Of a DNA stretch of 64,000 nt, positions 1 through 64,000 are shown piece after piece. The DNA is from a plasmid. Numbering within the stretch: the stretch's first letter is position 1; the number at the start of each line of letters is the position of its first letter. The position numbers were made by a program, and so were the translations under genes. The DNA lies in assembly GCF_056746865.1 (NCBI RefSeq), contig NZ_JBWKMP010000003.1. The stretch is one strand, 5' to 3'. The notes under the pieces are model-generated. The model worked only from the letters and a program-made list of their open reading frames with translations. It had not been told where the DNA came from and made no database searches.

Positions 1-99
1 AAGATAGAAGCTCAATTACGAAAGGAGCAGCGTCAGTTGGTGGCGATGACTAACCAGCTATGGAACGCCGCTGTGAAAAAACGTGAGGCTTCCCTATGA
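1..99 (+). CDS. 3' end of an upstream gene (partial, hypothetical)
   Basis: Frame is open from the window edge (KIEAQLRKEQRQLVAMTNQLWNAAVKKREASL*). Its TGA (97-99) overlaps the ATG at 96 of the next gene (ATGA coupling). Confidence 0.4.
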   Translation, partial: KIEAQLRKEQRQLVAMTNQLWNAAVKKREASL

Positions 100-1460
100 C
101 GTTAATTAACTGGGAAGCGCATCGAGCTAAGTTCCTGGAGTTAAGAGAAGAAACCGGGATCACCATAAAAGAATATTGCGAGCAGCATGACCTCAGCTTT
201 AACACCGCCAGAAAGCATCTCAATATGAAAAAAAATGAGGTTAAGGCGAAAGCTAAGGCTACCGGGAAAAGTACAAAACAGCGCGCAAAAAGCAGCGCCA
301 CCGGCTCAAAAAAAGAGCAAAAAAAGGCTAATAAAAGCACAGAATTTACAAAAACTGACAAATCGTTGGCTGGTGGACGGTTCCGCGCCATGCCGCAAAA
401 ACAAAATGCGGATCACAAAGAAAAGCCAAGTAATAACAACAAGATACACAAGGATGTGAAGGGATCATTTTGTGATGAAATGGGAGAAATGATCCCTAAA
501 AGCAGCGATAAAGCCCAACGAAACAAGGGATCATTGCAAATGATCCCTGATTCATCAGCTCAAAGCACCACTTTGCCTGCCACCAACGTCGCCCGTGAGA
601 TGATGAAGAACGGCGCGACTGAACATTTACGACTTGCGATACAGATGGCGCAGGAACGAGCAATTCAGTATCAGGCTATCGTTGACCAGGAAGCGGAGCG
701 ACTACAGGAAGAGATTGACGCCCTCGGTGATACACAGCCAGAGGGGATGCACCCAGGGCAGCGTCTTCTCGGACTGATCAGCGATGCGGCCTACTACATG
801 AATGACTTTATCACCAGGCTGGCAGCCATCTATCAGAACGAGCAGAAGCTACGCCAGGGGGATGAAAAACTTGCGCAGGGCGCGCGTCAGCAGGCATTCA
901 GGGAGGCTGAGGCCAGAGAAAAACTGGCGATTGCCCGCCTACAAGCCGAGCAGCGTGGCAAGGAGATTGAGTATCGCATTGGCGCTGACGCACGCGCCGC
1001 CAGGGTTATCGCCGCCGCTATACGTATGCGTGAGCGCGAGGAGCTGGATGATATAGGTGTTGCTGAATATATCGAGCGGCAGGGCGTCAGTGTCCCGGCT
1101 ATCCTGGCGGCACGAGCGGCAAAAGCGATCTCACTTCTGGAGCCTCCGGTTTCTGACGTTAACGATGTTGATGATGAGCAACTGGATAAAGAGGCGAAGC
1201 AGTTTGCCGAGCAACAAGCTGGACTCCCACAATGGCTTGCACAACGCCGGGCTGAAGTAGCGAAAATCGTTGATAGGCTTGGGATGGGGGATTACGACCG
1301 GAACGGAGAACGTAAAGCCGGTGAATTTGAGGCCAATGATGAAGACCTGAATATAGACCCTTCCGCGACGGCTGATATCTACGGTGATTATGACGCGGGG
1401 GATACCGGTTTTGATGCTGTAGATGACGAGATTGCGATAGACCAGCCGGAGGATGACTAA
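96..1460 (+). CDS. pacA: terminase small subunit, P1 PacA-like
   Basis: 454 aa. N-terminal HTH-like segment (ITIKEYCEQHDLSFNTARKHL) as in P1 PacA. The stop overlaps the large-terminase start (TAATG at 1458-1462). Contains a GATC-repeat cluster. Confidence 0.6.
   Translation: MTLINWEAHRAKFLELREETGITIKEYCEQHDLSFNTARKHLNMKKNEVKAKAKATGKSTKQRAKSSATGSKKEQKKANKSTEFTKTDKSLAGGRFRAMPQKQNADHKEKPSNNNKIHKDVKGSFCDEMGEMIPKSSDKAQRNKGSLQMIPDSSAQSTTLPATNVAREMMKNGATEHLRLAIQMAQERAIQYQAIVDQEAERLQEEIDALGDTQPEGMHPGQRLLGLISDAAYYMNDFITRLAAIYQNEQKLRQGDEKLAQGARQQAFREAEAREKLAIARLQAEQRGKEIEYRIGADARAARVIAAAIRMREREELDDIGVAEYIERQGVSVPAILAARAAKAISLLEPPVSDVNDVDDEQLDKEAKQFAEQQAGLPQWLAQRRAEVAKIVDRLGMGDYDRNGERKAGEFEANDEDLNIDPSATADIYGDYDAGDTGFDAVDDEIAIDQPEDD
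459..548. repeat. four alternating-orientation copies of a GATC-containing motif inside pacA (candidate pac site)
   Basis: AAGGGATCATT at 459-469 and 525-535; its complement AAATGATCCCT at 488-498 and 538-548. Each copy carries a Dam site. P1 pac is a cluster of GATC-containing repeats inside pacA. Confidence 0.35.
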
Positions 1461-2968
1461 TGGCTGGTGGTCGTAAGATTAAGTGCGTCACCAGTGATCC
1501 ACGTTGGCGCGATATGGTTATCAGGTATCGATACAACTTTACCCAGGCGGTTGTCGATATTTTTGGGATGTTCCCCTCCCACCAGCAGCAGCAGATCATT
1601 CAGTCAGTGCAGGAGACGGGGAGCAGGACGACCGTTACGTCCGGACACGGAACGGGTAAGTCGTCCCTTACCGCGATGTTGCTACTAATTTTTATGATCC
1701 TGTTCCCCGACGCCCGCGTCATTATTGTTGCGAACAAAATAGGCCAGGTAAAAACAGGCGTATTCAAATACGTGAAACAGTTTTGGGCGAATGCTGTTAA
1801 GCGCCACGGCTGGTTACAGACCTATTTTGTCCTGTCTGACACCATGTTTTATGAGCGTTCCCGTAAAGGGATATGGGAAGTGCTCTGTAAAGGTTATCGA
1901 CTCGGTAACGAAGAGGCACTGGCGGGGGAGCACGCGGAGCATTTACTGCTAATCCTTGATGAAGCATCGGGCATATCCGATAAGGCGATTAACGTCATGA
2001 CGGGGGCGTTAACGCAGAAAGATAACCGTATGCTCATGCTTTCCCAGCCTACGCGTCCAAGCGGTTACTTTTATGAATCTCACCATTCAAGGGCAAAGGC
2101 AGAAGGCAATCCGGAAGGTGTCTGGACGGCAATAGTCCTTAACTCTGAAGAATCACCATTCGTTGAACCGAGCTTTATTCGTGAGAAATTGCTGGAGTAC
2201 GGCGGCAGGGATTCGCTGGAGTACATGGTTAAGGTGCTGGGCCAGTTCCCGCGTGCAATTAACGGGTATTTGCTTGGTCGTGATGAGTGCGACCGCGCCG
2301 CACGGCGTAAAGTGTTGCTGGAGAAAGATTGGGGCTGGGTAGCGACCGCTGACGTCGGTAATGGTCGCGATAAATCGGTGCTCAATATATGCAAAGTATC
2401 CGGTTATCGTGAGAAACGACGCGTTGTGAACTTTAAGATACTGGAGATGCCAGGCACTATGGACCCGTTGGCTTTTGCCGACTTTATCTATAACGAATGC
2501 ACTCCTGATAAATACCCGAACATCACCATTGCTGTGGATGCTGATGGCTTTGGTTCAGATACGTGTGCGCAGCTTGTCCGCCGTGGTGCTAATCCCGTTC
2601 GCATCCGTTGGGGTAAGCCTATGTTTGCGCTAAGAGACAGAGAACGCTTTGTCAATCAGCGTGCTTACGCCAATATTATGGCAGGGGATGCCATTAAATC
2701 CGGGCGTATGCGTATCGATAGTGACCCCAAAACCGCAGATCAGGCATCAAAAATCCCGTATATGCTTAACGAAGAAGGGAAGGTAGCGATGATGCGCAAG
2801 GAGCACATGCGGCAGAAGTTAAACATCAAGTCACCGGACAGATGGGATACCTACTGCTTCACTATGCTGGTGGATTACGTGCCTGCTAATGAAGACATTG
2901 GCGCAGAACTCGCAACATTCCGCGATCAGGTGTTGGCAGAAGTGGATATTCCTGATATTGACATTTAA
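1460..2968 (+). CDS. pacB: terminase large subunit, P1 PacB-like
   Basis: 502 aa. P-loop TSGHGTGKSS and Walker B LLLILDEASG. C-terminal nuclease-like half (WVATADVGNGRDKSV ... VDADGFG). Translationally coupled to pacA. Confidence 0.8.
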   Translation: MAGGRKIKCVTSDPRWRDMVIRYRYNFTQAVVDIFGMFPSHQQQQIIQSVQETGSRTTVTSGHGTGKSSLTAMLLLIFMILFPDARVIIVANKIGQVKTGVFKYVKQFWANAVKRHGWLQTYFVLSDTMFYERSRKGIWEVLCKGYRLGNEEALAGEHAEHLLLILDEASGISDKAINVMTGALTQKDNRMLMLSQPTRPSGYFYESHHSRAKAEGNPEGVWTAIVLNSEESPFVEPSFIREKLLEYGGRDSLEYMVKVLGQFPRAINGYLLGRDECDRAARRKVLLEKDWGWVATADVGNGRDKSVLNICKVSGYREKRRVVNFKILEMPGTMDPLAFADFIYNECTPDKYPNITIAVDADGFGSDTCAQLVRRGANPVRIRWGKPMFALRDRERFVNQRAYANIMAGDAIKSGRMRIDSDPKTADQASKIPYMLNEEGKVAMMRKEHMRQKLNIKSPDRWDTYCFTMLVDYVPANEDIGAELATFRDQVLAEVDIPDIDI

Positions 2969-2991
2969 AAGCCCCGGCGATTCGGGGCTTG
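2968..2991. terminator. bidirectional stem-loop between convergent pacB and 3006-4043
   Basis: GCCCCG (2971-2976) pairs with CGGGGC (2983-2988), flanked by A/T runs, between two convergent stops. Confidence 0.6.
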
Positions 2992-3005
2992 TGGGTGGCT
3001 TGCGA

Positions 3006-4043
3006 TTACCAGAGTTTTGCCGCGTACATCGTTTGTGTGAATGTGTACCCATAGCGTTCTTCAACGCTTTTACCGTATTTTTTCCTGGCTTCAGTAAGGC
3101 GGATGCCTGTCAGGTCATCGCCGGAGGCAATCATAACTTCCAGTAGTTCCAGGTCCATTTTATCCAGCCTTGCCATTGCATCTTTAGCCTCTTGAATTTT
3201 CCGGCTAACGATCTGGTGTATGGCTGGATCGGCTTCGGCCAGCATTTTATCTGATTTGTTTTTTAAACTCTGATTGCGGATATCAATGTTTCTCAGGATA
3301 TATGACTTCACGACGTAGCTTGGCTGCTGCTTTTCCAGATCACGAACCCGATAAAGGTCAAATTCGCCGAGAAGTCCGCACGGAAGCGGTTTAATGCCAG
3401 TGTAAATGGTAAGGGTGCGGCGCTCACCAACGTTGTTAACAACGGGAATCTCTGTGTTTGCTTTTTTTGCAAAGATCAGCGCACCGTGCGTACCCACTCT
3501 GAAGCGTGAAAGTCCATTGTTGCCCTCAATATTGGTGGTAATCACCACATCGGTATAACCTTCTTTTCTTGCGCGGTATACCTCGCCCTCACGTTCAGCG
3601 GCGAAGAATCTGCGTTCTTCTTCAAGCGCACCGACAACCTGTGAAAATATCCTGTTTTTCATGCTTTTCTTTATAGTTTTATCGTATTTTTTCAGCAGGT
3701 CTTCGCGCGTAAATGTTCTCGTTGTGGTTGCGCTTTGCATAACGATGTGCGTACTCTGATTAGTATCCTCAACAATGAATGGGATCGGTAAATAAACCGA
3801 CTCAACAATGTTTGAGGCTTTGTCATCATCCTTGCGACACAGATCAACAAAGGCTTTCCATTCGGCTATGCATTTTTCAGCTTCTTCTAATACAGCCGGA
3901 TCATGTGTTAATGCAACATGGCGAAATTCCTCGCCAACATAACTGGTATCATGGAAAACAGAGTTTGCGACCACCAGCTCTTTCCACCTTTCAGCGGTTT
4001 GCAGGAACCGTTTGTACTCATTCTCGATCGACTTCTTACTCAT
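3006..4043 (-). CDS. hypothetical protein; candidate C1-type immunity repressor by position only
   Basis: 345 aa from ATG 4043 (MSKKSIENEY...); the track ORF starts further upstream at 4106. It occupies the slot between pacB and the recombination site that c1 occupies in P1. An operator-like TTTTCTAACA lies 19 nt upstream of its ATG. I cannot assert sequence similarity to P1 C1. Confidence 0.4.
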   Translation of the reverse strand: MSKKSIENEYKRFLQTAERWKELVVANSVFHDTSYVGEEFRHVALTHDPAVLEEAEKCIAEWKAFVDLCRKDDDKASNIVESVYLPIPFIVEDTNQSTHIVMQSATTTRTFTREDLLKKYDKTIKKSMKNRIFSQVVGALEEERRFFAAEREGEVYRARKEGYTDVVITTNIEGNNGLSRFRVGTHGALIFAKKANTEIPVVNNVGERRTLTIYTGIKPLPCGLLGEFDLYRVRDLEKQQPSYVVKSYILRNIDIRNQSLKNKSDKMLAEADPAIHQIVSRKIQEAKDAMARLDKMDLELLEVMIASGDDLTGIRLTEARKKYGKSVEERYGYTFTQTMYAAKLW

Positions 4044-4061
4044 TATTCCTACTCGATTTAG

Positions 4062-4071
4062 TTTTCTAACA
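4062..4071. promoter_or_regulatory. operator-like site TTTTCTAACA
   Basis: Member of the dispersed motif family (see findings). Lies in the leader of the 3006-4043 gene. Confidence 0.45.
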
Positions 4072-4146
4072 TAAAAGTCCTGTGACAAATTTATGCTGAA
4101 TAACAAGGTGAGTAAAGGATAAAACCGCTTTTTTTTGATTGTTCCT

Positions 4147-4156
4147 ATTAGAAAAT
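4147..4156. promoter_or_regulatory. operator-like site, variant (ATTAGAAAAT = complement of ATTTTCTAAT)
   Basis: Variant of the TTCTAACA core (TTCTAAT), in the same intergenic region. Confidence 0.3.
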
Positions 4157-4239
4157 GTAACCAGGAGCGGCTACCGCATGGCTGACGGATTTGCGAAGTG
4201 ATCTGGTCGGTGTTTTTTTGGGAAAAAAGTTCCGATTTC

Positions 4240-4271
4240 TAACTTTAAATAATTGGCATTATTTAAAGTTA
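4240..4271. other. rox: rox site (Dre recombinase target)
   Basis: TAACTTTAAATAATTGGCATTATTTAAAGTTA is the exact reverse complement of the published rox sequence TAACTTTAAATAATGCCAATTATTTAAAGTTA (14-bp inverted arms, 4-bp spacer). Confidence 0.9.
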
Positions 4272-4280
4272 GGCTATAAT
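4253..4280 (+). promoter_or_regulatory. sigma70-like promoter overlapping rox, reading toward dre
   Basis: TTGGCA (4253-4258, spanning the rox spacer), a 16-nt spacer, then TATAAT (4275-4280). Lies 144 nt upstream of the dre ATG. Confidence 0.4.
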
Positions 4281-4423
4281 CTCCAGTAAACAGGCAGTAT
4301 TGACAAGGATGAAAAATCATGCCTCGAATCAAAGGCTTGAATTTTGAAAATTAACTTATAACTACCCTGTCAGTTTTCTATTTTTCACGTAGCGTTATCT
4401 GTATATAGAGGTTTAATAGTTTC

Positions 4424-5452
4424 ATGGGTGAACTAGTTATCTCCGGCGGTTCTGGTGGTTTTCTGCGCGATATTGGCACCGAATACCAGGAAGCTGCAAA
4501 AAACTTTATGCAGTTCATGAACGACCAGGGAGCTTATGCTCCAAATACGCTTCGAGATCTCCGTCTGGTGTTTCATTCCTGGGCGCGGTGGTGTAATTCG
4601 CGCCAGCGCCCCTGGTTCCCGATTACGCCGGAAATGGCCCGCGAGTATCTTCTCCAGTTGCATGAGGCCGATCTGGCCTCGACCACCATTGATAAGCACT
4701 ATGCCATGCTTAACATGCTGCTTTCGCAATGTGGCCTCCCGCCGCTGTCGGACGATAAAAGTGTGTCTCTGGCCATGCGGCGCATCCGGCGCGAAGCGGC
4801 AACGGAAAAAGGCGAGCGAACAGGCCAGGCTATACCGTTGCGGTGGGATGATCTGAAATTGCTCGACGTGTTGCTGTCCCGTTCCGAGCGGCTGGTGGAC
4901 CTGCGCAATCGGGCGTTTCTCTTCGTGGCATACAATACCCTGATGCGTATGTCAGAAATCTCGCGCATCCGCGTCGGAGATCTGGACCAAACAGGTGACA
5001 CTGTAACGCTGCATATTTCACACACGAAGACCATCACGACCGCCGCCGGACTTGATAAGGTGCTTTCTCGTTACACTACCGCCGTACTGAACGACTGGCT
5101 GGAGGTGTCCGGACTTCGAGAACATCCGGACGCGGTGCTATTCCCGCCAATACACCGCAGTAATAAGGCCAGAATCACGACAACGCCCCTTACTGCACCT
5201 GCAATGGAGAAAATATTCAGCGATGCCTGGGGGTTGCTGAACAAACGAGATGCCACGCCGAACAAAGGAAGATACCGGACGTGGACAGGCCATAGTGCGC
5301 GTGTTGGTGCGGCAATTGATATGGCTGAGAAACAGGTGTCAATGGTCGAGATCATGCAGGAAGGTACATGGAAAAAGCCCGAAACACTTATGCGATATTT
5401 GCGCCGTAGCGGGGCATCCGTTGGTGCAAATAGTCGCCTGATGGACTCATAA
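4424..5452 (+). CDS. dre: Dre-type (Cre-family) tyrosine recombinase
   Basis: 342 aa. Cre-like layout with the catalytic-region motifs HSARVGAA and TLMRYLR. Matches my recollection of phage D6 Dre over almost the whole length. Adjacent to an exact rox site. Confidence 0.93.
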   Translation: MGELVISGGSGGFLRDIGTEYQEAAKNFMQFMNDQGAYAPNTLRDLRLVFHSWARWCNSRQRPWFPITPEMAREYLLQLHEADLASTTIDKHYAMLNMLLSQCGLPPLSDDKSVSLAMRRIRREAATEKGERTGQAIPLRWDDLKLLDVLLSRSERLVDLRNRAFLFVAYNTLMRMSEISRIRVGDLDQTGDTVTLHISHTKTITTAAGLDKVLSRYTTAVLNDWLEVSGLREHPDAVLFPPIHRSNKARITTTPLTAPAMEKIFSDAWGLLNKRDATPNKGRYRTWTGHSARVGAAIDMAEKQVSMVEIMQEGTWKKPETLMRYLRRSGASVGANSRLMDS

Positions 5453-5457
5453 ATTAA

Positions 5458-5467
5458 TTTTCTAACA
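5458..5467. promoter_or_regulatory. operator-like site TTTTCTAACA
   Basis: The 19-nt string ATAAATTAATTTTCTAACA is identical to the one after ref (25208-25226). Sits at the head of the 5525-9410 operon. Confidence 0.45.
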
Positions 5468-5497
5468 ACCTTTTTAGACAGTGCATTTTAATGTAAA

Positions 5498-5527
5498 GTA
5501 CCCTCGCCTATTGCGGAGGGTACTTTG
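5498..5527 (+). terminator. rho-independent terminator after dre
   Basis: GTACCCTC (5498-5505) pairs with GAGGGTAC (5516-5523), followed by TTTG. Confidence 0.6.
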
Positions 5528-5869
5528 CACAATCGTATTACGGAATCAAAACGCTTCACTGTTGACGGTTACACCATAACCTTCACTGCGGGCGTTAAGC
5601 GCGACCAGGCGGTCGTGGTGTTCGGTGTTATGACCGGACTTGATGCCGTTCCCGTATTTACCCTCGAAAAAAACTGGCGAAATCTGGAGGAAGCTGAACG
5701 CTACGTCCGGAAAGTAACCGTCATTGCTGCTGAAAAACTCCTGGCCCACTATCAGGAAAATTATCGCGCTATGACCGAGAAAATTAACCATGTTTTCACT
5801 CGCCCCACCAGCGGCTTCATTGCCCCTGATGCGAATGCCGGGCGCTATCCGGCAAGGGGGCGCAAATGA
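5525..5869 (+). CDS. hypothetical protein
   Basis: 114-aa ORF with a TTG start just after a GGAGGG that is also the terminator stem. The stop overlaps the next start (ATGA at 5866). The start is uncertain. Confidence 0.4.
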   Translation: MHNRITESKRFTVDGYTITFTAGVKRDQAVVVFGVMTGLDAVPVFTLEKNWRNLEEAERYVRKVTVIAAEKLLAHYQENYRAMTEKINHVFTRPTSGFIAPDANAGRYPARGRK

Positions 5870-6354
5870 AAACTTACTACCCATCCCTGAACTGTTATCC
5901 AACCACTAATCCTGAGCTGTCAGGGAAACTTCTGTCCCTCCTGGCTGATAGTCCTGATGAATGGCATAAGCCTGGTGATATCAACACACAGTTCCCTGAG
6001 TACGGGTGTATCCGCACCCGAAATGAGCTGAAGAACCTCATTGCTCACGGTTTTGTCCGTCACCGTAGCGGGAAAGGCTATCAGTTGGCTATCCCACAAG
6101 GAGAGGCAAGAGAACTCTTTGGCTATCGAGAAAGCCAGACGCAAGCGCGGGTGATCGCAGAAATTATCCGTAATGGCAGCGTCTATGCCCGCAAATTCTG
6201 GCTGTCTGGCGGTGGTGATGCATCACAGTTCTTGCGTGCTGTGCGATCGCTGGAGGAACAAGGTGTTATCGAGAATACCTGCGTCTCCGTTCCGACCGCT
6301 CCGCATATCAAACGCCGGATTTATACATTTACCCGGAGAGCTAAAAAGCAATGA
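5866..6354 (+). CDS. hypothetical protein (possible winged-helix repeats)
   Basis: 162 aa; ATGA-coupled at both ends (5866 and 6351). Confidence 0.6.
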   Translation: MKTYYPSLNCYPTTNPELSGKLLSLLADSPDEWHKPGDINTQFPEYGCIRTRNELKNLIAHGFVRHRSGKGYQLAIPQGEARELFGYRESQTQARVIAEIIRNGSVYARKFWLSGGGDASQFLRAVRSLEEQGVIENTCVSVPTAPHIKRRIYTFTRRAKKQ

Positions 6355-6845
6355 TTAACGTGAAAGTGAAACGCCTTCATCCGGCGGCAAAACTCCCCGT
6401 TTACGCCACCGCCGGATCGGCGGCGATGGATTTTGTTGCTGTTGAAATAACGCCGGGTATCGATAGCAACGGCGCTATTTCCTCAAGCTGGTGGGTGCAT
6501 ACCGGCCTCGCTATGGCGATCCCTCCTGGCTGGTGTCTGAAACTTTATCCTCGTTCCGGATTGGGCTGCAAAAAGCATACGCGCCTGGCTAACTGCGTAG
6601 GAATTATCGACTCCGATTATCGCGGTGAAATCAAAGCAAAACTGATTACAGATCCCGGTGGTGAAGGCGTTTGCCTCAAGCCAGGAATGGCGGTCATGCA
6701 AGGCATTTTTGAGCGTGTTGAACCGGTATCGCTGGTAGAAGTTGATGAACTCGATGAAACAGAGCGAGGTGCTGGTGGCTTTGGTAGCACATCGGAAGAC
6801 CGCATTGAAATCAAGCGTACACCGCTTCAGTACGCAAAGTTTTAA
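6351..6845 (+). CDS. dut: dUTP pyrophosphatase (trimeric dUTPase)
   Basis: Motifs AGSAAMD, PRSGLG, GIIDSDYRGE and C-terminal RGAGGFGST. Confidence 0.9.
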   Translation: MINVKVKRLHPAAKLPVYATAGSAAMDFVAVEITPGIDSNGAISSSWWVHTGLAMAIPPGWCLKLYPRSGLGCKKHTRLANCVGIIDSDYRGEIKAKLITDPGGEGVCLKPGMAVMQGIFERVEPVSLVEVDELDETERGAGGFGSTSEDRIEIKRTPLQYAKF

Positions 6846-6859
6846 GTAGAGGAAAGGCT

Positions 6860-7510
6860 ATGAATAACATGCCAACGAAAGAGCTTTTTAAGTTCCTTCC
6901 CAAATACAAAGCTCACAAAAACGTTAGTGCATCGAAAATTAAAAATGTTGTTATTTTCGGAGTAACTGATGCCCCACTTTGGGGCTGCATCGAACTCGTT
7001 GAACCAAAAGGGGCAACAGTTTGTGTTGACGCAATGTTTTTACAAAAACACCGACCAAAAACTGGCGGGTATCTGATCGTTTATGAAAACGGTTATCTGT
7101 TCTATGCCCCGGAGAAACCATTTGAGGAATGCTATGGCCTGGTTAACGACGCCTCCAAAAATGGAACCACGGTCATCATTACGGATGACAACGGCGTGAT
7201 GATTAATCTTACTGGGAGCGTAACTATTTCTGCTGGTGGCATCACCACCCAGCAAGAAGAAATCGACCTTGAAGCAGCCGACTTCTCTGATGCGCTAATG
7301 TGGTTGAAGGAAGGCAAGAAAGTTGCCCGACGCGAGTGGAAAGGCGAAAAGCAATTCTGCTGGTTAGTTCTCGCTGGAAGCGTCAATTTACACGGCATTC
7401 ACGTTCCTTATGGTGACCATTTTGTATTGAAAGATGCACAAAATATGGACAGCGTTTGGTTGCCGTCTGTGGATGATTTACTGGCCTGTGACTGGTTTGT
7501 TGTGGAGTGA
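6860..7510 (+). CDS. protein with C-terminal DUF2829-like domain (the family that includes Thoeris anti-defence Tad2)
   Basis: 216 aa. The C-terminal 75 aa (DFSDALMWLKEGKKVARREWKGEKQF...VDDLLACDWFVVE) fit the DUF2829 pattern: aromatic-x-A-L-x-x-G-K-K-V-R-R-x-W near the start and D-L-L-A-x-D-W near the end. Confidence 0.55.
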   Translation: MNNMPTKELFKFLPKYKAHKNVSASKIKNVVIFGVTDAPLWGCIELVEPKGATVCVDAMFLQKHRPKTGGYLIVYENGYLFYAPEKPFEECYGLVNDASKNGTTVIITDDNGVMINLTGSVTISAGGITTQQEEIDLEAADFSDALMWLKEGKKVARREWKGEKQFCWLVLAGSVNLHGIHVPYGDHFVLKDAQNMDSVWLPSVDDLLACDWFVVE

Positions 7511-7516
7511 TTTAAC

Positions 7517-8323
7517 GTGGAAAATACCAAGAACATTCAATATCGCTTGCGTAACGGCCTGCTGGTGGATGTAAACGATGATATGTCCCTGCCCTTTGCC
7601 ACCATTGAGCGAACCATCCTTACATACCTGGGCTTAGACGAAGAGTTAGATAGTGAGAATGGCATTGCTATCTGGCGTGACGGAAAAACGGGAGTCAGAC
7701 GTTTTATTACGGCAAGAGGCATTCAGTGCACACAGGAAGAATTGTTTGAACTGGCGCAGTCTTATGGATGCATCGCGTTAGATCCCCTGTATGACCCAGC
7801 CATAGCACAACAACTCATTCGAGAGCTGTCGCTTTCGGTCACGCCAATAATCTTCCGCCAGGGAACCTTAACCGGCACATGGCGTGTAGAACGCATCTCT
7901 AAATATCAGCCATATAATATCCATTTGAACGGCACTATTACTGGTGTGGATCAACCAGTAGCAGGTGAAAACAAAGACCTGGAACTTGCAGTAATGATGG
8001 CAGCTTGTCGCGTGCTTGGCCTGGGCAAGCAGATGTTTATCCATTTCCCAAACGGCGCGGAAGGCGAAGTAGAGCTGATTTCCTGCGACTTTTCCTTAAC
8101 CTGGATGCTTGATGAATTCCTGGACAAAACAGTATTCCGTGCTGAAGAACTGGATATGTATGTCACCTCAAGTATTCCTAATGACGTGAAAGTTGAGGCC
8201 ATCGCTACAGCCAGGGCGAAATGCCGTGCGGCGATTGCAGAACAGGCCAAAGAAGAACAGTCCGATGAAGTCGCGGCAGATGTGGAGGCAGAGGTAGCGG
8301 AGGATGCTGATGCTGACGCCTAA
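7517..8323 (+). CDS. hypothetical protein with acidic C-terminal tail
   Basis: 268 aa, GTG start. Tail EEQSDEVAADVEAEVAEDADADA. Overlaps the next gene by 20 nt. Confidence 0.55.
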   Translation: MENTKNIQYRLRNGLLVDVNDDMSLPFATIERTILTYLGLDEELDSENGIAIWRDGKTGVRRFITARGIQCTQEELFELAQSYGCIALDPLYDPAIAQQLIRELSLSVTPIIFRQGTLTGTWRVERISKYQPYNIHLNGTITGVDQPVAGENKDLELAVMMAACRVLGLGKQMFIHFPNGAEGEVELISCDFSLTWMLDEFLDKTVFRAEELDMYVTSSIPNDVKVEAIATARAKCRAAIAEQAKEEQSDEVAADVEAEVAEDADADA

Positions 8324-9410
8324 AAACATCACCGAATTACCAGAGTGGAGAGAGCTGGTAAGCAAATATAGCCATGACTGGGCATTAGCAGCAGAAGAGT
8401 TGATGGGTGTTAAGTTAACCCACCAGCAAAAGCTAATTGTTGAGGCGATTCAACAAAAAGGTTCAGCAGTCAGCGTCACCACTCCTGAAGGGATAGGCCA
8501 AAAGACGGTTATCGCTATAATTAGTATTCTTTATACAATCCTGATGCCTGAGTCTAAAACGGTTATTGTTTCCCCAAAGTTCTATAATTGTCGCAGGCAA
8601 GTTATCCAATACATAAGTACGTATTGGGATAGAGTCAGTAACAGAATCCCATTGCTGGGAGAATATTTTAAAGTCGACGGAAACGGCATCAATCATCGTT
8701 ACCGGGAATATTGGGGCTGCGAAATTAAGCCATATCACCGAAATTATGAGGAAGGTTTCGGTGGATATTATGCTGAACATCTTTTAATCATTGTTACGGA
8801 GGCGGCTCTTGCTGGCGATCGGCTATTCAGCATGTTAAGAGCATCGTTAGTAAGTGACGATTCACGTATACTTTTAATGTCCGCTCCTTCAGAGGAGGAG
8901 CATGGACACTTTTACGATTCCCATCATGGTCGTGCAAAATCAGAAGAAAATCCATGTGGTATTTATACAGCCATCAAGCTGAACGCAGAAGATACCCCCA
9001 TTATTTCACAAGGTTATCTTGATAACATTGCAGAAATATATGGTGGTAAAAACAGCGATTACTACCGTCGCATGATTCTTGGTGAGTTTCCAGGTATTAG
9101 GGAGGCTGTTCTTGAATCAGATATGCCGAAAACAATGCGCTTTTCGATGCCTGATGGTAGTGAATGGATAATGCCATTACGAGTGATAGCCCGGCATCAT
9201 GCACAGCACCACGCCAAAAAACATGGCGTTACAACATTGGAGTGGTTGAAATCGCACACCATTCCACTCTTCACTGCAGATCACAATGCTATCGTTGAGT
9301 GGGCAAAAACAATTCCGTGGGAGAATGTCGCTGAATACGCCCACATGCTAAAACCGCCGAAAGACAGGCAAGAAATTAGCTGGCTGACAGCAGAAAAAAT
9401 CATTGAGTGA
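8304..9410 (+). CDS. paralog of the terminase large-subunit ATPase domain (degenerate Walker motifs, no nuclease domain)
   Basis: Residues 1-270 are colinear with PacB residues 20-280 (THQQKLIVEAIQ vs SHQQQQIIQSVQ; HFYDSHHGRAKSEENP vs [16 protein letters not shown]; GEFP vs GQFP). The P-loop is EGIGQKT and Walker B is LLIIVTEAA. The C-terminal 95 aa are unrelated to PacB. Confidence 0.6.
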   Translation: MLMLTPKNITELPEWRELVSKYSHDWALAAEELMGVKLTHQQKLIVEAIQQKGSAVSVTTPEGIGQKTVIAIISILYTILMPESKTVIVSPKFYNCRRQVIQYISTYWDRVSNRIPLLGEYFKVDGNGINHRYREYWGCEIKPYHRNYEEGFGGYYAEHLLIIVTEAALAGDRLFSMLRASLVSDDSRILLMSAPSEEEHGHFYDSHHGRAKSEENPCGIYTAIKLNAEDTPIISQGYLDNIAEIYGGKNSDYYRRMILGEFPGIREAVLESDMPKTMRFSMPDGSEWIMPLRVIARHHAQHHAKKHGVTTLEWLKSHTIPLFTADHNAIVEWAKTIPWENVAEYAHMLKPPKDRQEISWLTAEKIIE

Positions 9411-9417
9411 TAGTAGG

Positions 9418-9446
9418 AAGCCCGCCTGGTTGAGCGGGCTTCTTTT
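9418..9446. terminator. bidirectional terminator between 8304-9410 and doc
   Basis: GAAGCCCGC (9418-9426) pairs with GCGGGCTTC (9434-9442), followed by TTTTC. Confidence 0.7.
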
Positions 9447-9826
9447 CAAATATTGGAACCATATAGTTCACGTAGTTTATCCGCTACTGAAGATACGGGG
9501 ATTTCACCAGTTGCAGCCCCCACCGCAAGTTCCACCAGCACGGGAGAATCATATACCTGTATACCGTTACGGCGTAGAAATAGCAGCGCACTGTTTAGCG
9601 CGGTACGCTTATTGGCATCATTGAATATATGCCCTCTCGCTGTAGCCACCAGGTAGGTGGCGGAGACTTCGAAAAGGTCGGTGATCTCTTCGTAGGCAAC
9701 TCTGGCCTGAACTCTCCCGATAATGGCCTCTGCCCTGCCCGGATCTGACATGCCAGGCAGGCCGCCGTAGCGGCTTATATTCGCATCATGAAGCGCAATA
9801 AGTTCTTCCGGTGATATATGCCTCAT
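9446..9826 (-). CDS. doc: Doc toxin (Fic-fold kinase) of the phd-doc addiction module
   Basis: 126 aa. [22 protein letters not shown]... with the Doc-type Fic motif [12 protein letters not shown]. Matches P1 Doc as I recall it, apart from the C-terminal ~25 aa. Confidence 0.93.
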
Positions 9827-10047
9827 TATCGGTTAACCAGTTCCTTGTTGGTGGAGTCCAGGGTGTCAAACAGGGATGCAAATTCAGCATCCAGCGCCGC
9901 TTTTTTGTAGGCTTCGAAAGTAGCCTTGCTGACAATTACTGCTGGCTCACGGCCTCTGCGGGTGATTTCAACCTCTTCCCCGGCTTCAACATTGTTGAGC
10001 ACTTCAGAAAGGTTGCCACGCGCGGTACGGAAGTTAATGGATTGCAT
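9826..10047 (-). CDS. phd: Phd antitoxin
   Basis: 73 aa from [40 protein letters not shown]..., as in P1 Phd. The stop overlaps the doc start. Confidence 0.93.
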
Positions 10048-10119
10048 AAACACCTCGTGTACTCGTTATGTGTACACAATTATAAACTTCACAGGCATAA
10101 AGCACCAGCACTTTGCAGC

Positions 10120-10509
10120 TTAAATAACCGGACAATCATCAAATTCCCCACTTCGGGCATCATTGATGACATGAGTGATCACACCAAAAACAGCATTACT
10201 GCCCGTGTATCCATCGTCATCTACTGGTAACGCCTCTTTCTTCCCGGTGCTTAAGTCCTCCAGGTGCTGGCGCGGATACTTCCTGTATCTCTTTATGCGA
10301 TATTCACCCTCCATAGCGCACACAAGCAGAGAACCATCAACCGGAGTAAGCGAGGAATCAACCACCAGCAAAGCACCCTGCAATATTCCCTCACGGTGAT
10401 GGCTATCAGCTGCCCGCATGAAGTAGGTCGCTGAAGGATGTCTAATTATCTGCTGATCAAGAGAAATTCGGCTTTCAACATAATCCGCCGCAGGAGAAGG
10501 GAAGCCCAT
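10120..10509 (-). CDS. humD: UmuD'-like protein (P1 HumD homolog)
   Basis: 129 aa starting MGFPSPAADYVE, i.e. already at the position of cleaved UmuD'. S24 peptidase fold. A LexA box lies 19 nt upstream. Confidence 0.88.
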   Translation of the reverse strand: MGFPSPAADYVESRISLDQQIIRHPSATYFMRAADSHHREGILQGALLVVDSSLTPVDGSLLVCAMEGEYRIKRYRKYPRQHLEDLSTGKKEALPVDDDGYTGSNAVFGVITHVINDARSGEFDDCPVI

Positions 10510-10527
10510 AGCGTTTTACCTCAATGA

Positions 10528-10547
10528 TACTGTTTATTCATACAGTA
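10528..10547. promoter_or_regulatory. LexA (SOS) box
   Basis: TACTGTTTATTCATACAGTA fits the consensus TACTG-N10-CAGTA. Lies just upstream of humD. Confidence 0.8.
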
Positions 10548-10632
10548 TACATTGAAAAGGCATAGTTTGTGAAAGCGGGGTTTGTAGGCGCGCCACGCTG
10601 GGGGCTAATCACATTTCTCCCCCATCTTGCCG

Positions 10633-10884
10633 TTATTTTTTTGGTGCATCCTCGTTCTGATACACCGGATCGCTCCCTTTTGGCAACTGGAGGCTTAACT
10701 GCCGATAGTGCCGTAACCGTTCCATGAAATAGGTGCGCAGATTCTCTGGTTGCTCGCGGGCTACCTGTTCAGCTATGACAGGTATGTTCAATCGCTCTTT
10801 GTACGCCACACCGCTGGCAGCCAGATCAACGTTAACCTTATCCCGTTCTTCCTGACTTTTAGCTGCAATATTCCAGTCGCTCAT
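10633..10884 (-). CDS. hot: homolog of DNA polymerase III theta subunit (P1 Hot)
   Basis: 83 aa. [43 protein letters not shown] parallels E. coli HolE ([39 protein letters not shown]). Confidence 0.85.
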
Positions 10885-10886
10885 AT

Positions 10887-11159
10887 TTAAGGCTCACATT
10901 TCCAGATGGTATTCTGAACACCCGAACCGGGCGCAAGATTAGGGTTGGCGTTCGCGCTATGCTGATATACTGCTTTAGACTTCCCATATTGCTGACAGGC
11001 TTTATCTGCGGTTTTTTGCAGGCTATCCAGGCCATACCAACCATCTGACTGTATGCTTACCTTTTCACCGTCGTTGTATTGCACCATTGCACACCCAGAT
11101 ATAGCCAGTATCGCACCGACAATAACGCTTTTCCATAAAACTCTATGCAACATATACAA
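10887..11159 (-). CDS. putative lipoprotein
   Basis: 90 aa. Signal peptide plus lipobox ([12 protein letters not shown]). Confidence 0.6.
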
Positions 11160-11198
11160 AAATCCCCTCTGTGAATTGAGGGGATTTTAGCATGGTGA

Positions 11199-11834
11199 TC
11201 AGATATCGGCCTTATTCGGAATTTTATCAGCCACCAGCGGCAATAAAGCCTTCGCCATTTCATGAACCAACATGGCATCAATGACGCCTAGCGTATGGCC
11301 CGGTTTAATGTTTAATGCCGCCTCAAGATGACTCCTTTCCAGGCCGCTTTTCTCGGCTTGTTTATGACGATCTGGTGTAATAACTTCGCCCAAAACGCGG
11401 CTAATTTTTTCTCGTAATTGCTGGGTGCCAGCACACTTGATCGCTGTATCGTGGAGACGGTTAACCAGTTCGCGATAAACATGCGGCTTAATGCGGATAC
11501 GTTCACCGGTGACGCCCTTTCCTGGCGCTGGCACCGAACTATCCGGATAGTTGCCAGCCTCGTAAGCTACCCGCAGCCAGTGCATGAATGTTTCAGTGGA
11601 CACACAACCACAGTCCACATCGATTTTTCCGCGTTGCTGTTCCAGCCACTGCTCAAAATTCAATCTACACGTATTACTTTCATGTTGCTCTTTTTGTCTC
11701 AAGGCCAGCATCTGCTGGGCTATTTCCAATACTTCATCTGCCGTATATCCAGCACCGTGACCATACATTTCGATACGGGAAATAATCTCTGATATACGCT
11801 CTTCAGTGATTCTGGTCATTTCTTTTTGCGCCAT
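11199..11834 (-). CDS. hypothetical protein (shares a module with 23758-24369)
   Basis: 211 aa. KPHVYRELVNRLHDTAIKCAGTQQLREKI aligns with APHIYRELVNALRDIAAVYHGTEQLRERL of the DUF4406-like protein. Confidence 0.6.
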   Translation of the reverse strand: MAQKEMTRITEERISEIISRIEMYGHGAGYTADEVLEIAQQMLALRQKEQHESNTCRLNFEQWLEQQRGKIDVDCGCVSTETFMHWLRVAYEAGNYPDSSVPAPGKGVTGERIRIKPHVYRELVNRLHDTAIKCAGTQQLREKISRVLGEVITPDRHKQAEKSGLERSHLEAALNIKPGHTLGVIDAMLVHEMAKALLPLVADKIPNKADI

Positions 11835-12187
11835 TTCTTTTCACATTCCTTAGTCCATTTTTCAATGTTCATTTTGGCAATATCAGTCATTCCATCACCT
11901 AAGAAATACTTTTTCCGGTATGTCTTGCACTTAAACCACACTACAACAGCCACCAGCCAGAAAATAAAAGGCCATACAGCAATACCAACGACAGCCGCGA
12001 TAAAGCCCAATAGCCATAAATGAAGCTCTCCAACTTCTGTTTCCGGCAATATTCTTAAAGAATTAAACAGCAGGCTGAACGAATGGTCGTATGCATTGGC
12101 GGTATAAGACATGCAATCCATATAATTAAAGTCATAGCCTGCGGCTGCCGCCCATAATGGGCGGTCAAGAAAATGTTTTAGTGTCAT
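11816..12187 (-). CDS. membrane protein
   Basis: 123 aa. Hydrophobic core LWLLGFIAAVVGIAVWPFIFWLVAVVVWF. Confidence 0.55.
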   Translation of the reverse strand: MTLKHFLDRPLWAAAAGYDFNYMDCMSYTANAYDHSFSLLFNSLRILPETEVGELHLWLLGFIAAVVGIAVWPFIFWLVAVVVWFKCKTYRKKYFLGDGMTDIAKMNIEKWTKECEKKWRKKK

Positions 12188-12196
12188 TATATAAAT

Positions 12197-12490
12197 TTAA
12201 GGTTCAGACCAGTTATCTTCAATAGCAATGCTTAATCTTTGTAGCCATTCTGCTAATTTCAGCATTGCTTCTCTTTCGCTTAAACCACGAGGAAAATCAT
12301 CAAGCGAAATTGTTGGCTTGAATCCCCCGCAATTATCCATTTCAACTGTCAGATTTTGTTCCAGCACGGTATTTCTTACGCGGCTATTGTGCCGAAGCAA
12401 ATATACTGAGCGTGATTTATTGGTTTTGTGGTCTAGCTTATATTCGGTAAGTATCATCTGGCTTTTGCCATGATTATTACCTCTCCACAT
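12197..12490 (-). CDS. hypothetical protein
   Basis: 97 aa from ATG 12490 (GAGGT Shine-Dalgarno upstream). The longer track ORF (to 12586) runs through an upstream small gene in another frame. Confidence 0.5.
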   Translation of the reverse strand: MWRGNNHGKSQMILTEYKLDHKTNKSRSVYLLRHNSRVRNTVLEQNLTVEMDNCGGFKPTISLDDFPRGLSEREAMLKLAEWLQRLSIAIEDNWSEP

Positions 12491-12497
12491 ACTTACC

Positions 12498-12620
12498 TCA
12501 CTTAATAAAACAACTCCATGCGTAGTTGATGATTTTTTCCCACGTAATATAAATCTGCACTCCGGCAGTAAAACCAAAGCCAACAATTGCTGAAAAAATC
12601 AAAACATTTACTTTTGACAT
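12498..12620 (-). CDS. small membrane protein (40 aa, below the ORF-track cutoff)
   Basis: MSKVNVLIFSAIVGFGFTAGVQIYITWEKIINYAWSCFIK. The stop lies 7 nt before the next ATG. Confidence 0.35.
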   Translation of the reverse strand: MSKVNVLIFSAIVGFGFTAGVQIYITWEKIINYAWSCFIK

Positions 12621-12668
12621 TATAAATTTTCTCTCGGTGTCGTAGGTGATAGCACCATAATTGATAAT

Positions 12669-12902
12669 TTAGTGAGTTAGCAGTTCCATTTTTTTGATGA
12701 TTTCCGCATGAGCATCATCGTTATCAACACTTAGCTCGTTTAATGCTTCTCGCACTACATCAACTTCTTCAGGCTGAAAGAAGTCGTCGCGGTAATCACC
12801 AAATAGAACCGAAACCAGCCTGCCACCAGCAACATCAAGATTGGCGCTAACAGGTGGCTCTTTGCCATCCTCAAATTCGACTACAAAAGTTAATTTTCCC
12901 AT
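12669..12902 (-). CDS. hypothetical protein
   Basis: 77-aa acidic ORF with a GGGGT Shine-Dalgarno. Confidence 0.55.
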   Translation of the reverse strand: MGKLTFVVEFEDGKEPPVSANLDVAGGRLVSVLFGDYRDDFFQPEEVDVVREALNELSVDNDDAHAEIIKKMELLTH

Positions 12903-12978
12903 CGTTACCCCCAGAAGATAAAAATAGCGGCAATCGCCATAGCTACGCCTACAATCGCAAATGCTTCAGGCCAGCTTA

Positions 12979-13239
12979 TTACCTCACCTCCAGTCTCCAT
13001 ACCGCCTGACCAATCCGGCTGGCATGGGTATCTTTGGATACTGTTCCATCTTTAGCCAGCTCCATAAGAATTTTGCGCAAATCTGCCGAACGCCATTCTT
13101 CATCAGGAAATTCCTTCTCCATTGCCAACCGCAGATTCCAGGTTGCTATCGTGAATGGATATTCCCCGCCGAGAGCTTTCTCTTGCAGGGCAGCACGGGA
13201 ACGTATCACCTGCAAAACCTTCTCTTTTACATCCATCAT
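12979..13239 (-). CDS. hypothetical protein
   Basis: 86 aa from MMDVKEK. The ATG overlaps the upstream stop (ATGA). Confidence 0.55.
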   Translation of the reverse strand: MMDVKEKVLQVIRSRAALQEKALGGEYPFTIATWNLRLAMEKEFPDEEWRSADLRKILMELAKDGTVSKDTHASRIGQAVWRLEVR

Positions 13240-13934
13240 TTTGCCTCCTGCGGCGGTTCTGGTAGCGGCATCCAGTGTGATGGTATCCACGACGCACCAG
13301 GTATTACCCACCCATCATTAGCGTCAGGATGCCCCGGGATGTAAGTCGCCCATTTCATTCGCCAGTCACCTTTCCTGTCAAACTCCCTGGCAACAAGAAC
13401 GGCTGTTTTGGTATCCGGCATTCGCTCACTACAGCTTATCCAACTATCCGGAATTACCGGATAGTTGCCCGACAGCTTGTTCAACTTGTAAGTCTGGCTT
13501 ACAGGTTTGGCACCATGAAGCATGGCGTCGCTCCGCTCTATGCCATCCAGCGCGATTCGCAGTGCCTGAATTGTGGTAGAGCTATCGTTTGGGGCTATTC
13601 CATATCGCTCGAATACAGCTAAATGGTTGCGCATAATCTCAGGCGTAAGCTCTTTGTAAGCATAAGCAAGAGACTCTGATGCATTATCCGGCACAACCGA
13701 CGCAAGCGCGGCAGCATAAACAGGAATAACGTCCACTTGCTCTTTATTGCTTTCATCCGTTAAAGCCCAGAATAATTTCCCGGCCGGATGTTTGAAAATA
13801 TAAGCAATTGGTTCTGCTTCCAGCGATGCCAGAGCAATTTCATACGACCGTCGCTCAATATTGTCTCGCACGTCCAGGCTGCTGATACGCTCTTTGATTT
13901 CTTTAATCAGTTCTTTGTCGGTTAAAGTGGTCAT
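13236..13934 (-). CDS. DUF551-domain protein
   Basis: 232 aa. The C-terminus (WISCSERMPD...IPSHWMPLPEPPQE) fits the DUF551 signature. Confidence 0.65.
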   Translation of the reverse strand: MTTLTDKELIKEIKERISSLDVRDNIERRSYEIALASLEAEPIAYIFKHPAGKLFWALTDESNKEQVDVIPVYAAALASVVPDNASESLAYAYKELTPEIMRNHLAVFERYGIAPNDSSTTIQALRIALDGIERSDAMLHGAKPVSQTYKLNKLSGNYPVIPDSWISCSERMPDTKTAVLVAREFDRKGDWRMKWATYIPGHPDANDGWVIPGASWIPSHWMPLPEPPQEAK

Positions 13935-13944
13935 AAATTATGCC

Positions 13945-14181
13945 TCAGTTGTATCCGATTGGATTAACCGCAACAAGAACGCCATCCGCGAACAAATCTT
14001 TAATGAGGTGTTCGCTCGGCTCGCCTTTTTCGTACTCTTCAATAAGGTAAGTGTCTCCATCTTCATTGATATAAACAGGAAGGATGGAGCCGTTGATAAA
14101 GTAGGTTCCGTTGTTATCGAGGATTTTTGCCTCGGCGATTTGTTTTTTGGTAAAACGCTCTTCTTTTGTCAAAGTTGCCAT
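13945..14181 (-). CDS. hypothetical protein
   Basis: 78 aa from MATLTKEE, with an AAGGA Shine-Dalgarno. The start lies 1 nt after the upstream stop. Confidence 0.5.
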   Translation of the reverse strand: MATLTKEERFTKKQIAEAKILDNNGTYFINGSILPVYINEDGDTYLIEEYEKGEPSEHLIKDLFADGVLVAVNPIGYN

Positions 14182-14182
14182 A

Positions 14183-14401
14183 TCAGCTTTCCTTATATGG
14201 GTTGATTTTGTTGTGCAATGTGTTGAACGACGCCCATACCACGTCGTTATACAATTCAATAACTGGCTCAATTATTTTCCCGATTCCCCATACCAGAATT
14301 AACGGGGATATCGGTATCATCAACACGATAAACAGAATGAGAAACAGAAATTCTGTTATTCGGCTTCTTTGCGGATATTCTTTTCTGAATAATGTTGGCA
14401 C
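14183..14401 (-). CDS. small membrane protein
   Basis: 72 aa from a GTG preceded by AAGGAGAG. TM segment FLFLILFIVLMIPISPLILVWGIG. Confidence 0.45.
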   Translation of the reverse strand: MPTLFRKEYPQRSRITEFLFLILFIVLMIPISPLILVWGIGKIIEPVIELYNDVVWASFNTLHNKINPYKES

Positions 14402-14402
14402 A

Positions 14403-14624
14403 TCACTCTCCTTTGCCCGCAGCTTTCGCCTGCTCTTTAGCAAGTCGCTCCGCTTCTCTGAAATCCCAATCCACTCGATGTGCGATATCAATTGCAGAAC
14501 GCACGGTTCGTTCAATTAGCGTATCCAGGTTATCAATTGTCATTGCCATATCTGGATTTCGAGATAAAATCTCCGCCCTCTGAATCTGCCAGTTGTTACA
14601 GGTTTCAAGTAATGAGTTAGCCAT
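14403..14624 (-). CDS. hypothetical protein
   Basis: 73 aa from MANSLLETC, with an AAGGAGAG Shine-Dalgarno supplied by the upstream gene's 3' end. Confidence 0.55.
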   Translation of the reverse strand: MANSLLETCNNWQIQRAEILSRNPDMAMTIDNLDTLIERTVRSAIDIAHRVDWDFREAERLAKEQAKAAGKGE

Positions 14625-14625
14625 A

Positions 14626-14814
14626 TCACTCTCCTTTAGTGCGCAAGTGGTTTTTCCAGCGGTTTTGCGCCGCGCTGGGCTTTTTGCAAAAACCACAATC
14701 CATCATCCCGTAATATTTCATCAACCCCATCCGTCGGTTGCTGAGTCTCACCCACTGCCAGACGCCAGGAGCGTTTCTACGAACTAACAGAATCTTTGCT
14801 TTACGGTTTTTCAT
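14626..14814 (-). CDS. small basic protein (MKNRKAK family, copy 2)
   Basis: 62 aa. The start overlaps the stop of its paralog (ATGA). Confidence 0.5.
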   Translation of the reverse strand: MKNRKAKILLVRRNAPGVWQWVRLSNRRMGLMKYYGMMDCGFCKKPSAAQNRWKNHLRTKGE

Positions 14815-14987
14815 CTTACAGCGTACCCTTTCTTCCGCCTGTTCTGTGACGCAGTAGGCTTACGCTTTGCGGCAAAAGCCACCTGACCAAATGGATGGAG
14901 TACCGCTATCTTATGGTTGCTAATAACCAGCTCCACCACACGCACAGGTCGCTGTAAAAAAAGTCGTTTTGCCTTACGGTTTTTCAT
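14811..14987 (-). CDS. small basic protein (MKNRKAK family, copy 1; below the ORF-track cutoff)
   Basis: 58 aa: MKNRKAKRLFLQRPVRVVELVISNHKIAVLHPFGQVAFAAKRKPTASQNRRKKGYAVR. AGGAGAG Shine-Dalgarno. The 5' 25 nt are nearly identical to those of copy 2. Confidence 0.45.
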   Translation of the reverse strand: MKNRKAKRLFLQRPVRVVELVISNHKIAVLHPFGQVAFAAKRKPTASQNRRKKGYAVR

Positions 14988-15160
14988 CGCTTTGCTCTCC
15001 TGCGTCTCTTTGCTGCTCGTCGTGCCGCTGCAATACCGGTATGGCGGCGCTTTGGTGCCGGGATGATGTTGTCAGCCATCAGGACATACGGCTTTGCAAT
15101 TAGCGCAGAAGCCCAAAAACGAGTCGGGTACGGTAACAAGCCGATACATGCCACACGCAT
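14984..15160 (-). CDS. small arginine-rich protein (below the ORF-track cutoff)
   Basis: 58 aa, coupled at both ends (TAATG at 15160, ATGA at 14987). C-terminus AARRAAKRRRRAKR. Confidence 0.35.
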   Translation of the reverse strand: MRVACIGLLPYPTRFWASALIAKPYVLMADNIIPAPKRRHTGIAAARRAAKRRRRAKR

Positions 15161-15912
15161 TACTCACCTCCTTTGATGCGAATGCCTGCGGCGCGGATTG
15201 CAGCGATGACTTCAGAAACTTTGTATGCCATTACCGTTTGGTAATCATCGTGAAAATCTGTTCGATGAAGCATGCTGCTACGTTCCGGGAGCGATATTTC
15301 CCGAGCATCCAGTTCCTTAACGCGTTCCTCCAGTTCGTAGACCCTGCATTGTTCTCTATCATCAATCAGATATACCCCAAGACATTCGCTTTCTACCCAA
15401 CCGCCAAAATCATGATCGTAACGCTCACATGAAAACTCACCGTCACCGTCCTTTGTTGGAATGGTGTAACTATCTAATGGGCCACCATATGTCGGCACAT
15501 TTCCCAATGTTGGATGCTCAATCCACATGAAAAATGCACGTCCGGTTATTGGGCAAATATCTGGCCGCCATTGGTTACGAACAGCCTTGGTTTCGGATAA
15601 TTCTTCAGCGTGTTGTTTTACTTCCTCAAGCTCAACTCTCAGCTTCCCTACCGTTAGCGCAATATCCTCGTTCTCCTGATCGCGGCGTTTTATGTATTGC
15701 TGGTTTCTTTCCCGTTCATCCAGCAGCGCCAGCACGGTTTCTGGTCCGGTCAGAAATTTGAAGGCGTTGAGCGCATCAATATCCACACCGTAATCTTTAA
15801 GTTCCTGTTCACTTAACAAATCATCATCAGCTGGCAACATTAACAGGCGTTCCATTGCTGGAATTGCACGTTCCGCCGCCTCACGCAGTGCCTGGTAATT
15901 AATTTCGCTCAC
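15160..15912 (-). CDS. Ead/Ea22-like mosaic protein
   Basis: 250 aa. N-terminal INYQALREAAERA, coiled-coil module [36 protein letters not shown], tail [10 protein letters not shown]. Confidence 0.7.
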   Translation of the reverse strand: MSEINYQALREAAERAIPAMERLLMLPADDDLLSEQELKDYGVDIDALNAFKFLTGPETVLALLDERERNQQYIKRRDQENEDIALTVGKLRVELEEVKQHAEELSETKAVRNQWRPDICPITGRAFFMWIEHPTLGNVPTYGGPLDSYTIPTKDGDGEFSCERYDHDFGGWVESECLGVYLIDDREQCRVYELEERVKELDAREISLPERSSMLHRTDFHDDYQTVMAYKVSEVIAAIRAAGIRIKGGE

Positions 15913-16571
15913 TGGTTGCCTCCTTTGCGAAGCTGGGCAGCAAAGTCAACTAACCACTCAGTCATTTCAACCTTCCCTACCAGGTCGGAACCAGGGTGCA
16001 TACAGCAATCACTCTGCGCCGCTTTGAAATCCTTACACTCATATTCTTTGGCCACCAGATTTTTTGCAGCTTCTATAGCAGCATCCACCCCCTGCGCCCG
16101 CACTTCAGCCAGAAAAGCATCGGTAGCTGGAGTTTCGCTGTGGTGTAGGGCATCGTTGATAATCATTGCAGCAACACCAGCCTGCCCTGCATCCGTGACC
16201 GACACATGCTCAAGAGTTACGGCCATTGCGTGTTTCAGCCCAGCGTTCTCTGCCACCAGCGCAGCGATATTAGTCTCAAGCTCTGAAATTCGGCACGTGG
16301 CATCAATATTTGTGTCCTCCAAGCACTTAATTTCACCAAGCAGCTCCAGTGCAACCTTTGGGTTGAACGCGGCAACATGACGAGCGTTGTTCTCTGCATT
16401 TTTCTGTCCATCAAAGCCGGTCCATTTGATAACGTCTTCACATCGTTCATCACCGGGCGTGTGCACCGCATAAGTACCAGTATCCGTCGAAATAAATGCG
16501 ACCCATTCGTCTGGTGTTGCCTTTTCTGCCGCCTCACGCAGTACCTGATAGTCAATTGTCATTCTCGCCAT
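15909..16571 (-). CDS. Ead/Ea22-like mosaic protein
   Basis: 220 aa. [30 protein letters not shown], tail FAAQLRKGGNQ*. Confidence 0.7.
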   Translation of the reverse strand: MARMTIDYQVLREAAEKATPDEWVAFISTDTGTYAVHTPGDERCEDVIKWTGFDGQKNAENNARHVAAFNPKVALELLGEIKCLEDTNIDATCRISELETNIAALVAENAGLKHAMAVTLEHVSVTDAGQAGVAAMIINDALHHSETPATDAFLAEVRAQGVDAAIEAAKNLVAKEYECKDFKAAQSDCCMHPGSDLVGKVEMTEWLVDFAAQLRKGGNQ

Positions 16572-17203
16572 CCTTCACAGTTGTAATCACTACAGCCTTC
16601 AAAATCATATGGGCTGTACTGCCAGGTTATTTTTCCGCAATGCGGACAATTCCAACGCACCTTCCCGCTTCGCGACTTCTTTCTTCTGTTCTGCTCTTTC
16701 AACCAGTCAGGCATGATCAAACCTGCGCCCTGAACCATTGTTCTGCGGTTAAAGTTATTGATATTGAACGTCCGGCGCTTTGCTGCATCAGCAATGGAAA
16801 ATGGCAACCAAACTATTCCTGGTTCGTTTTTGTTGGCGACGCTAAAGATGGTCGCTTTACTGAAGTCATCTGTTGGCAATCCACCGTGTTGAAGCCAGTA
16901 AACATCGTTGCCGTTCCAGCTACCTTTTTTGTAGGCCACATACGCAGTGCAATCTGACTCAATCAGGCTTTCTGTAGGGATGTACTGGCAATCAACGTGC
17001 CACACAGCCATTGCATCCACGCTATCAGCGCAAACAGGCTGATCGATATCTCGCCCACAATTCCAGGCTTTTTGGGCTTCTTCCAGCGTGTAAACATGAG
17101 CGCGATCGATATCAGAGCTATAACCATTGCCGTTATGGCAATGGAATGAGGCGTTATTACCCACAGTTTCACGCAAGCACATCATGTAAAAACGGTTACT
17201 CAC
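16559..17203 (-). CDS. hypothetical protein with C-terminal zinc-ribbon-like motif
   Basis: 214 aa from a GTG in a GTGA overlap with the upstream stop. C-terminus WNCPHCGKITW...CSDYNC. Confidence 0.6.
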   Translation of the reverse strand: MSNRFYMMCLRETVGNNASFHCHNGNGYSSDIDRAHVYTLEEAQKAWNCGRDIDQPVCADSVDAMAVWHVDCQYIPTESLIESDCTAYVAYKKGSWNGNDVYWLQHGGLPTDDFSKATIFSVANKNEPGIVWLPFSIADAAKRRTFNINNFNRRTMVQGAGLIMPDWLKEQNRRKKSRSGKVRWNCPHCGKITWQYSPYDFEGCSDYNCEGWRE

Positions 17204-17439
17204 TGGTTGCCTCCTTGGCGGAGTTGCGCTGCGATGCATGAAAAAAAAGACTCCCGAGTGTGACAGTTAAGAGCTGGTGCGAACGCCGCGTTAAGAACGG
17301 CGGCATCACAGCCGTCATCAATATAGAGCGCAATTTTTTTCTCCAGGCGCGCTTTGGCTTCCTGCAACTGCATACCCCGGCACGCACGCGGGATATAATC
17401 AGCAATTTGAGCGATAGCTTTTTCGTTCTGTTTAAACAT
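17200..17439 (-). CDS. hypothetical protein
   Basis: 79 aa, ending with the conserved junction tail AAQLRQGGNQ*. Confidence 0.55.
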   Translation of the reverse strand: MFKQNEKAIAQIADYIPRACRGMQLQEAKARLEKKIALYIDDGCDAAVLNAAFAPALNCHTRESFFSCIAAQLRQGGNQ

Positions 17440-17635
17440 GCTTCACCTCGATAGGCTTGATGGTGTCTAACAGCAGTCGGCGGCGCGTATTTTCTGCAAA
17501 ATGGCGGCGTCCAGTTTCTTTGTGGTAAAACTCGTTTTTGCCGACGACCCACATCCGCTCTGTTTGGTGCAGTTTTTTTACCTTCGGGCCATCTTTGGTG
17601 ATCACGGTACCGGTATGGGTTTTTACGATTGTCAT
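17432..17635 (-). CDS. hypothetical protein
   Basis: 67-aa basic ORF overlapping the next gene by 8 nt. Confidence 0.5.
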   Translation of the reverse strand: MTIVKTHTGTVITKDGPKVKKLHQTERMWVVGKNEFYHKETGRRHFAENTRRRLLLDTIKPIEVKHV

Positions 17636-17718
17636 GCCACTACCTATTCGAACAGATGAACGAGACAGGCCGATGCTCGTCCACCTGAAAAACTGACGAT
17701 TTGATGCATACTCACGGT

Positions 17719-18447
17719 TTATTCCTGAATGCGCTTAAACTCGATTACCCACACCCAGGGATTAGCGTTCCAGCTTTCTTCACCATAGATGGATTCCCAC
17801 AGGCGCTGGAACGCAACCTTGGCCATTGCGAAATCCCCCTTGGGAGTAAGGAATGTTCCCGGGTGATCAGGAAGCAAACTTCCAGCAGGCGGAACGCCCT
17901 CAGCCCTTGCATCGCATTCGCTGATATCGTTCAACCGTTCAACGCGCACGTTGGTAATTTCCAACAGAATGCGTGATGCCCATCGCGGCATGTGAATTGA
18001 TGGACGCCACCCACCATCAAACTTTTCATTCACAGTGTGAGGTTTCCAGTCGGCATCATCGGGTATCGACCATAAGCCGTAATCACCAGGTTTTTGCTCG
18101 CAACTGGCCCGATAAATCCTTGCTGCGTTCTTCTCATCGCCACGACAAAGGTTGTCGTTCCAGTCCACACTGCAACCATCCTCATTGCCTAATATCGCCC
18201 ATGTTTCACGAACCCAAATTCGATCGCCGACGATACCAAATGGGCAATTGAAAACACTGCTTACACCATCAGCCCCGTACCACTGAAAACCTGCACCAAT
18301 TTTTCTAACCATCACTGGTGCTTCTGGACCAACTTCCGCAGGCTGATTTTTCATTATCCGCCGCGTCTGCGTTTTCCTTCCTTCGAGGATGGCCCGGACC
18401 ATCTCATCGTTAAAAATCATCCCGCGTTCTTTCATTTTTTGATCCAC
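17719..18447 (-). CDS. ASCH/PUA-like fold phage protein
   Basis: 242 aa. The N-terminal motif MVRAILEGRKTQTRR recurs in ASCH-like phage proteins. Confidence 0.55.
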   Translation of the reverse strand: MDQKMKERGMIFNDEMVRAILEGRKTQTRRIMKNQPAEVGPEAPVMVRKIGAGFQWYGADGVSSVFNCPFGIVGDRIWVRETWAILGNEDGCSVDWNDNLCRGDEKNAARIYRASCEQKPGDYGLWSIPDDADWKPHTVNEKFDGGWRPSIHMPRWASRILLEITNVRVERLNDISECDARAEGVPPAGSLLPDHPGTFLTPKGDFAMAKVAFQRLWESIYGEESWNANPWVWVIEFKRIQE

Positions 18448-18451
18448 TCCA

Positions 18452-19447
18452 TCAGTTATTGAACGTGATCACTCCGCGCTCGATGGCGAAGTCGAAAAGC
18501 TGGTTGGCGGCTACGTAAAGGCGTATGCCATGTGCTTTTTCCCATGCCCGGACATCGTTTTCTGCGCTTCTGGCGCATTCATCGCAAAGAGGAACGGCCC
18601 AGCGATCGTGTTCGTTTAACGAGCGGGCGCGGTACATGAACGGGTGATTAACTTTGCCTCCGCATCCGATGCACGGACGAGAAATCACAAACCGGAGATA
18701 AGCCGGGCTTTTACCGAGAACCGCTTTTGGTCGGCGCATATACAGCAGGCCGGAATCCTCATCTACAGACAGGTTGACGATCTGCTCTGCGGTTATGTCC
18801 ACCAGCTCACGGGTGCTGTGCTCCCAGGTGATATCCGATTCTTTCAGTGTGCCGGTAGGGATTTCCTGTTTTGGCTGACAAAATGCAATGCGACCGGCTT
18901 CATCTGGCAGCTCGTCTTTCAGATTCCGGCGAATGGCCCAAAAAGTGAGTTCAACCATGCTCAGATCGCGTTCTGGCGGTAGTTTTAACTCGCTCGCAGC
19001 CCAGTTCATAACCCAGTTGGCACGATTCAGGGATAACTGGTCATCCAGCTTGCCGTACCCCTTCATCATGTATTCCGCATCATGCTTCCAGCACAGGCGA
19101 ACGGCAGAGCCGTTATAGAAATGAGTGGTTAGCTGGTGGCTGCAATCGCGCTTATCGTGCGCCTGGCAATCGTGGATATTGGAACTTACCCAATGAACAA
19201 GCGAATCTTCACCGCCTAATGCGTTAAATACGCGCTCGCTTTGAAAAAATGCTTTCAGAGACTGGTTGGCAACCAGCGAATAGTTCAGATCCACTACGCC
19301 ATCTGGCGTGTTTTCAGCCTGTTCGCGCGGAAGTGGAGAGATAATGAAACGGCGACCTGCGCCAATGTAGTTGCTGGTGGGCTTGTCTACCGGAAAGACA
19401 GCCACACCAGCTCCGTTTACGAAATGAGGTGTGATTATTGCACTCAT
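18452..19447 (-). CDS. hypothetical protein with DUF968/HNH-like cysteine-rich C-terminus
   Basis: 331 aa. C-terminus RPCIGCGGKVNHPF...WAVPLCDECARSAEND. First gene after the operator pair at 19489-19522. Confidence 0.5.
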   Translation of the reverse strand: MSAIITPHFVNGAGVAVFPVDKPTSNYIGAGRRFIISPLPREQAENTPDGVVDLNYSLVANQSLKAFFQSERVFNALGGEDSLVHWVSSNIHDCQAHDKRDCSHQLTTHFYNGSAVRLCWKHDAEYMMKGYGKLDDQLSLNRANWVMNWAASELKLPPERDLSMVELTFWAIRRNLKDELPDEAGRIAFCQPKQEIPTGTLKESDITWEHSTRELVDITAEQIVNLSVDEDSGLLYMRRPKAVLGKSPAYLRFVISRPCIGCGGKVNHPFMYRARSLNEHDRWAVPLCDECARSAENDVRAWEKAHGIRLYVAANQLFDFAIERGVITFNN

Positions 19448-19488
19448 AATGTATACCGACTCTGTTTTGTTCCGAGCGGTAAAATAAT

Positions 19489-19522
19489 ATGTTAGAAAAT
19501 TAAAATCAATATTCTAACACGG
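19489..19522. promoter_or_regulatory. inverted pair of operator-like sites
   Basis: ATGTTAGAAAAT (19489-19500) and ATTCTAACAC (19511-19520) face each other, 42 nt upstream of the 19447 start. Confidence 0.5.
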
Positions 19523-19551
19523 TTTTGAGTGCATAAACGATGTGTTCAGGA

Positions 19552-20238
19552 TTACGGCTGGCCTCCCTTCACCTGCTTTAGCGTCAGATTTCCGCAAAAA
19601 ACCGCGCCAGTGTCTATGTAGTGCTGGTTCCAGAAAGATTTCGGGCTGTTTACTGGCGTATGCCCGAAAATAAAGCTATCTGCACCAGTGATCATTCCAC
19701 CAACACCATCAACCGCGTCATAAAATCGCTCACGCCGCCAGGTAACATTGAGATCGCTAACAGGTTTACCAAACTGGTATTCGTTATCAGGATAGTCGGC
19801 ATGGGCTATAACGATAGTTTCATGCCCGGTGTTCAACTCAATGATATAGGGTAAACGTCTTACCAGCTCCACCAGCGCCCTGGCTAATATTTCCCGATCA
19901 GCGTCCAGCATGAAGAACCATTGGCCGCCATTCATTAGCCAGTTATTCACGTTGCCTGCGGGGCTTAACGCATCGATCATTAATCGCTCGTGGTTTCCCA
20001 TAACCGACCGAAACCAGGGCATCTGCAATAGCTCCAAGCATTCAACATTTTCGGTGCCGCGATCGATAAGGTCGCCAACCGATATCAGTAAATCCTGTGT
20101 CGGGTCAAAGTCCACACGATGAAGTTCAGACATCAATCTGGTGTAGCAACCATGCAGATCACCAACAACCCATATGTTTCTGTAGCCTGAACCATCAATA
20201 CGGCCATATAAATTCACTTCATGCAGCGCCTGGGTCAT
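19552..20238 (-). CDS. ppp: Ser/Thr protein phosphatase (lambda PP / P1 Ppp type)
   Basis: Metallophosphoesterase motifs VVGDLHG, GDLIDRG, GNHE. The ATG at 20238 overlaps the upstream stop (ATGA). Confidence 0.9.
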
Positions 20239-20546
20239 GCGGCAACCTTCTCCCGCAGCCAGATACAAACCGGGCCATCTTCAGTGTCATGAATAGAGCC
20301 AACAAACCATCCTTCGCCCTCTGGTCGCTCTGGTTCCCAGGCGGCAATATCGGGACCATCTGCGTCCAGATTAAAATGATCTTCATCCATACTGCGAATA
20401 GTCCACTGAAGATTATTATCCTTCATCCAGGCGTCAAATTCCTCAGTGGATATATATTCACGACCTGCGCAAAACTTTTCATATTCCGGATGTGTCCAGC
20501 AGCCATATTCATCACGTTCTACCGGCATTTCTTTAATGATGCTCAC
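20235..20546 (-). CDS. hypothetical protein
   Basis: 103-aa acidic ORF, coupled at both ends. Confidence 0.6.
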
Positions 20547-20767
20547 TCTTCATCCTCCAAGTCGGCAACGGCCTCCATCACATCAGAACCGCGAATAACC
20601 TCAAAAGCACGGCAGGCCATTTCAAACACCTGTTGTTCTTGCGGATGCGGTGACTCCCAATACTTAAAACCAGGTCGATGCTCGTAACCCAACATGGAAT
20701 AAAAATCGCCAGCAAGTTCAATCGCTGCATCAACAAGTTCGCGATTTGTCATCGTCTGTTCTGTCAT
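20543..20767 (-). CDS. hypothetical protein
   Basis: 74 aa, coupled at both ends. Confidence 0.6.
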   Translation of the reverse strand: MTEQTMTNRELVDAAIELAGDFYSMLGYEHRPGFKYWESPHPQEQQVFEMACRAFEVIRGSDVMEAVADLEDEE

Positions 20768-21039
20768 TTTGTTTTCTCCTGTCTGAACATCACTATCATC
20801 AGGTCGCCTTTTGTCGCTATCCTGGCTGTTGTACCTGGTTCAATGCGGCTAAGCTCAAATGCGTCATAGAACGCTTCTAATGCCTTCTGGCGTAGTTCCT
20901 GTTTGCGCCGTTTTTTCCACTGTTTTAGGAAAATGGAACCCAGCCATCGCCATGTACGGGACATGATGTAAAGCCAACCGAGAAGTGCCAGACCGGTATT
21001 TAGGAGCGTATCGATCGTTATTGTCGTGTCGATATTCAC
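20764..21039 (-). CDS. small membrane protein
   Basis: 91 aa. GTG start in a GTGA overlap. TM segment LLNTGLALLGWLYIM. Confidence 0.55.
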   Translation of the reverse strand: MNIDTTITIDTLLNTGLALLGWLYIMSRTWRWLGSIFLKQWKKRRKQELRQKALEAFYDAFELSRIEPGTTARIATKGDLMIVMFRQEKTK

Positions 21040-21752
21040 TGGCTGCCTCCTTTGCGAAGCTGGTCGGCGAACAAACGTACACTAGACGCTTCACTGCGTA
21101 GAAACTTAACGGCATAATCAAAACCACCTCGTTCTGCGTCGTCTGCTCCGTTGTCGAGGTTATCTGCGTACATCTCTACCCCCTGCGCACGTACTTCAGC
21201 CAGGAAAGCATCGGTGGCTGGGGTATCAACACGGATACTGTCGCGCAAGATGAAAAATGCATTGAGCATTCCAGTCTCTGGCACTTCATCCTGATGCTTC
21301 TCATACGCATCAAGAGCCTTCATCATCTCAGCTCCGAATGGTTGAGGGTGCACAGACTTCAGCTCCGCATTCTCCGCCGCCAGCACCGCGCGTTCGCTCT
21401 CCAGTTCTGTAATGCGCCGTCTTGCAGCATCCAGTTCAATCGACAATTTTCCCAACTGCTCTTTATGCTTCTTGTATTCCTGATATGCGTGCCAAGACTG
21501 ACCTTTGCGCACACTATCCGTGATATCAGTAATCTGTTCTGGTGTTAGCGTGGTCAGTGGCTGTGCTGGGAAAATCAGCACTTTCCCAGCATCCCAATCA
21601 AAACCCACCTGAATTGACTGAACCTCAACTGATGGTGTTGAACCGATGCGACCAGGCGAATGAACAACGATCGTTACATCCATATCGCGACGATGGCTGT
21701 GGTTGTTGGACAAAATACGATTCACCAACTCCGAGAATTTGGAAAATTTCAT
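21036..21752 (-). CDS. mosaic protein with Ea22-like C-terminal modules
   Basis: 238 aa from MKFSKF. Contains [16 protein letters not shown] and the tail [11 protein letters not shown]. Confidence 0.6.
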
Positions 21753-22072
21753 GCTGATTCCCTTTGCTCTTCCTGGATAATGTTGTTGCAATCTTTCACG
21801 CACTCGTTGCAGATGAAAACGTTGTCCCCGGCAATTAACTTTTTAACGGTGTGCTGGGATTTGTTGCAGAAGCTGCAATAAAGCGTTGGACTGGCTGATA
21901 TGGATGGTGCGCCAGATGTCAGCCGCGCGATGTCGTTCTTGCGACGCAATATCACACGGCTGCACTCGACCAGCATCTCCGGGGATATATCCTCCTCCGT
22001 GGCGAGCGCCTCCAGACGTTCGAGCAAGCGAAATACTTTTTCCTGGGTGATTGCAGAATGCGATGTGGTCAT
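21749..22072 (-). CDS. small protein with a ClpX-type C4 zinc-finger domain
   Basis: 107 aa. [39 protein letters not shown] aligns with the E. coli ClpX N-domain [39 protein letters not shown]. Confidence 0.65.
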
Positions 22073-22073
22073 C

Positions 22074-22724
22074 TCACTCTCCTTTGATGCGAATGCCAGC
22101 GGCACGGGAGTCATTCCATCGCTTTACTTCTTCACGAATTACGTCAATGCATTCTTTCGAATCCATTAGGTAATCTTCATCAAAAAGCCTTTCCTGTTCG
22201 TTTTCTATCGCAACAATGATTGCTTCAACTAACTTTTGTGCCTGAGAACCACTTTCTAACTCTGCAATGCGCTTCTCTGCGGCTTCCAGCTTCTCGCGCA
22301 TATCGTCAACGTACTCGACCAGAGATCCGCCAGCAGGAATTTCGCACTCCTCGACCAGTTGGAAGTAGATATCAGCTGCGGCCCGTGTGTTGCTATGCCT
22401 AGCGTCGCCCATCTCACCTTCACGAAGAGCATCGCGTTCGGCGGTAAGATTGGCTATTTTGCTGTCTTTGCCTTCAAGCTCAACGCGCAGCTTCCCTACC
22501 GTTAGCGCAATATCCTCGTTCTCCTGGTCGCGGCGTTTTATGTATTGCTGGTTTCTTTCCCGTTCATCCAGCAGCGCCAGCACAATGTGTGGCGTTATCA
22601 AGGACTCAAATTCGGCAACAGCTTGCTCACCTCGCTTGTAATTCTTAATCCCACCTAAATCTTTCGCGTTCTGTGCCGCCTCACGCAGCGCCAGTGTGTC
22701 GATGTCGATGTCGATGTTGCTCAT
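22074..22724 (-). CDS. Ead/Ea22-like mosaic protein
   Basis: 216 aa from [21 protein letters not shown]. Carries the same [36 protein letters not shown] module as 15160-15912. Tail AAGIRIKGE*. Confidence 0.65.
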
Positions 22725-22954
22725 TGTGCCTCCTCGATTTCGTCCCATTCCACCCAGGCATTCTCTCCATCAGCATCGATTTCACCTTTGTGACCGCATT
22801 TGGAACAAACGGCCTCATCACCCGCCCACAAAGAATCTTTGGTTACCGACCATCCTGTTACCCTGGCTTTGCCGTGCTGGCACCTAGGGCAATCATCAAG
22901 CCATTCGACTTCGACCGTTGAAGGACCAAATCCATGTTCAGTTCGGATGCTCAT
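22721..22954 (-). CDS. small zinc-ribbon protein
   Basis: 77 aa. CPRC...CSKCGH. Confidence 0.55.
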   Translation of the reverse strand: MSIRTEHGFGPSTVEVEWLDDCPRCQHGKARVTGWSVTKDSLWAGDEAVCSKCGHKGEIDADGENAWVEWDEIEEAQ

Positions 22955-23454
22955 GACTGAACTCCTTTGCGAATCTGTTCCGCCCATTCTTCAAGGGATT
23001 TCTCCGCATATTCACCGGACAGGCCATCAATCGGATGCGGTTCATTAGCCAACTCTTCTTTCGCTGACAAAATCATGCGTGTAACGTCGAAAACTTCACG
23101 CAAAGACTTATTGATAAATCCGTGATTGAACGCAGCAGCAAGACGGCTTGCGGTGTAGTTAATCCCCTCGTTGCGTGCCTCCGCACGTATTTCAGCCAGG
23201 AAAGCGTCGGTGGCTGACATATTTCCTGTTGCCTTCATGGCCTTCAAAATAACCAGAACGCCATCTTGCCCAACCAACTCGGAGATAATCTCAGTGTTGT
23301 CGCCAACAACCTCACAGAATGCCTGAACAGCTTTACGAGCAAGTGCATTCTCCGCCGCCAGCGCCGCGCGCTCTTTCTCAAGTCGGGAAATTTCCGTTAC
23401 ATACTCAGCGTTACGCTCTGCCAGTTGTGCGGGCGTTAAACCTTCAGACTTCAT
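22951..23454 (-). CDS. Ead/Ea22-like mosaic protein
   Basis: 167 aa. [18 protein letters not shown], tail WAEQIRKGVQS*. Confidence 0.6.
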   Translation of the reverse strand: MKSEGLTPAQLAERNAEYVTEISRLEKERAALAAENALARKAVQAFCEVVGDNTEIISELVGQDGVLVILKAMKATGNMSATDAFLAEIRAEARNEGINYTASRLAAAFNHGFINKSLREVFDVTRMILSAKEELANEPHPIDGLSGEYAEKSLEEWAEQIRKGVQS

Positions 23455-23761
23455 GCACTCTCCTTTCGAAATAAACGTACTGATTAATCATGCCCAGGGG
23501 CATTTCGAACTTTTCTGCGATCTCACGGCGGGGAACGCCACACTGATGAAGCTGCCGCGCCAGCTCTATATCGCTCTGCCGGTATTTGGCTGACTGGTGA
23601 AAGTCACCTTTCAGAATCATGCTGATCCGCAATTGCCGCGCTTTAGTCCTGACAGCACCACCGGTACGCCCGATCAGTCTCCCAATACCCTCGACTGTCA
23701 TAGTCCCGGCGCACTGGCGGAGTATCATGATTTCTGCCCTTCCCCATCCCCGCCAGCTCAC
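23444..23761 (-). CDS. putative DNA-binding protein
   Basis: 105 aa. Two HTH-like segments (TVEGIGRLIGRTGGAVRTKARQL; PRREIAEKFEMPLGMINQYV). Confidence 0.5.
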   Translation of the reverse strand: MSWRGWGRAEIMILRQCAGTMTVEGIGRLIGRTGGAVRTKARQLRISMILKGDFHQSAKYRQSDIELARQLHQCGVPRREIAEKFEMPLGMINQYVYFERRVHEV

Positions 23762-24369
23762 GCAGAACTCCTTCTAACCAAAAGAACGCCATCTTCAGAA
23801 ACAACGTTGCAGGACTTCAGGTAATTCATTGCCTCTTTCGGTAATGGATTCTTTGGATCGGCGCTTGCCAGGGATTTCGATAACCTCATGATAAATTTGA
23901 TCATTACCTTCTGACGGAGCTTGTGCTCATGGGATGCAGACAGGTAATAGGAAATGGTATGGGCTAAACGCTCACGAAGCTGTTCTGTGCCGTGATATAC
24001 AGCAGCGATATCACGCAGTGCATTGACCAGTTCCCGGTAAATATGCGGAGCAACCTGGCATTCAATGTTGGTTGGTGACTCATAAATTACATTCAGCCCC
24101 AGCTTTTGAGCCAGCTCGTGCTCTGCACGAGCGCCAACTGATTCCTCCCACCCCTTGAGCAAATAGACCGCATTAGCCGAACGCACCATTGCAAGGCAAA
24201 TATCCATGTATTCGCTCTGGCAGAGGCCAGCAGGTAACAGCGCCGGATTCAGAACAATATGCCCTACCTCCATCAGCTCTTTTGCTTTCGAAAAAAACGC
24301 TGTGCGGTTGTAGTCGGGATAACCAGTCATCGGACCCGCGATGTAAATTTTCATAATGCGTTTTGACAT
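23758..24369 (-). CDS. DUF4406-like (nucleoside deoxyribosyltransferase-fold) protein with an extra C-terminal module
   Basis: 203 aa from MSKRIMKIYIAGPMTGYPDYNRTAF...LKGWEESVGARAEHELAQKLG. The C-terminal half is homologous to part of 11199-11834. Confidence 0.6.
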   Translation of the reverse strand: MSKRIMKIYIAGPMTGYPDYNRTAFFSKAKELMEVGHIVLNPALLPAGLCQSEYMDICLAMVRSANAVYLLKGWEESVGARAEHELAQKLGLNVIYESPTNIECQVAPHIYRELVNALRDIAAVYHGTEQLRERLAHTISYYLSASHEHKLRQKVMIKFIMRLSKSLASADPKNPLPKEAMNYLKSCNVVSEDGVLLVRRSSA

Positions 24370-24521
24370 CAAAGTTTCCCCAGGAACGTTACGCAAAAGT
24401 TAATGAGAGCAAAGAGTTCAATGCCCAGCTCAAACAACGCCAGGACAGTGAAAAACAGGGCATATAGCAACCCAATTTCTGTACCGGATTGCTGGTGGAT
24501 TGCACTTATTGCGACAAGCAT
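24369..24521 (-). CDS. small membrane protein (50 aa, below the ORF-track cutoff)
   Basis: AGGAGG Shine-Dalgarno 5 nt before the ATG at 24521. The stop overlaps the next ATG. First gene of the operon leaving the 24565-24596 operator. Confidence 0.4.
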   Translation of the reverse strand: MLVAISAIHQQSGTEIGLLYALFFTVLALFELGIELFALINFCVTFLGKL

Positions 24522-24564
24522 CATGACCTCCTGATATAGCGTCTGAAAAAAGTATCTTCATTTT

Positions 24565-24596
24565 GTGTTAGAAAATCAATTTTGATTTTCTAACAC
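24565..24596. promoter_or_regulatory. palindromic double operator between divergent operons
   Basis: GTGTTAGAAAATCAA-TT-TTGATTTTCTAACAC: perfect 15-bp inverted arms. Lies between the minus-strand early operon and ref. Confidence 0.6.
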
Positions 24597-24640
24597 TTTT
24601 GATCAACCATAGCGGCGATGTAGACAAACCGGGTATTTCT

Positions 24641-25216
24641 ATGAAGCAAAGCTATTGGGAGAAACAGACACAAAAAGCCCTGCAAAAACTGGCTGATCCG
24701 AAATGGCGGGAGGAACAAAGGGCAAAGCGTCTTCAGCAAGCTCAACGCCAGCAGCAGCGTGCGCGAGAAAAAGCCGCATCGCCTGAATATCGGCAAAAGA
24801 AAATTGAAAAAGCGAAGCAATATGAACAGCGAAGAAAAGAGAAGGCCGCTTCTGCTCCTGTCAAAAAAACTCGCGCGTCACGCGGCCTGAAAGGCAGAAC
24901 ACTCACAGCAGATGAGCGCCGGATACAAACTGCCATCGGTGCTCTCCCCTGCATTGCCTGCCATATGCACGGACAGCATAGCCCTGTGGTATCCCTGCAC
25001 CACATCTTCGGGAGAACAGCAGAAAACGCGCATAAATACGTCCTCCCTTTGTGTAAATGGCACCATCAACACGCAGCGCCAGCAGAGATCCGCGAGCAAT
25101 ACCCCTGGTTGGTTCCTGTTCATGCTGATGGAAAAATAGGCGGCAAAGCAGATTTCAGGCGGCACAATGCTGATGAAATGACGTTGTATCAGATGGTGAC
25201 TGAATTAATAAATTAA
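24641..25216 (+). CDS. ref: Ref-type HNH endonuclease (RecA-dependent nuclease of P1)
   Basis: 191 aa from MKQSYWEK. LKGRTLTADERRIQTAIGALPCIACHMHG...SLHHI.GRT...LPLCKWHHQHAAPAEIREQYPWLVPVHADG matches P1 Ref as I recall it. Confidence 0.85.
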   Translation: MKQSYWEKQTQKALQKLADPKWREEQRAKRLQQAQRQQQRAREKAASPEYRQKKIEKAKQYEQRRKEKAASAPVKKTRASRGLKGRTLTADERRIQTAIGALPCIACHMHGQHSPVVSLHHIFGRTAENAHKYVLPLCKWHHQHAAPAEIREQYPWLVPVHADGKIGGKADFRRHNADEMTLYQMVTELIN

Positions 25217-25226
25217 TTTTCTAACA
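25217..25226. promoter_or_regulatory. operator-like site TTTTCTAACA
   Basis: Immediately after the ref stop, at the head of the immI-like region. Confidence 0.45.
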
Positions 25227-25322
25227 TTTTAAGTTGAATTGTGAAATTCGCCGTTGTACATTCACAACCGATTGGTACACCGGTCAACTTTTTGAGACAA
25301 ACCGTTTGGTTTTTCGTATGAT

Positions 25323-25440
25323 TGCCGCCGCCATACCAATGGCGGTGCAATATAGGTGGCTGAAAAGCCCCCGTTGACTCACGGTGTTCCAACCTTTATT
25401 GCGCCGCCACCAGACCGTGGAACAGTCGATGGCGGCTCCG
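25323..25440 (+). ncRNA. candidate structured RNA element A (paralog of element B)
   Basis: Helices 25328-25334/25339-25345, 25385-25391/25418-25424 and 25403-25409/25430-25436. Colinear with element B, with compensatory changes. Followed by AAGGAG and an ATG. Confidence 0.3.
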
Positions 25441-25461
25441 AAAGCAAGGAGTCACTACACT

Positions 25462-25551
25462 ATGAACAGCTACTGTCTTTTCCCATCACTCGTTATCCGC
25501 CACTCACGCGATAATCTGCATTCTTTACTCGCGCTGGGGGTGTCAAAATGA
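25462..25551 (+). CDS. possible 29-aa leader ORF
   Basis: Its stop overlaps the ATG of the next small ORF (ATGA at 25548). AAGGAG lies 10 nt upstream. Confidence 0.25.
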   Translation: MNSYCLFPSLVIRHSRDNLHSLLALGVSK

Positions 25552-25715
25552 CCGTTCGCTATCTCAACTTTCAAATCCAGAACATCACTGGCGGTTGCTA
25601 TGACTGGTTTGTCACTCTCGGAAAAGAAGTGATCACCGGGAAGCTGGATGAAGTGAAAGCTAAAGCAATGGCCTACGCCTGCAAGCAAGCCCAAAAGAAG
25701 AAAAGAAAAGCATAA
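25548..25715 (+). CDS. small hypothetical protein (55 aa, below the ORF-track cutoff)
   Basis: MTVRYLNFQIQNITGGCYDWFVTLGKEVITGKLDEVKAKAMAYACKQAQKKKRKA. GGGGTG Shine-Dalgarno-like sequence upstream. Confidence 0.35.
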   Translation: MTVRYLNFQIQNITGGCYDWFVTLGKEVITGKLDEVKAKAMAYACKQAQKKKRKA

Positions 25716-25820
25716 GAAAACACACAGTTGCGCCCTGGCATTATCGTGGGGTATATTTCTACGGCACCTTAGAAAAACGGGTGCCGGGATTGGAACCCCG
25801 GATAATGTCAAAGGCGACAC

Positions 25821-25843
25821 AGACGCCGAACGCGTCTTTTTTT
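25821..25843 (+). terminator. rho-independent terminator
   Basis: AGACGC (25821-25826) pairs with GCGTCT (25832-25837), followed by a run of T. Confidence 0.65.
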
Positions 25844-25884
25844 GTGTCATGCCATCGCACAGCCATACTTAGCGTTTAGCTCAG

Positions 25885-26002
25885 AGATCAATGGTAGTGC
25901 TGGCTGGGCTGCCGAAAGGCAGGCCGGTTCCCTTTGACGCCGGTAGTTCCAACCCAGTCAGTGCTACCGCCATTGAGATTGGAACCTCACGCGGTAGCTC
26001 CT
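25885..26002 (+). ncRNA. candidate c4-like regulatory RNA (element B) directly upstream of icd
   Basis: GAAA-tetraloop hairpin at 25907-25925. Helices 25946-25952/25979-25985 and 25963-25970/25991-25998. Its position relative to icd and ant matches P1 c4. Confidence 0.4.
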
Positions 26003-26028
26003 TAACTTAGTCAAAGGAGGCTGCCAAT

Positions 26029-26244
26029 ATGGCTACTATCCCTACCCCAACTCATTCTGAATTTATCTGGCGTTTCTATTCCTGCCAAAAACACCTTTAT
26101 ATCTGCGTAATGGCTGCTACCGAAGCAGAGGCGCGCTCATACCTTCCCGAAGAACCCTGCATTTTTGCTGCTCGCTTCACTCTTGATGCGATGGAGATCC
26201 TCAATTACTGGAATCTGCCAATGAACTGCGTGGAGGTGCACTGA
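26029..26244 (+). CDS. icd: Icd-like cell-division inhibitor
   Basis: 71 aa. FIWRFYSC...ICVMAATEAEARSYLPEEPCIFAARF fits the Icd-family pattern (aromatic-rich start, A-x-x-E-A-E-A-R, FAAR). The stop overlaps the next ATG. Confidence 0.65.
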   Translation: MATIPTPTHSEFIWRFYSCQKHLYICVMAATEAEARSYLPEEPCIFAARFTLDAMEILNYWNLPMNCVEVH

Positions 26245-27185
26245 TGAATCTGTCCATCTCTCAAAAAGCGACAATGACCAGCATTGAGATCGCGGAACTG
26301 GTAGGAAGTCGCCCAGATAGTGTGAAGAGAACTATCGAAACACTGGCTAAAAAGAGTGTGATTCAATTTCCACAATCTGTGGAAATTGAAAATAAACAAT
26401 CAGTTGGCCCTCGTCGATTTTCCAAGGCTTACATCTTTGAAGGCGAACAAGGAAAACGAGACAGCATCATTGTCGTCGCGCAGCTCTCTCCGGAATTTAC
26501 CGCCCGGCTGGTGGACCGCTGGCGCGAACTGGAGAATGCCCGGGTACAGTTAAAATCCAAAGCCGAAATCCTGGCCGAAATGGCGCAAATGCATCTTGAG
26601 CATGAACGCCGGATCAACGCCGTTAATGCCCAGGTAGCCGAAGTATCGGCACAAGTGTCCAGGGTCACCGAAACACTTGAGCAGATCAAGAAAGGCAATA
26701 TTCCAGAAGGCTACATTGGCTATCGCCAGTTGGCGGCAAAATGCGGCCTGACTGAAGCCAAATGCCGCAACCTGGTCAACGCTTACCGGATACCCACTGA
26801 TACGCATGAGTTTTTAACTCCCGACGGTTTGCTTGCGCGACGCTCCATTGTGGCCCTGGCCCCCTTCCGGAAAGCCTTTAAGCAGGTTATGTCGGAGGCA
26901 GAACCACGTAACAAACGCTGGTATCATCCCAGGATGGGGCTATTTCAGGCCATTCACCATCCTGTGCCTGAAAGTCCAAAGGCAAACCTGTCGTTGCATA
27001 CCGCCAGAGAGAAGATTAAAACAGGGTATGCAACCGTATGCCGTCGAGCATCCTGGCCTGAAAGTGTCTGGGTATGGCCCGAAAGAGGCTCACGGAAAAA
27101 CTGGCGCACCATTCGCGACGGCAAGATCTGTGCGATTGATTTACAGCCAGAAGATGTAGCAGCGACCGACTGGATTGTTAGTTAA
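26244..27185 (+). CDS. Rha-family regulatory protein / putative antirepressor
   Basis: 313 aa. The N-terminus MTSIEIAELVGSRPDSVKRTIETL fits the Phage_pRha pattern. Occupies the ant slot after icd. The C-terminal 60 aa are weakly DUF2829-like. Confidence 0.6.
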   Translation: MNLSISQKATMTSIEIAELVGSRPDSVKRTIETLAKKSVIQFPQSVEIENKQSVGPRRFSKAYIFEGEQGKRDSIIVVAQLSPEFTARLVDRWRELENARVQLKSKAEILAEMAQMHLEHERRINAVNAQVAEVSAQVSRVTETLEQIKKGNIPEGYIGYRQLAAKCGLTEAKCRNLVNAYRIPTDTHEFLTPDGLLARRSIVALAPFRKAFKQVMSEAEPRNKRWYHPRMGLFQAIHHPVPESPKANLSLHTAREKIKTGYATVCRRASWPESVWVWPERGSRKNWRTIRDGKICAIDLQPEDVAATDWIVS

Positions 27186-27192
27186 TAGATTT

Positions 27193-27214
27193 GCCCCGGT
27201 CATGCCGGGGCTTT
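27193..27214 (+). terminator. rho-independent terminator
   Basis: GCCCCGG (27193-27199) pairs with CCGGGGC (27205-27211), followed by TTT. Confidence 0.6.
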
Positions 27215-27223
27215 AACTACTAA

Positions 27224-27562
27224 GTGACCGGACACAGCAAAATGTATGCCACGAAAAAAATTGATTTCACTTATTCTTCCGCCACAATTGAGCGGCGCTT
27301 CACCCTCATTAGAGAGTTGGAACTGTCAAAAGTCTGGTATCAAATTCTACTGGATGAAGAGTTCTCACTGATGATAATGGCTGAAAAAGAAGCAATGCCG
27401 AATGACCGGCATAAAGTCATTGCCAGCCTTGACCTGGTGACAAACAGATACTGGGAGACAGAGGAACTGCGTGAAGCGGGAGTAATTCGTGACCTGATGG
27501 AGAGTTCCGTTCCCCGCCGCTATCGTGCGGGAAACGAAATCTCCGTGATTAAAGGGGCTTAA
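27224..27562 (+). CDS. hypothetical protein
   Basis: 112-aa ORF (GTG start, or the ATG at 27242). Confidence 0.45.
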   Translation: MTGHSKMYATKKIDFTYSSATIERRFTLIRELELSKVWYQILLDEEFSLMIMAEKEAMPNDRHKVIASLDLVTNRYWETEELREAGVIRDLMESSVPRRYRAGNEISVIKGA

Positions 27563-27951
27563 AGCTCACCAGCACGCTGTTTTTCAAGCGTAGATTTAAC
27601 ATTGGGCGCTTTCCCTTTAAAAGAATGGAAAGTGCCACATTTTTCTGTTTTAACCTCGCGCAGAGCTTCGCCATCGGCGTTCTGCCATTGATGAGATAAC
27701 GTCATATCACCGCGAGAAGGAACATCCAGCGAGTACAACGTGTAAGTTCCCCCCATCTCGGCATACTCCTGGAACACATAGCTCATTACGTCAGATTCAG
27801 TTTTCCGGTGCGCGTTATCGACCTTATTCCCATTCAGAAATATGGCGTTCGGATAGATTTTTATATCAAACCTACCGCACTTCACTTGTAAATTCCCGGC
27901 GTGAGCGATCAAAGGGAAAGCTGCCAATAAAGCAATAGCTAATCTTTTCAA
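27559..27951 (-). CDS. secreted (periplasmic) protein of unknown function
   Basis: 130 aa. Signal peptide MKRLAIALLAAFPLIAHA. Confidence 0.6.
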   Translation of the reverse strand: MKRLAIALLAAFPLIAHAGNLQVKCGRFDIKIYPNAIFLNGNKVDNAHRKTESDVMSYVFQEYAEMGGTYTLYSLDVPSRGDMTLSHQWQNADGEALREVKTEKCGTFHSFKGKAPNVKSTLEKQRAGEL

Positions 27952-27971
27952 TTCTGCCTCCGCTGCGTAAC

Positions 27972-28592
27972 TTATTGCCCGTATTGTTTACACCATTGCT
28001 CTGCCATTTGTGGGGCTAAAGGCCCAGCCACTGCGCTGTATTCTGCTGTTTTGCTTTGCACGCATGAGGCAGATGGTTTTTTATTGCGCTGTTCCTTGAG
28101 TTGTTTTTCATAGGCAACGATGGCATCGAAACCAGCTACATCTTCCTCCCTCATGAACCCTTTCTTGATCAGAAACTGCTGACCTTCCGGCACCAATGCT
28201 AGAGCATACAACGGCTGCAACAGCTCCCCCAATCCTTCCCGGCTATAAACTTGAAACTGCATCCAGCTTTTACTTAACGCTGTCATAGTGTCTTTGGTGG
28301 AATAGCCAGCCTTGCGTATAGCCTTGTCTAATCGATCTGCTGAATACGCAAACAAACAGAAATCGCCCTTTCCTGTAAACCCCGGTTCAACCGGTTGCAA
28401 CGTGATATTTTCTTTTTCGCAAAAGTCTATAAATTCATCAGGTCTATCGGTTTTATAGTCCCGCAATACCTTCAGTCCAGCCTCATACTTTGCAGGTAAC
28501 GCGCCTGCATAGGCAGCATTAAGAGAAACTCCCCCCAATATAACCGCGAGCACTGCTCCCAAAACCCTTAACTTCACAAAACCATCCTTCAT
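27972..28592 (-). CDS. secreted (periplasmic) protein of unknown function
   Basis: 206 aa from MKDGFVKLRVLGAVLAVILGGVSLNAAYA (signal peptide). The track ORF extends to 28733, but that N-terminus is implausible. Confidence 0.6.
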   Translation of the reverse strand: MKDGFVKLRVLGAVLAVILGGVSLNAAYAGALPAKYEAGLKVLRDYKTDRPDEFIDFCEKENITLQPVEPGFTGKGDFCLFAYSADRLDKAIRKAGYSTKDTMTALSKSWMQFQVYSREGLGELLQPLYALALVPEGQQFLIKKGFMREEDVAGFDAIVAYEKQLKEQRNKKPSASCVQSKTAEYSAVAGPLAPQMAEQWCKQYGQ

Positions 28593-28807
28593 GTAAACAA
28601 ACTGAAGTTTTATGTTACAAAAGCAAACATCTACGCCAAAATGACTTAGGCCAAATTCAGCGCGAATAAAAAAATCAAAAAAATTGTTGACACTATTCTG
28701 GAAATCACAATCTGGACAAAATCCATTGCGCAAACGGCTCCCGTTGAAGGTTCTTTTGACGACTAACTTTCAGCCGATGCGCGGTAGGGAGTCATAACGC
28801 CAAAGCA

Positions 28808-28831
28808 GGCCGCCATGTGCGGCCTTTTTTT
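28808..28831 (+). terminator. terminator-like hairpin in the leader of 28858-29511
   Basis: GGCCGC (28808-28813) pairs with GCGGCC (28819-28824), followed by TTTTTTT. It is oddly placed between divergent genes, so it may be an attenuator. Confidence 0.35.
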
Positions 28832-28857
28832 GTGCCTGCTATCGTGGAGTAAAAGCC

Positions 28858-29511
28858 ATGCAAAAGATCGCAATATTCAGTCTTTCTACTAACAAGCCGC
28901 TGATGGCTACGGCAGTCCTGAAAGACGGCGCGCTTGTAATTGACAAAGTAAAGCCGCTCCCTGCATCTGCTATTGAACAAAAACGAAAAATTCCACCAGC
29001 AATTGCCGAGCTGCGTAAAAGTGAATTTAAGGTGCTGGTTGACGAAATCACGCCAACCATTTCAGCCGGTACAGGTGCCAGCCAGGTAACATTAAAAACA
29101 CGGCACGCCGACGGCAGAGCAGCGATCATTGTCGGCATGGAGAGATACCGGGAGCTGAAACTACAAAGGCTGCTATCCCTGCCTGACAAGAACAAAGGGG
29201 CATTTGAGATCCCCGACTCTATCGTCGATACCGAATACAACGGCAACGGTGAAGAGGTTTATCGAGTTAACTGGCAAGATATCCGACCAGAGCACATCCT
29301 GATGATTCTGTGCTGCTATGCAACGGTATACCACAATGTTGCCAGCGCGGATTACCTGAAACAAATGACAGGAGCGGTAGAGAAAGAAAACAAAGCAGGG
29401 ATAATGGCCTCGTTCCTGTCCATTATCAGCGATCAAAAAGCTAAAGCAGGAAATACCCAACCAAAATCGCTGGCCGGGCAAGTAATTGATGAAGATACGG
29501 TGATACTTTAA
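28858..29511 (+). CDS. hypothetical protein
   Basis: 217-aa ORF with a GGAG Shine-Dalgarno. Confidence 0.55.
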   Translation: MQKIAIFSLSTNKPLMATAVLKDGALVIDKVKPLPASAIEQKRKIPPAIAELRKSEFKVLVDEITPTISAGTGASQVTLKTRHADGRAAIIVGMERYRELKLQRLLSLPDKNKGAFEIPDSIVDTEYNGNGEEVYRVNWQDIRPEHILMILCCYATVYHNVASADYLKQMTGAVEKENKAGIMASFLSIISDQKAKAGNTQPKSLAGQVIDEDTVIL

Positions 29512-29747
29512 TCAACTCAGTAGCTTTGTTAACTCCCTTAATACCAGGTAGAAGAGTAACAAAAATACTAACGCCAGTATTTGCGTGGTCAACGAGGCGT
29601 TCATAAACAGAACAATTAGCTTTAACAATTCGAGAATAACGTCCATGTCATTCACACTATTTAATTTTTAATCTACAGCCAGCAAACAATGAAGCTGGCC
29701 CCCGCATAAAGATTAATGAAAGTCACTTGTCACCAGTGAGGGGATTT

Positions 29748-29846
29748 ATGAACCACATCCCCCTGAACTGGTGGACTGTCTGTTTCTCGCATTTCACACC
29801 CTGCATACAGTTCCCCCCAGGTTATGACTGTGAGGAACTGTTATGA
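29748..29846 (+). CDS. possible 32-aa coupled leader ORF
   Basis: GAGGGG Shine-Dalgarno 4 nt upstream. The stop overlaps the ATG at 29843 (ATGA). Confidence 0.3.
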   Translation: MNHIPLNWWTVCFSHFTPCIQFPPGYDCEELL

Positions 29847-30172
29847 GTTACAGCAGGCTCGACGATCGATGCATTGAAGACGATGTGCTGCGCGCACTAT
29901 TCCATCAGGAGATGATCAAGCGGGTATCGGAGTACCACTCCGATAATTTCCAGTACACGATAAAAATTGATGAGGTTTATCGCTCAGACCTGGCGGCCTA
30001 TCGCGCCTATGGCAACGCTGATTTGCGCTGGGTATTTCGCGTGCTGGTGGGCCATGAGTCAGAAATGGAAGAAATGCCGGTCGGGACAACGTTAACTCTT
30101 CCTGACGCAGCATGGCTAAGAAACAAGATTCGCGATTACGCTGGCTCGGCACCGGAGATAGAAAATGCCTGA
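29843..30172 (+). CDS. tail protein X-like (LysM-like) protein
   Basis: 109 aa. YRSDLAAYRAYGNADLRWVFRVLVGH...PVGTTLTLPD resembles the P2 gpX pattern. Confidence 0.45.
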   Translation: MSYSRLDDRCIEDDVLRALFHQEMIKRVSEYHSDNFQYTIKIDEVYRSDLAAYRAYGNADLRWVFRVLVGHESEMEEMPVGTTLTLPDAAWLRNKIRDYAGSAPEIENA

Positions 30173-31361
30173 CTTCCTGAAAAATCAGGACGGGCGATAT
30201 ATCACTGACGGCCTGTCCTCTAAGGATTTCACACGCGTATTTGAACTCATCAGGAAAGAGCAAAACCGCAAACGCCGCCAGGCGAACAGGACACTCACGC
30301 CGGGCAGGCTTAGGAATAAATCAGCCGAAGACATTCTTAAGCTGGGGAAAAAGAAAGGCGGCACGTTCTTTACGCGTGACGATCTGAAAGGCTTCGAAAA
30401 GCTGCGAAGCAAAGCACGCGAAAAATATGACAGCAAGACGGCTGGCATTACATACGCACAACTGGTAGCGTCCAGCCAGGCTATCGATATTAAGCGAGCA
30501 AATAACGCCGTAGACGACGGTTCTGGTATCAAAAGAGCTACGCCCGTATCTCTTCGTCACAATGTGATTAATATCCGCGTGGAAGCGTCCGATATATCCG
30601 TTCACCAGCACCACATTGTCCGGGTACGTTTTGAAGAATGGGATCAGATGGTCGATGACATCGCAGAAGACGATAAATCAGCCCTGAAAGTCACAAAATC
30701 ACTGTGTGCCGGGCGAGTGTCTTTCGACTGTGACTGCGGTCGCCATCAATACTGGTATCGCTACATCGCCACTGCGGGTAACTTTGCCCTGGCCCCGCCA
30801 AAAGAATACGCCTATCCAAAAGTTCGCAACCCTAAGCTGCAAGGCGTCGCCTGTAAACATGTGATCCACTCAATGACACGACTACAGTCTGCCAGTTGGC
30901 AGATGAGTATTGCTCGTGCGCTACAAAAGGCTGCAACGCAAATTGCATTTGGTGACGATCGCCGCCGTACAACCAAACACTTCTCAAAAGAAGACGAGAA
31001 GGAGTTTAATCGCAATCGTAGCAGTAAAACGAACGTTGAAGCCGCCAAACGCGAATGGAGGCTCTATCAGAAGCGCCAGGCAGCTTTAAGTACAAAACTG
31101 GCGAAGGACAACGGCAAGATCGACAAGCTACGTGACCAACTGACCAGGGCCAGAAAGTTGTCAGACGCACAGAAAAAACGAGCGGCAGCAAAAGAAGCGG
31201 CCTTGCAACGTGAGAAACAGAAAAACAAGGAGCTTCAGCAACGCCTTGCCGATCAGTTCGCACTGAAGAAGCAGGCGTTCATTGATGCGCTGGTCATGGC
31301 AGGAACGTCACCTGGGCAAGCTGAAAAAATGTTTATGGAGTACGTGAAGAAAGGTTCTTGA
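30165..31361 (+). CDS. SWIM zinc-finger protein with basic coiled-coil C-terminus
   Basis: 398 aa. CDCGRHQYW...GVACKHVIH fits the SWIM pattern CxC...CxH. The C-terminal 110 aa are K/R/Q/A-rich coiled coil. Confidence 0.55.
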   Translation: MPDFLKNQDGRYITDGLSSKDFTRVFELIRKEQNRKRRQANRTLTPGRLRNKSAEDILKLGKKKGGTFFTRDDLKGFEKLRSKAREKYDSKTAGITYAQLVASSQAIDIKRANNAVDDGSGIKRATPVSLRHNVINIRVEASDISVHQHHIVRVRFEEWDQMVDDIAEDDKSALKVTKSLCAGRVSFDCDCGRHQYWYRYIATAGNFALAPPKEYAYPKVRNPKLQGVACKHVIHSMTRLQSASWQMSIARALQKAATQIAFGDDRRRTTKHFSKEDEKEFNRNRSSKTNVEAAKREWRLYQKRQAALSTKLAKDNGKIDKLRDQLTRARKLSDAQKKRAAAKEAALQREKQKNKELQQRLADQFALKKQAFIDALVMAGTSPGQAEKMFMEYVKKGS

Positions 31362-31395
31362 TTGACAACAAAGGCGGTCATACAGACCGCCGAAC

Positions 31396-31755
31396 TCATA
31401 CACCAACCAGGCTTTCAAGAGGAATGCCAAACTGGGAATGTAAACGACGAATCATAGGTAACGTTAAATTTCGTGTTCCATTTAGCACTTCGTAAACACG
31501 ATTTGACTTACCAATCGCCGGTTCCAGATCCTTCACGGTCAGCCCTTGCTGTTCCATACGGAATTTAATGGCCTCAATAGGTGATGGTGGCTCAATTGGG
31601 TAATGTTTTTTCTCGTACTCCTCAATGAGAAGACACATGACCTCAAAGAAATCACCTTCCGGGGTGTTCATTTCCGGTTCGTTATCGAACATCGGTTCGA
31701 CCGCACGCAGTGCGGCCTCATAATCTTGTTCTGTACGGATAGGTTTAATGTTCAT
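31396..31755 (-). CDS. orphan HigA(YgjM)-type antitoxin-like HTH protein
   Basis: 119 aa from MNIKPIRTEQDYEAAL. N-terminal helical domain plus a C-terminal XRE HTH (GKSNRVYEVLNGTRNLTLPMIRRLHSQFGIP), as in E. coli K-12 HigA. No cognate toxin lies directly upstream. Confidence 0.65.
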   Translation of the reverse strand: MNIKPIRTEQDYEAALRAVEPMFDNEPEMNTPEGDFFEVMCLLIEEYEKKHYPIEPPSPIEAIKFRMEQQGLTVKDLEPAIGKSNRVYEVLNGTRNLTLPMIRRLHSQFGIPLESLVGV

Positions 31756-31772
31756 TAATTCCAAAGGAAAGC

Positions 31773-31797
31773 CCACTTGTTAAGTGGGCTTTTTGTA
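31773..31797 (-). terminator. stem-loop between higA and the orphan antitoxin gene
   Basis: AAAGCCCACTT / AAGTGGGCTTT inverted repeat with flanking T run. Confidence 0.45.
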
Positions 31798-31811
31798 TGT
31801 GTTTAACTATA

Positions 31812-32150
31812 TCAGGCTGCTTTTTTATTCAGGTTCCGCTGAGAAATAAATTTTTCAGCAGTATTGATACGACTTAACTCTTCCTGAACGCGCATATCAT
31901 TTTCGACTTCCCACAGGTCTACTGCGGTCTGAAGATTAATCCAAAAATCTACAGAAGTATCGAATGCTTTTGCCAGGCGATATGCCATATCCATCGTTAG
32001 CTTACGATTGTTATTAACAAGAGCACTTACGGTGTTACGATGAACATGAAGTATTTCTGCTAACTCGTTGATCTTAAGCTCTAACGGCTCCAGGTATTCG
32101 TACAGCAGGATATCACCTACAGTCGTCGGTTTTCTGGTTGCCTGTTTCAT
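31812..32150 (-). CDS. higA: HigA antitoxin (XRE HTH)
   Basis: 112 aa. TVGDILLYEYLEPLELKINELAEILHVHRNTVSALVNNNRKLTMDMAYRLAKAF. Confidence 0.85.
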   Translation of the reverse strand: MKQATRKPTTVGDILLYEYLEPLELKINELAEILHVHRNTVSALVNNNRKLTMDMAYRLAKAFDTSVDFWINLQTAVDLWEVENDMRVQEELSRINTAEKFISQRNLNKKAA

Positions 32151-32221
32151 TTTTTGCCCTTACTAGCGTGCGTATTAAGTGGACTCTGGTCAGTACCTGG
32201 CCCATCCGCCGGGTATTTGTT

Positions 32222-32524
32222 TTAGTATTTGTGAGGGTCGAGATACAAGTCCTCGGCCTTTCCGTTAACCCACTTAAAAATTAACCTGTATTGCTTATTC
32301 ACCCTTATTGATGAATAGCCGTTTAGCTTCCCTGACAATTCCTCATACCGATTACCTGGTGGTGATCTCAAGTCCTTCCAAGTAGTTGCAGCATTGATAA
32401 TATCCAGCTTCCGCAACAATGTAATCTGAATATCAGAAGGTATCTTTTTGTGTGGTATTGAAAATTCAAAAAAATCATCAAGCCACTCATCCCTGAAATT
32501 CTTTATGTTAATCTTTTTGCTCAT
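32222..32524 (-). CDS. higB: HigB toxin (RelE/ParE superfamily, plasmid maintenance system killer)
   Basis: 100 aa. ...DLRSPPGNRYEELSGKLNGYSSIRVNKQYRLIFKW... Toxin-first gene order, typical of higBA. Confidence 0.85.
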   Translation of the reverse strand: MSKKINIKNFRDEWLDDFFEFSIPHKKIPSDIQITLLRKLDIINAATTWKDLRSPPGNRYEELSGKLNGYSSIRVNKQYRLIFKWVNGKAEDLYLDPHKY

Positions 32525-32675
32525 CGATCATTTTATCCTCCATGATTATTAATGAATGTCATAATGATAGCGCACTGTTGCACCGTGCGCAAGTGCATAT
32601 TGTAACAATTCCCCTCCTCCATCCAAAATCACAATCTCCCGAAAATCTTCCTTTCGATACCTGATAAATCGACCT

Positions 32676-33482
32676 TTGAGGACGCTTATGGGCCGTTTTG
32701 ATGAATGGCTTGCTGATGATGCAAGCCTGATGAGAAAGGGAACAGAACATGACAGCACGCAGAGAGAAGAGACAACGACGGTTGAAGCGAATGAAGGAAG
32801 CACAACGGAAAATGGGAAGGTCAGTACAGGGCCATTCAGTATTCTGGAAGAACACGCTGCCACCGAAGCAGATAGCCGCCATGATAATTGGCCTGATAAT
32901 GCTGGTGACTCTGTTACGGAAGTGATTGAACCTGACATCGCCCCCCTACCGGCATCGCTCGCTAACAGAGAACCAAACCAGCAGCTTAAAACCCGATATA
33001 ACGGACACAAAGCGTTCAACGACCAGATCCGCGCCGATTGGATGCTCATTATTGAATCAAGCCCTGACGCATTCGAGGCGCTTTTATATCGCCCGGCTGA
33101 TGGCACCTATGGCGTCGTAAACGATGAAACAGGTGAAGAGTCATTCACGCAACTGGACAACAACCAGCGTGAGCTTACCTATCTGGAACCGGAAATCGTA
33201 TACGTCCTGGACAACCCGGACGGAAGGGATTCGTTTCATGCCATTGATGCCGATGGAGAACAGGATGGTCTTGCTGATGAAGTGCTAATCCTGCGTATTG
33301 CTGCAAACAACGTACCTGTTGGTTCAATCCTGGAATGGAACGAAGAAATGGCGAATGGCCTCGCCCGCCGCTGGTGGTACGTGCACCGAATCTTCAGCTA
33401 CGGAACACAACACGTCGGCTCCCTTTATTACTGCATCCCGGCCAGGAACTTTGATACCACTCAAAACGGAGTGATCGAATGA
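32676..33482 (+). CDS. acidic hypothetical protein (virion-module context)
   Basis: 268-aa ORF (TTG at 32676 or ATG at 32688). ATGA-coupled to the next gene. Confidence 0.5.
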   Translation: MRTLMGRFDEWLADDASLMRKGTEHDSTQREETTTVEANEGSTTENGKVSTGPFSILEEHAATEADSRHDNWPDNAGDSVTEVIEPDIAPLPASLANREPNQQLKTRYNGHKAFNDQIRADWMLIIESSPDAFEALLYRPADGTYGVVNDETGEESFTQLDNNQRELTYLEPEIVYVLDNPDGRDSFHAIDADGEQDGLADEVLILRIAANNVPVGSILEWNEEMANGLARRWWYVHRIFSYGTQHVGSLYYCIPARNFDTTQNGVIE

Positions 33483-34246
33483 CATCCAACAAAACTCTCC
33501 TGTCCCGCATTGGCGAGTGGCAGACAACGCGTACTGGAAAATTCCAGACAACTGGTCTGGAAAGAGTGGATAACGCTTTTGCTACGCTAATCAGTGACAT
33601 TTTTTCTGACGTAACGCTGGTGGAACCAGCAAAAGAAGAAAGGCGCTTTGCATCATTCCTGAGTCGCCCACCAGCGGAGCGTGTTTATGTTGCCCGTTTT
33701 GATAACGCGGTCGAGTTCCTTAAAGCGGTTCGCCGTGCTAATGCCGGGCAAGGGAGAAAGCCAGAGAATCCGAACATTAATCGCGATGCGCTCCCTCTGA
33801 TTAATATCTCGCGCTCAATGGATATCAGCTATATCAACAATGACCAGCAGATAGACCGCAAAAGCTGTGATCACTTCTGCGAACCTGGCAGCGGTATGCC
33901 TTTAGTAGCCCTGGAATACACCCAGGCAAATCTGACGTATGACGTTACATTAATGGCGACGGATAAGGCGACCATGAGTCTGATGTGTAATTCGCTAGGA
34001 GCACGTCTTCGCTTGATGGCAGGAACGCAGTTTGAAGCAACAACCCCGCTGGTACGAGTACCCGTCCCGCTAATTTGCGCGATTCAGGATGCTAAAGACA
34101 TCAGTTTTACTGATGTTTCAGCCCCAATTGGGGAAGAGCGTATTTATGCTGCACAAACGGCAATTAGTGTTATAGCAGACGTGATCACCGCCTGGGAGCT
34201 GGACGCGAAACGAATTATTACTGAAACCTCTCTGAGAATGGGGTAA
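33479..34246 (+). CDS. hypothetical tail/baseplate-module protein
   Basis: 255 aa, coupled to neighbours in the hub-spike operon. Confidence 0.45.
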   Translation: MTSNKTLLSRIGEWQTTRTGKFQTTGLERVDNAFATLISDIFSDVTLVEPAKEERRFASFLSRPPAERVYVARFDNAVEFLKAVRRANAGQGRKPENPNINRDALPLINISRSMDISYINNDQQIDRKSCDHFCEPGSGMPLVALEYTQANLTYDVTLMATDKATMSLMCNSLGARLRLMAGTQFEATTPLVRVPVPLICAIQDAKDISFTDVSAPIGEERIYAAQTAISVIADVITAWELDAKRIITETSLRMG

Positions 34247-34249
34247 GCC

Positions 34250-35230
34250 ATGTCCCAGGAGCTACAGCAATACTTTCTACAGTCCGTTACCATCAACGGA
34301 AACAAAGTACCCAGGGAGTGGATATTCACTGCCGTATATGTGGAAAAGGCAAACCTGCGTGCACCATTGCTGAAACTGGAAATTCACGACATTACCGGCA
34401 CCATAATTGATGACTGGAAAACAAAATACGGCGCAGCACTGGTTGCAGAGATGGGAGATCCACAAGGCAATTCAGGCACGTTTAAAACAACTTTTTTCGT
34501 AACATCTGCGGTGCTGGCTGGTGATGTCATCACGGTCATTGCAGTCAGTGAAGACGTTCGGATATTTAAGATCCCCGCCATACGGGCTAACCTGCATACA
34601 AATAAAACGCCTGATACCATTTTCAAGACGTATACCGGTACACTGAAAATCGCCTCCAGCGCATTGAAACGAAGCTGTACGTACCATCTTTCCGCCGGGG
34701 AAAAACCCTCCAAAATGCTATCTGAAATGGCCCGCGATAAAGGCGCTTTATGCTGGGCCTGCCGTGGTCAGTTTAACTTTTATACATTAGCTGACCTTAT
34801 GAAAGCCAAACCATCATTCACCTATGAAGGGAACAACCCCAGGGCGGAATACACGATTTCAAAAATGAGGCTTATACAGCAAGAGTATGCCGTTACGGCA
34901 AATACTCAGTATCGATTTACCGGCTATTCAATGACTGAAGGCTATGTCGAATATGGCGATAGCTCACTTCCAATACGCTATATATCCGATCCGGATATGG
35001 AAACTCTGCGCAATATGCAATTGTCGCTCGTACCCAAAATGGATATTGAGGTCGCGGGTAATCCCGACATCACGCCGGGAATGGTTATTGAGATCCTCGT
35101 GTATCGTTACGACCAGGAAAATAAGCTGGACGAATCGTTGCCTCGTAAGCTGTTGGTGAAAAACGTAGCCCATTTTGAGGACCGGATCGGCTATACAACA
35201 CGAATGATATTAGGAGTACCCAACCAGTGA
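34250..35230 (+). CDS. baseplate hub protein (P2 gpD / gp27-like)
   Basis: 326 aa. Lies immediately upstream of the spike. The segment SKMLSEMARDKGALCWACRGQFNFYTLADL resembles the hub-family motif. Confidence 0.5.
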   Translation: MSQELQQYFLQSVTINGNKVPREWIFTAVYVEKANLRAPLLKLEIHDITGTIIDDWKTKYGAALVAEMGDPQGNSGTFKTTFFVTSAVLAGDVITVIAVSEDVRIFKIPAIRANLHTNKTPDTIFKTYTGTLKIASSALKRSCTYHLSAGEKPSKMLSEMARDKGALCWACRGQFNFYTLADLMKAKPSFTYEGNNPRAEYTISKMRLIQQEYAVTANTQYRFTGYSMTEGYVEYGDSSLPIRYISDPDMETLRNMQLSLVPKMDIEVAGNPDITPGMVIEILVYRYDQENKLDESLPRKLLVKNVAHFEDRIGYTTRMILGVPNQ

Positions 35231-35904
35231 AACGCAGAGCGCAAATCGTAGGGACCAAACACCCTGCCGGACTTATGCGAGCGCAGGTCCGCATACTGCC
35301 TGACTGGAACGGTGTACCGGATGAAGACCTCCCATGGGCAGAGTATCAAATGCCTATCGGTAACGCCTTTACACCTACAGTCAGCGGCGATTTAGTCTGG
35401 GTCGAATTTCCTTATCTGGATGCTAAAGGCAGGATAGACACGCGCCGACCTTTAATCGTTGGCGCGGCGCAGGATGCCCCAGGAGGCGTACCAAATGTGC
35501 CTCCGGAAGCCTCCGGACAAGGAAACGGATGGTCGCCAGAAGAAGTTGATGGTGCTCCTGCCCGCCCCCAGTTTTCGGCGACTGAAGATTTTGTTATTCA
35601 CCGAAACAATATCCTTGAGGTCAGAACGGCTGGCGGTGGCTATGAAATAGCAAACACCGCCGCAGGATCAAGGATAGGGATGAACGAATCCGGCCAGATT
35701 TACATAATCGGCCCGGCGAATATAGTGCTTAATGCTGGAGGTGAGGTTAACGTCAAATCAAGCAGCAAAACCAATGTATCCTCAGATGGAGACGTTAATG
35801 TAAAAGGCAGCAATGTAACCGTCGCCGCTGATGGTGATATAGCCCTGAAAGCTGGTGGCGCGCTAAAAGCAACAGCGAGCAATTTCTCCTTTGTGAAGGG
35901 ATAG
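35227..35904 (+). CDS. baseplate central spike (gpV / VgrG-like: OB-fold plus beta-helix)
   Basis: 225 aa, GTGA-coupled. N-terminal GLMRAQVRILPDW...LPWAEY...GDLVWVEF. C-terminal repetitive G/N/V-rich beta-helix. Confidence 0.65.
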   Translation: MKRRAQIVGTKHPAGLMRAQVRILPDWNGVPDEDLPWAEYQMPIGNAFTPTVSGDLVWVEFPYLDAKGRIDTRRPLIVGAAQDAPGGVPNVPPEASGQGNGWSPEEVDGAPARPQFSATEDFVIHRNNILEVRTAGGGYEIANTAAGSRIGMNESGQIYIIGPANIVLNAGGEVNVKSSSKTNVSSDGDVNVKGSNVTVAADGDIALKAGGALKATASNFSFVKG

Positions 35905-35910
35905 CAAAAT

Positions 35911-35957
35911 GCAAAACTGTGTTAGATAATTGAGTTTTATTTTCTAACACAGTTTTG
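35911..35957. promoter_or_regulatory. inverted pair of operator-like sites within a 16-bp-arm palindrome
   Basis: GCAAAACTGTGTTAGA...TCTAACACAGTTTTGC. Lies just upstream of rdgC. Confidence 0.55.
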
Positions 35958-35963
35958 CGAAAC

Positions 35964-36869
35964 ATGAGATTAGTCGCCTTTAAAAACATATACGTCTATC
36001 GCCTTGCCCGCGAAATTAAACTGGACTCAACCACCGTTAGTGATGCCTTAAGCCAATTCACATTCACTCCATGCGCATCACAAGAAATGGCAAAAGTCGG
36101 ATGGGTGCCGGTTCTGGCTGACAACCTGATCCATGAATACCACGGTTTTCTACTTCTCCAGCAACAGCGAGAAATTAAGCTCCTGCCCTCTCATGTCATT
36201 AAGGAGGAAGTGCAGAAAAAAGTGGAAAAGCTCGAAAATGAGCAATCTCGTAAGCTGAAGAAGTCGGAAAAAAACACCCTGAAGGATGAAGTTCTCCACT
36301 CTTTGTTGCCTCGCGCATTCACTCGCAAATCATTGTCGCGAATCCTTATTGATCGCGACAACTATCTGGTCTTCGTAGAAGCTTCCAGCGCCAGAAAAGC
36401 AGAAGAAATGCTGGCGCTCTTACGTAAATCACTTGGCAGCCTGCCAGTGATTCCATTCACGCCGATAGAACCGCTCGAAATGACTATGACCGAATGGTTC
36501 AAGTCAACATTTCCTCAAGGCTTTAAAGCAGGCGAAGAAGCCATATTGAAATCTCTGTTCGATGACGGCGGCGCAGTTCGTTGCAAGAAAGTAGACCTAC
36601 AGTCAGAGGAAATAATGACTCATATTGAAGCCGGAAAAGTTGCAACAACAGTTGCAATCAACTGGCAGGACCGCGCGACCTTCAGGTTAAACGATGACAT
36701 GAGCATCAAAGCACTGACGTTTTGCGATGATCTCTATGACCAGAACGATGACATCGACCGTGAAGATGTTGCCCAGCGATTTGATGCTGACTTCATTCTG
36801 TTCACAAGCGAATTATCCGCGATGTTTAGCTCGCTGGTGGAGGCCATTGGCGGTGAAGCAGAGCATTAA
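35964..36869 (+). CDS. rdgC: RdgC-like recombination-associated protein
   Basis: Colinear with E. coli RdgC (FKNIYVYRL; FTPCASQEMAKVGWVP; LKDEVLHSLLPRAF; LRKSLGSLPV; DIDREDVAQRFDADFILFT). Confidence 0.85.
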   Translation: MRLVAFKNIYVYRLAREIKLDSTTVSDALSQFTFTPCASQEMAKVGWVPVLADNLIHEYHGFLLLQQQREIKLLPSHVIKEEVQKKVEKLENEQSRKLKKSEKNTLKDEVLHSLLPRAFTRKSLSRILIDRDNYLVFVEASSARKAEEMLALLRKSLGSLPVIPFTPIEPLEMTMTEWFKSTFPQGFKAGEEAILKSLFDDGGAVRCKKVDLQSEEIMTHIEAGKVATTVAINWQDRATFRLNDDMSIKALTFCDDLYDQNDDIDREDVAQRFDADFILFTSELSAMFSSLVEAIGGEAEH

Positions 36870-36885
36870 TAACCGACCGCTGGCG

Positions 36886-37533
36886 GTGAGTCTTTGTGAT
36901 TATACAGGGAATATGGTTTCCCCCTGGCTGGAACACGGCATTGATGCAGTCATTGTCGATCCGCAACACCAGGAGTCCGGCAGCCAATTGATGGAGTCAG
37001 GTGCTGTACTCACACGTATCAGCGCAATTATTGACAGTGATGAGGTCTACAATTTCCTTCGGAAAAATTTGCACAGAGTTGTATTTTTAGCCGGTTTCCC
37101 TCCATGTACTGACCTGGCTGTATCTGGCGCACGCTGGTTCGCAGATAAAGCAAAAAAAGATCCGGTTTTCCAGTTCAAAGCAATGCAGGTTGTCTGGCAG
37201 TGTTACGACATTGCAAAGATGATTGGTTGCCCGTACATGATTGAAAACCCGGTCAGCCAAATATCGACATTCTGGCGTAAACCTGATCACATATTCCATC
37301 CTTATCACTTCACTGCATATTGCAAGGAAGACAATTACACCAAAAAAACATGCCTGTGGAGCGGACAAGGATTCATCATGCCAACTCCGCGAATCGACAA
37401 GTCGTTAGGTGATCCAGATAACCGAATACACAAGGCACCGCCAGGGCCTGAAAGAGCGAATTTTCGTAGCGCGACACCTTACGGTTTTGCAAGAGCTGTA
37501 TTTGAAGCAAATAAGGAGGGAATCCGTGGCTGA
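36886..37533 (+). CDS. DNA (cytosine-5) methyltransferase-like protein
   Basis: About 215 aa from a GTG after the rdgC stop. Motifs LAGFPPCTDLAVSG (PC motif IV) and MIENPV (ENV motif VI). Confidence 0.5.
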   Translation: MSLCDYTGNMVSPWLEHGIDAVIVDPQHQESGSQLMESGAVLTRISAIIDSDEVYNFLRKNLHRVVFLAGFPPCTDLAVSGARWFADKAKKDPVFQFKAMQVVWQCYDIAKMIGCPYMIENPVSQISTFWRKPDHIFHPYHFTAYCKEDNYTKKTCLWSGQGFIMPTPRIDKSLGDPDNRIHKAPPGPERANFRSATPYGFARAVFEANKEGIRG

Positions 37534-38285
37534 TATTGGTGCTAAATTTATTTCTTATAGCGACAATCATCGTCCTGCGGCGGAAGCCACTATCAGCCAT
37601 ATGCGACGTATTCGCTCGGAGGACGAATTTGATCGCCCAGTCTTTAAGTGGGTCGGCGGCAAATTTTCTGCACTGCCCATTATCTTCGAACACCTGCCCC
37701 ACGGAAAACGGTTGATAGAACCTTTCGTTGGAGGTGGCGCTGTTTTCACTAATGCCGGATTTAAAAGCAACCTGCTGAACGATATCAATAATGACCTGAT
37801 TAACTTCTATCAGACATTGCAGCGTGAAGGGCATTCTCTTATCACACTGGCATATCGTTTTTTTCAGGATTACAACTCTGCTGATGCATTTTTGAATGTT
37901 CGCAATGCATTCAACAATGGTGCTTATGATTCCCTTCACCATGCAGCGGCGTTCCTGTATCTCAATCGTCATTGTTTTAATGGCGTCACTCGCTATAACC
38001 GTAAAGGAGAGTTCAACGTCGGATATGGAAAGCAGAAATCACCCCACTTCCCTCTCGCGGAAATGGAGGCGTTCCTGGCTGACGATATTTCAAAGTATTC
38101 GGAATTTGTGTCCGGCGATTTTGCTGGTGTAATTGAGGCTGCCGGGAATGATGATGTGATTTTCTGCGATCCCCCCTATGAACCATTGCCTGACACTACC
38201 GGATTTACAAATTACTCAGGGCATAGCTTTAGGTTTGAAGATCAACAACGGCTGGTGTCACTGCTGGTGGATGCTGGATTTGCCC

Positions 38286-39191
38286 CTATATTTCCAGACA
38301 CCTGTTATCACTTAACCCATTACTGGCCCGCTGCCGTAGATATTCCCGTGGCGAGCGATAACCCAGTGCACTATGCGGATGCCATTCGTTATAATGCTCG
38401 AACGCCTCTGCAAGGTTCTTTGCTGCCGTTAACCCGTCTGGTTTAGGCATGATACTGATGTAGTCACGCTTTATCGTTTTCACGAAGCTCTCTGCTATGC
38501 CGTTACTCTCCGGACTCCGCACCGCCGTGTTCTTCGGTTCAAGCCCCAACATCCGGGCAAACTGCCGTGTTTCATTAGCCCGGTAGCATGAACCATTATC
38601 CGTCAGCCACTCTACTGGAGACGCCGGAAGCTCGTTGCCGAAGCGGCGTTCCACCGCTCCCAGCATTACGTCCTGTACTGTTTCACTGTCGAAGCCGCCC
38701 GTAGTGACTGCCCAGTGCAGTGCCTCACGGTCACAGCAGTCCAGCGCGAACGTGACTCGCAGTTTTTCTCCGTTATCACAGCGGAACTCGAACCCGTCAG
38801 AGCACCATCGTTGATTGCTTTCTTTCACGGCCACTTTGCCAGTATGTGCCCGTTTCGATGGCGGTACAGCGGTTTTTCGCTCAAGCAACAGCGCATTCTG
38901 GCGCATGATCCGGTAAACACGTTTGGCATTGATCGCAGGCATACCATCAAGTTCGGCCTGTCTGCGAAGCAGCGCCCATACCCGACGATAACCATACGTG
39001 GGCAGCTCTCCGATAACATGGTGTATACGGAGAAGCACATCCGTATCATCTGAGTGACGGCTGCGGCGACCATCTTTCCAGTCATCGGTTCGTCTGAGAA
39101 TGACGTGCAACTGCGCACGCGACACCCGGAGACAACGGCTGACTAAGCTTACTCCCCATCCCCGGGCAATAAGGGCGCGTGCGCTATCCAC
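38286..39191 (-). CDS. insD: IS2 OrfB (InsD) transposase catalytic part, expressed by -1 frameshift from OrfA
   Basis: 301 aa with the DDE region. An A-run slippery site lies in the orfA/orfB overlap (around 39190-39200). Confidence 0.93.
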
Positions 39192-39514
39192 TTTTTTGCA
39201 CGCCCGTATTCAACGGCTTCTTTAAGGAGTTCATTTTCCATCGTTTTTTTGCCGAGCAGGCGCTGGAGTTCTTTAATCTGCTTCATGGCAGCAGCAAGTT
39301 CAGAGGCAGGAACGACCTGCTCTCCTGCGGCCACAGCAGTAAGACTTCCCTCCTGGTATTGCTTGCGCCAGAGAAATAACTGGCTGGCTGCCACACCGTG
39401 TTGCCGGGCAACAAGGGAGACCGTCATTCCCGGTTCAAAACTCTGCTGAACAATAGCGATCTTTTCCTGTGTAGTACGCCGTCTGCGTTTCTCCGGTCCT
39501 AAGACATCAATCAT
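39149..39514 (-). CDS. insC: IS2 OrfA (InsC)
   Basis: 121 aa: [41 protein letters not shown]... Confidence 0.93.
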
Positions 39515-39780
39515 CTGCTCTCCAATGACTAGTCTAAAAACTAGTATTAAGACTATCACTTATTTAAGTGATATTGGTTGTCTGGAGATTCAGGGGGCCA
39601 GTCTAGATGCCCACAGACGCGGAGCGAAAATTGTGATAACAAACAGTGGTGCGCCTAACATTCGCGAACTTTACGTTGGCAATGGCTTCAAGGTGTATCC
39701 TATGCCATCCCGTCGCTCTGTATCCTGTAAAGCATCAACGCGAATGATAGCTAACGACATTATAGCCACACTTAATTAAG

Positions 39781-39802
39781 AAAAGCCCCATATGGGGCTT
39801 TT
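39781..39802 (+). terminator. rho-independent terminator after dam
   Basis: AAAAGCCCCA-TA-TGGGGCTTTT. Confidence 0.7.
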
Positions 39803-39827
39803 ATAACATCAAACAAGCACCGTTACG

Positions 39828-39860
39828 GTACACTAACAACACCATTCTGGTACTAAAAAG
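39828..39860. repeat. two tandem copies of CACCnTTnnGGTAC(n)TAA (candidate centromere repeats, downstream flank of the parA operon)
   Basis: CACCGTTACGGTACACTAA and CACCATTCTGGTACTAAA. A related copy lies at 41034-41051. Confidence 0.35.
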
Positions 39861-39914
39861 GAATCAAAGTAGCCTCAAAATAACACATGGACCCAAAACG
39901 GTGTCATTCCGGCG

Positions 39915-40202
39915 TCATTTTGTATCCTCAGACTCTGCAAGCATGAGGATAGCATGGCGGATCATATTCAATTTGCTGCGATTATGCTTTTTGCTTAACG
40001 CATCAAGTACCTGGTACTCGTATTCATTGAAGCCAACACGAATGGATTTAAAATCACGTGGGGCGTCCTTATCGAGCACTTTGTTGTCTTCTGGTTGCTC
40101 ACCCGGCACCAAATCAGCTTTGCTGGCAAAAGCCTCAATTCGGCGTTCAAGATCGAGGTCTTTTACTTCGGGGGCTTTTACCGATTTACGAGGCTTAATC
40201 AC
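39915..40202 (-). CDS. ribbon-helix-helix centromere-binding protein (ParG/type Ib ParB-like)
   Basis: 95 aa. Disordered basic N-terminus plus an RHH C-terminus (FKSIRVGFNEYEYQVLDALSKKHNRSKLNMIRHAILML). Overlaps the parA stop. Confidence 0.65.
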   Translation of the reverse strand: MIKPRKSVKAPEVKDLDLERRIEAFASKADLVPGEQPEDNKVLDKDAPRDFKSIRVGFNEYEYQVLDALSKKHNRSKLNMIRHAILMLAESEDTK

Positions 40203-40836
40203 TTAATAACTCCTTAACCAACATCTGGATTTCACCTTTAGCTTTCCCGTTGTCCATCTCAACAACGCCCTTCCCTTCAGCCATACAATCGCGGTAAACC
40301 TTGCGATCGCGAATGATGGTTTTCAGCAACTTCAGTTGCGGATATTCAGCCAGGTACTCTTTGGCCTCATTGGCTTCATTCACAACCGGATTGGATGGGG
40401 CCATTGTTAAAACTGCGCACGCCTTAATGCTAGGATTAGGCATCAGATCCAAAGCCTCTTCAAAGACTTCAACAAAATGCGCCAGCGTGTCTAAATCTGG
40501 CTGAGATGGCCTGAATGGAACAAGCAAAACATCCGCCGCAGTAATACCGGTGCGCATCTCTTTGCTATCACGACCAGCGGTATCAACAACCACAAATTCA
40601 TAACGCTTGTCCAGATCAAGAAGTGTTTCACGAATATTCCCAAACTTCTGGACGCAATGAATTACTGGAGAAACCTCTGCCGCATTACGGTCCGATGCCC
40701 AACGGGCAGATGTTCCTTGCTTATCTGCATCAAGTAGAACTACGTCCTTATTTGCGCGGGCAAGCTCCGCACAAATGTTTACGCTGGTGGTTGATTTGCC
40801 ACAGCCACCTTTTTGGCTGGCTACCAATATAATCAT
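40195..40836 (-). CDS. parA: ParA-family partition ATPase (type Ib, short)
   Basis: 213 aa. Deviant Walker A SQKGGCGKST, followed by VLLDADKQGT. Confidence 0.9.
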   Translation of the reverse strand: MIILVASQKGGCGKSTTSVNICAELARANKDVVLLDADKQGTSARWASDRNAAEVSPVIHCVQKFGNIRETLLDLDKRYEFVVVDTAGRDSKEMRTGITAADVLLVPFRPSQPDLDTLAHFVEVFEEALDLMPNPSIKACAVLTMAPSNPVVNEANEAKEYLAEYPQLKLLKTIIRDRKVYRDCMAEGKGVVEMDNGKAKGEIQMLVKELLSD

Positions 40837-40853
40837 ATCCGTCCCTCGGTGTT

Positions 40854-40869
40854 ATTTTGGTATCAAAAT
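40854..40869. promoter_or_regulatory. palindrome upstream of parA (possible autoregulatory operator)
   Basis: ATTTTG-GTAT-CAAAAT, 18 nt upstream of the parA start. Confidence 0.3.
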
Positions 40870-41028
40870 GGCTCCAAACAGAAGCCTTATTGATGCGGTT
40901 TTGGCTCTATAGTGGAGTCACTATGCTTTGCAAAAGTATAACACTAAACACTCGAAATTTGCCCTCTGTTGCATCCTGTTTAACACGAAGTCAGCCTCAA
41001 AGTGGAACCAGACACAAAACAGCACCAC

Positions 41029-41053
41029 AACAACACCGTTTTGGTACTAAAAG
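41029..41053. repeat. copy of the AACAACACCnTTnTGGTACTAAAAG repeat (upstream flank of the parA operon)
   Basis: AACAACACCGTTTTGGTACTAAAAG here, versus AACAACACCATTCTGGTACTAAAAAG at 39835-39860. Confidence 0.35.
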
Positions 41054-41078
41054 AGCACCAAATTAGAACCATAACAGT

Positions 41079-41106
41079 ATAAAAAAGGCTGCAAATTGCA
41101 GCCTTT
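41079..41106 (-). terminator. rho-independent terminator after parR
   Basis: On the minus strand: AAAGGCTGCAATTTGCAGCCTTTTTTA. Confidence 0.7.
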
Positions 41107-41121
41107 GAAGATGTAGATTTG

Positions 41122-41487
41122 TTAATCAGGGAGTGAGTTTGCCAAATTCTGTGCAGAGCGGCTTTTCGAAACGCCAGGTTTTTTAACATCCGCTGAGGCT
41201 GAGGGGTTTCCTTCAGGGTTTTCCCGAACTTCAGGCGAAATTTCAAGAAATGAAACCAGCATTTTTCTGATCACTTCAGGGCTATTATCACCGGATAAAA
41301 GCGATGCCAACATGGGAGGTAATCTGCTATCAACCTCGCCAAGAGCGATACCTGCAAGCATCGCTGTGCGCGCCATATCATTGCGATCTCTTAATGGATG
41401 GCCCTCAAGTTTTGCATCAGCATATTGCTCACTGGCGTTAAGACCAGGACGAAGATAAAACAATACTTTTCGACGTTCCTGAGACAT
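41122..41487 (-). CDS. parR: ParR-like centromere-binding adaptor
   Basis: 121 aa. MSQERRKVLFYLRPGLNASEQ...RNDMARTAMLAGIAL parallels R1 ParR (RRTIAFKLNPDVNQTD...RLNRAALTAGLAL). Lies directly downstream of parM. Confidence 0.7.
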   Translation of the reverse strand: MSQERRKVLFYLRPGLNASEQYADAKLEGHPLRDRNDMARTAMLAGIALGEVDSRLPPMLASLLSGDNSPEVIRKMLVSFLEISPEVRENPEGNPSASADVKKPGVSKSRSAQNLANSLPD

Positions 41488-41497
41488 GGCAACCTCA

Positions 41498-42457
41498 TCA
41501 ACCGATAGATTTTAGACCATAGACAAGAGCAAGTTGTGGATCATCAGCAACGAAAAACCTATCGTCACGAATGTTTACCTGCTCACGGATAGCATCAGCA
41601 ACAAGCGGCGCGCCGCCACCAATGACCATAACATGCGTGTATCCTTTGAAATCACTGATCACATCCAGTACGCGTGTACGGAGTCGTTCTATGCTTGACG
41701 AAATGGCTTTCTTAACATCATCAATAGCAGACGGATCGTTAATATTGTCGGTCAAATAATCCTCATCATCACGATTAATGATTAATTGATCGACATTATA
41801 ATTAGAGGTTTCGGTATTCGCTTTTGCAAGTGCCTGTCTGACCTCTTTAGTTACCAGCGAAACGCCGAGATTAGAATCGCCAAATACGCGAGAAACGGCG
41901 GTCATTTGCCCGGCGACCATCGACACATCCAGAGTAGTCCCACCAAGATCAACAATAAGCACAGAATGCGCTGGCACAAGGCTGTCGCACAGACCGATCC
42001 CTGCGGGTATTGACTCCGGGCGCACAGTCACTTTTTTGATAGTAAAAACCTGACCTTTGTTAAGGGTGACTGGTCGCATCAGGCTGGCCTTTTTCCGCTC
42101 AATATTTTTCATGTTGTATTGTGCGTCGTCGTCATAAAACTCTGCCAGTGGCAACGTGACAACTATTTCCACTTCTTGAGGCTCAATGCCACTTGTAAGC
42201 AGGGCATGATGAACAGCAAGCACATTAAGCGGGCTGTATTGCCATTCAACGTTATTCGTCGGCAGCACATCCGGCGAGATCAAGTCATATGAATATTTTT
42301 CGTCATCAATGATGTAGTTAAACGGCTTTCCTGCGCCAAATGTGGCGGACCATCCACGTTTAAAACTGTTCGGACAGATATGGGTTCGAGTTTCCCCGTC
42401 TTGTTCCCACAGCATTTTGATATTGGTAGAACCATCGTCGATAAAAATGCGCATCAT
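41498..42457 (-). CDS. parM: ParM/StbA actin-like segregation ATPase
   Basis: Starts MMRIFIDDGSTNIKM. Internal IVDLGGTTLDV. The track ORF begins 57 nt further upstream. Confidence 0.9.
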   Translation of the reverse strand: MMRIFIDDGSTNIKMLWEQDGETRTHICPNSFKRGWSATFGAGKPFNYIIDDEKYSYDLISPDVLPTNNVEWQYSPLNVLAVHHALLTSGIEPQEVEIVVTLPLAEFYDDDAQYNMKNIERKKASLMRPVTLNKGQVFTIKKVTVRPESIPAGIGLCDSLVPAHSVLIVDLGGTTLDVSMVAGQMTAVSRVFGDSNLGVSLVTKEVRQALAKANTETSNYNVDQLIINRDDEDYLTDNINDPSAIDDVKKAISSSIERLRTRVLDVISDFKGYTHVMVIGGGAPLVADAIREQVNIRDDRFFVADDPQLALVYGLKSIG

Positions 42458-42470
42458 ATTGCTCCACTTC

Positions 42471-42660
42471 TGAGACACATTTGAGAAAGAATTGAATTTT
42501 ATATGAGAAAACAAAATAAGACCAGAAGTTAGATAGCGTAAAAAGCATCAAACAAGAGACGTAAGAGAGACGCAAAAGAGACTTAGATGATACATGATGT
42601 ACCCACGATACCCGTTTGAGACAAATCAGAGACAAATGTGAGAAGTAAGAAATCTGAAGA
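42471..42660. repeat. parC: parC-like centromere/promoter: (A/T)GAGAC hexamers phased at 11 bp
   Basis: AGAGAC at 42555, 42566 and 42577. TGAGAC/AGAGAC/TGAGAA at 42617, 42628 and 42639. One extra TGAGAC at 42471. The two triplets are separated by about 35 bp, upstream of parM. Confidence 0.55.
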
Positions 42661-42706
42661 GTGAAAATCACAAAGTGGAGAAGATTTAAGAAAAAGGAGG
42701 TGTTAG

Positions 42707-42991
42707 ATGAGTGCAATAGCGACCAGTGACACAGTTTGTTCTGGTCATGGAGGATTCCCTCCGCGACCTGTAGCAGAAACAGTTTCCTGGTTTACCGTAA
42801 ATGGAAAGCCAGTGGTTGTAGATGGGGGAGCGTTCCCCAGCCATACAGACGGAAATAGCGCGCACCCCGGATCAGCCGTATCGACGCGCTCATGGTTTGC
42901 AATAGGCGGGAAAGGAGTTGTTTGTGTGGGAGATCCCCTTTCTTGTGGCTCAGTCATCGCCAATGGTGAGGCAATTTTTCAGGTGTCATAA
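42707..42991 (+). CDS. PAAR-domain spike-tip protein
   Basis: 94 aa. Gly/His/Cys-rich PAAR-like repeats (CSGHGGFPP, FPSHTDGNSAHPG, VGDPLSCGS). Confidence 0.7.
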   Translation: MSAIATSDTVCSGHGGFPPRPVAETVSWFTVNGKPVVVDGGAFPSHTDGNSAHPGSAVSTRSWFAIGGKGVVCVGDPLSCGSVIANGEAIFQVS

Positions 42992-43785
42992 TGCTTGATT
43001 CAATCGCTGAAGTTAATGCATTCAAAATTCTAAATGCATCAGGCACAACTACGCCTGCATCTATCACGCTAAGTAAAACAGCGTCATCCAATGCCAGTTC
43101 TCTGGAAGAGAATATCCAGGCTCTTATCCTGAAGGATAAAGCATACCCGGCGTCGGTGGTTTCATGGGTCAATCAGCTTTCTGTCTTTTCAGAACAACTG
43201 AAAACTGTCAGTGCAGAAGCAACCAATTTAGCCGACTCGCTGTCTCCGTATACTTCGCCAACTGAATTACTTCAGATGAAAATTGGCTGGGAATGTTACG
43301 TCAAAGGTAATGAGTTATCTCCTGCGCCAGAATTTGCTCTCGTAACAGTTATGGGAGATACCCTGCATCCGCAATCGCTTATTGACGCGTTGGCAGCATT
43401 TGAACTGGTGCCAATCACTTCAGCCATGACCGCTATAAATGCAAAAGTTCAGGCGTCAAGCGGGGAGGCTTCAGGCAACGGAAGTTCCACCGGAACAACA
43501 CAGCAACCAGCACTAACAGAAGAAGAGATCAAAGCACTAAAAGACGCTGTGGAAGCAGCAACAGAACAAATAAATGCAATAAACAACACGAGCAGTAGTC
43601 TCTCAACACTTGTACAGCAAGTTAAGGACTCTACCGGAAAAGCCAAACAGGGACTGGAGAATGCTGTAGCTATTACGTTAACCGGTTCTCTACTGGGCGA
43701 TGAAGTAATGAGTCCGGCAATCAGTTTGATCATGCCACAAGGTGTGATCGATGCGCTCCAAAACAACACTAAAAAGGAACCATAA
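42991..43785 (+). CDS. hypothetical protein
   Basis: 264 aa; ATG overlaps the PAAR stop (TAATG). Confidence 0.55.
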   Translation: MLDSIAEVNAFKILNASGTTTPASITLSKTASSNASSLEENIQALILKDKAYPASVVSWVNQLSVFSEQLKTVSAEATNLADSLSPYTSPTELLQMKIGWECYVKGNELSPAPEFALVTVMGDTLHPQSLIDALAAFELVPITSAMTAINAKVQASSGEASGNGSSTGTTQQPALTEEEIKALKDAVEAATEQINAINNTSSSLSTLVQQVKDSTGKAKQGLENAVAITLTGSLLGDEVMSPAISLIMPQGVIDALQNNTKKEP

Positions 43786-43855
43786 CCACACCATTTAAGC
43801 CCATAAATGGTTACAAATTGGTACACATATCACACCAACAAAAAATCTGAAGAGG

Positions 43856-44314
43856 ATGGTTTTGAAAAAGATAATTTTGATAGTAGTTGCGCTTTTAGCC
43901 ATTTATGGAATTTACCGTACTACGGCGGCAGTTATCGATCACATCAGGTATATCCGTTCCCTGGAAGACTCAAAATCACAACTTGAAAGCGAGAACAACA
44001 CGCTTTCTACCGCATTGCAGTTAAGTGAAAAATCGCGATCTGCCATGATGGCTGAAAACGAAAGAATTAAAACACTGGAGAAGGAGTACCAGCGCAAAAC
44101 AGCAGAACTGAATACCAGCCTGATCAAACAACGGGAGGAAAGCCAGAATGAAATCAATCGTCTTGAAACTGCGTTACGCAATGCCGGGGTTAATGATGTG
44201 CGTGTGCCTGATGACGTTATCAGGATGCAGCGGGAACGGGCAAAAGAAATCAATCAGCGTGCCAATGCAAATTACCGTAGAAGCCACCAGCAAACCGCAG
44301 GGAAATCTGATTGA
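43856..44314 (+). CDS. i-spanin (Rz-like)
   Basis: 152 aa. N-terminal TM (IILIVVALLAIYGIY) followed by a long coiled coil. Confidence 0.6.
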   Translation: MVLKKIILIVVALLAIYGIYRTTAAVIDHIRYIRSLEDSKSQLESENNTLSTALQLSEKSRSAMMAENERIKTLEKEYQRKTAELNTSLIKQREESQNEINRLETALRNAGVNDVRVPDDVIRMQRERAKEINQRANANYRRSHQQTAGKSD

Positions 44315-44528
44315 TTATACCCCTTGCATAGTGCCAGAGGACACGCCTGTGCTGTTAAACAAGTATCCGGCATACACTGAACAGTTATTCAGCACTATCG
44401 ATGAATGCAACCAACGAAACGCACTGAATAACCAAAGGAATAGGGAGATTTGGGAAGGGAAGGGGGTTAAGGCTCCTGAAGCCAGATGTCCTGGCTGTCA
44501 GCTTCTTCGAAACCGTGACAGACGTTAA
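44148..44528 (+). CDS. o-spanin (Rz1-like lipoprotein), overlapped architecture
   Basis: +1-frame ORF starting inside the i-spanin gene. Lipobox LMTLSGCS. The true start may be an internal Met (44181-44196). Confidence 0.5.
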   Translation: MKSIVLKLRYAMPGLMMCVCLMTLSGCSGNGQKKSISVPMQITVEATSKPQGNLIDYTPCIVPEDTPVLLNKYPAYTEQLFSTIDECNQRNALNNQRNREIWEGKGVKAPEARCPGCQLLRNRDRR

Positions 44529-44949
44529 AGTCACTCAAGCGATACTGGCGCTGACGGCCTCTATTTCGCTCATGCCAATGCATATATCCACCAGCAAATG
44601 CCAGCGGACAATCGCTATAGTCGATGTAGCCAATACCATTACCCAAACGCGCTTCGCGCGCCCCGGCTTTCCAGGACAGCAGAAAAGAGTCACGATCTGC
44701 CAGCATGACTACAAAATCATCCAGATCGCCTATGCAGTGAAGAATGCCTGCCTTGCATAACTGTTTGAGTGCCTTGGACTGACTCAGGATGTCTTCACCG
44801 TAATACTGAAAACAATCATCAACAATAGCGGGATAGCCAGCGGGTGGATTCAGGCTGGTTGGTATAGCTGACGCGATAGCCAGCATTAAACGATATTGTG
44901 TTTTCGATGGGTTCGCGTGACTCATGTTTCCTCTACTCACTGTCTCCAT
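44467..44949 (-). CDS. hypothetical protein
   Basis: 160-aa ORF, overlapping the upstream gene by 13 nt. Confidence 0.5.
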   Translation of the reverse strand: METVSRGNMSHANPSKTQYRLMLAIASAIPTSLNPPAGYPAIVDDCFQYYGEDILSQSKALKQLCKAGILHCIGDLDDFVVMLADRDSFLLSWKAGAREARLGNGIGYIDYSDCPLAFAGGYMHWHERNRGRQRQYRLSDFNVCHGFEEADSQDIWLQEP

Positions 44950-45329
44950 GCATTTTTCAGCTCCGGAATATCAGCCATTTCAACCAGCTTCCGAAGCCCC
45001 GCGCTGACCTTCCCATTACCAACCGCAGCAAGCCAATCCCTTACTGACTTCGGCATATAAAGAGTGGTCGTTACAGGATCTTCCACTCTTACAGGCGTGC
45101 CAATTTGAGGCCACTTAACAGATGCCAAAACGTCAGAAGGCGGGGTAAGCGCGGGAACATTAAGAATAGCCTTTCCTGAATGGAGAATCACGATTCGTTC
45201 AGCCAGGGAAAGAATGTCTCTTTCAGTAAGGATTGATGACAGTTGAGCTTCTACAAGGCATCTGCTGCTTGTATTCAGAGAATGGCTTTTAGCACCATTT
45301 TTGTATGAAACGAAGATCTTGTACGCCAT
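44937..45329 (-). CDS. hypothetical protein, first gene leaving an operator cluster
   Basis: 130-aa ORF. The start abuts operator-like sites at 45331-45410. Confidence 0.55.
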   Translation of the reverse strand: MAYKIFVSYKNGAKSHSLNTSSRCLVEAQLSSILTERDILSLAERIVILHSGKAILNVPALTPPSDVLASVKWPQIGTPVRVEDPVTTTLYMPKSVRDWLAAVGNGKVSAGLRKLVEMADIPELKNAWRQ

Positions 45330-45330
45330 T

Positions 45331-45410
45331 TGTTCTAATGTTTTATGTTAGAAAATTAAGATTAAACCATACTAACACAAGATTGTTAACGAAAATTATT
45401 TTTCTAATGC
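45331..45410. promoter_or_regulatory. cluster of four operator-like sites in a divergent control region
   Basis: TGTTCTAATG (45331-45340), ATGTTAGAAAAT (45345-45356), TACTAACACA (45369-45378), TTTTTCTAAT (45399-45408). Confidence 0.5.
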
Positions 45411-45488
45411 TATTGACTAAATAACAAAGTGAGTATTGTCACCTCGTCAAAAGAATCTTCACGCCGCGCCCGAATTTAGGGTTTAACC

Positions 45489-47186
45489 GTGAACAAGAAC
45501 ATTGAGCCAGCTCGTAAGCGCGAGCGCGAGATTATGAATCGGGCGGCAAGCGTCATGGCTATGACCGTCGATCCAACCACTGATGCTGCCGGTAACATGA
45601 TTACCGACAACGAAGTGATGATGGCTAACCTGGAAAAAGCTATCCAGAAAGAGCCAATGTTTGAAGGCGTTGGACCAGAAGCAGCTCGCCAGATCATTGG
45701 TAGCTGGGCCATGTCTATTCATGAATACAAACGCCAGCATGGGCATTATCCGGCAAGCGATGTATTAGCCAACGCCCATGTAGCACTTGAGCGCCTGATG
45801 ATGGAGTCCGCTAAAGAGACGCATGAAGGCGCTGGCAAAGCCATGTTTGAATCAGTAGCCAAGGACATGCGCACCTCCGATGGTGTAATGAAGGTTGCAC
45901 AATATGCCGCACTGATCCTGCCTGCTTCTCTCGGCGCAGCCACCAGCGACGCATGTACGTTTATCCCTTGTGATCGTGATGAAACCAATATTTACGAGCT
46001 GACCAACGTTGCTGGTACAAAATTCGGTACATTCGAGCAGGGCGATGAACTGAACATGCAGTCTGCTGGCGTGTATTCGCAGATGAAACGCCTGTACATC
46101 CTGACCGAAAAAGGCGATGGCAGCAAAACCACCTTCCAGTTTGATATCCAGAACTTCGAAGGCCAGGCCTGCCCGCTGCGCCAGGGCTACAACAAACTGC
46201 TGATTAACCGCAAACCGTCCAAAGTAGATGATGGTGACGGCAACCTGTATTTCAACGACAAAGACGTCAACGGCAACTCTTTCTCTGCTACAGCAAAAGT
46301 TAAATACGATACCGGCGTTATCGATATCACCTTTAATGAAGCACCAGCAGAAGGCACAGAAATCGCTGTTCAGGTTGAAATCAACATTGAACGCAATCCG
46401 AGCCTGATACCAGTCATTAACCAGTCCATGCGCAATTACGCCCTGCGCCCGTCGCAGTACGTGATCGCATCCGAACATACGGTTATGACAGCATCTGACC
46501 TGAGCCGTGAACACGGACTCGAACTGGCAGCATTGCAATTCTCCGCAATGCGCAACTGGATTTCCCACGAAATCGATATGATGCGCCTGCGCACTCTGGT
46601 ATTCCACACAGTTTACGGTCGTGAATTTGATGTGGCACTGCCAGAAGCGCAGAACTACGAATCGTGGGTTGGTTTAATTCGCCATGTAGTGAACGCGCTG
46701 TCACAGGACATGGCTGACCGCACCCTGACTACCGGTATCCGTGGTGGCTTTGCTGGTGGCGATGCTGCTAACTTCCTGCGTTCCTTACCGCCGCAGCACT
46801 TCCAGTTGGCACCGGGCTATGTACAGTCGCCGTACATTCAATACATCGGCACCCTGTTTGGTTCCATTCGTATCTACGAAGTGCCGAAGCCTATCTGCAA
46901 ACAATTCCAGGAACATGGCTACGACTTTGGCCTGGACGACATCTACTTCTATGGTCGTGGCGAAGGCATTGGTAAAGCTGGCCTGGTCGCTGGTGATGCT
47001 GTGCCTGCTATTCCGTATGTCCACGAAACAAATCCAGCCCTGGTAAACCGCACCACTCTTTGGGGTACAGCAATCAACGATGTGCATCCGCGCAACGGTG
47101 AGAACTATTTCACTCGCCTTCGCCTGACACGTTCGAAAGAAGGTGCGATTGACATGTTGAGCGGGCAAATCAACGAAAAAAAGTAG
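45489..47186 (+). CDS. putative major capsid protein (P1 gp23-sized, with N-terminal delta-like region)
   Basis: 565 aa, GTG start. First gene of the capsid-sheath-tube block. Its size and helical N-terminal ~120 aa are consistent with a processed major head protein. This is a positional and compositional call. Confidence 0.5.
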   Translation: MNKNIEPARKREREIMNRAASVMAMTVDPTTDAAGNMITDNEVMMANLEKAIQKEPMFEGVGPEAARQIIGSWAMSIHEYKRQHGHYPASDVLANAHVALERLMMESAKETHEGAGKAMFESVAKDMRTSDGVMKVAQYAALILPASLGAATSDACTFIPCDRDETNIYELTNVAGTKFGTFEQGDELNMQSAGVYSQMKRLYILTEKGDGSKTTFQFDIQNFEGQACPLRQGYNKLLINRKPSKVDDGDGNLYFNDKDVNGNSFSATAKVKYDTGVIDITFNEAPAEGTEIAVQVEINIERNPSLIPVINQSMRNYALRPSQYVIASEHTVMTASDLSREHGLELAALQFSAMRNWISHEIDMMRLRTLVFHTVYGREFDVALPEAQNYESWVGLIRHVVNALSQDMADRTLTTGIRGGFAGGDAANFLRSLPPQHFQLAPGYVQSPYIQYIGTLFGSIRIYEVPKPICKQFQEHGYDFGLDDIYFYGRGEGIGKAGLVAGDAVPAIPYVHETNPALVNRTTLWGTAINDVHPRNGENYFTRLRLTRSKEGAIDMLSGQINEKK

Positions 47187-47315
47187 CAGTGGCGAACGTG
47201 TCAGTTTCACCAACGGCAATTGAAGTAAACGAAGGTGAAACTATCGCCGCAAGCACTTCAAAGACACGAAAAACACCCAAAAAGAAGTAAGACAAGCCCC
47301 TGAATAGGGGGCTAT

Positions 47316-47606
47316 ATGGAGGAAAAAATGGCTGATATTCAGGTAACTATTACCCCACCAAATGCGACAGATAAAACTTTCACTGTCGAATCCGATCATC
47401 CGGAAATTGTGAGTGTTGATGGAACCACATGCACCGCAGTATCTGCTGGTACTGCGGTACTAACCATCAAAACTACAGATGGAAATAAAACCGCAACATG
47501 CACTGTAACGGTTAATGAAGCCGCAGTAAGTGTCAACTCTGTCAGCGTTGATCCGTCAACCAAAGAAGTGACGGTAGGTGACAGCTTCACGGTCGGCGAA
47601 GCCTGA
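47316..47606 (+). CDS. Ig-like (Big_2) domain protein
   Basis: 96 aa (probable start at 47328, after GGAGG). ITPPNATDKTFTVESDHPEIVSVDGTTCTAVSAGTAVLTIKTTDGNKTATCTVTV is a Big_2 domain. The ORF ends after only the first strands of a second Big_2 repeat. Confidence 0.65.
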   Translation: MEEKMADIQVTITPPNATDKTFTVESDHPEIVSVDGTTCTAVSAGTAVLTIKTTDGNKTATCTVTVNEAAVSVNSVSVDPSTKEVTVGDSFTVGEA

Positions 47607-47609
47607 TAA

Positions 47610-47637
47610 AAGCCTCCCCATGCAAATGGGGAGGCTT
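47610..47637 (+). terminator. strong stem-loop after the Ig-like gene
   Basis: AAGCCTCCCCA (47610-47620) pairs with TGGGGAGGCTT (47627-47637). The downstream T-run is weak. Confidence 0.5.
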
Positions 47638-47671
47638 CTCTCATCCGCTCGATAAAGAGGAAAAGAGCAGC

Positions 47672-49327
47672 ATGAATAAAATTGGTTTTTCTGTTGGTCA
47701 GGCGGCGGGCGTTGCGGTAGCGGACGTAAATGCCGATGCTATTCTGTCCAACACATCTGGCGGTGCTTCCGTCTTTGCCGGGCTGGTGATTTCCCGCAGA
47801 GGAGCACCAGGCAAGGTTTTGCAGGTTACAGCAGCCAACTATCAGAGCGTGTTAGGTTCACCTCTTCACCCGCGCACCGGGGCCGCATTTGAACCATATC
47901 GCCACGTTGAACGCGCAGTAAAAGGCGGCACCGGTTATGTGGTTCGCGTATGCGCAAAAGACATGAAAGTACCGGGCATTGCCGTTTCTGTTCAGGCCAG
48001 GTCGAAAAGCACCAAGTCAGCAAAAACTCTGCAAATTGCTCCGACCGAAGCAACGGTAAATATCGGCGATACACTGACCGTTCGTGCCGTTTCTGGAGCC
48101 ACTTCTCCGGTAACTTTCGCTGCAAGCGAAACACCTGAAATTTCCGGCAGTGAACTGGCTATTTTCTACATAAAGGACGGTGATGCTTCGACAAACCGCA
48201 CGTTATCACTGACCCGTGAGGACGAAGAAAATGACCTGTTCACTCTGGAACTGAAAGAGACACAGACCGATGGTTCTGTAGAAACTTTGGAAAGCTACCA
48301 GGTTTCTTTCGATCCGGATGCAACGAACGATATGGGCCAGCCAGCATGGATTCCTGCGTTGTTAGAAAGTCAGTCCTCCAGGCTTGGAGCTGTACTGGCT
48401 GATGGTGCCGAAGACTCCGCTCACTTGCTGACTTTCGAAGATGTAGCGTTTGAAGGCGGTACAGATGGCGATCTGTCCTCAATTGACGCTGATGATTATC
48501 TGAAAGCGTTAGAGGTTCTCGAAGCGTCAGAAGTTAATTATACCGCACTGCTTTCTATGGGCTGCTACGACGCATCCGTGCTGGCAAAAATTAATTCGCT
48601 GGCAGAAGACGTTCGCGTGGATATGTTCTACGACCTGAAATGTGCTCAGACTGGTGATAACGCTATCGCGGAAGCTAAATCACATGGTTTCGGCAAATCC
48701 CACCAGGCTGCACGTTATCACTTCCCGTACTCATGCCGTGACACTTTCAGCGGTATGAATGTGGTTTACGGAATCAGTTGTGATGCGTTCGTGGCAAAAG
48801 CGAAAGGCGTTGCGCTTGTGTCTGATGTAGGCGGCTGGCATTACGCCCCGGCTGGTCTGTCTCGCGCAATCATTGATCGCCAGAACATCACCAGACTCTC
48901 CGGAATTGGCACAATCGATCGTGAAGCGTATGTGACCGCTCGTATTAACCCTGTAAGCGTTGCAGCGGATGGTTCTGTCTACATCGACGACTCCCTGACG
49001 ACATACAGCAAAAATAACTATCTGCGATTCCAGCACGTTTCATCACTGATGAATGCAATTGCCCGCAATTTCTATGAAGTTGCTCAGGCAATCAAGCATG
49101 AACCTGATGGCGTTACGCAGGAAAGTCTGACTAACGCACTGACAGATCTTCTGGACCGTTTTTATGCGGCTGGTGCGCTGGTTACACCACGCGATGAATC
49201 TCAAGGTTCTGACCCTTATGTGGTCAAGGTAACTCAAAAAGACATCGACTTGTGGGAAGTGGAATGGTCCGTGTGCCCAACAGGCACTGCCCGTCGAATC
49301 CTCGGCAAACCAATCCTGATGCGTTGA
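47672..49327 (+). CDS. tail sheath protein
   Basis: 551 aa. C-terminal region (ARINPVSVAADGSVYIDDSLTT...) fits the sheath-family pattern. Followed by tube-like genes. Contains a Big_2-like insertion (LQIAPTEATVNIGDTLTVRAV). Confidence 0.6.
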   Translation: MNKIGFSVGQAAGVAVADVNADAILSNTSGGASVFAGLVISRRGAPGKVLQVTAANYQSVLGSPLHPRTGAAFEPYRHVERAVKGGTGYVVRVCAKDMKVPGIAVSVQARSKSTKSAKTLQIAPTEATVNIGDTLTVRAVSGATSPVTFAASETPEISGSELAIFYIKDGDASTNRTLSLTREDEENDLFTLELKETQTDGSVETLESYQVSFDPDATNDMGQPAWIPALLESQSSRLGAVLADGAEDSAHLLTFEDVAFEGGTDGDLSSIDADDYLKALEVLEASEVNYTALLSMGCYDASVLAKINSLAEDVRVDMFYDLKCAQTGDNAIAEAKSHGFGKSHQAARYHFPYSCRDTFSGMNVVYGISCDAFVAKAKGVALVSDVGGWHYAPAGLSRAIIDRQNITRLSGIGTIDREAYVTARINPVSVAADGSVYIDDSLTTYSKNNYLRFQHVSSLMNAIARNFYEVAQAIKHEPDGVTQESLTNALTDLLDRFYAAGALVTPRDESQGSDPYVVKVTQKDIDLWEVEWSVCPTGTARRILGKPILMR

Positions 49328-49370
49328 TTTATCTTCCCCGCTGAAACGCGGGGATGAATGAGGTTTCCTA

Positions 49371-50117
49371 ATGAAAAACTATTCTGTTGTTGATCCATTC
49401 ATGCGCGCGCTATTTGCAGGCAAAACAGCCGATAACGCAGATACAGCCATACTGGAAAGCGCCAAAGATTCTGGTTGTTTTGAAAGTGGCGATAACGCCA
49501 TCCTGGAAAGTGCCAAGAATGGAACCGATGGCGCGGATATCGAAGCCGCAATGATGGAAGCGGTGGAATCCCGTGCACAAAGTGACATCCGCAGTCTGGC
49601 AGCTTCAATGCTGGCGAGCTGGGTAGAAGATGGCGACCCTGAAGCGGATTCATTTGATGCGCTGGCAATCACAATGGCTGGCCTGGCCGACATTGACGAA
49701 GACACAGAACTGACCGACGAACAGGTTGACGCATATAACGACGCACTCGCGGCGTTGGCTAACGCGGCTGTGGCCCTGGGCGCTGATCAGGACGACGTCA
49801 CCGAGATGATCGATGACGAAGATGACGCGGCAGCAGAACGCGTATTTGACGCACTGTCAGAAAGCGATAGCGAAATGATGGAAGAAGCCATTGCGATTTA
49901 CACCGTTGCTGGTGGCAATGCCGCAATGCTCGAAGCTGTCAGCAAAAAAGTCGTTCGTGATGGCAAGGTTACTATCATCCGCAAACGCCCGCGCCCGCGT
50001 CGCATGACGTCCTTACAAAAGCAGGCGCTGAAAAAAGCTCGCCTTAAGGCGCATACGTCGATAGCTAACACTCGCCGCCGCAAGTCTATCCGCATTCGCA
50101 AAAAACGCGGTCTGTAA
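49371..50117 (+). CDS. bipartite acidic/basic hypothetical virion-module protein
   Basis: 248 aa. The first ~190 aa are strongly acidic with A/D/E repeats. The last ~55 aa are strongly basic (RKRPRPRRM...RRRKSIRIRKKRGL). Confidence 0.5.
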   Translation: MKNYSVVDPFMRALFAGKTADNADTAILESAKDSGCFESGDNAILESAKNGTDGADIEAAMMEAVESRAQSDIRSLAASMLASWVEDGDPEADSFDALAITMAGLADIDEDTELTDEQVDAYNDALAALANAAVALGADQDDVTEMIDDEDDAAAERVFDALSESDSEMMEEAIAIYTVAGGNAAMLEAVSKKVVRDGKVTIIRKRPRPRRMTSLQKQALKKARLKAHTSIANTRRRKSIRIRKKRGL

Positions 50118-50135
50118 TGATGTAAGCCACCTGTA

Positions 50136-50753
50136 ATGGTGGCCTGTTTGGGAGAAATAGCAGTGATTTGCGGCGCTAACGTTGCGGACGGAATCAGTCC
50201 GCTAATGAAAGCATACATCATATCAAGCGAGGATATGGTCATCGGATATATCGGCGAAGGTTCCTCTGCCGAATTAACGTCTCTGTGGCAGTCGCCATTT
50301 GAAGATAAAGCGATGGGCAGCATGTTAGGCGCTATTAGCGAGGCGGCATCATCTCTTGCAGGCATCGTGCAGACATCATCAGGGTACACGAGTAAAAGCC
50401 GGTTCAACTCCACCCTCGTGTGGGAAGGGCAACAACCGCCGGAATTTACCCTTGTACTGGATTTTTTAGCGATGTCCAACGCCAAAACGGAAGTGAATGA
50501 CGCCATCACGACGTTGCTGAAAATGGCATCGCCAGAACTAAACGACATTACGCCTTTTGGTCGAGTCCCGGAGGCCGTAACGATAAATATCGGCAGGAAC
50601 GTGATGTTAACGAACGTTGTGATCAAAAGCGTCAGCTATCAGCTTGACGCCCCGCGCACATCGGAAGGCTATTTCACCCACAACACGGTCACTCTGCAAT
50701 GCAGTGGTAACACATCTATTAACCGCAGCAATATCTCATCTGTTTTTGTTTAG
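50136..50753 (+). CDS. tail-tube-family-like protein (start uncertain; a GTG at 50163 has a better Shine-Dalgarno)
   Basis: About 200 aa. Position and beta-rich composition support the call. GGGAGA lies 6 nt before the GTG at 50163. Confidence 0.4.
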   Translation: MVACLGEIAVICGANVADGISPLMKAYIISSEDMVIGYIGEGSSAELTSLWQSPFEDKAMGSMLGAISEAASSLAGIVQTSSGYTSKSRFNSTLVWEGQQPPEFTLVLDFLAMSNAKTEVNDAITTLLKMASPELNDITPFGRVPEAVTINIGRNVMLTNVVIKSVSYQLDAPRTSEGYFTHNTVTLQCSGNTSINRSNISSVFV

Positions 50754-50761
50754 GAGTAATT

Positions 50762-51253
50762 ATGGCCGGTTTTTCAAACACAAAAGCCGATCTCGCCTTC
50801 CTGAAAGCCAGATTCAACAAGAACCTGGCAGCAGGCGAAAAATTAATTGGCACTGAATATTGGATGACCATTAAGGGATACGAAAATCTGTCAGTGCTGA
50901 TCCGCACCGCGCAGTTACCGGAAATGACGCGTGAAGACGTAGAAGATTACGCTCCAGGCGGTATGAAGTTCAACCAACACGGCCCGCTGCGTAACTCAGG
51001 TGAATTTCAGGTTACCTGTGCGGAGACGATTGAAGGTGTTGTACTCGCTGCCGTCAAAGAGATGGTTTATCAGAAGAAATATCTGGATATCTCTTTCCAG
51101 GCTGCCGCTGAATCTAACAGCGGTGACAGCAAAGGTCTGTCACGTACTTACTCACACTGCAAAGTGTATTCCGATGCCGTTGATTTCTCATCAGAAGATG
51201 TAACGGCGGTTGTCAGACCGACCCTGCGTATTGTGTACAACTGGGTTGAGTAA
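50762..51253 (+). CDS. tail tube protein
   Basis: 163 aa. TAQLPEMTREDVEDYAPGGMKFNQHGPLRNSGEFQVTCAE fits the contractile-tail tube pattern (site-E-x-x-E-x-x-x-x-GG...G-x-F-x-V-T). Confidence 0.55.
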   Translation: MAGFSNTKADLAFLKARFNKNLAAGEKLIGTEYWMTIKGYENLSVLIRTAQLPEMTREDVEDYAPGGMKFNQHGPLRNSGEFQVTCAETIEGVVLAAVKEMVYQKKYLDISFQAAAESNSGDSKGLSRTYSHCKVYSDAVDFSSEDVTAVVRPTLRIVYNWVE

Positions 51254-51304
51254 TACCGATCCCGCTCAAAAGAGCGGGATTATCCCCCTCCGTCCGGAGT
51301 ATTT

Positions 51305-51856
51305 ATGACACCTTCTGAACTATTAGAAAGCGTTAAAGCGCGATTCAATCCTCTTCTTGTACGGGAAGAGGAAACACTGAAAGCATTCCTGCTCAAAGCG
51401 TTGACTACTTACCAGGACAGGGCAGGCGTAGTTAAGGCGTTAAAGCTGGAGAAATCAGACGGCACGGCGATCCCTGTTCCGGATGATTATCTGTCTCTGG
51501 TCCACGTCACTGACCACAACGGGCTTCTGGTTTACGCCGACGAGATTGCCGGTTTTGTCGAACTTGAGCTTACCGGTTCTGAACGCTGGCCTTTCAAGAT
51601 GCAATACCTTGTAAATCTCCGCGATCGCAACCTGGATGAGTGGCAAGTGCCACCTGCGATTATCGGAATGCTTGAGGAATATCTTGAAGCACTTATCAAT
51701 GTCCGCAACGTTGCCCGCCAGCGAAGGGCGTCAATTGATGGCAAGTTTGATTACTCCGATCTTCCTGATGAGGCGACGCTCTACGCGCGTGTTCAGGAGA
51801 TAGAAGAAAAAATGGCAGCCAACCGGGCCATTATCCCTGGTGCTACCATTTTTTAA
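51305..51856 (+). CDS. hypothetical virion-module protein
   Basis: 183-aa ORF, preceded by an intercistronic hairpin at 51259-51280. Confidence 0.5.
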   Translation: MTPSELLESVKARFNPLLVREEETLKAFLLKALTTYQDRAGVVKALKLEKSDGTAIPVPDDYLSLVHVTDHNGLLVYADEIAGFVELELTGSERWPFKMQYLVNLRDRNLDEWQVPPAIIGMLEEYLEALINVRNVARQRRASIDGKFDYSDLPDEATLYARVQEIEEKMAANRAIIPGATIF

Positions 51857-51869
51857 CACGGAGGGCTAC

Positions 51870-52577
51870 GTGAGTATTTTTAGTGCTACAACGCAAACGC
51901 TAGCCAGTGCGGTATCGTTTAGCGCGAAATCGTTCACCAGCAACCTTATCAGCGACATTCTGGATAGAGCGGTGTCTGGCAGTGGCGTTAGTGGGAGCTA
52001 CGGCAATGACATCGCTTACGGAAAGAACGTAGTTGCTACGGCTATGCGTATCCGCTATGCCCAGGGCTGGCAGTGGACGGTAGACGTAGACGGATTAAGC
52101 GGCTTTGATATGTTCGTTAAGGACATCACTTACAGTAGCGGGAATATTGAAACAGAAAGCAAAATCATTGGTAGCGTCGAGTTCAATAAGCCAACGCACG
52201 TAACCGCCGGGCCGGTAACAATGACGGTCAGAGACACAGAAGACGGCAAAATAATGAATTGGTTCAAAGAGCGCCGCGCTCGTGTAACCAATAGCGATGG
52301 TACGCTAAACCTGCCGCCAGATTATCTCATGAATATCAGGCTATACCGCGTTACACAGGAAGGCGGGAAAGAGCTGGAAGAGGAAATGCGTGTATTTCCG
52401 ACTCAGATAGGAGAGATCAGCCGCTCACGTGATCAGGTGTCCGAATTCTTGTCCTATCCGATCACGTTCCAGCGATACACATCTGCCGGTTCCGGCCTGT
52501 CCGCATTAGTCAATGGAGCTGCTGGTTTAGCAACAAGCGCACTTAAAAGCGCCGCCAGCAACGTGATCAAGTTTTGA
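51870..52577 (+). CDS. tube/baseplate-junction-like protein
   Basis: 235 aa from a GTG at 51870 (GGAGGG Shine-Dalgarno). Tube-family-like core (WQWTVDVDGLSGFDMFVKDITYSSGNIETE...GPVTMTVRDTEDGKI). Confidence 0.45.
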   Translation: MSIFSATTQTLASAVSFSAKSFTSNLISDILDRAVSGSGVSGSYGNDIAYGKNVVATAMRIRYAQGWQWTVDVDGLSGFDMFVKDITYSSGNIETESKIIGSVEFNKPTHVTAGPVTMTVRDTEDGKIMNWFKERRARVTNSDGTLNLPPDYLMNIRLYRVTQEGGKELEEEMRVFPTQIGEISRSRDQVSEFLSYPITFQRYTSAGSGLSALVNGAAGLATSALKSAASNVIKF

Positions 52578-52618
52578 AATGCAATATTAAAGTGCGAGAA
52601 GGTGGGGAAGGGGCAAAC

Positions 52619-52912
52619 TTGAGGGCAATATCTACACCTGCTGTTTACGTCAATGATGGCATTTTTTACACATCACAACAAAATCAACGCGTTACAACCA
52701 TAAAACATTCAACAGTAGTGCGATAAAAATAGCTATAGCATACGATGCCATCTGAGGGTGATTTTTACACATTCCTTATTAATCAATAAATTACAAATAA
52801 TGTTAGCCGTTAAAGATCCAACCAACTAACTAATGATGTAAGAATTGCCCTCAATCTCCCATCTTTAAGGGCAAATCCTACACCTACAGAGAGGTGTAGA
52901 AATTGCCCTTAA
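52619..52912. repeat. downstream iteron array (incA-like)
   Basis: Iteron consensus TGAGGGCAAatCTTACACCT. Plus-orientation copies at 52619-52640, 52752-52773 and 52865-52885, with a degenerate copy at 52654-52674. Minus-orientation copies at 52835-52854 and 52892-52912. Confidence 0.7.
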
Positions 52913-53664
52913 GACTGCTGATAGGTGAATTTTATTTTTGTAACTCTGCCACCTTCTGTAACCTCTGAGAAAACTATTTTCATTTTTGTGTTTTTTTCGA
53001 TTTCAGCTACAGCTTTTGCCAGAAAGCTTCTCTTAAATTCGGCGTACCGTTGATAGCTTTTGGGAAGACCATAACGCTCCCGCATCCATTCAACGCCAAG
53101 TATAGCGAAGCCGCTCCCATCATCCTTTCTATACTGGCATAAGGACTCATAAAGCCGCATAGAATAAGGGTTTGTCAGGCGAGACACTTCAGTAAAATTC
53201 AGCCTCGTGAACCTCTTATCAAGCAGAGTAAAAAACGGCATGAGATATGGATTCAGATGAATAATGTAAGTCCCCCGGCGTGGTGAGTAAGCCTCCTTAA
53301 TCATCCAGGGATAAGACTCATAACTGTCTTCTGATTCGGTTGATTCATCAGGGTTATATATCGTGACTTTCTTCTCACTAAGTCCGGAGATAGCTTTACG
53401 AATATCCTTGCTGGCTTCAGCAGAGGGCAAATTATACATCTCTGCATATTCGTTGACCGTCAACTCACAGGCACCTGAACCAAGAACGCCATCCTTAGAA
53501 GCATAGCGAAGTCTTCCCACCACAATAAACAACAGTCGCTTTTGGTCGCGTGTCAGGTGATAAGCCGCCTCTGTGATCTCATTGGCCTGCGCCAAGCTAC
53601 GGCTAATTGGTGTCGCTGATTCAATCAGACTGACGGCTTTTGCCGTTAATTCCGCTCTGTTCAT
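52909..53664 (-). CDS. repA: iteron-binding replication initiator RepA (Rep_3 family)
   Basis: 251 aa from MNRAELTAK. Flanked on both sides by roughly 20-bp iterons. Winged-helix Rep pattern (LTRDQKRLLFIVV..., NPYSMRLYESLCQY...). Confidence 0.85.
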   Translation of the reverse strand: MNRAELTAKAVSLIESATPISRSLAQANEITEAAYHLTRDQKRLLFIVVGRLRYASKDGVLGSGACELTVNEYAEMYNLPSAEASKDIRKAISGLSEKKVTIYNPDESTESEDSYESYPWMIKEAYSPRRGTYIIHLNPYLMPFFTLLDKRFTRLNFTEVSRLTNPYSMRLYESLCQYRKDDGSGFAILGVEWMRERYGLPKSYQRYAEFKRSFLAKAVAEIEKNTKMKIVFSEVTEGGRVTKIKFTYQQS

Positions 53665-53687
53665 AACCCTGTGTGATCCTTCAAATG

Positions 53688-53807
53688 GTGAGGGCAATTT
53701 TTACATCACTTTGAGGGCAATTACTACACCTTTTGAGGGCAAATCTTACACCTGCTGAGGGCAAATCTTACACCTCAATAGCTTAATTGAGGGCAAATCT
53801 TACACCT
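53688..53807. repeat. five direct iterons over the repA promoter (incC/origin-like)
   Basis: Copies at 53688-53708, 53711-53731, 53733-53753, 53755-53775 and 53787-53807. The three central copies are spaced exactly 22 bp apart. Confidence 0.8.
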
Positions 53808-53839
53808 TGGTCCTCTACAAGCCCCGCCACCCCTGGCCT

Positions 53840-53990
53840 CCGCGATGCCTAAAAAGGATCTAAAAAGGATTAAAAAGAGAAAAAGGTTTATAAAAATACT
53901 CTGTGGATATGTGAATTGCGTCACTTAAGGTGTAAAAATCACCCTCAATAGTTGCTGTTCGATCGACAAAGATCCTTATTCAATACTCCC
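53840..53990. other. oriR: probable replication origin core
   Basis: AT-rich with an AAAAAGGAT(C) triple repeat (53851-53885). DnaA-box-like TGTGGATAT (53902-53910). Inverted iteron at 53927-53948. GATC sites at 53857, 53961 and 53972. Confidence 0.5.
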
Positions 53991-54050
53991 ACAAATCACA
54001 CACTCCCTATCCTCTGAAAAACTAACTGAACCTAGCTTTCGGAGGAATCC

Positions 54051-54875
54051 TTGAACATTCCCAAATTCCCATTGCCTTCACAGCCTGAAATAGAAATTCA
54101 GTTTCATGCACCTACTGTGAAAGATGCCCTGAAATATTCAGACATCAATCCGGCAGAAGACGAGGCAACCACAACAGAATACCTCAATGCTATGCAAGAC
54201 GGCGAAATTAACGACAGCTCAAACTGGACAGTTCAGGATCGCAGAACCGCGCTTTGGTGGATCTTTGTTAATTCCAGGCCTGATGCCGTCATGACTTACT
54301 CATACGAGTGTGGTCACTGTGGAAACGTTCATCACGCAGATATTAACCTTTCAGACCTTGCCGAAACGGTAGAAATCCTGACTGTCCCGCCGTTTATTAA
54401 AACTATGGTCCCTATAAACGGAGTACCAACCGAGTGGACGCTTAAACCACTAACAGGGAAAGGAGCTGAATTGCTTGAGCGTATGCGCGCCACTTTGCCT
54501 GATATGAAAACTCCAGAGTACAGTGCTGAGGTTGCTCGTCTCCGCATAGCTGAGTTGGCCTTGTGTACATCTCTGAACGACGATCCAGAAGACTTCACAC
54601 AAGCTGCAAACAGACGATTCGATATCATTGAAAACATGGCTCTGGAAACCGAGTTTACCCCTCTGGTAGCTCGCATTCAGCTCATGCAGAAAGACCTTCG
54701 CCACGGCTTAAAAATGGCTATTGAACGAGGCACAAGCCGCCTGATCCTACCGCCACAACGCTGCAAAAACGCTAAGGAGGGTGCAGACGTGACTACCACG
54801 CTGTACGCCCCATTTCTCAATAGAGAGTTTATCCCATCAATTAGATCTGAATGGATGGCTAACCATTATCAATAA
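54051..54875 (+). CDS. putative tail assembly chaperone (gene immediately upstream of the tape measure)
   Basis: 274 aa. TTG start with a GGAGGA Shine-Dalgarno. CGHCG zinc-like motif. The +1 frame stays open across its stop (see findings). Confidence 0.4.
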   Translation: MNIPKFPLPSQPEIEIQFHAPTVKDALKYSDINPAEDEATTTEYLNAMQDGEINDSSNWTVQDRRTALWWIFVNSRPDAVMTYSYECGHCGNVHHADINLSDLAETVEILTVPPFIKTMVPINGVPTEWTLKPLTGKGAELLERMRATLPDMKTPEYSAEVARLRIAELALCTSLNDDPEDFTQAANRRFDIIENMALETEFTPLVARIQLMQKDLRHGLKMAIERGTSRLILPPQRCKNAKEGADVTTTLYAPFLNREFIPSIRSEWMANHYQ

Positions 54876-54926
54876 CCTGACGTTATACGGCTACCAGCCA
54901 GTTAGTGACGTTGAACAATTACCGCA

Positions 54927-57900
54927 GTGGCGGGCACTCCATATGGAAAAAGCACTGGAAGAGAAATACAAAGCCCACGCCAAAAAAACAGGGTGATCAC
55001 CGCCGATGTAAGTGAGGTTATTTTGAACGATAAAAAAGACCGAATAGCGATAATCGACGCAATACAAACGGCAAACGCGAAAGAGCTAGCTGCGCTTTCA
55101 GAAATAAAAAAAGCACTTGAGTCTTACGGACGCAATCCTGATACCAGCGACGCACCACAAGGACGCGTAAGTCGTCGCCTGGCCCGAACAGGGAAAGCAG
55201 GGGCGCAACGCAACAGTTTCACACAGGGGCCGTATAAAGACCGGCTCCCTACCAGGAAACAGAGATTACGTATAAACAACACTAGCGAGATAGATAATCC
55301 GCAAAAAGCAGCAGCAGATCACCGCACCGCTCATTCGGAATCAAAAACAGCACCGCTGGCTGAAGGCAAAGCCACGAAGTCATCACCTGAGCGCATTCAA
55401 TCGCTCACTCCTGACATTCAGCCTGCAAGGCAAGAACAACCAGTTAGAGAAAACCAGAGCATCGCTGGTGCACCGTTACGGGATAGCAACGGACGATTTG
55501 CCTCTCAGAAAAAAAACGAGGATCTCGCACGCCAGAATGAGCTACGCGCACAGGCAAAACTACAGGTTGGGTTCCTGCGAAAACTCGGTTCCATTATGGG
55601 GGTTGATGGTTCAGGGAAAGCCGACGATGGAGCTGTAACCGATGCTGCCGGGGTAGGGGCTGGTGGTCCACTATGGATGGCAGCACGGGGCGTATTTGAT
55701 ATCAGCCGCGAGATTACTGGTAAGGCTAAATCATTGAAAGAATGGATAGATAATGGCAACGACAAGGCGGCTGGCGCACCGGTGGTCGCAAAAGCCCCCG
55801 CCATTACTTACCCGGCACCTGACAATGAAAGGAAGACTCCAGATAACGCGCCCGGTTCAGCAAAGGCATTTACTGAAGCCGTTAAAGAAAAATCTGTGCG
55901 TGCGATCGAAGAACAAACGAAAGTTCTTCAACGCAACGACAGCCAGATAATTGATGAGCTGGAAACTGTATCCGAAGAGATCCGGAAGCTAAGAAAGTCC
56001 CAGGAGAGTGGGCTAAAACTGAGCGACCTCCTCGGCGGTGGCAGATTACGCACCAAAATATCCCCTACACGCGGTCGTAGCAGTGCACGTGGTGGCAACA
56101 CGGGCCGCACTGGAGACAGTAAAGAAAACAAGGGCAAGAAGGGAAAAAACACCAGCAAACCTACTGAGACGGGCAGGAGTCAGGAAGGCAAAGAGGGGAA
56201 AAAAAATCAGCCAGGCAAAAACAACAGTGCGGGCGAGGAAAAAAATCGGACAAAAAATGCTGGTGGGAACGAGGGTAGTACCTCACCAAAATCATCGGGT
56301 GATAAATCTTCAGTTAAAACCAGAGCAGGTAAGGTCACTGAAGAAAGTGTAGCCAAAACGGCGACTGGTGGAGCGGCAGGGAAAGACGCTGGTAAAGCGG
56401 CAACTTCCGCTGGGGAAAGCCTTACCAGGAAAGAGGCGGGTAAGGTTGCCGTTGCCACTGGTGAAAACATCGCGAAAAAAGAAGCTGGAAAAGTGGCTCT
56501 CAAAGCTGCCGGAGGTGTTGCCGCAAGGGCCGGATTCAGGGCGATTCCAGTCATCGGCCAGGTGGCTATGGTTGGTTATGATGCCGTAGACGGCTACAGC
56601 GACACAGAAGCGCAGAGGGCGACTTATAACCTGAAGGAAGGGCAGGACGTTACAACACAGCAAAAGAGCGCCTACGCCGCTGCTAACGTCCTGGATATGG
56701 GCGGTCTGGTGACGGGAGCGGCTAACCTCATTGGCGAGGGGATGTCCGCGCTAGGCTTTGAAGGTGTCGGACAAAAACTTCAGAGTCTTGATACCAGCAA
56801 TATCGCTCGCGGCATAAATAGTTCTATCGACGCGTCGAAGAACGCATTCAGCAGCCTAAAAGAATCGTTCTCATCAAGCAGCGAAGGCACTGCGCAGGTT
56901 AAGAAAGCCGTTGAAGATGGCACCAAGCAAACGGTAGCCGCAATTAATGATCTGGCCCGACAGCTACAGGGCGGGCGCAGAGGTGAGGATGGCGTGGGTG
57001 AACACGGCTACAAATCGCCAGACGAATTTAAAGCGCCTGAAAAAAATACAATAACGGCTGATCTGAATATAGGCGGAAGCAACGCCAAGAACAGGAATTA
57101 CCGGAATAACAACCTGGGGAACCTGGTTTTTGCAAATCAGGAGGGGGCGGTACTGGAAGCGCCGAACGCGAAAGGCGAACAGCGTTTTGCGCGGTTTAAT
57201 ACGCCCGAAGAAGGGATTCGGGCATTGGCAAACCAGGTATCGAGTTATTACAACGGTACAAGTGCTGCCGCCGGGTATCAGAAGCTGCAAACAGTATCCA
57301 GCATCATTTCAAAATGGGCACCACCAACAGAGAACAACACCAATCAGTACATTGAAAACGTCAGCAAATATCTCGGGGTATCCCCCAACGATAAAATAGA
57401 CGTTAGCAACCCTGAAGTTATGACGCACCTTGTTCGCGCCATTGCGACGAAGGAGGGGGGTAACCCGGCGGTTAACAACAATTTCATCAAAACAGCTCTT
57501 GGTTCATTCAACGCTAAAACTGGGCGTTGGGAAGGGCAATTCAATGATGAAACGCTGGAACACATTAATAAAATCCAGAAGGAAAAGGGCGGTCCTCTAA
57601 TCGCTCGCAACTCCCAATATAGTGTCGGTAGCAAAGTCAAATACGCCAACGGCTCATCTTCTGCTATTCCTGCGTCAAGCGTAGCCCAGGCTGTAATGCC
57701 TAGCCCTACTGACGTGGTTCAACACGCACAGGCAGCTAAAAAACCGAAGGCAGCTCAACAGGAAAATGCCCAAGCGATCAGCCACGCGAAAGCTAGTGGC
57801 AATTCTTCCGCCGCAGCCGGATTGACGGAGCGGTTAATGAGTGCAGACGGTGTTGGGGGCGTCATCGCCGGGATAGTTGGGGGAGATCCCAATATGGGGC

Positions 57901-58790
57901 TAAATCTCGGCCCTGTCAGTTCTCCGGAAGAGATGTCCTCGTTAGCAGCAAAAGCCAAGCAATTGGATAAGTTTCTTGTTGAAAAAATATCCAGAGCAAC
58001 GGGCAAAAACTTTAGTTTCCAGAAGGCGGAACAGATCGCCGATATCACTACGGCTATACAGCAAAAGCGCAACGTTAACCGCGATACAGAAACCATTGGC
58101 CTGCTTCCGGAGAGTCCGGCAACCATCAGCGAGAAGCGTGCCACATCGACACCGGCGGGTGTGCAGATGTACGACAACGGCTACAAGGTGGTTGAAGGTG
58201 AGGACAGGGGCTTCTTTGGCTCGCTATTTGATTCAACTGTGTCAGGGCTTAACCAGGTAGGCTCCGCCGTCCTCCCCGCCGTTGGAGATAACCTCTCGCG
58301 ACTTGTGGGCGGTATTGATAGCACCGGAATGTTAAATGACTTTGTATTGCAGTCCTCTGGACAGAATACCGATGTTGCTCGCGCTATTAGTCCGTTAACA
58401 AGGAGTGTTGGCGGTTGGCTGAATGGTGGCATACAGAAAACGGCGGATACGATCAGGGACACAACTGGCGCAATCAATCAAAGCCTGTTTGCTTCGGGCG
58501 TGGCTGCTAAAGAACCGTTCCTTGCAATGCCTCCGCAGCTACCAATCGTCACGGACCTCGCACGAAGCGGAATAAGGCAGATGCTAACAACAGATACCGC
58601 AAATAACGATCCGGCTATGTTGAAAGCACTGGAGAACGTTTATTCCGTTCTTAAAGAGATTCTTGGCGTAAGCAAAGACAACCGCAAAGGCGATCAGGAC
58701 AAAGTTGTGAACACATCACAACCACAACCTCGTCAGCGTGCCAGCACGACTATCAATGACCCATCTCTTGACAAATTACTGGAGGATTAA
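54927..58790 (+). CDS. tail tape measure protein (start uncertain: GTG 54927, GTG 54993 or TTG 55023)
   Basis: About 1260-1287 aa, the largest ORF, lying between the chaperone-like gene and the baseplate genes. Contains long helical/low-complexity regions and hydrophobic Gly-rich segments. Confidence 0.75.
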   Translation: MAGTPYGKSTGREIQSPRQKNRVITADVSEVILNDKKDRIAIIDAIQTANAKELAALSEIKKALESYGRNPDTSDAPQGRVSRRLARTGKAGAQRNSFTQGPYKDRLPTRKQRLRINNTSEIDNPQKAAADHRTAHSESKTAPLAEGKATKSSPERIQSLTPDIQPARQEQPVRENQSIAGAPLRDSNGRFASQKKNEDLARQNELRAQAKLQVGFLRKLGSIMGVDGSGKADDGAVTDAAGVGAGGPLWMAARGVFDISREITGKAKSLKEWIDNGNDKAAGAPVVAKAPAITYPAPDNERKTPDNAPGSAKAFTEAVKEKSVRAIEEQTKVLQRNDSQIIDELETVSEEIRKLRKSQESGLKLSDLLGGGRLRTKISPTRGRSSARGGNTGRTGDSKENKGKKGKNTSKPTETGRSQEGKEGKKNQPGKNNSAGEEKNRTKNAGGNEGSTSPKSSGDKSSVKTRAGKVTEESVAKTATGGAAGKDAGKAATSAGESLTRKEAGKVAVATGENIAKKEAGKVALKAAGGVAARAGFRAIPVIGQVAMVGYDAVDGYSDTEAQRATYNLKEGQDVTTQQKSAYAAANVLDMGGLVTGAANLIGEGMSALGFEGVGQKLQSLDTSNIARGINSSIDASKNAFSSLKESFSSSSEGTAQVKKAVEDGTKQTVAAINDLARQLQGGRRGEDGVGEHGYKSPDEFKAPEKNTITADLNIGGSNAKNRNYRNNNLGNLVFANQEGAVLEAPNAKGEQRFARFNTPEEGIRALANQVSSYYNGTSAAAGYQKLQTVSSIISKWAPPTENNTNQYIENVSKYLGVSPNDKIDVSNPEVMTHLVRAIATKEGGNPAVNNNFIKTALGSFNAKTGRWEGQFNDETLEHINKIQKEKGGPLIARNSQYSVGSKVKYANGSSSAIPASSVAQAVMPSPTDVVQHAQAAKKPKAAQQENAQAISHAKASGNSSAAAGLTERLMSADGVGGVIAGIVGGDPNMGLNLGPVSSPEEMSSLAAKAKQLDKFLVEKISRATGKNFSFQKAEQIADITTAIQQKRNVNRDTETIGLLPESPATISEKRATSTPAGVQMYDNGYKVVEGEDRGFFGSLFDSTVSGLNQVGSAVLPAVGDNLSRLVGGIDSTGMLNDFVLQSSGQNTDVARAISPLTRSVGGWLNGGIQKTADTIRDTTGAINQSLFASGVAAKEPFLAMPPQLPIVTDLARSGIRQMLTTDTANNDPAMLKALENVYSVLKEILGVSKDNRKGDQDKVVNTSQPQPRQRASTTINDPSLDKLLED

Positions 58791-58795
58791 GACCG

Positions 58796-59170
58796 ATGCT
58801 TTATGAGATTGATGCCCGCCTTCAGACAAACGAGAGCGGGGTGGTGATCGCTGAAGGCGACACAAACGCCTGGATAGCCCGACTCGATGAATGGCTACGG
58901 ACACCAAATGGCAGCGTTTACGGATTTCCGTCATGGGGGAATCCGATGGAGGAGTTCAAACACGAACCCTTCGGTTCTGATACGTCACACATTGTTGAAG
59001 TGGCGATTGAAGCGCGAATGATGACGAAGCTACAGCAGGACTTACCAGGGCTTGGACTCCAGGCGATCCGCTGCGCGACTGTCTCTGAAGACCAGTTACT
59101 AATTAGCTTCCAGGCAAAAGGAGGCACCGTGAATGTTGTTATGCAGAAAGATAGCGGAGATACAGCGTGA
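58796..59170 (+). CDS. baseplate wedge protein (gp25 / GPW family)
   Basis: 124 aa. GSVYGFPSWGNPMEEFKHEPF...IVEVAIEARMMTKLQQDLPGL...LLISF fits the GPW/gp25 pattern. Confidence 0.7.
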   Translation: MLYEIDARLQTNESGVVIAEGDTNAWIARLDEWLRTPNGSVYGFPSWGNPMEEFKHEPFGSDTSHIVEVAIEARMMTKLQQDLPGLGLQAIRCATVSEDQLLISFQAKGGTVNVVMQKDSGDTA

Positions 59171-60597
59171 GTATTACCGAATTACTGGACAAGTTTAATG
59201 CCAAGCTGAACGAAAACCCCTGGTGGGCGCGATTTGTAAACAGCCAGTTTATTCAAATGCAGTCCGTTTTGGGCGCGCAGATTGTTTATATTGCGCGTAC
59301 ATTTGCAAGCCGTGCACTTACAGAAGGATTCATTTCCACCGCGACGCGTAGAGCAAGTATTCTCGCGGCAGCGGAAGACCGTGGCTATGTCGGTCGTTTG
59401 GTCGATGCGTCATACGGCACTGTTTCCATCACCAACAAAACCGACAGGGATATTACTCTACCCGGAGGGGCTGAATTACTGACAAGTGACCAGACACCAA
59501 TTGCAACCAGCAGTAGTGTTGTTATCCCTGCTGGTGAAACAGTACCCGGCATAGAAGTAAAACAGCATGAAGCAGTCAGCGTAACGTTCGACGTGGTGCA
59601 AGAAACACCATTCTTGACGCTGTTACTTTCCCGTGAGTTAACAGCAGAAGTCGCCAGCCTGGAAGTTGTCGTGATAACTAATGGTGTCGAGGAAAAATGG
59701 ACACATAACCCCCTGTTCCGCATGTCCAGGGATAACAGTAAACATTATGTGTTGGTTTATAAGCCGACAGAACAGATCGGCGTGCGCTTCGGTGATGGAT
59801 CAATGGGGATGATGCCAGCGGCAGGGAGTCAGGTACGCATTGATATTATGGCAAGCCTCGGTGATTACACGCTGGCTGAAGGCCAGAAACTTGAACCAGC
59901 AGGGAACATCTCCGGGTATGTCGAATCACTGGAAGTAAAAACCGATTCGATCATTTCTGGCGGTGGTGGCATGGAAACTACCGAGGAAACCCGAAACAGG
60001 GCGCAGTATTATGTGGCCTACGATGAGCAGGTTGTTTGGGGCGGTGATTACCGCCAGTTCATTCAGAACGTGGTCAGTGGCACGTCATGGCTTAACGTGT
60101 GGGGGGAGGCGCTACAGGAGAAAATCACGGGCTTTGATGTGCGTAATATCAACAAAATTTTCTTTTGTGGGCACAAGCCCGGCGTAACACAGGAAGCTCT
60201 GAAAACAGAGATATTATCAGCCCTTGAGAGTATCCCTAATGAGCTGAATAAGAAGTTCGAATACGTCGCCACCAATGAACAGCCGTTCAACATCAAATTT
60301 ACCGGTATCGTAAAAAAGAGTGTGCTGGTGGATGACGCGCTAACTGCAATTAAAGCGGCACTGGAGGAGAACTTCGGTAAAGACTCCATGTCATTTAGCC
60401 AGCTATTGCAGAGTGATGACGATTCACAGCAATGTTATGCACAGGTCAAAGTAAAAGATATCTGGCGAGTAATCGAATCGCTGGATATGTTCCTGTCTTA
60501 TGACGTGGCTACGCAGAACATGAAAGAAGCTGTGTACTTTAATGATTTTGTTTATCTGGACGTGGAATCATCAACGTTCAGCATAACCTATCCGTAA
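59167..60597 (+). CDS. baseplate J-like protein
   Basis: 476 aa, GTG start overlapping the upstream stop. RRASILAAAEDRGYVGRLVDASYGTVSITN...ITLPGGAELLT fits the Baseplate_J pattern. Confidence 0.65.
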   Translation: MSITELLDKFNAKLNENPWWARFVNSQFIQMQSVLGAQIVYIARTFASRALTEGFISTATRRASILAAAEDRGYVGRLVDASYGTVSITNKTDRDITLPGGAELLTSDQTPIATSSSVVIPAGETVPGIEVKQHEAVSVTFDVVQETPFLTLLLSRELTAEVASLEVVVITNGVEEKWTHNPLFRMSRDNSKHYVLVYKPTEQIGVRFGDGSMGMMPAAGSQVRIDIMASLGDYTLAEGQKLEPAGNISGYVESLEVKTDSIISGGGGMETTEETRNRAQYYVAYDEQVVWGGDYRQFIQNVVSGTSWLNVWGEALQEKITGFDVRNINKIFFCGHKPGVTQEALKTEILSALESIPNELNKKFEYVATNEQPFNIKFTGIVKKSVLVDDALTAIKAALEENFGKDSMSFSQLLQSDDDSQQCYAQVKVKDIWRVIESLDMFLSYDVATQNMKEAVYFNDFVYLDVESSTFSITYP

Positions 60598-60606
60598 GAG
60601 GTCACA

Positions 60607-61449
60607 ATGCAGAATAACTGGCTAAAAGAGCGTCTGACGCAATTTAAACAGGATTCTAAATTGTGGGCCGCCTTTGTTGATACGATTCAGGACGTGTGGA
60701 ATGAATCGGTTGAACCTATTCTCACGCGAATAAGCAACCGTAAATCGTTTTTCACAATGGCAAGGGAGGATATGGACACTCGCATTGCTGAATATGGTCG
60801 TTTCTTTGTTATCACAGAAACGGACAAAACACGCAGGCCAATGCTATTAGCTCAACGACTGGATGAGGTGCACTTCAAAGGAACAGTAAGGCCGATAGAG
60901 CAAACGTTCTGGCGTGAATTTGGCACAATCCCCGTCTCATGGGAACCTTTGTATGCGCCTGTCGATACAGAAAAACATCCCTATGGTTCATTCTTCGCGA
61001 CCGCAAATGAAATACCGACCGCTCAGGCACAATATGGTGAGTTTTTCCTGACATCCAGAGGGCTGGTTGTCGTCAACCAAAATAAGCTGTATCGAGCTTA
61101 TGATAGCGATGACCGAGACGTTGCTGTACAGAAGCTACTTGCTGATTTTGATACGGTTATAGCGCCGCTATTGCCATTGCATATCGTGTTTGATGGTGTT
61201 TCTTTCCAGTTAAGCGCAACATTGCCGGAAATGGCGGAGATCCTGAATTGCTTATCTGCGGAAGTGTCCTTTATTGAGGGGGTGTACACGACGCAAGAGA
61301 TGGTCGATGAGCTATCTATTAGCGATACGATCATTCAAATAGGCGGCATCCAGTTCGCAGGAAGGCCAGACCGGACGACGGAAAGAGTGCTTCATCTCGA
61401 TGAACTCCCGCTCGACGCCTGGGCGCTGGATTATAATTTTGCACCTTAG
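60607..61449 (+). CDS. baseplate-associated hypothetical protein
   Basis: 280 aa. Lies between the baseplate J gene and the tail-fibre genes. Confidence 0.4.
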   Translation: MQNNWLKERLTQFKQDSKLWAAFVDTIQDVWNESVEPILTRISNRKSFFTMAREDMDTRIAEYGRFFVITETDKTRRPMLLAQRLDEVHFKGTVRPIEQTFWREFGTIPVSWEPLYAPVDTEKHPYGSFFATANEIPTAQAQYGEFFLTSRGLVVVNQNKLYRAYDSDDRDVAVQKLLADFDTVIAPLLPLHIVFDGVSFQLSATLPEMAEILNCLSAEVSFIEGVYTTQEMVDELSISDTIIQIGGIQFAGRPDRTTERVLHLDELPLDAWALDYNFAP

Positions 61450-61565
61450 CAAACCAGGCCCCGCCAACCTGGGTGGGGCCATTTCTCAAAACAAAAGACC
61501 ACTGGAAATCACAAACTGAACATACTGCCCTTCGATTTATTGCTTGTTAAAGGGGCTATGTTCGT

Positions 61566-62012
61566 ATGGCTGAAACTTTAAAATCCCAAAGCGATTCCAG
61601 TATTTACAAGGCGCAACTCCTTTCTTACTACTACTCTCGCCGTGCAGAGTCTGCAATCGGCAGAGGTGAGCGTTTTGTTATGACAAAGGCTTATTGGTGC
61701 AAGTCCGATCTTGTGACGGTAAATAGTGCTGGTGGCTGGACTATTTCTGATATTCCGCTCGACTTCAAGTTAAGTGATGCACAGCATTTTGCTGAATCCA
61801 ATCTCATTCTTTCCAGCCTCGATGGTGTCATTACGATTAATGCCGCTTTTCCACAAGAAACGATGCCGGACGATACACCTTACGATTTCAATACGCTGGT
61901 TCTCGTAGATGCAGAGGATCAGGCTTTTGGGGTTGTTTGTACTCAACAGGACACCTTATTCAAAGGTAAGCGATACAGCTTGCTCATGACCATTGAACAG
62001 GTCGAGGGATAA
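61566..62012 (+). CDS. tail-collar fibre-like protein
   Basis: 148 aa. YDFNTLVLVDAEDQAFGVVCTQQDTLFKGK resembles the tail-collar fibre (DUF3751) motif. Confidence 0.45.
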   Translation: MAETLKSQSDSSIYKAQLLSYYYSRRAESAIGRGERFVMTKAYWCKSDLVTVNSAGGWTISDIPLDFKLSDAQHFAESNLILSSLDGVITINAAFPQETMPDDTPYDFNTLVLVDAEDQAFGVVCTQQDTLFKGKRYSLLMTIEQVEG

Positions 62013-62014
62013 TT

Positions 62015-64000
62015 ATGTGCGCAGATAAAGTAAAGAACATTGTCACCTTATCTTCGGACATTTCCGCTCCACTAATTGCAGACATGCAATACTTTGAGCT
62101 GTATAGCACCGAAGCTCTAAACAGGAAGATGAAAAATATCGTTCTGCCCGGTGTGTACTGTGGGTTTGAACCGGTGCCAGGGGATGGCCTGTTTGTGCGG
62201 ATTACATCCGAGAAAACAGAGGGAAGAGGGGCGGCTTCAGTTGACGTGGGTAAATGTCAGATATCCGTGCAGCAAGTCAGTGATGTTGTTGTTCCTGTAG
62301 AAGCAGGTGTAACGACAATCATCGTTCTTGAAGCTAATTACGAACATGGAGTGAAAACCAGCCAGGTAGATAGTTCATCGGATATTAGCGCAGCGAGAAT
62401 TATAGCTCTCGTTGATGAGGGCATAGCATCTAACCAGATTGAGCTATGCCGAGTGATCGTGCCTGACAATGCTCAAGCCGTTACCGCAGATATGATTAGC
62501 ACTAAATATCGCGCTAATCGTGCTGTAGGTGTTGAGTTCTCCAGTGCTTTGGATAGTGACGAAGAATATAAAGCTGCAACCCCCCTTGCTATCAGCACGT
62601 TAAATAAACTTAAAGCTCCGGTTGATAGCCCGGAATTTATAGGTATCCCTACATCTCCAACTCCGGAACAAGGTACAAACAGTACACAAATCGCAAACGC
62701 TGCCTTTGTTCAGGCCGCTATAACCGCACTTATTGATGGTTCTCCTTCAGCGTTGGATACGCTGAAAAAAATTGCAGATGCAATAAACAATGATCCCCAG
62801 TTTAGCCAGACGATTAATGATGCTTTAGCTCTTAAAGCGCCGTTATTAAGCCCGGCATTTACGGGGGTTCCAACAGCTCCTACGGCGTCACAAGGTACGA
62901 ACAACACTCAGATTGCAACAACCGCTTATGTTCGTGCCGCTATTTCTGCATTGGTCGGCTCATCACCAGAAGCTCTTGATACTCTTAATGAGCTTGCTGC
63001 GGCGCTGGGCAATGACCCGAACTTTGCGACTACAATGACAAATGCCCTGGCAGGTAAGCAGCCTCTCGACGCAACCTTAACCGCGCTCGCTGGCCTGGCG
63101 ACGGGGGCAAATAAATTACCGTACTTTACCGGAACAGACACTGTAGCCCAGACTGATTTAACGTCAGTCGGTCGCGATATTCTTGCTAAAACAAGCACAC
63201 TGGCTGTTATCCAATACCTTGGTTTAAGAGAACTCGGAACCAGCGGAGAAAAGCTCCCCCTGTTGAGCACAGCTAATACCTGGAGTGCACGCCAGACTTT
63301 CAGCGCGGGGATCACTGGTACGCTGACCGGGAACGCCGATACTGCGACGAAATTAAAAACAGCCAGAAAGATTAACGGTGTGGCATTTGATGGGTCGGCA
63401 GATATTACTCTGACCCCTGAAGATCTTGGCTTAACGGATATTGCTTCTCAAGCTGGTAACGCAGTTCAGCGTTCTGGCGACACAATGGGGGGGCAGCTAA
63501 AAATTGGCACAATAAATGCCCTTCGAATATTTAACCAGGACTTTGGCCTTATCTTCAGGAGATCCGAGGAATATCTTCATCTTATCCCGACAAATGAAGG
63601 GGAGGGTGAAAATGGTGACATCGGGCCATTAAGACCATTTTCTATAAACTTAAGAACTGGGTTGGTGTCCATCGGTAACGGCGTAAAAGTTGGCGGTGGT
63701 ATTACTGGTAATTTGACGGGAAACGCAGATACTGCCACAAAGCTCAAGACAGCTCGAACGATCGGCGGAGTGTCATTTGATGGCAGCGCCAATATCGACC
63801 TGCCTGGCGTGAATAAAACAGGTAATCAGAGCACTACCGGCAATGCTGCAACCGCAACGAAACTTCAGACGGCACGCACAATCGGCGGAGTGTCATTTGA
63901 TGGCAGCGCCAATATCGACCTGCCTGGCGTGAATAAAACAGGTAATCAGAGCACTACCGGCAATGCTGCAACCGCAACGAAACTTCAGACGGCACGCACA
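62015..64000 (+). CDS. tail fibre protein (5' part; runs off the window)
   Basis: Open for all 662 codons to the window edge and absent from the ORF track because it has no stop. Contains phage tail-fibre repeats (SPxFxGxPTxPTxxxGTNxTQIA; GNADTATKLxTARxIxGVxFDGSAxI). Confidence 0.85.
   Translation, partial: MCADKVKNIVTLSSDISAPLIADMQYFELYSTEALNRKMKNIVLPGVYCGFEPVPGDGLFVRITSEKTEGRGAASVDVGKCQISVQQVSDVVVPVEAGVTTIIVLEANYEHGVKTSQVDSSSDISAARIIALVDEGIASNQIELCRVIVPDNAQAVTADMISTKYRANRAVGVEFSSALDSDEEYKAATPLAISTLNKLKAPVDSPEFIGIPTSPTPEQGTNSTQIANAAFVQAAITALIDGSPSALDTLKKIADAINNDPQFSQTINDALALKAPLLSPAFTGVPTAPTASQGTNNTQIATTAYVRAAISALVGSSPEALDTLNELAAALGNDPNFATTMTNALAGKQPLDATLTALAGLATGANKLPYFTGTDTVAQTDLTSVGRDILAKTSTLAVIQYLGLRELGTSGEKLPLLSTANTWSARQTFSAGITGTLTGNADTATKLKTARKINGVAFDGSADITLTPEDLGLTDIASQAGNAVQRSGDTMGGQLKIGTINALRIFNQDFGLIFRRSEEYLHLIPTNEGEGENGDIGPLRPFSINLRTGLVSIGNGVKVGGGITGNLTGNADTATKLKTARTIGGVSFDGSANIDLPGVNKTGNQSTTGNAATATKLQTARTIGGVSFDGSANIDLPGVNKTGNQSTTGNAATATKLQTART
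63761..64000 (+). repeat. perfect 120-bp tandem duplication inside the tail-fibre gene
   Basis: 63761-63880 and 63881-64000 are identical at every base (40-aa unit IGGVSFDGSANIDLPGVNKTGNQSTTGNAATATKLQTART). The array may continue beyond the window. Confidence 0.9.

Follow-up and report, generated by a model that had tools for sequence, protein, structure and literature searches.

The 64,000-nt stretch of DNA analysed here (hereafter the window) belongs to a D6-like (P1-related) phage-plasmid. At 21749..22072 on the minus strand, it carries a coding sequence (ATG at 22072-22070 and TGA at 21751-21749, read directly from the sequence) for a 107-aa stand-alone ClpX-type zinc-finger protein, a subfamily A member of PHROG 6797. 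The upstream neighbour (22074..22748, minus strand) encodes a 224-aa Ead/Ea22-like coiled-coil protein (Pfam PF13935, E 2.8e-15), is closely packed with the zinc-finger gene and forms one operon with it. Its stop codon TGA (22074-22076) stands 1 base ahead of the zinc-finger ATG, and its last codons (I-K-G-E-stop) contain the Shine-Dalgarno sequence AAGGAG of the zinc-finger gene (22079..22084, minus strand). Downstream, a 238-aa protein composed of a PHROG 6026 N-terminal part and a coiled coil is encoded at 21036..21752 (minus strand), with an ATG that overlaps the zinc-finger stop (ATGA).

A longer zinc-finger reading frame starting at 22114 runs into the upstream gene and is not backed by homologues, which begin with MTTSHSA behind unrelated upstream genes, nor by the RefSeq annotation of a plasmid showing 99% identity across this 3-kb region. 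SspB XB-like ClpX-binding tails apparent on neighbour proteins (…GIRIKGE, …KGG.Q) proved to be a translation of the Shine-Dalgarno sequence (AAAGGAG) that serves the gene following each of them. No match to PADLOC-DB defence models was obtained at E<=0.01 for the zinc-finger protein and six operon neighbours, and a defence-system component was rejected on this basis.

Further upstream, a perfect 14-bp inverted repeat, GTGTTAGAAAATCA-ATTT-TGATTTTCTAACAC (24565..24596), occupies the divergent region between ref on one side and the leftward operon containing the zinc-finger gene on the other. Related inverted-repeat sites were found at 19489-19520, 35919-35950, 45345 and elsewhere (18 matches vs 6.4 +/- 2.6 in shuffled sequences). 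This palindrome is a candidate regulatory site of uncertain assignment: comparison with the P1 late-promoter -22 box was negative, and the region upstream of the zinc-finger operon gave zero matches to the P1 C1 operator.

The zinc-finger protein can be divided into three parts, i.e. an N-terminal domain (residues 1-52; 21917..22072, minus strand), a flexible linker rich in Ser, Ala and Pro (residues 53-63; 21884..21916, minus strand) and a ClpX-type C4 zinc-binding domain, or ZBD (residues 64-102; 21767..21883, minus strand). The unrelated, helical N-terminus of the original prediction was recovered as a predicted amphipathic helical hairpin, a probable stalk through which the protein probably oligomerises; fold searches with this hairpin returned generic helical hairpins only. 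Structure prediction gave a pLDDT of 57 over the linker block and a pTM of 0.37, so the stalk and the ZBD have no fixed relative placement, and both the sequence and the length of the linker differ between subfamilies.

The assignment of the C-terminal part to the ClpX zinc-binding domain, proposed from the letters alone, was confirmed. Residues 65-101 match Pfam PF06689 (zf-C4_ClpX) with E 9.8e-18 and 64.2 bits over profile positions 2-39 of 39, the curated gathering cut-off being 27 bits. Among proteins of solved structure, sequence comparison placed the E. coli ClpX zinc-binding domain (entries 1OVX and 2DS5) first, with E 1e-15, and identity to E. coli ClpX reaches 28/39 (~72%) over LYCSFC...QEE. 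All four cysteines are present: C66, C69, C88 and C91 (codons at 21875-21877, 21866-21868, 21809-21811 and 21800-21802, minus strand) align with the zinc ligands C14, C17, C36 and C39 of ClpX in a CxxC-x18-CxxC spacing. They are invariant throughout the family alignments, and a fifth conserved cysteine, C95, corresponds to ClpX C43. The ZBD is predicted to adopt a treble-clef fold made of a beta-hairpin and a C-terminal helix, matching that of the ClpX ZBD at 2.0 A over 38 residues. Presumably, the protein binds zinc.

As had also been stated, the domain is free-standing: with 107 aa and neither an AAA+ module nor a ClpP-docking loop, this protein is not a ClpX unfoldase. The ClpX equivalog models TIGR00382 and NF003745 gave 47.5 and 43.6 bits over model positions 5-50 only, against cut-offs of 359 and 371 bits, respectively. 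It does not resemble an SspB-type adaptor either, its C-terminus (...EEQRESA) lacking an XB tail such as LRVVK and no SspB Pfam match being found. PF06689 was in fact the sole hit of the Pfam scan, which detected no HTH. A DNA-binding zinc ribbon is disfavoured by this absence of HTH and by the acidic to neutral pI of the family proteins (5.3-8.6; about 5 for the ZBD), which counts against DNA binding.

We further compared the residues by which ClpX captures its ligands. F16 and I46 of ClpX are residues of the ligand pocket defined experimentally through mutagenesis or NMR, the site for lambda O, TF, SspB and RssB (PMC7804408), while L13 and H23 bind the MqsA degron and the SspB tail (PMC8808172); in mature ClpX numbering, the latter two are L12 and H22. 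The window protein retains all four, as F68, I98, L64 and H74, respectively. Among 66 family sequences, the F16 equivalent is invariant and the I46 position is occupied by I, V, L or F in 64. Other positions have diverged. Threonine stands at ClpX L12 in the numbering of PMC8808172 (L11 mature) in 60 of the 66 members, including the window protein (T63), and the ClpX substitution L12S, in that same numbering, weakens MqsA-degron binding (PMC8808172). At the conserved P31 of ClpX, subfamily A has D or E, with D in the sub-clade of the window protein; this sub-clade additionally carries an Asp (D94) at ClpX L42, one helical turn from I46, where most other members have V, A, L or I. With this Asp so near I46, the protein may have come to prefer ligands other than the classic ones of ClpX.

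The window protein aligns over its full length with PHROG 6797 (residues 1-106 aligned to positions 1-106 of the 107-position profile, E 1.5e-56), a small enterobacterial family that includes D6 orf93 and P88 gp19. Two subfamilies share an identical stalk-linker-ZBD architecture, found in every full-length relative. D6 orf93 is 83% identical to the window protein, whereas P88 gp19, from subfamily B, shows ~49% identity over residues 28-102; within subfamily A there is nothing unusual about the window protein, which does not differ in kind from its relatives. Among 1.84 billion representatives searched, the N-terminal domain occurred in this same architecture only, and a scan of species-representative genomes with an N-terminal profile gave no match. 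In rare chimeras (P0022 and P0024), an Ea22-like coiled coil replaces the stalk, which fits a generic oligomerising scaffold displaying ZBDs. The novelty implied by the original prediction was overstated, since the domain already appears in RefSeq annotation and in a published table of the P2 hotspot: RefSeq calls the homologue WP_021551796 a 'ClpX C4-type zinc finger protein', older records being misnamed 'carboxylate--amine ligase'. For the stalk + ZBD family, the literature searched yielded no study of the function of any member, and neither a characterised phage ClpX-ZBD protein nor a ClpX inhibitor of phage origin was found in it.

Carriers are phage-plasmids and P2-like prophages of E. 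coli, Salmonella and Shigella, and the gene is confined to accessory regions of temperate elements, i.e. those of D6-like and SSU5-like phage-plasmids and the P2-like gpA-gpQ hotspot (PMC9122126), where it usually lies directly after a ParM/StbB partition cassette. A blastn search with the 152 nt encoding the ZBD gave matches in 194 of 5426 complete E. coli genomes (about 3.6%), and among the 30 matches listed all were annotated zinc-finger genes; host clpX, which every genome has, was not detected at the threshold used, and a recent capture of this gene was rejected. The ZBDs match E. coli ClpX at 27.7 and 30.8 of 39 positions in the two subfamilies, against 25.6 of 39 between subfamilies, and the N-terminal domains of the two subfamilies are only ~46-51% identical. 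Being nearer to ClpX than to each other, with no detectable DNA similarity to host clpX, the ZBDs have kept ClpX-like residues at the protein level, and these are not leftovers of a recent capture. Values of dN/dS among eight homologues were mostly 0.15-0.45 in both domains, which are, on this sequence measure, under purifying selection; together with conservation on three backbones, this rules out a pseudogene or chance ORF.

The reading that we favour, tentatively and with a probability of about 0.4, is that the protein acts in trans as a decoy for, or mimic of, the N-terminal domain of ClpX. Its helical hairpin would join two or more chains, and the tethered ZBDs would pair as ClpX-like dimers exposing a hydrophobic peptide-binding pocket like that of the host N-domain. 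When a temperate phage or plasmid-prophage expresses it, the protein would draw away from ClpX those proteins that need N-domain docking, among them the adaptors SspB, RssB and UmuD as well as substrates dependent on the N-domain, such as lambda O, MuA, FtsZ and unfolded MqsA-type antitoxins. This branch of ClpXP activity, both degradation and remodelling, would be selectively damped while direct ssrA-type degradation goes on. It is somewhat unlikely, in our estimate, that temperate phages and plasmid-prophages of enterobacteria carry such proteins as dedicated mimics with which they selectively shut down the ClpXP functions that depend on adaptors and the N-domain, and spare bulk ssrA quality control.

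Two observations make an N-domain decoy the best reading, namely the retained pocket residues and a precedent for inhibition in trans: purified ClpX ZBD inhibits RssB-mediated breakdown of sigma-S by ClpXP in vitro, an effect that required excess ZBD (PMC7226468). The ClpX N-domain is required for FtsZ, MuA and adaptors and is dispensable for ssrA (PMC5415555). The competition with the host N-domain put forward in the original prediction is consistent with this precedent and with F68, I98, L64 and H74; adaptor or substrate binding and a decoy effect of the window protein itself would follow by analogy. Heterodimerisation with host ClpX, also suggested there, is less likely, given the probable oligomerisation stalk that the protein already carries. 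Location in accessory regions fits the host-manipulating or exclusion genes expected there. The client might be HumD/UmuD' or Phd, but also a protein for replication or maintenance or one made by a competing phage; none of the candidate clients co-occurs with the zinc-finger gene on all three backbones. Counting against a decoy, ZBD-like folds can, as the example of CsfB suggests, have unrelated functions.

This last point leads to a ClpX-independent module, in which the ZBD would have been co-opted as a dimeric zinc-ribbon domain for peptide binding or oligomerisation, serving a phage or plasmid partner unconnected to host ClpXP. Candidate partners would be the Ead/Ea22-like protein encoded next to it, the 238-aa protein encoded downstream and the ParM/StbB partition machinery. 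An Ead/Ea22-like gene adjoins the zinc-finger gene on D6-like, SSU5-like and P2-like backbones. The translationally coupled 238-aa gene is next in nearly all subfamily-A phage-plasmid loci of IMG/VR (homologues at +324 to +407 nt), and ParM/StbA-StbB genes precede the zinc-finger gene in all 43 P2-like IMG/VR loci that extend upstream. However, no neighbour is universal: one locus (L014) has none of them, another (L013) has Ead/Ea22-like genes only, without the 238-aa and ParM/StbB genes, a third (L010) carries a different downstream gene, and D6-like elements use another partition system. Moreover, the P2-like loci represent one or two cassette lineages rather than independent observations, and recombination has made a mosaic of the ea-type region, so that adjacency is weak evidence. 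L11T, P31D/E and L42D are derived changes that might reflect a new specificity, and CsfB, a Bacillus anti-sigma factor and the sole dimeric treble-clef zinc finger described besides ClpX (PMC5890618), illustrates a ClpX-like dimer working in another pathway as a free-standing small regulator. However, CsfB is ~20% identical to ClpX and uses other surfaces (PMC5890618), whereas the window protein, at 28/39, keeps the ClpX pocket and lies far nearer to ClpX than conservation of the fold demands. Mere dimerisation needs neither 70-80% identity to ClpX nor a retained ligand pocket. Overall, we consider a ClpX-independent role unlikely.

Direct action on ClpX is a further alternative: the phage ZBD would enter host N-domain dimers or dock elsewhere, either poisoning N-domain function from inside the hexamer or bringing new clients through its stalk as an adaptor-like bridge. 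Mixed dimers are conceivable from the ZBD positions shared with ClpX (L12, I35, V40, C43 and I47, mature numbering), and ClpX N-domains dimerise without need of the AAA+ ring (PMC5415555; PMC5890618). However, the N-domains are tethered in the ClpX hexamer at very high local concentration, the stalk of the phage protein would favour homodimers, and its C-terminus is variable (...QRESA, ...EGSA, ...DLRK) without an SspB-like XB tail. This makes such action improbable.

The window also carries two candidate clients. The Phd homologue mentioned in the original prediction is real (9826..10047, minus strand; Pfam PF02604) and 100% identical to P1 Phd, and the Doc gene (9446-9826) was likewise confirmed. 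Next to them, at 10120..10509 (minus strand), lies a HumD/UmuD'-like Peptidase_S24 protein (Pfam PF00717, E 6.8e-9), an alternative candidate that is 92% identical to the product of the S24 gene of SSU5-like phage-plasmids also bearing the zinc-finger gene. The HumD/UmuD'-like gene thus co-occurs with the zinc-finger gene in both phage-plasmid backbones; P1 has humD and no zinc-finger gene. A link to toxin-antitoxin control is possible in principle, the antitoxin MqsA being recognised via the ClpX N-domain (PMC8808172), and P1 Phd is a ClpXP substrate (Lehnherr and Yarmolinsky 1995, cited in PMC4963847). A particular connection with Phd was not supported. That the purpose of the protein would be to adjust how fast ClpXP removes the Phd of the same element, encoded with Doc 12 kb away, is very improbable: among deposited phages the two genes occur together in D6 only, Phd being found without the zinc-finger gene in P1, P7, SJ46 and RCS47 and the zinc-finger gene without Phd in P88, PhiR44_2, PhiR41_1 and CMS-2020a (P2-like and SSU5-like carriers have no match to this Phd), a stabler Phd would make post-segregational killing less effective if the decoy itself were not very unstable, and N-domain dependence of Phd degradation was not found documented in the literature searched.

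Several known systems resemble the decoy in part. The nearest is the E. coli ClpX N-domain itself, with the same Pfam domain, predicted fold, cysteines and pocket residues; the window protein differs from it by an unrelated helical hairpin in front, by the missing AAA+ module and ClpP-binding loop, and by L11 -> T, P31 -> D and L42 -> D in its sub-clade. Phage modulators of host AAA+ proteases are known, i.e. T4 PinA and T7 Gp4.5 acting on Lon and lambda RexB acting on ClpP-family degradation, and they share a strategy of retuned host proteolysis that sometimes protects antitoxins or phage regulators. Their folds and targets are unrelated and, to our knowledge, none mimics the protease's own substrate-recognition domain. 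The anti-adaptors IraD, IraM and IraP are likewise small proteins that block one ClpXP branch and leave the protease itself uninhibited. However, they bind the adaptor RssB through unrelated folds and have no sequence relationship to the window protein (PF06689 only in the Pfam scan), whereas the inhibitor proposed here would be a copy of the docking domain, a site for which competition between SspB and RssB is documented (PMC7226468). Finally, ZBD-only phage proteins exist, such as a 65-aa protein called 'Clp protease' in Pseudomonas phage PP9W2 and PHROGs 12435, 5259 and 20296; they are only ~39% identical, lack the helical stalk and are likewise uncharacterised, and they indicate that the theme of a free-standing ClpX-like zinc finger recurs.

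If the decoy reading is false, the gene is one more small accessory gene without known function in a mosaic region. If it is true, the protein would be an inhibitor of natural origin that acts on one ClpXP branch with high selectivity. This branch governs the general stress response and SOS mutagenesis, as well as cell division, certain antitoxins and how phages Mu and lambda develop. Under the wider reading of dedicated mimics, the activities affected would be sigma-S/RssB, UmuD-UmuD'/HumD, MuA, lambda O and antitoxins recognised by the N-domain, and this would be the first case of a virus inhibiting an AAA+ protease's substrate selection by mimicking a domain. Depending on the client, the purpose could be to stabilise the plasmid-prophage state, to raise SOS mutagenesis via HumD, to increase host stress resistance or to exclude superinfecting phages (Mu) that require the ClpX N-domain. 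Such a protein would also offer a simple genetic tool to separate N-domain-dependent from direct ClpXP degradation. Phages could then retune host proteolysis with a copy of the protease's docking domain and, with carriers as common as found here among complete E. coli genomes, this could matter for prophage maintenance and host phenotypes.

The ORF at 21749-22072 (minus strand, 107 aa), confirmed as read from the ATG at 22072-22070 to the TGA at 21751-21749, carries at its C-terminus the ClpX-type zinc-binding domain (ZBD) with four cysteines of the original prediction. The assignment is borne out by Pfam PF06689 (ClpX C4-type zinc finger; residues 65-101, E 9.8e-18, 64.2 bits for a cut-off of 27 bits), by the top solved-structure matches in sequence searches (1OVX and 2DS5, E. 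coli ClpX ZBD, E 1e-15) and by 28 identities to ClpX over the 39 positions from LYCSFC to QEE; the four zinc ligands and the fifth conserved Cys of ClpX are all kept. Two concordant AlphaFold2 runs predicted helices at residues 10-26 and 31-52, followed by a linker of low confidence and, after it, a beta-hairpin with a C-terminal helix (ZBD pLDDT 83-89 with the deeper alignment). The pTM stayed at 0.37 even with that alignment, as expected for two domains joined by a flexible tether. The N-terminal hairpin had no match in the Pfam scan and only generic helical hairpins as neighbours in the fold search, in line with the helical, ClpX-unrelated segment first proposed.

The current RefSeq name, 'ClpX C4-type zinc finger protein', already gives the domain, i.e. 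the feature is real and correctly read, and its existence is already in public annotation. Its counterpart in phage D6 (orf93, 6632-6952 of the D6 locus, 83 % identical) is misnamed 'carboxylate--amine ligase', as is gp19 of phage P88 (3432-3764 of the P88 locus); this label is a misannotation propagated through many GenBank/RefSeq entries of the 105-113-aa zinc-finger family, from which the ligase domain is absent. A literature search returned no described function for the window protein or for any phage-encoded free ClpX zinc finger.

Around two dozen close clusters were retrieved by a word-indexed search, every source-named one coming from Escherichia or Salmonella. The N-terminal 63 residues gave only nine hits against 1.84 billion representative proteins, and the real ones either possessed the ZBD too or were truncations. 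An IMG/VR scan yielded 76 loci and 42 distinct sequences, all with hairpin and ZBD, which fall into two subfamilies: A, the window type, and B (MQHIDREKAQRLIERM...), to which gp19 of P88, an isolated P2-like phage, belongs. The subfamilies share 25.6/39 ZBD positions and ~46-51 % of their N-terminal domains. Pairwise dN/dS, mostly 0.15-0.45 in the N-terminal domain and the ZBD alike, indicates that both are under purifying selection. Natural chimeras show that modules recombine freely in this region: in rare cases (P0022, P0024) an Ea22-like coiled coil is joined directly to the ZBD, and in others (P0001, P0003, P0008, P0017 and loci L041, L042, L045) the N-terminus of a neighbouring 167-aa protein (MKSEGLTPAQLAERNAE...) has been added to the zinc-finger protein. 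These chimeras suggest that the stalk, i.e. the helical hairpin, is a generic helical scaffold, and their sequences seem to point to recombination at common coiled-coil motifs such as AAENAxLK. At loci L033 and L050, a frameshift has fused the zinc-finger gene to the 238-aa gene that lies downstream of it.

Likeness to host ClpX is high in both subfamilies (mean ZBD identities to the E. coli protein, 27.7/39 for A and 30.8/39 for B). When 5426 complete E. coli genomes were queried with the ZBD-coding DNA, host clpX was not detected; 194 genomes matched, and among the matches listed all were annotated zinc-finger genes. The likeness is therefore maintained at the protein level and is not the residue of a recent capture. 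The differences G18N, R25K, Y34F and D37N from E. coli ClpX are ordinary variants in genuine ClpX of other bacteria. ClpX F16 and I46 form a hydrophobic side pocket for lambda O, trigger factor, SspB and RssB (PMC7804408); their window counterparts are F68 and I98, and in the family alignment (n=66) F16 is invariant and I46 is I/V/L/F in 64. Binding of the MqsA degron requires ClpX L13 and H23, the latter also being required by the SspB tail (PMC8808172 numbering, as for L12 below), and these correspond to window L64 and H74. Experimentally defined pocket residues thus appear largely retained. Counting against such retention, ClpX L12 is replaced by Thr in 60 of the 66 members, the conserved P31 by Asp/Glu in subfamily A, and L42, one helical turn from I46, by Asp in the window's sub-clade (V/A/L/I in most relatives); the substitutions T63 and D94 may confer a specificity different from that of ClpX.

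The window belongs to an E. coli phage-plasmid of the D6-like, P1-related kind, and a non-mobilizable plasmid of 92.8 kb aligns with 97 % of the 3 kb around the zinc-finger gene, with 99.1 % identity. Gene order is common to phage D6: ref, DUF4406, a mosaic of Ead/Ea22-like and other 'ea'-type genes, ppp and pdcB. Three unrelated temperate backbones carry the zinc-finger gene, i.e. D6-like phage-plasmids (88-95 kb, including the window), SSU5-like phage-plasmids (107-114 kb) and P2-like prophages, where it always lies between replication gene A and portal gene Q. That interval corresponds to the old/tin position, a documented hotspot for accessory and anti-phage genes (PMC9122126). A ParM/StbA-StbB partition cassette directly precedes the gene in 43/43 P2-like IMG/VR loci extending upstream, and is absent at two more divergent P2-like loci. 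Arrangements of the form 'StbA + Plasmid_stab_B + zf-C4_ClpX' appear, untested, in the supplementary tables of Rousset et al., who propose that cassettes of this kind enable P2-like prophages to be maintained as plasmids (PMC9122126). Since no more than a few cassette lineages underlie the P2-like loci, the tie to a plasmid lifestyle is suggestive, not established. Among PLSDB records, 116 of the 123 matching were non-mobilizable, and the full-length matches listed were all from Escherichia, Salmonella or Shigella. No neighbour or family member matched known defence systems. In subfamily B, the P2-like cassette runs ParM, StbB, zinc-finger protein, ASCH-like protein and small ORFs; the 118-aa protein following the zinc-finger gene (5333-5689 of locus L053; P88 gp20) is ASCH-like by eye.

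Within the window, the zinc-finger gene is a link of a tightly packed leftward operon, as indicated by a ribosome-binding site (AAGGAG, 22084-22079, minus strand) embedded in the final codons of the preceding gene, a single base between that gene's stop and the ATG, and a stop overlapping the next ATG (ATGA). A longer reading frame from 22114 was rejected: homologues start at MTTSHSA with unrelated genes upstream, and RefSeq annotates 107 aa for the gene in a plasmid with 99 % identity across the 3-kb region. Genes of the mosaic operon often end in ...IKGE, ...KGGSQ, ...KGVQS or ...GGNQ (22074-22085, 21036-21050 and 22951-22965, with equivalents in loci L003, L010 and L013), a coding readout of the next gene's Shine-Dalgarno (AAAGGAG); such conserved junctions may serve as recombination linkers between modules. 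The first ORF of the operon (24369-24524, minus strand; 51 aa, strongly hydrophobic), 'hypothetical' in a related plasmid and in D6 (orf88), possibly encodes a small membrane protein.

No P1 C1 operator is present upstream of the operon. The divergent region between ref and the operon contains a perfect 14-bp inverted repeat (24565-24596), and the palindromic motif, TGTTAGAAAAT...ATTTTCTAACA, is also intergenic at 19489-19520, 35919-35950 and 45345-45380, with half-sites near 4059, 5455 and 25214 (18 window matches at ≤3 mismatches vs 6.4 ± 2.6 in shuffles). It corresponds neither to the P1 C1 operator nor to the P1 late-promoter -22 box. A regulatory site of D6 type is probable, whether a repressor operator or a late-promoter element. 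In P2-like phages, the gene lies immediately downstream of parM-stbB and on the same strand, which suggests that it is expressed in the lysogen. The 63-nt stbB/zinc-finger gap of P88 holds a GC-rich hairpin with a 10-bp stem (CATCAGGGCG-GATG-CGCCCTGATG, 3374-3397 of its locus), not an obvious terminator as a T-tract is absent on the coding strand; it might act in RNA processing or stability.

The best-supported reading, to which we give a probability of about 0.4, is that the protein acts in trans as a mimic of the ClpX N-domain. This domain dimerises alone, and is required for FtsZ, MuA and adaptor-delivered substrates and dispensable for ssrA tags (PMC5415555); its ligands include UmuD', lambda O, MuA, FtsZ and SspB (PMC8808172), and purified ZBD in trans inhibits RssB-dependent degradation of sigma-S by ClpXP (PMC7226468). 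Past the presence of the domain and its largely conserved pocket, we infer that the phage protein would display ClpX-like ZBDs on an oligomerising stalk, that these would titrate adaptors or N-domain-dependent substrates in vivo, and that direct ClpXP degradation would be spared. Use of the fold independently of ClpX, with a partner from the phage or plasmid, is a doubtful alternative: an Ead/Ea22-like gene adjoins the zinc-finger gene on all three backbones and the 238-aa gene lies 3' of it in almost every subfamily-A phage-plasmid locus (neither is universal), and such adjacency favours it, as does CsfB, a dimeric treble clef like the ClpX ZBD but unrelated in its role (PMC5890618); the identity to ClpX, which is unusually high, counts against it. 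Direct action on ClpX, through mixed dimers or adaptor-like bridging, is unlikely; ZBD positions conserved with ClpX make mixed dimers plausible, but the protein has its own predicted stalk and does not possess the C-terminal ClpX-binding (XB) tail of SspB.

Specific tuning of the antitoxin Phd, the link originally envisaged, is very improbable: a Phd homologue (9826-10047) 100 % identical to that of P1, which ClpXP is known to degrade (cited in PMC4963847), is indeed present together with Doc, but among deposited phages D6 alone has both genes, P1, P7, SJ46, RCS47 and others having Phd without the zinc-finger gene, and P88, PhiR44_2, PhiR41_1 and CMS-2020a the reverse. Phd is the P1 protein although the element is D6-like, and the addiction module phd/doc (9446-10047, minus strand) seems to pass as one unit between P1-related phage-plasmids. 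The adjoining HumD/UmuD'-like Peptidase_S24 gene (10120-10509, minus strand) encodes a protein 92 % identical to that of otherwise unrelated SSU5-like phage-plasmids carrying the zinc-finger gene (9752-10141 of locus L010). It co-occurs somewhat better than Phd and might be a common ClpXP client, only a lead since P1 has humD without the zinc-finger gene. UmuD' itself is one of the reported direct interactors of the ClpX N-domain (PMC8808172).

Beyond the annotated domain, and alongside the negative result on Phd, what is new here is an obligate stalk-linker-ZBD architecture in two subfamilies, ClpX-like residues, including the ligand pocket, maintained at the protein level, a restriction to phage-plasmid accessory regions and to the P2 hotspot beside partition genes, and a possible decoy mechanism, i.e. 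trans-acting mimicry of the ClpX N-domain, backed by the literature.

What the first reader, a model, noticed from the sequence alone, without database searches (positions are those of the whole stretch)
25230..26244. Apparently duplicated c4-like RNA module: two paralogous structured elements with covarying interleaved helices, each before a Shine-Dalgarno and ATG
About 800 bp between ref and an Icd-like ORF have no credible long ORF but are dense in structure.

Element A (25323-25440) and element B (25885-26002) are colinear:
- A: CCGTTGAC..CGGTGTTCCAACC..GCCGCCA..TGGAACA..TGGCGGCTCC
- B: CCTTTGAC..CGGTAGTTCCAACC..GCTACCGC..TTGGAAC..GCGGTAGCTCC

Each element can form two interleaved helices, which could be a pseudoknot or mutually exclusive structures:
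- A, S1: 25385-25391 with 25418-25424.
- A, S2: 25403-25409 with 25430-25436 (GCCGCCA/TGGCGGC).
- B, S1: 25946-25952 with 25979-25985.
- B, S2: 25963-25970 with 25991-25998 (GCTACCGC/GCGGTAGC).

S2 differs in sequence between A and B but keeps its complementarity. Each element is followed within about 30 nt by AAGGAG and an ATG. After A this is a 29-aa ORF ATGA-coupled to a 55-aa ORF at 25548-25715. After B it is icd at 26029.

A third TTGGAAC sits in the loop of hairpin 25784-25801, just before terminator 25821-25843. It is complementary to the GTTCCAA present in both A and B.

GGCTGCC occurs both in a GAAA-tetraloop hairpin (25907-25925) and across the icd Shine-Dalgarno and spacer (26019-26025). 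GGCAGGCC (25918-25925) could therefore alternatively sequester the icd ribosome site.

The order structured RNA, icd, antirepressor is that of P1 immI, where c4 RNA acts through short complementary boxes. A tandem second module controlling two small ORFs is not something I know from P1.
Basis: partly seen in the sequence, partly recalled or inferred. Interest (0 to 1): 0.65.

Follow-up and report, generated by a model that had tools for sequence, protein, structure and literature searches.

The report
Two tandem C4 antisense-RNA immunity modules
This stretch of a D6-like phage-plasmid holds two back-to-back copies of the known P1-type "C4 antisense RNA blocks a ribosome site" switch: a canonical, already catalogued copy guarding icd and the antirepressor, and a diverged, unannotated copy guarding a 29-codon leader ORF and a 55-residue protein of unknown function.

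Summary
The window is a phage D6-like plasmid prophage.

**Element B** is a textbook C4 antisense RNA (Rfam RF01695, 77 bits). An IsrK/a1b1 RNA precedes it (RF01394, 61 bits), and icd and a Rha/Ant antirepressor follow it.

**Element A** is a diverged C4 paralogue:
- It scores 42.3 bits, just under the cut-off of 45 (E 1e-4 over the whole window).
- It has the same three-way fold.
- Its own target boxes lie before a 29-codon ORF that is ATGA-coupled to a conserved 55-aa ORF.

- S1 is P1's a'/a2 antisense pairing.
- S2 is a third pairing, between the 3' strand of the C4 closing stem and a site between a2 and b2. It covaries across 60 diverse C4 loci as well as a and b do.
- The proposed hairpin-1/ribosome-site pairing is not supported.

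C4-A is 88-91% conserved where its leader is only 54-69% conserved. Module B's boxes switch specificity among sister plasmids, with matched changes at every partner site. A C1-operator-like 17-mer abuts module A's promoter. Tandem C4 modules also occur in lambdoid prophages.

Verdict: a new member of a known kind, of moderate interest.

The parts
25210..25226 (+). C1-operator-like 17-mer AAATTAATTTTCTAACA. It overlaps the ref stop codon and lies 7 nt upstream of module A's -35 hexamer.
   Evidence: There are 11 copies in the window at up to 3 mismatches, against 0.26 expected. Three pairs are overlapping inverted sites. The same operator plus promoter precedes the orf55 homologue in L040. The function is inferred by analogy with P1 Oc4.
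25234..25262 (+). Putative promoter P_A1: TTGAAT, 17 nt, TACATT.
   Evidence: Read from the sequence. The -10 hexamer stays conserved while the surrounding leader diverges. The same arrangement occurs in L040. Not tested experimentally.
25268..25288 (+). Degenerate a1/b1-like leader: a hairpin CCG-AUUGGUACA-CCGG followed by GUCAAC.
   Evidence: It aligns with IsrK hairpin 2 of module B. The a1-like box has one mismatch to a'. GUCAAC pairs with GUUGAC of the C4-A loop. It is poorly conserved among relatives.
25294..25322 (+). Putative second promoter P_A2 (GAGACA, 17 nt, TATGAT), just upstream of C4-A.
   Evidence: Found by the promoter scan. Both hexamers are conserved islands within otherwise diverged leaders. 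A role like P1's constitutive P51b is inferred.
25335..25414 (+). C4-A, a diverged C4-type antisense RNA. Boxes: b' UGACUC 25375-25380 (hairpin-2 loop); a' UGUUCCA 25385-25391 (joint); c' GCCGCCA 25403-25409 (3' strand of the closing stem).
   Evidence: Rfam C4 match of 42.3 bits against a gathering score of 45; E 1.9e-6 locally and 1.1e-4 over the whole window. Fold z-score -5.3. It is 88-91% conserved where the leader is 54-69% conserved. A U.U mismatch in the closing stem becomes C-G or U.G in relatives.
25418..25454 (+). Target leader of module A: a2 UGGAACA 25418-25424; c2 UGGCGGC 25430-25436; SD AAGGAG 25446-25451, overlapped by b2 GAGUCA 25449-25454.
   Evidence: 0 of 20,000 shuffles match all three boxes. 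The boxes are kept in all lineages except the decayed copy L004.
25462..25551 (+). 29-codon leader ORF. Its TGA stop overlaps the ATG of orf55 (ATGA).
   Evidence: A 31-codon homologue with the same ...GVSK end occurs in plasmids whose module A is about 81% identical. In the L002/L013 type, a 61-aa Icd-like gene occupies this place.
25548..25715 (+). orf55, a conserved 55-aa protein of unknown function and the cargo of module A.
   Evidence: Matches phrog_7786 at E 9e-42. Found only in D6-like phage-plasmids. The AF2 model has pLDDT 84 and no fold match.
25728..25757 (+). Putative isrK promoter: TTGCGC, 18 nt, TATATT.
   Evidence: Read from the sequence. Its position relative to the first base of the Rfam isrK match (25764) fits a transcription start there.
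25764..25842 (+). IsrK/a1b1 sRNA. a1 UUGGAAC 25790-25796 lies in the hairpin-2 loop. b1 GUCAAAGG is at 25807-25814. The intrinsic terminator is at 25821-25843.
   Evidence: Rfam isrK match of 61.3 bits (gathering score 50), overlapped by a weak c4-a1b1 match. Terminator scan. Fold. a1 and b1 covary with a' and b' among D6-like plasmids.
25887..25974 (+). C4-B, the canonical C4 antisense RNA. Boxes: b' CCUUUGAC 25931-25938; a' GUUCCAA 25946-25952; c' GCUACCGC 25963-25970.
   Evidence: Rfam C4 match of 77.1 bits. Fold z-score -5.0. Family covariation: 97.1% of cells paired, and 29 of 42 pairs show changes on both sides.
25979..26020 (+). Target leader of module B: a2 UUGGAAC 25979-25985; c2 GCGGUAGC 25991-25998; b2 GUCAAAGG 26010-26017, overlapping SD AAGGAGG 26014-26020.
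   Evidence: The order matches P1's a2, c2-like site and b2. Covariation is shown.
26029..26244 (+). icd-like gene (71 aa).
   Evidence: Matches phrog_1426 at E 4e-41. Annotated as Icd-like in D6 and related plasmids.
26244..27185 (+). Antirepressor (Rha N-terminal domain, Ant type). Its ATG overlaps the icd stop codon (TGATG).
   Evidence: Matches phrog_63 'anti-repressor Ant' at E 3.5e-58 and has a weak PF09669 match.

Best explanation
Between ref and the antirepressor gene lie two tandem immI-type riboregulatory modules of the P1/P7 c4 kind.

**Module B (25728-27185)** is canonical. A promoter drives an IsrK-type sRNA that carries decoy boxes a1 and b1 and ends at a terminator. Read-through transcripts contain C4-B, then the target boxes a2, c2 and b2, then icd and the overlapping antirepressor gene. 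By analogy with P1, C4-B is cut out of the precursor and pairs in trans with a2 through its single-stranded joint (a') and with b2 through its hairpin-2 loop (b'). Box b2 covers the Shine-Dalgarno, so icd translation is blocked. The translationally coupled antirepressor then stays off. IsrK competes for a' and b' and relieves this.

**Module A (25210-25715)** is a diverged paralogue of the same device:
- a C1-operator-like site and promoter;
- a degenerate a1/b1 leader and a second promoter;
- C4-A;
- its own a2, c2 and b2/SD boxes;
- a 29-codon leader ORF that is ATGA-coupled to orf55.

C4-A is predicted to repress the leader ORF and, through coupling, orf55. In this plasmid both C4 RNAs and IsrK share the same a box. 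The b and c boxes are module-specific.

Its role is inferred only. It is either a third target contact made by opening the end of the closing stem, or an alternative cis conformer (H-type pseudoknot with a'/a2) of the unprocessed transcript.

**Shown versus inferred.** Shown here: homology, folds, box complementarity, covariation and conservation. Inferred from P1 and Gifsy-1 work: processing, action in trans, translational block, coupling and polarity.
For: **Identity and homology**
- Rfam matches: C4-B 77.1 bits, isrK 61.3 bits, C4-A 42.3 bits with E 1.1e-4 over the whole window.
- The window is D6-like: 94.6% identical to phage D6 and 99.4% to plasmid NZ_LR890273.
- The box layout maps one-to-one onto P1's annotated a1, b1, c4, a2, b2 and icd.
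- The modules are colinear and adopt the same fold.

**Complementarity and covariation**
- The three boxes are matched jointly by 0 of 20,000 shuffles in each module.
- Own-locus versus other-locus 6-mer complementarity over 81 distinct C4 loci peaks only at the b' loop, the a' joint and the c' strand.
- On 60 sequences, the C4 fold plus a'/a2 and b'/b2 gives 97.1% paired cells and covariation of 0.537. Shuffles give 0.189 (0 of 500 reach the observed value) and slid controls at most 0.094.
- c'/c2 gives 95.4% paired cells, 6 of 8 pairs with changes on both sides, and covariation of 0.443 against 0.233 for shuffles (0 of 500).
- Among sister D6-like plasmids, module B switches boxes with matched changes at every partner site: b'/b1/b2, a'/a1/a2, and c'/c2/5' strand.

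**Conservation and context of module A**
- C4-A is 88-91% conserved against 54-69% for its leader.
- The leader ORF keeps its coupling to orf55 in a lineage about 81% identical. An Icd-like gene takes its place in L002/L013.
- The operator-like motif is strongly enriched and abuts P_A1.

**Literature**
- Trans activity and decoy logic come from the IsrK paper (PMC4825925) and from the Weinberg 2010 supplement, which summarises the P1 model.
Against: - C4-A falls 2.7 bits below Rfam's curated cut-off. Its hairpins are short and its boxes are only 7, 6 and 7 bp.
- Module A's upstream a1/b1-like leader is mismatched and poorly conserved, so a decoy may be lacking.
- In the L012/L035 type, a G-to-A change in c2 and another in the 5' strand each create an A.C opposite the unchanged c'. 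These changes are not compensatory.
- One plasmid (L004) has lost a'.
- A distant relative (L040) expresses its orf55 homologue from the same operator-promoter with no C4-A at all. The RNA is therefore dispensable for orf55 in some lineages.
- No expression, processing or binding data exist for either RNA in this element.
- Covariation cannot tell cis pairing from trans pairing.
Confidence: 0.8

Rival explanations
1. Module A is a decaying, non-functional duplicate of a C4 module. On this view its remaining complementarities are leftovers, and orf55 is controlled only by the operator-linked promoter.
For: - The Rfam score is below threshold.
- The a1/b1 leader is degenerate.
- The leader ORF is short where relatives carry a 61-aa Icd-like gene.
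- L004 has lost a'.
- L040 carries orf55 without any C4-A.
- The c2 and 5'-strand changes in the L012 type are not compensatory.
Against: - The core is 88-91% conserved while the adjoining leader has drifted to 54-69%.
- All three target boxes and the SD overlap are kept in four of five sequence types.
- A closing-stem mismatch is repaired, not worsened, in relatives.
- The fold z-score is -5.3.
- 0 of 20,000 shuffles reproduce the three boxes.
Confidence: 0.15
2. The elements act purely in cis. a'/a2 and c'/c2 would form an H-type pseudoknot, or mutually exclusive hairpins, in the leader of each mRNA and set translation without any diffusible RNA.
For: - The order a' < c' < a2 < c2 is that of an H-type pseudoknot, with workable loop lengths.
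- c' cannot pair with c2 while the closing stem is intact, so an alternative conformer is implied.
- Weinberg 2010 raised a cis role for the 3' half of P1.
- The IsrK paper demonstrates two alternative conformers of the read-through RNA.
- Covariation is blind to the difference between cis and trans.
Against: - By established knowledge, P1 and P7 genetics define c4 as a trans-acting, processed immunity RNA (Citron & Schuster 1990, as summarised and in the P1/P7 annotations).
- Decoy copies a1 and b1 on a separately terminated sRNA make sense only for a diffusible partner.
- The 17-bp closing stem forms first and is far more stable than the 7-8 bp c'/c2 pairing.
- Only 7 of 60 loci have a U-tract after c2, so it is not generally an attenuator.
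Confidence: 0.1
3. The region encodes small proteins and not RNAs. Candidates are the 39-aa 'ash family protein' ORF across C4-B (25891-26010) and the 47-59-aa ORFs across C4-A.
For: - PGAP annotates an 'ash family protein' over C4-B in many plasmids.
- The Gifsy-1 study treated the equivalent stretch as orf45 and reported effects of its start codons.
Against: - Substitutions are compensatory for base pairs and do not follow codons.
- Strong covariance-model matches are found.
- The ORFs across C4-A are not preserved, given the indels among the variants.
- Neither Pfam nor PHROG matches the 29-aa leader ORF.
Confidence: 0.03

Closest known systems
P1/P7 immI operon (c4 antisense RNA, icd, ant1/2)
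   Same: - The order matches P1: operator/promoters, a1 b1, C4 three-way-junction RNA, a2, b2 over the icd Shine-Dalgarno, and icd overlapping the antirepressor gene.
- a' lies in the joint and b' in the hairpin-2 loop.
- Specificity is set by short boxes that differ between heteroimmune relatives. P1 and P7 differ in both a and b. D6-like plasmids differ in the same way.
   Different: - There are two modules in tandem, and the closest complete plasmid has a third next to repL.
- The a1/b1 element is a separately terminated IsrK-type sRNA.
- The antirepressor is of the Rha/Ant type.
- Module A guards a 29-codon ORF plus orf55 instead of icd plus ant, and has no matched decoy.
- The operator sequence differs from P1's.
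Gifsy-1 isrK-orf45(STnc1160)-anrP locus of Salmonella (Hershko-Shalev et al. 2016, PMC4825925)
   Same: - An IsrK sRNA with a Rho-independent terminator is followed by read-through into a structured stretch and an antirepressor.
- IsrK acts in trans on the read-through RNA, through the boxes that correspond here to a1/a'.
- The window's IsrK scores 61.3 bits against that family.
   Different: - Here an icd gene sits between C4 and the antirepressor.
- The paper did not describe the downstream stretch as a C4 RNA.
- Module A has no counterpart there.
P4 CI RNA with seqA/seqC
   Same: It is a processed immunity RNA of related sequence; the P4 cI region is hit by the module B query. It pairs with complementary sites upstream and downstream of itself.
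   Different: P4 CI causes premature transcription termination rather than blocking a ribosome site. It is not followed by icd or an antirepressor.
Tandem IsrK-C4-Rha arrays in lambdoid prophages
   Same: These are two or three complete promoter-IsrK-C4-target-gene modules in a row. Each module has different a and b boxes and the same c box logic.
   Different: All modules there are near-identical apart from their boxes, and each guards a 120-aa Rha-domain protein. In the window the two modules are old, diverged paralogues with different cargo.

Membership tests
C4 antisense RNA (Rfam RF01695): element B | Covariance-model score at or above the curated gathering score | tested here: met
   77.1 bits against 45; full-length model match at 25887-25974.
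C4 antisense RNA (Rfam RF01695): element B | Long closing stem enclosing two hairpins, with a single-stranded joint before the 3' strand | tested here: met
   The MFE fold shows this architecture, z -5.0. On 60 sequences, 99% of cells are paired in each of the three stems. Changes on both sides occur in 13 of 17 closing-stem pairs and all 5 hairpin-1 pairs. Hairpin 2 does not vary.
C4 antisense RNA (Rfam RF01695): element B | a' and b' boxes complementary to downstream a2 and b2, with b2 over the ribosome site of the next gene | tested here: met
   7-bp a'/a2 and 8-bp b'/b2 pairings, with b2 overlapping AAGGAGG. Covariation is shown.
C4 antisense RNA (Rfam RF01695): element B | Processed from the precursor (RNase P) to about 77 nt and acts in trans | not testable with these tools
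   Needs Northern or dRNA-seq data and genetics.
C4 antisense RNA (Rfam RF01695): element A | Covariance-model score at or above the curated gathering score | tested here: not met
   42.3 bits against 45. The match spans the full model, with E 1.9e-6 locally and 1.1e-4 over the whole window. Relatives score 38-40 bits. I therefore call it a diverged C4 paralogue and not a curated family member.
C4 antisense RNA (Rfam RF01695): element A | Long closing stem enclosing two hairpins, with a single-stranded joint | tested here: met
   The MFE fold shows the same architecture, z -5.3. The closing stem differs from B at most positions yet stays paired. A U.U mismatch becomes C-G or U.G in relatives.
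C4 antisense RNA (Rfam RF01695): element A | a' and b' boxes complementary to downstream sites, one of them over a ribosome site | tested here: met
   a'/a2 is 7 bp. b'/b2 is 6 bp and overlaps AAGGAG. c'/c2 is 7 bp. Jointly, 0 of 20,000 shuffles match all three.
C4 antisense RNA (Rfam RF01695): element A | Matched upstream a1/b1 decoy | tested here: inconclusive
   UUGGUAC has one mismatch to a'. GUCAAC pairs with a shifted part of the loop. The region is poorly conserved among relatives.
IsrK (RF01394) / c4-a1b1 (RF03163): 25764-25842 | Covariance-model score at or above the gathering score | tested here: met
   isrK scores 61.3 bits against 50. The overlapping c4-a1b1 match reaches only 22.4 bits against 46.7. 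It is therefore filed under isrK.
IsrK (RF01394) / c4-a1b1 (RF03163): 25764-25842 | Carries a1 and b1 boxes complementary to a' and b' of the adjacent C4, and ends at an intrinsic terminator | tested here: met
   a1 is at 25790-25796 and b1 at 25807-25814. Both change together with a'/a2 and b'/b2 among D6-like plasmids. Upstream own-locus complementarity is 0.44-1.0 against at most 0.06 for other loci. The terminator is shown.
IsrK (RF01394) / c4-a1b1 (RF03163): 25764-25842 | Hfq-binding sRNA that activates the read-through mRNA in trans | not testable with these tools
   Known only for Gifsy-1.
P1-type immI operon | C4 followed by icd, whose stop codon overlaps the start of an antirepressor gene | tested here: met
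   Module B: icd 26029-26244 and ant 26244-27185 share a TGATG overlap. Module A does not meet this in the window (29-codon ORF plus orf55). However, the L002/L013 type has an Icd-like gene at that place.
P1-type immI operon | Transcription from a C1-controlled promoter plus a constitutive one | tested here: inconclusive
   An operator-like 17-mer at 25210-25226 abuts P_A1, and a second promoter-like site lies at 25294-25322. No operator-like site is found at the isrK promoter. Binding was not tested.

The most novel reading that the evidence does not exclude
C4-type immunity RNAs may use three specificity determinants, not the two textbook ones. The third (c'/c2) links the 3' strand of the closing stem to a site between a2 and b2. 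With a'/a2 it forms an H-type pseudoknot or a strand-exchange complex. On this reading, D6-like phage-plasmids run a small RNA network of three C4 modules. An invariant, C1-operator-linked module A gates orf55, and its transcription may run on into module B. In this lineage module A shares its a box with C4-B and with the IsrK sponge. The b and c boxes keep the modules otherwise orthogonal.
Probability: 0.3. Interest if true: 0.6.

Novelty: new member of a known kind. Interest (0 to 1): 0.42.

Why it matters
The c4/immI switch is the classic case of an antisense RNA that sets phage immunity specificity. D6-like phage-plasmids are common in clinical and food-chain E. coli and Salmonella.

- **A missed regulator.** These elements carry an extra, unannotated C4-type regulator in front of a conserved gene of unknown function. 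This gives that gene a testable regulatory context. It also shows that curated score cut-offs miss diverged paralogues.
- **Natural specificity switching.** The comparative data show a, b and c boxes switching among sister plasmids, which resembles P1/P7 heteroimmunity.
- **A third pairing.** A third covarying pairing runs across the whole family. If functional, it would amend the two-box model and could be tested directly in P1.

None of this is a new kind of mechanism.

Tried and rejected
Hairpin 1 shows no locus-specific complementarity to the leader across 81 loci. Rejected.
2. **c2 pairing with the SD-spacer (GGCUGCC) as an intrinsic sequestering hairpin.** 79.7% of cells are paired, but there is no covariation beyond shuffles, and the leader folds have z about -0.7. 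Left open; not claimed.
3. **c'/c2 as an intrinsic terminator** (a hint in Weinberg 2010). Only 7 of 60 loci have a U-tract after c2. Rejected as a general role.
4. **The 29-codon ORF as an internally deleted icd.** Only the first few codons align with the Icd-like gene of L002, and that gene shows no BLASTP similarity to the window's Icd. Not supported; left as a possibility.
5. **Function of orf55.** Pfam gives only sub-threshold hits, the matching PHROG is of unknown function, and the AF2 model has no match in PDB or BFVD. No result.
6. **P1 C1-operator consensus in the window.** No matches at up to 3 mismatches. A different 17-mer was then found.
7. **Covariation within module A.** The core is nearly invariant, so within-family covariation is thin. 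Support comes from paralogue and family comparison instead.
8. **Literature access.** The D6 genome paper (PMC5800970) and the P1 genome paper (PMC523184) are not held in the library. I could not check whether they mention module A or the third pairing.
Full report
**What the window is.** The 1-kb region is 94.6% identical to Escherichia phage D6 and 99.4% identical to E. coli plasmid NZ_LR890273. About 100 D6-like phage-plasmids of E. coli, Salmonella and Shigella carry the whole stretch. The gene order is as follows:
- ref (24599-25216);
- the region in question;
- an icd-like gene (26029-26244);
- an overlapping Rha/Ant-type antirepressor (26244-27185).

**Check of the observation.**
- Folded alone, 25335-25414 and 25887-25974 adopt the same architecture: a long closing stem, two hairpins and a single-stranded joint. 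The z-scores are -5.3 and -5.0.
- In each module, 0 of 20,000 dinucleotide shuffles of the downstream leader reproduce the three complementary boxes together.

**What the parts are.** Rfam, searched over the whole 64-kb window with permissive filters, reports exactly three matches:

| Match | Coordinates | Bits (gathering score) | E-value |
|---|---|---|---|
| C4 antisense RNA | 25887-25974 | 77.1 (45) | 2.4e-13 |
| isrK | 25764-25842 | 61.3 (50) | 1.1e-10 |
| C4, second match | 25335-25414 | 42.3 (45) | 1.1e-4 |

The annotated P1 record gives the key to the boxes. In P1 c4:
- a' lies in the joint between hairpin 2 and the 3' strand of the closing stem;
- b' lies in the hairpin-2 loop;
- a1 and b1 lie upstream;
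- a2 and b2 lie downstream, with b2 over the icd Shine-Dalgarno.

Mapped onto module B:
- a' is GUUCCAA (25946-25952).
- a2 is UUGGAAC (25979-25985).
- b' is CCUUUGAC (25931-25938).
- b1 is GUCAAAGG (25807-25814), in IsrK.
- b2 is GUCAAAGG (26010-26017), overlapping AAGGAGG.

Module A has the same layout:
- a' UGUUCCA (25385-25391) pairs with a2 UGGAACA (25418-25424).
- b' UGACUC (25375-25380) pairs with b2 GAGUCA (25449-25454), overlapping AAGGAG.

This pairing joins the end of the 3' strand of the closing stem (c') to a site between a2 and b2 (c2). P1 has the same feature with one mismatch (CCUGCCACC with GGUAGCAGG).

I collected C4 loci from viral contigs with a degenerate pattern and obtained 81 distinct sequences. 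For every 6-mer of C4, I asked whether its complement occurs in that locus's own flank more often than in the flanks of loci with a different 6-mer. Only three places stand out:

| Region of C4 | Downstream: own vs control | Upstream: own vs control |
|---|---|---|
| b' loop | 0.66-0.72 vs at most 0.05 | 0.44-0.67 vs at most 0.06 |
| a' joint | 0.85-0.96 vs 0.03-0.05 | 0.86-1.0 vs 0.02-0.03 |
| c' strand | 0.45-0.53 vs 0.02-0.09 | no signal |

Hairpin 1 shows nothing.

On a 60-sequence alignment:
- The C4 fold plus a'/a2 and b'/b2 has 97.1% of cells paired. Of 42 pairs, 29 show changes on both sides. Covariation is 0.537 against 0.189 in shuffles (0 of 500 reach it), and at most 0.094 when the partners are slid.
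- c'/c2 has 95.4% of cells paired. Of 8 pairs, 6 show changes on both sides. Covariation is 0.443 against 0.233 (0 of 500), and at most 0.178 when slid.

The clearest single case is within the D6-like plasmids themselves. Module B exists in at least four specificity types:

| Box set | Window type | Variant type(s) |
|---|---|---|
| b' / b1, b2 | CUUUGAC / GUCAAAG | CUUUUGC / GCAAAAG |
| a' / a1, a2 | GUUCCAA / UUGGAAC | GUCUCAA / UUGAGAC (D6 itself); AGACCAA / UUGGUCU |
| c' / c2 | CUACCGC / GCGGUAG | CCACCGC / GCGGUGG, with the matching change in the 5' strand |

Every partner site changes together.

**Is module A alive?** Its core is nearly invariant in 41 copies (24 distinct). Against the most diverged relatives:
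- the core is 88-91% identical, while the leader just upstream is 54-69% identical;
- a U.U mismatch in the closing stem becomes C-G or U.G;
- the three target boxes and the SD overlap are kept in four of five sequence types.

Evidence on the other side:
- One plasmid (L004) has lost a'.
- The L012 type has non-compensatory G-to-A changes in c2 and in the 5' strand.
- The upstream a1/b1-like leader is degenerate.

The cargo differs from P1:
- A 29-codon ORF has a stop codon overlapping the start of orf55. This coupling is kept in a lineage about 81% identical.
- orf55 is a 55-aa protein (phrog_7786) found only in D6-like elements. It has a confident but unmatched predicted fold.
- In the E. 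fergusonii and Shigella plasmids (L002, L005, L013), module A is the only module at this locus. There it precedes a 61-aa Icd-like gene and then orf55.
- In a distant metagenomic relative (L040), the orf55 homologue follows the same operator and promoter with no C4-A.

**Promoters and operator.** A 17-mer, AAATTAATTTTCTAACA, occurs 11 times in the window at up to 3 mismatches, against 0.26 expected. Three pairs are overlapping inverted sites, as with P1's bivalent C1 operators. Its left half resembles the reverse complement of the P1 operator. The P1 consensus itself has no match.

A perfect copy sits at 25210-25226, 7 nt before TTGAAT-17-TACATT. A second promoter-like site (GAGACA-17-TATGAT, 25294-25322) lies just before C4-A. 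Both are conserved islands in diverged leaders. This resembles P1's C1-controlled P51a plus constitutive P51b, but that parallel is an inference.

**How it most likely works.** The steps below are inferred from P1 and Gifsy-1 work.
- Each C4 is excised from its precursor.
- It pairs in trans with a2 and b2 of its own leader and blocks the ribosome site.
- In B, this silences icd and, through coupling, the antirepressor. In A, it silences the leader ORF and orf55.
- IsrK carries decoy boxes and relieves repression.

Duplex energies predict the following:
- The a box is interchangeable between A, B and IsrK in this plasmid (-8.3 to -9.5 kcal/mol).
- The b and c boxes prefer their own leader: -8.7 vs -5.9 and -15.3 vs -10.8 for A, and -12.7 vs -7.9 and -16.3 vs -10.2 for B.
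- In phage D6 itself the a boxes of the two modules differ.

The role of c'/c2 is open. c' is paired within the closing stem, so c2 must either invade it after a and b have docked, or pair with it in an alternative conformer of the unprocessed RNA. It is not generally a terminator.

**Comparison with what is known.**
- Module B and IsrK are already annotated in the D6-like plasmid pYU39_89. So is a second c4-icd-kilA region next to repL (PMC6799933, S1 table).
- I confirmed that repL-side module in the closest complete plasmid, outside this window. It has a hybrid P7-type a box and P1-type b box.
- Nothing is annotated between ref and orf55 in that table, nor in the D6 record. Module A is therefore a third C4-type element, unannotated in the records I could see.
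- Weinberg et al. 2010 noted that the 3' half of the C4 closing stem sometimes overlaps a predicted terminator hairpin. This is a partial earlier sighting of c'/c2.
- Tandem modules are not unique to D6. One lambdoid prophage contig has three complete IsrK-C4-Rha modules in a row with different boxes, and another has two. The P1-like phages RCS47 and JL22 each carry a module-B-type locus in addition to a P1-type one.

**Verdict.** The system belongs to a known kind. The new items are:
- a diverged, conserved paralogue with unusual cargo;
- family-wide support for a third pairing;
- natural box switching among sister plasmids.

Interest is moderate.

Noticed in passing
window 4055-4071, 5451-5467, 19490-19519, 24566-24595, 25210-25226, 35920-35949, 45346-45362, 45393-45409: A dispersed 17-bp motif, AAATTAATTTTCTAACA, occurs 11 times against 0.26 expected. 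Three pairs are overlapping inverted sites. It is probably the D6-type C1 repressor operator. The P1 operator consensus has no match in the window.
   Followed up: partly
L056 (IMGVR_UViG_2671181028_000005), about 9290-11250 on the minus strand; L126: L056 holds three tandem promoter-IsrK-C4-target-gene modules and L126 holds two. Each module guards a 120-aa Rha-domain protein and has different a and b boxes. These are arrays of RNA-gated antirepressor-like genes in lambdoid prophages.
   Followed up: partly
L001, L003, L008-L039 (D6-like plasmids), module B: Module B exists in at least four box combinations among near-identical plasmids, with matched changes at a'/a1/a2, b'/b1/b2 and c'/c2/5' strand. 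This looks like natural heteroimmunity types. C4-A does not vary in the same plasmids.
   Followed up: yes
L164 5289-5767 (NZ_LR890273 17288-17766, outside the window): A third module lies next to repL: c4-a1b1 (53.9 bits), C4 (70 bits), icd and a Rha-family gene. Its a box is P7-type and its b box is P1-type, so it is a recombinant specificity.
   Followed up: partly
window 25891-26010 (+); L001 3473-3772 (-): Public annotations call protein genes across these RNAs. PGAP calls a 39-aa 'ash family protein' exactly over C4-B. The D6 record has orf84 on the opposite strand, across orf55's 3' end, IsrK and C4-B. Both are probably spurious.
   Followed up: no
L040 2385-2677 (JGI 3300039866 contig): A distant D6-like relative has the same operator and promoter directly in front of an orf55 homologue (63% identical), with no C4-A. 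A canonical IsrK-C4 module follows. C4-A therefore looks like a layer added in the E. coli/Salmonella lineage.
   Followed up: partly
L041/L042 2672-4361: In some plasmids an IS200/IS605-type element (TnpB plus Y1 transposase) is inserted at the 3' end of orf55. This changes the protein's C-terminus (P0014) and replaces module B.
   Followed up: no
window 25993-26025: c2 plus the following CUCCUU can also pair with the SD and spacer (AAGGAGGCUGCC) of icd. 79.7% of cells are paired across the family, but there is no covariation, so its significance is unclear.
   Followed up: partly

Follow-up and report, generated by a model that had tools for sequence, protein, structure and literature searches.

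The window, a stretch of 64,000 nucleotides, comes from a D6-like, P1-related E. coli phage-plasmid. Three open reading frames on its minus strand (32222-32524, 31812-32150, and 31396-31755) lie between the P1-type tail genes 25 and 7, at the coordinates that a sequence-only reading had given. Both flanking genes are late genes on the plus strand. The homologue of P1 gene 25 (tail stability; 30165-31361) shares 97% identity with orf74 of D6, which is annotated as 'similar to P1 gene 25', and 56% with P1 gp25. A SWIM domain previously ascribed to this protein found no confirmation in Pfam. The homologue of P1 gene 7 (tail protein; 32676-33482) is represented in D6 by orf69, annotated as 'similar to P1 gene 7'. 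Its open reading frame on the plus strand does extend from 32676, the position first taken as the gene start, but RefSeq places the start at an ATG 12 nt downstream. As gene 7 of phage P1 starts only 3 nt past gene 25, the antisense block is an insertion in the tail/baseplate operon, in agreement with the initial proposal. The slot between the two tail genes contains accessory genes running against the late operon. A further plasmid record, NZ_JBTZPF010000006.1 (89,790 bp), matches the locus at 100%, with a 100% identical copy of the third minus-strand gene. As an exact comparison over 2 kb at the beginning of the window gave no match, the window may derive from a closely similar record.

The first two minus-strand genes form a toxin-antitoxin pair. 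The gene higB (32222-32524) encodes a RelE-fold toxin (Pfam HigB-like_toxin PF05015, E = 1.2e-34; PDB 6f8s_B, 'putative killer protein', E = 7e-14) with 75% identity to the chromosomal toxin adjoining ybaQ in E. coli D7. The gene higA (31812-32150) encodes a short, YbaQ-like antitoxin with a helix-turn-helix (HTH) near the N terminus (NCBIfam antidote_HigA TIGR02607, E = 7.9e-30, score 102.5 against a cut-off of 47.7; PDB 2eby, YbaQ, E = 1e-53), which is 78% identical to YbaQ of K-12. Both genes lie on one strand, toxin first and 71 nt apart, and the matches to PF05015 and TIGR02607 bear out the earlier recognition of a HigB toxin with an XRE-type HigA. The pair is a regular member of the group formed by Rts1/P. 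vulgaris-type HigBA and YbaQ, unusual among Rts1-family HigBA systems only in its location within a tail operon and in the stranded antitoxin behind it. It is the working addiction module at the locus. We refer to loci with this cassette as type B, and to sister plasmids with a different, whole pair in the same slot as type A.

The presumptive promoter region of the cassette (32525-32625, minus strand) contains a candidate -35 element (TTGCGC, 32592-32587) and a candidate -10 element (TATCAT, 32569-32564), both picked by eye; a consensus scan called no promoter there. HigA may bind there at the inverted repeat GCGCAC-N9-GTGCGC (32570-32590), a candidate operator. A terminator-like hairpin marks the 3′ end of the cassette (31766-31797; 31773-31797 as first noted). 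Its 11-bp stem (centroid -15.5 kcal/mol) folds with a z-score of -4.0, so the stem-loop described between higA and the third gene is real. The hairpin is assigned to neither strand, with its terminator score on the plus strand, and it occupies most of the 56-nt gap 5′ of the third gene. In the alignment, it was found in all type B loci and in no type A locus.

The third gene (31396-31755, minus strand) encodes a K-12-type HigA of 119 aa (WP_021551809.1) with an N-terminal helical hairpin and a C-terminal HTH, henceforth called the orphan. In the GenBank record of D6, both antitoxin genes are annotated as HigA. A terminator hairpin follows the orphan gene (31373-31391, minus strand; 7-bp stem, tail TTTGTTGT; -14.8 kcal/mol). 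Alignment with relatives shows a second copy of this hairpin flanking orf73, a gene that is absent in the window. In D6 and many type A and type B plasmids, orf73 is located directly 3′ of the HTH gene and encodes a membrane and coiled-coil protein of 242-245 aa, for which no Pfam or PADLOC match was obtained; the sole match was PHROG 8191, a function-unknown group.

A K-12-type HigA without toxin and operator

The orphan carries a C-terminal HTH_3 domain (residues 63-115, Pfam), and its residues 6-112 align to residues 24-132 of E. coli K-12 HigA (5ifg_B, E = 2e-8, phmmer against PDB). An AlphaFold (AF2) model (pLDDT 91.9) comprises seven helices. The top Foldseek matches of this model were 6jq4, 6kmq_B, 6kml_B, and 5ycl; only K-12 and Shigella HigA matched over the full length (about 120 columns, 29-32% identity). 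Since alignment and model matches agree, the layout of helical N terminus and C-terminal HTH, recognized at the outset as that of K-12 HigA (YgjM), is correct. An HTH at the C terminus is also the arrangement described for E. coli HigA (PMC7984235).

The genomic context of homologues places the orphan in a true antitoxin family. In 71 of 80 bacterial genome loci, spanning Gamma- and Betaproteobacteria, a PF09907-type (K-12-type HigB) gene ends 0-5 nt before the orphan homologue; a Pfam check of upstream toxins gave E-values of 3e-34 and 5e-33. With K-12 HigB/HigA (YgjN/YgjM) the orphan thus has in common the two-domain antitoxin architecture, and its relatives come directly after a PF09907 toxin, in the toxin-first order of K-12. 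One paper reportedly defined ygjNM as higBA. The orphan, however, is only about 30% identical to K-12 HigA, and it represents half a module rather than a K-12-type module, because toxin, promoter, and operator are missing in the window.

The lack of a cognate toxin, a further claim of the sequence-only reading, was corroborated. The orphan gene is separated from higA by 56 nt and from gene 25 by 34 nt, and when the window and the 89.8-kb plasmid record were searched by tblastn with two cognate-type toxins, the best match had E = 0.9. We therefore rejected the possibility of an overlooked small toxin next to the orphan, given gaps of this size and no PF09907-like sequence in either record. The toxin of the resident cassette is no substitute; between it and the PF09907 toxin of type A no similarity was detectable (E = 1.2).

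Homologues of the orphan are associated with an operator, GTCCC-N5-GGGAC, which is located about 27 nt before the toxin ATG in most of 94 distinct upstream sequences. With at most one mismatch, this motif occurs neither in the window (including 32525-32675) nor in the 89.8-kb plasmid record; with two mismatches, 15 copies were found against 15.9 expected, i.e. the chance rate. The type A plasmid L088, which served as positive control for the scan, has two copies. Regulation of another plasmid gene by the orphan was rejected, as the operator search of window and plasmid record yielded only such chance-level matches.

A relationship to the defence system PD-lambda-2 was also considered. This system comprises a PF09907 HigB, the protein PD-lambda-2B with a C-terminal M78 (ImmA/IrrE, PF06114) peptidase domain, and a third, PF14350 protein that is needed as well (Vassallo et al. 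2022; PMC9519451). The orphan matches the PADLOC profile PD-Lambda-2_B (E = 6.7e-43), but only at profile positions 1-119 of 402; it ends at 119 aa and a terminator, without the peptidase domain, and no PF09907 gene is present in the window. Membership in PD-lambda-2 was therefore rejected, the HigA-like N-terminal domain alone accounting for the match.

Origin of the orphan antitoxin

Whether relatives hold a toxin upstream of the orphan, a check proposed together with the sequence-only reading, proved decisive. A PF09907 toxin and its antitoxin occupy the slot between genes 7 and 25 in NZ_CP069886.1, NZ_CP117014.1, NZ_CP028198.1, and seven IMG/VR contigs (the sister plasmids L088-L096 and L131 carry the pair). 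The antitoxin protein is identical: WP_021551809.1 is found both in NZ_CP069886.1, beside the toxin WP_021551810.1, and in NZ_JBTZPF010000006.1. At the nucleotide level, the orphan of the window differs from the type A gene of NZ_CP069886.1 by 10 synonymous and 0 non-synonymous changes. PLSDB includes 91 plasmids with the type B cassette; the type A toxin is encoded by about 21, whose hosts are E. coli, Salmonella, Shigella, and E. fergusonii. Complete pairs were also detected in about 150 E. coli chromosomal places, e.g. in a lambdoid prophage of the O26:H11 strain 11368; relative to the plasmid versions, chromosomal and prophage antitoxins are 94-95% and toxins 89-90% identical. The cognate toxin is carried by competing elements within the same host range.

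Aligning type A and type B delimits the replaced segment precisely. Homology stops at 32626 on the gene 7 side and resumes at the ATG of the orphan (31755). The intervening 870 bp (31756-32625, minus strand) are specific to type B and consist of promoter region, higB, higA, and hairpin; the type A counterpart consists of a promoter, two operators, and the PF09907 higB. Very probably, then, the orphan is the stranded antitoxin of a displaced PF09907 higBA whose toxin, promoter, and operators were swapped for the new higBA. Among the roles first considered for the orphan, the remnant of a second module that had lost its toxin is the one supported, with the refinement that the toxin was replaced together with promoter and operator, not simply deleted. 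That type A gave way to type B, and not the reverse, we infer by parsimony and from the fact that elsewhere the two genes are canonically paired.

The ancestral type A locus would have comprised a sigma-70 promoter with GTCCC-N5-GGGAC in its spacer, the PF09907 HigB gene, and, 3 nt later, the gene for the 119-aa HigA. In type B, represented by the window and phage D6, a self-contained higBA of 870 bp would have replaced the type A part up to the start codon of the old antitoxin. Because this block took the place of the old promoter, operator, and toxin, the orphan is left without operator and without room for a promoter. Only transcripts that begin at the new higBA promoter and run on through the hairpin would include it, and its translation would rely on GGAA in place of GGAG, a weaker ribosome-binding site. 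If made, the orphan should still bind the PF09907 toxin that sister plasmids encode, given that it does not differ in protein sequence from the type A antitoxin; on the resident PF05015 toxin it would have no effect, and on its own plasmid it would have no DNA target.

The classic case of anti-addiction is the chromosomal ccd of Erwinia chrysanthemi, which protects against the ccd of the F plasmid. The orphan described here is located on the mobile element itself and not on the chromosome. As for other orphan or solitary antitoxins, there is an antitoxin without toxin while the cognate toxin circulates on competitors; what differs is that the orphan arose by substitution of the toxin with a complete cassette, and that both states are still found side by side among the plasmids. 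In E. coli, antitoxins without a toxin are very common (PMC10790755). The chromosomal ybaQ of K-12 is another example.

Constraint, decay, and possible roles

Changes private to type B orphans comprise 14 non-synonymous and 24 synonymous ones, compared with 1 and 30, respectively, for changes that are type A or shared (Fisher p = 0.0008). Type B orphans thus show relaxed constraint, though some is left. Under neutrality a ratio of roughly 3.5:1 would be expected, well above the 14:24 counted here, and for intact type B orphans (L124 excluded) pN/pS ranges from 0 to 0.11. As both measures lie below neutral, some function of the orphan may be maintained. Alleles of type A and orphans of type B are intermixed (one synonymous change between L003 and L088, two changes between L097 and L090), and recombination with type A plasmids may keep renewing them, which would confound the selection signal.

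Inactivation in type B has taken several forms: (i) a nonsense codon in L124; (ii) a frameshift in L133; and (iii) in one class, a 3′ deletion that leaves an ORF of 66 aa. The antitoxin gene is full length in 39 of 112 PLSDB plasmids; therefore, about 73 of the 91 type B plasmids (about 80%) carry a truncated copy. In this truncated class the HTH half is gone. All share one common breakpoint and one orf73 allele, and the class is probably the outcome of a single event that spread, not of many separate losses. The orphan is a relic in course of loss.

It is conceivable, if rather doubtful, that in addition to its origin as a relic the orphan has been kept as a useful trans-acting antidote. Two uses come into question: (i) anti-addiction, with the orphan shielding cells that keep type B but lose type A from the type A toxin; and (ii) counter-defence, with the orphan blocking, on infection, the 90%-identical HigB of STEC lambdoid prophages or PD-lambda-2-like systems. 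In the first case, cells that keep type A but lose type B would be struck by the PF05015 toxin, and type B would therefore win the plasmid competition. The identity of the orphan protein with the type A antitoxin agrees with such a role, as do the about 91:21 ratio of type B to type A in PLSDB and the low pN/pS of intact orphans. Moreover, Rep_cluster_1704 is common to type A (L088, L090) and type B (L003, L004) plasmids, and such plasmids cannot stably coexist. For counter-defence, the about 150 chromosomal places with complete pairs provide possible targets, the N-terminal positions of the PD-Lambda-2_B profile matched by the orphan belong to a proven defence system (PMC9519451), and phages are already known to carry orphan antitoxins that overcome a toxin-antitoxin defence (bioRxiv 10.1101/2024.07.11.602962). 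However, constraint is clearly below that on toxin-linked copies, about 80% of type B plasmids lack the HTH half, nonsense and frameshift alleles exist as well, and there is no room for a promoter, with a terminator-like hairpin directly 5′. Furthermore, as at most 7 of 258 E. coli genomes contain two copies of the gene, orphan and chromosomal pair are rarely co-resident. Judged by sequence identity, the orphan could possibly neutralize the toxin of sister plasmids or the 90%-identical STEC prophage toxin; neutralization of K-12 HigB (YgjN) is unlikely, with only about 30% identity to K-12 HigA.

Far less probable is a role as third regulator of a higB-higA-HTH operon, in which the orphan would control the PF05015/TIGR02607 pair in the way PaaR acts in paaR-paaA-parE. 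The gene has the same orientation as the pair, lies 56 nt 3′ of higA with probable co-transcription by read-through, and encodes an intact HTH domain. But a hairpin separates it from the pair, GTCCC-N5-GGGAC is lacking in the type B promoter and on the whole plasmid, and the three-gene order is confined to D6-like plasmids, where it was born of the replacement. In tripartite systems of the paaR-paaA-parE type the third gene is conserved with the pair and acts on its promoter; here about 73 of 91 plasmids carry only a shortened third gene, so that most plasmids bearing the pair have dropped the orphan's HTH yet keep the pair. The third regulatory component suggested by the sequence-only reading is not supported on these grounds.

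Least tenable of all is that the orphan was a regulator or antitoxin of orf73, the partner having been deleted in the window: the two genes are direct neighbours in D6 and many type A and type B plasmids, but a terminator hairpin lies between them, 71 of 80 genome homologues pair with an upstream PF09907 gene, with no orf73 homologue there or in prophage loci, the type A plasmids L088, L093, and L094 are without orf73, and the truncated class retains orf73 while dropping the HTH domain. This candidate was rejected, as the two genes are found together only in D6-like plasmids and either can be lost without the other.

Implications for D6-like phage-plasmids

Stranding of the antitoxin by replacement of its module leads to a broader, quite tentative idea, which we consider slightly less probable than the antidote role: D6-like phage-plasmids may swap their addiction modules serially and keep the previous antitoxin as an immunity memory. 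If so, a swapped plasmid would be immune to killing by its incompatible siblings and would also be shielded from the near-identical HigB of STEC prophages, while its new toxin would kill the siblings and the swapped plasmid would displace them. The retained antitoxin would decay only after the old type had turned rare. On this view, the type A, type B, and truncated type B plasmids that now coexist would represent different moments of a single sweep.

By itself, the locus is unremarkable: an orphan antitoxin of a common kind, with a clear history, beside a regular higBA pair. Its third gene should not be counted within a working toxin-antitoxin system. GTCCC-N5-GGGAC is a conserved mark of intact PF09907/K-12-type HigA modules such as those of the orphan's relatives. 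The useful part lies in near-identical, incompatible phage-plasmids that display one slot in three states: the whole old module, the old antitoxin with the new module, and the truncated old antitoxin with the new module. This series offers a ready system for asking whether toxin-antitoxin modules serve mainly in the competition between mobile elements, and whether leftover antitoxins may provide cross-immunity.

Three minus-strand genes in a tail-gene slot

Both the ORF listing and direct reading of the sequence placed three minus-strand genes between two plus-strand tail genes. These genes comprise (i) a HigB toxin of 100 aa (32222-32524; Pfam HigB-like_toxin PF05015, E = 1.2e-34); (ii) its HigA of 112 aa (31812-32150; NCBIfam antidote_HigA TIGR02607, E = 7.9e-30), which matches E. 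coli YbaQ (E = 1e-53); and (iii) an orphan antitoxin of 119 aa (31396-31755), whose sole Pfam match is a C-terminal HTH_3. Over nearly its whole length the orphan can be aligned with HigA of E. coli K-12 (5ifg_B, E = 2e-8). Its AlphaFold model (pLDDT 91.9) shows seven helices, two long N-terminal ones followed by a five-helix HTH domain, and its full-length structural matches were K-12 and Shigella HigA only, all others covering the HTH half alone. The K-12 HigA architecture first proposed by the sequence-only reading was thus borne out, and folding upheld the stem-loop that it placed between higA and the orphan (centroid -15.5 kcal/mol, z = -4.0). The orphan gene is followed by another hairpin, which has a T-rich tail. 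On ORFs, domains, fold, and hairpin that reading was correct in every main point. Its SWIM assignment for the gene at 30165-31361 is putative: the CxC...CxH pattern (FDCDCG...ACKH) is visible, but the gene had no Pfam match at E 0.01 or better.

The window and its relatives belong to the D6-like phage-plasmids, which are related to P1. Identity across the region is 87.5% with phage D6 and 98% with E. coli plasmid NZ_CP085065.1. According to the D6 annotation, the genes flanking the block are homologues of P1 genes 25 and 7. In P1 itself these are separated by 3 nt, which marks the antisense block as a D6-lineage-specific insertion. The hairpin after higA (31766-31794) scores as a plus-strand terminator, with a T run after the stem, so late transcription leaving gene 25 would stop before gene 7. 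Genes 7, 24, 6, and 5 may then depend on a separate promoter within the ~60 nt that precede gene 7 (32626-32690), a stretch common to types A and B (below); in P1 the genes are contiguous.

A complete K-12-type module in the same slot

The orphan's antitoxin fold and family are already known. The protein has thousands of homologues of ~119 aa. Among 80 loci sampled from species-representative genomes, 71 carried a PF09907-type toxin gene directly upstream (one of the other nine lies at a contig end and cannot be judged), usually with 0-5 nt from toxin stop to antitoxin start. Pfam assigned the upstream genes to HigB_toxin PF09907, to which K-12 YgjN also belongs; the orphan's family is thus a genuine K-12-type antitoxin family. 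Complete pairs occur at ~80% DNA identity in ~150 places in E. coli chromosomes; one is carried by a lambdoid prophage of O26:H11 strain 11368, and others are found on plasmids of 40-50 kb.

Using the prophage toxin as a tblastn query, we detected ~21 plasmids of 80-97 kb encoding a toxin 89-91% identical to it. In all three plasmids opened, toxin and antitoxin lie between genes 7 and 25, a layout (type A) shared by seven IMG/VR contigs. The search for a toxin upstream of the orphan in relatives, suggested from the sequence alone, therefore found one in the identical slot. The window and phage D6 represent type B, with the PF05015/TIGR02607 cassette plus the orphan; orphan gene and cassette of the window are 100% identical to those of plasmid NZ_JBTZPF010000006.1. 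The same protein, WP_021551809.1, is the antitoxin of this plasmid and of type A plasmid NZ_CP069886.1, the two genes differing by 10 synonymous and 0 non-synonymous changes. In an alignment of both types, homology extends from gene 7 to window position 32626, is then lost, and resumes at the antitoxin ATG at 31755. The type B-specific segment (31756-32625, minus strand; 870 bp) contains a promoter region, the PF05015 higB, the TIGR02607 higA, and the hairpin. At this position type A has the PF09907 toxin, preceded by a promoter (TTTACA, 17 nt, TACCAT) that contains two palindromes. The ribosome-binding site of the antitoxin changes from GGAG in type A to GGAA in type B.

Most probably, then, the third gene is an antitoxin left behind when another complete higBA cassette replaced the promoter, operator, and toxin of its K-12-type higBA module. 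The earlier suggestion of a remnant of a second module with a lost toxin agrees with the whole module and identical antitoxin protein in the same slot of type A plasmids. The working addiction module at the locus is the PF05015/TIGR02607 pair. For D6-like plasmids, higA-higB and phd-doc have been listed as post-segregational killing systems, by annotation only (PMC6799933).

Two alleles were seen both for gp7 (32676-33482; 98% and 79% identical to that of the window) and for the PF05015 HigB (100% and 89%). In type B plasmids the gp7 and HigB alleles travel together; gp7 alleles are found with both types, which shows frequent recombination around the slot.

A missing operator and probable decay of the orphan

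A palindrome, GTCCC-N5-GGGAC, precedes the toxin ATG by ~27 nt in most of 94 distinct upstream sequences from Enterobacterales, Pasteurellaceae, Chromatiales, and Burkholderiales, where it is flanked by a -35 of the TTGC type and a TAnnAT -10. Often a second, weaker copy occurs ~30 nt further upstream. Given its conservation at a fixed promoter position (e.g. 3956-3970 of type A locus L088), it is very probably the operator of the orphan's HigA family. In the window no copy was found at one mismatch or fewer, and two-mismatch copies were at chance level (15 vs 15.9 expected). The 89.8-kb record of plasmid NZ_JBTZPF010000006.1 likewise had none at one mismatch or fewer, whereas a type A control had two. 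With its module replaced and the operator absent, the orphan is thus left without toxin, promoter, or DNA target. No promoter was predicted in the 56 nt upstream, which are mostly hairpin and leave no room for one; transcription is presumably by read-through.

In the available sequences, pN/pS was 0-0.02 for toxin-linked antitoxins and 0-0.11 for intact type B orphans. Non-synonymous to synonymous changes numbered 14:24 when private to type B orphans vs 1:30 when type A or shared (Fisher p = 0.0008). Three kinds of inactivation were seen in type B and none in type A: (i) a nonsense codon (locus L124); (ii) a frameshift (L133); and (iii) a 3′ deletion leaving a 66-aa ORF with the N-terminal domain only. 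The truncated class is probably a single event that spread, because one breakpoint and one allele of a neighbouring gene, orf73, are common to all members. The type B cassette is present in 91 PLSDB plasmids and the antitoxin gene in 112, full length in only 39; after subtraction of ~21 type A plasmids, ~18 type B orphans are intact and ~73 truncated. Type B orphans interleave with type A alleles (type B locus L003 and type A locus L088 differ by one synonymous change); recombination therefore blurs the selection signal, and the two types evidently meet. The orphan is probably a relic under relaxed constraint.

Possible roles of the orphan and neighbouring cassettes

A useful trans-acting antidote is a possible though less favored role, compatible with a relic origin. 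If expressed, the orphan, identical in protein to the type A antitoxin, would be expected to retain activity against the type A toxin but not to act on the resident PF05015 toxin, whose sequence is unrelated to that of the type A toxin (E = 1.2). Type B plasmids would then be immune to killing by type A, but not the reverse, and type B is the commoner. Both types include plasmids of replicon cluster 1704 and hence compete for the same host cells. With the antitoxin of STEC prophage pairs the orphan shares 94-95% identity, and it strongly matches the HigA-like domain of PD-lambda-2B; the defence activity of PD-lambda-2, which uses a PF09907 HigB, is proven (PMC9519451). Against this role stand the relaxed constraint, the widespread truncation, and the missing promoter. 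The orphan does not qualify as a remnant of PD-lambda-2 itself, since it matches the HigA-like domain of PD-lambda-2B only and has no peptidase domain. A third regulator of the higBA operon, also suggested from the sequence alone, is very improbable, since the family operator is missing and most carriers have lost the HTH domain. Partnership with orf73 is more doubtful still, as the distribution of the two genes speaks against it.

In most relatives of both types, a fourth minus-strand gene, orf73, separates the orphan from gene 25 (3093-3821 in phage D6 and type B locus L004, 3096-3833 in locus L002); it is absent at window 31362-31395. Its protein of 242-245 aa has hydrophobic N-terminal segments and a coiled-coil-like C-terminal half, and matches PHROG 8191, with no match in Pfam or PADLOC. 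The alleles are just 36-66% identical, although the backbones are 97-98% identical. Similar hairpins (AAGGCGGT..CCGCC) border the gene on both sides in L002; the window retains one of the two. Hence orf73 has the appearance of a rapidly evolving cassette that recombination between the hairpins adds or removes. Some D6-like plasmids carry a further RelE/ParE and HigA pair between the mat gene and gene 26 (L003, 880-1451; L100, 5880-6110); this second slot for accessory genes lies within a few hundred bases of the gene 25/7 slot, and window 29512-29842 has no such pair. Plasmid NZ_JBTZPF010000006.1 has genes annotated as a Thoeris anti-defence Tad2 family protein (41136-41711) and DarA antirestriction proteins (14419-16958), both preceding position 42493 of the record, to which the window's first 200 nt map; the lineage therefore carries dedicated counter-defence genes.

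The plasmid's first HigA shares 78% identity with chromosomal YbaQ. No toxin lies beside ybaQ in K-12 (1208-1549 of locus L158), and in most E. coli chromosomes only the antitoxin portion of the cassette finds a match; some strains, e.g. D7 (1194-1873 of locus L159), keep a toxin 75% identical to the plasmid HigB. A toxin-less YbaQ in the host may thus act as an orphan antitoxin, weakening the plasmid's own addiction module. Orphan antitoxins abound in E. coli, with anti-addiction as a standard proposal for their role (PMC10790755). In the searchable literature we found no description of a whole module, a swapped state, and a decaying state coexisting in one plasmid slot, and this natural series of type A and type B plasmids is the most useful aspect of the finding.
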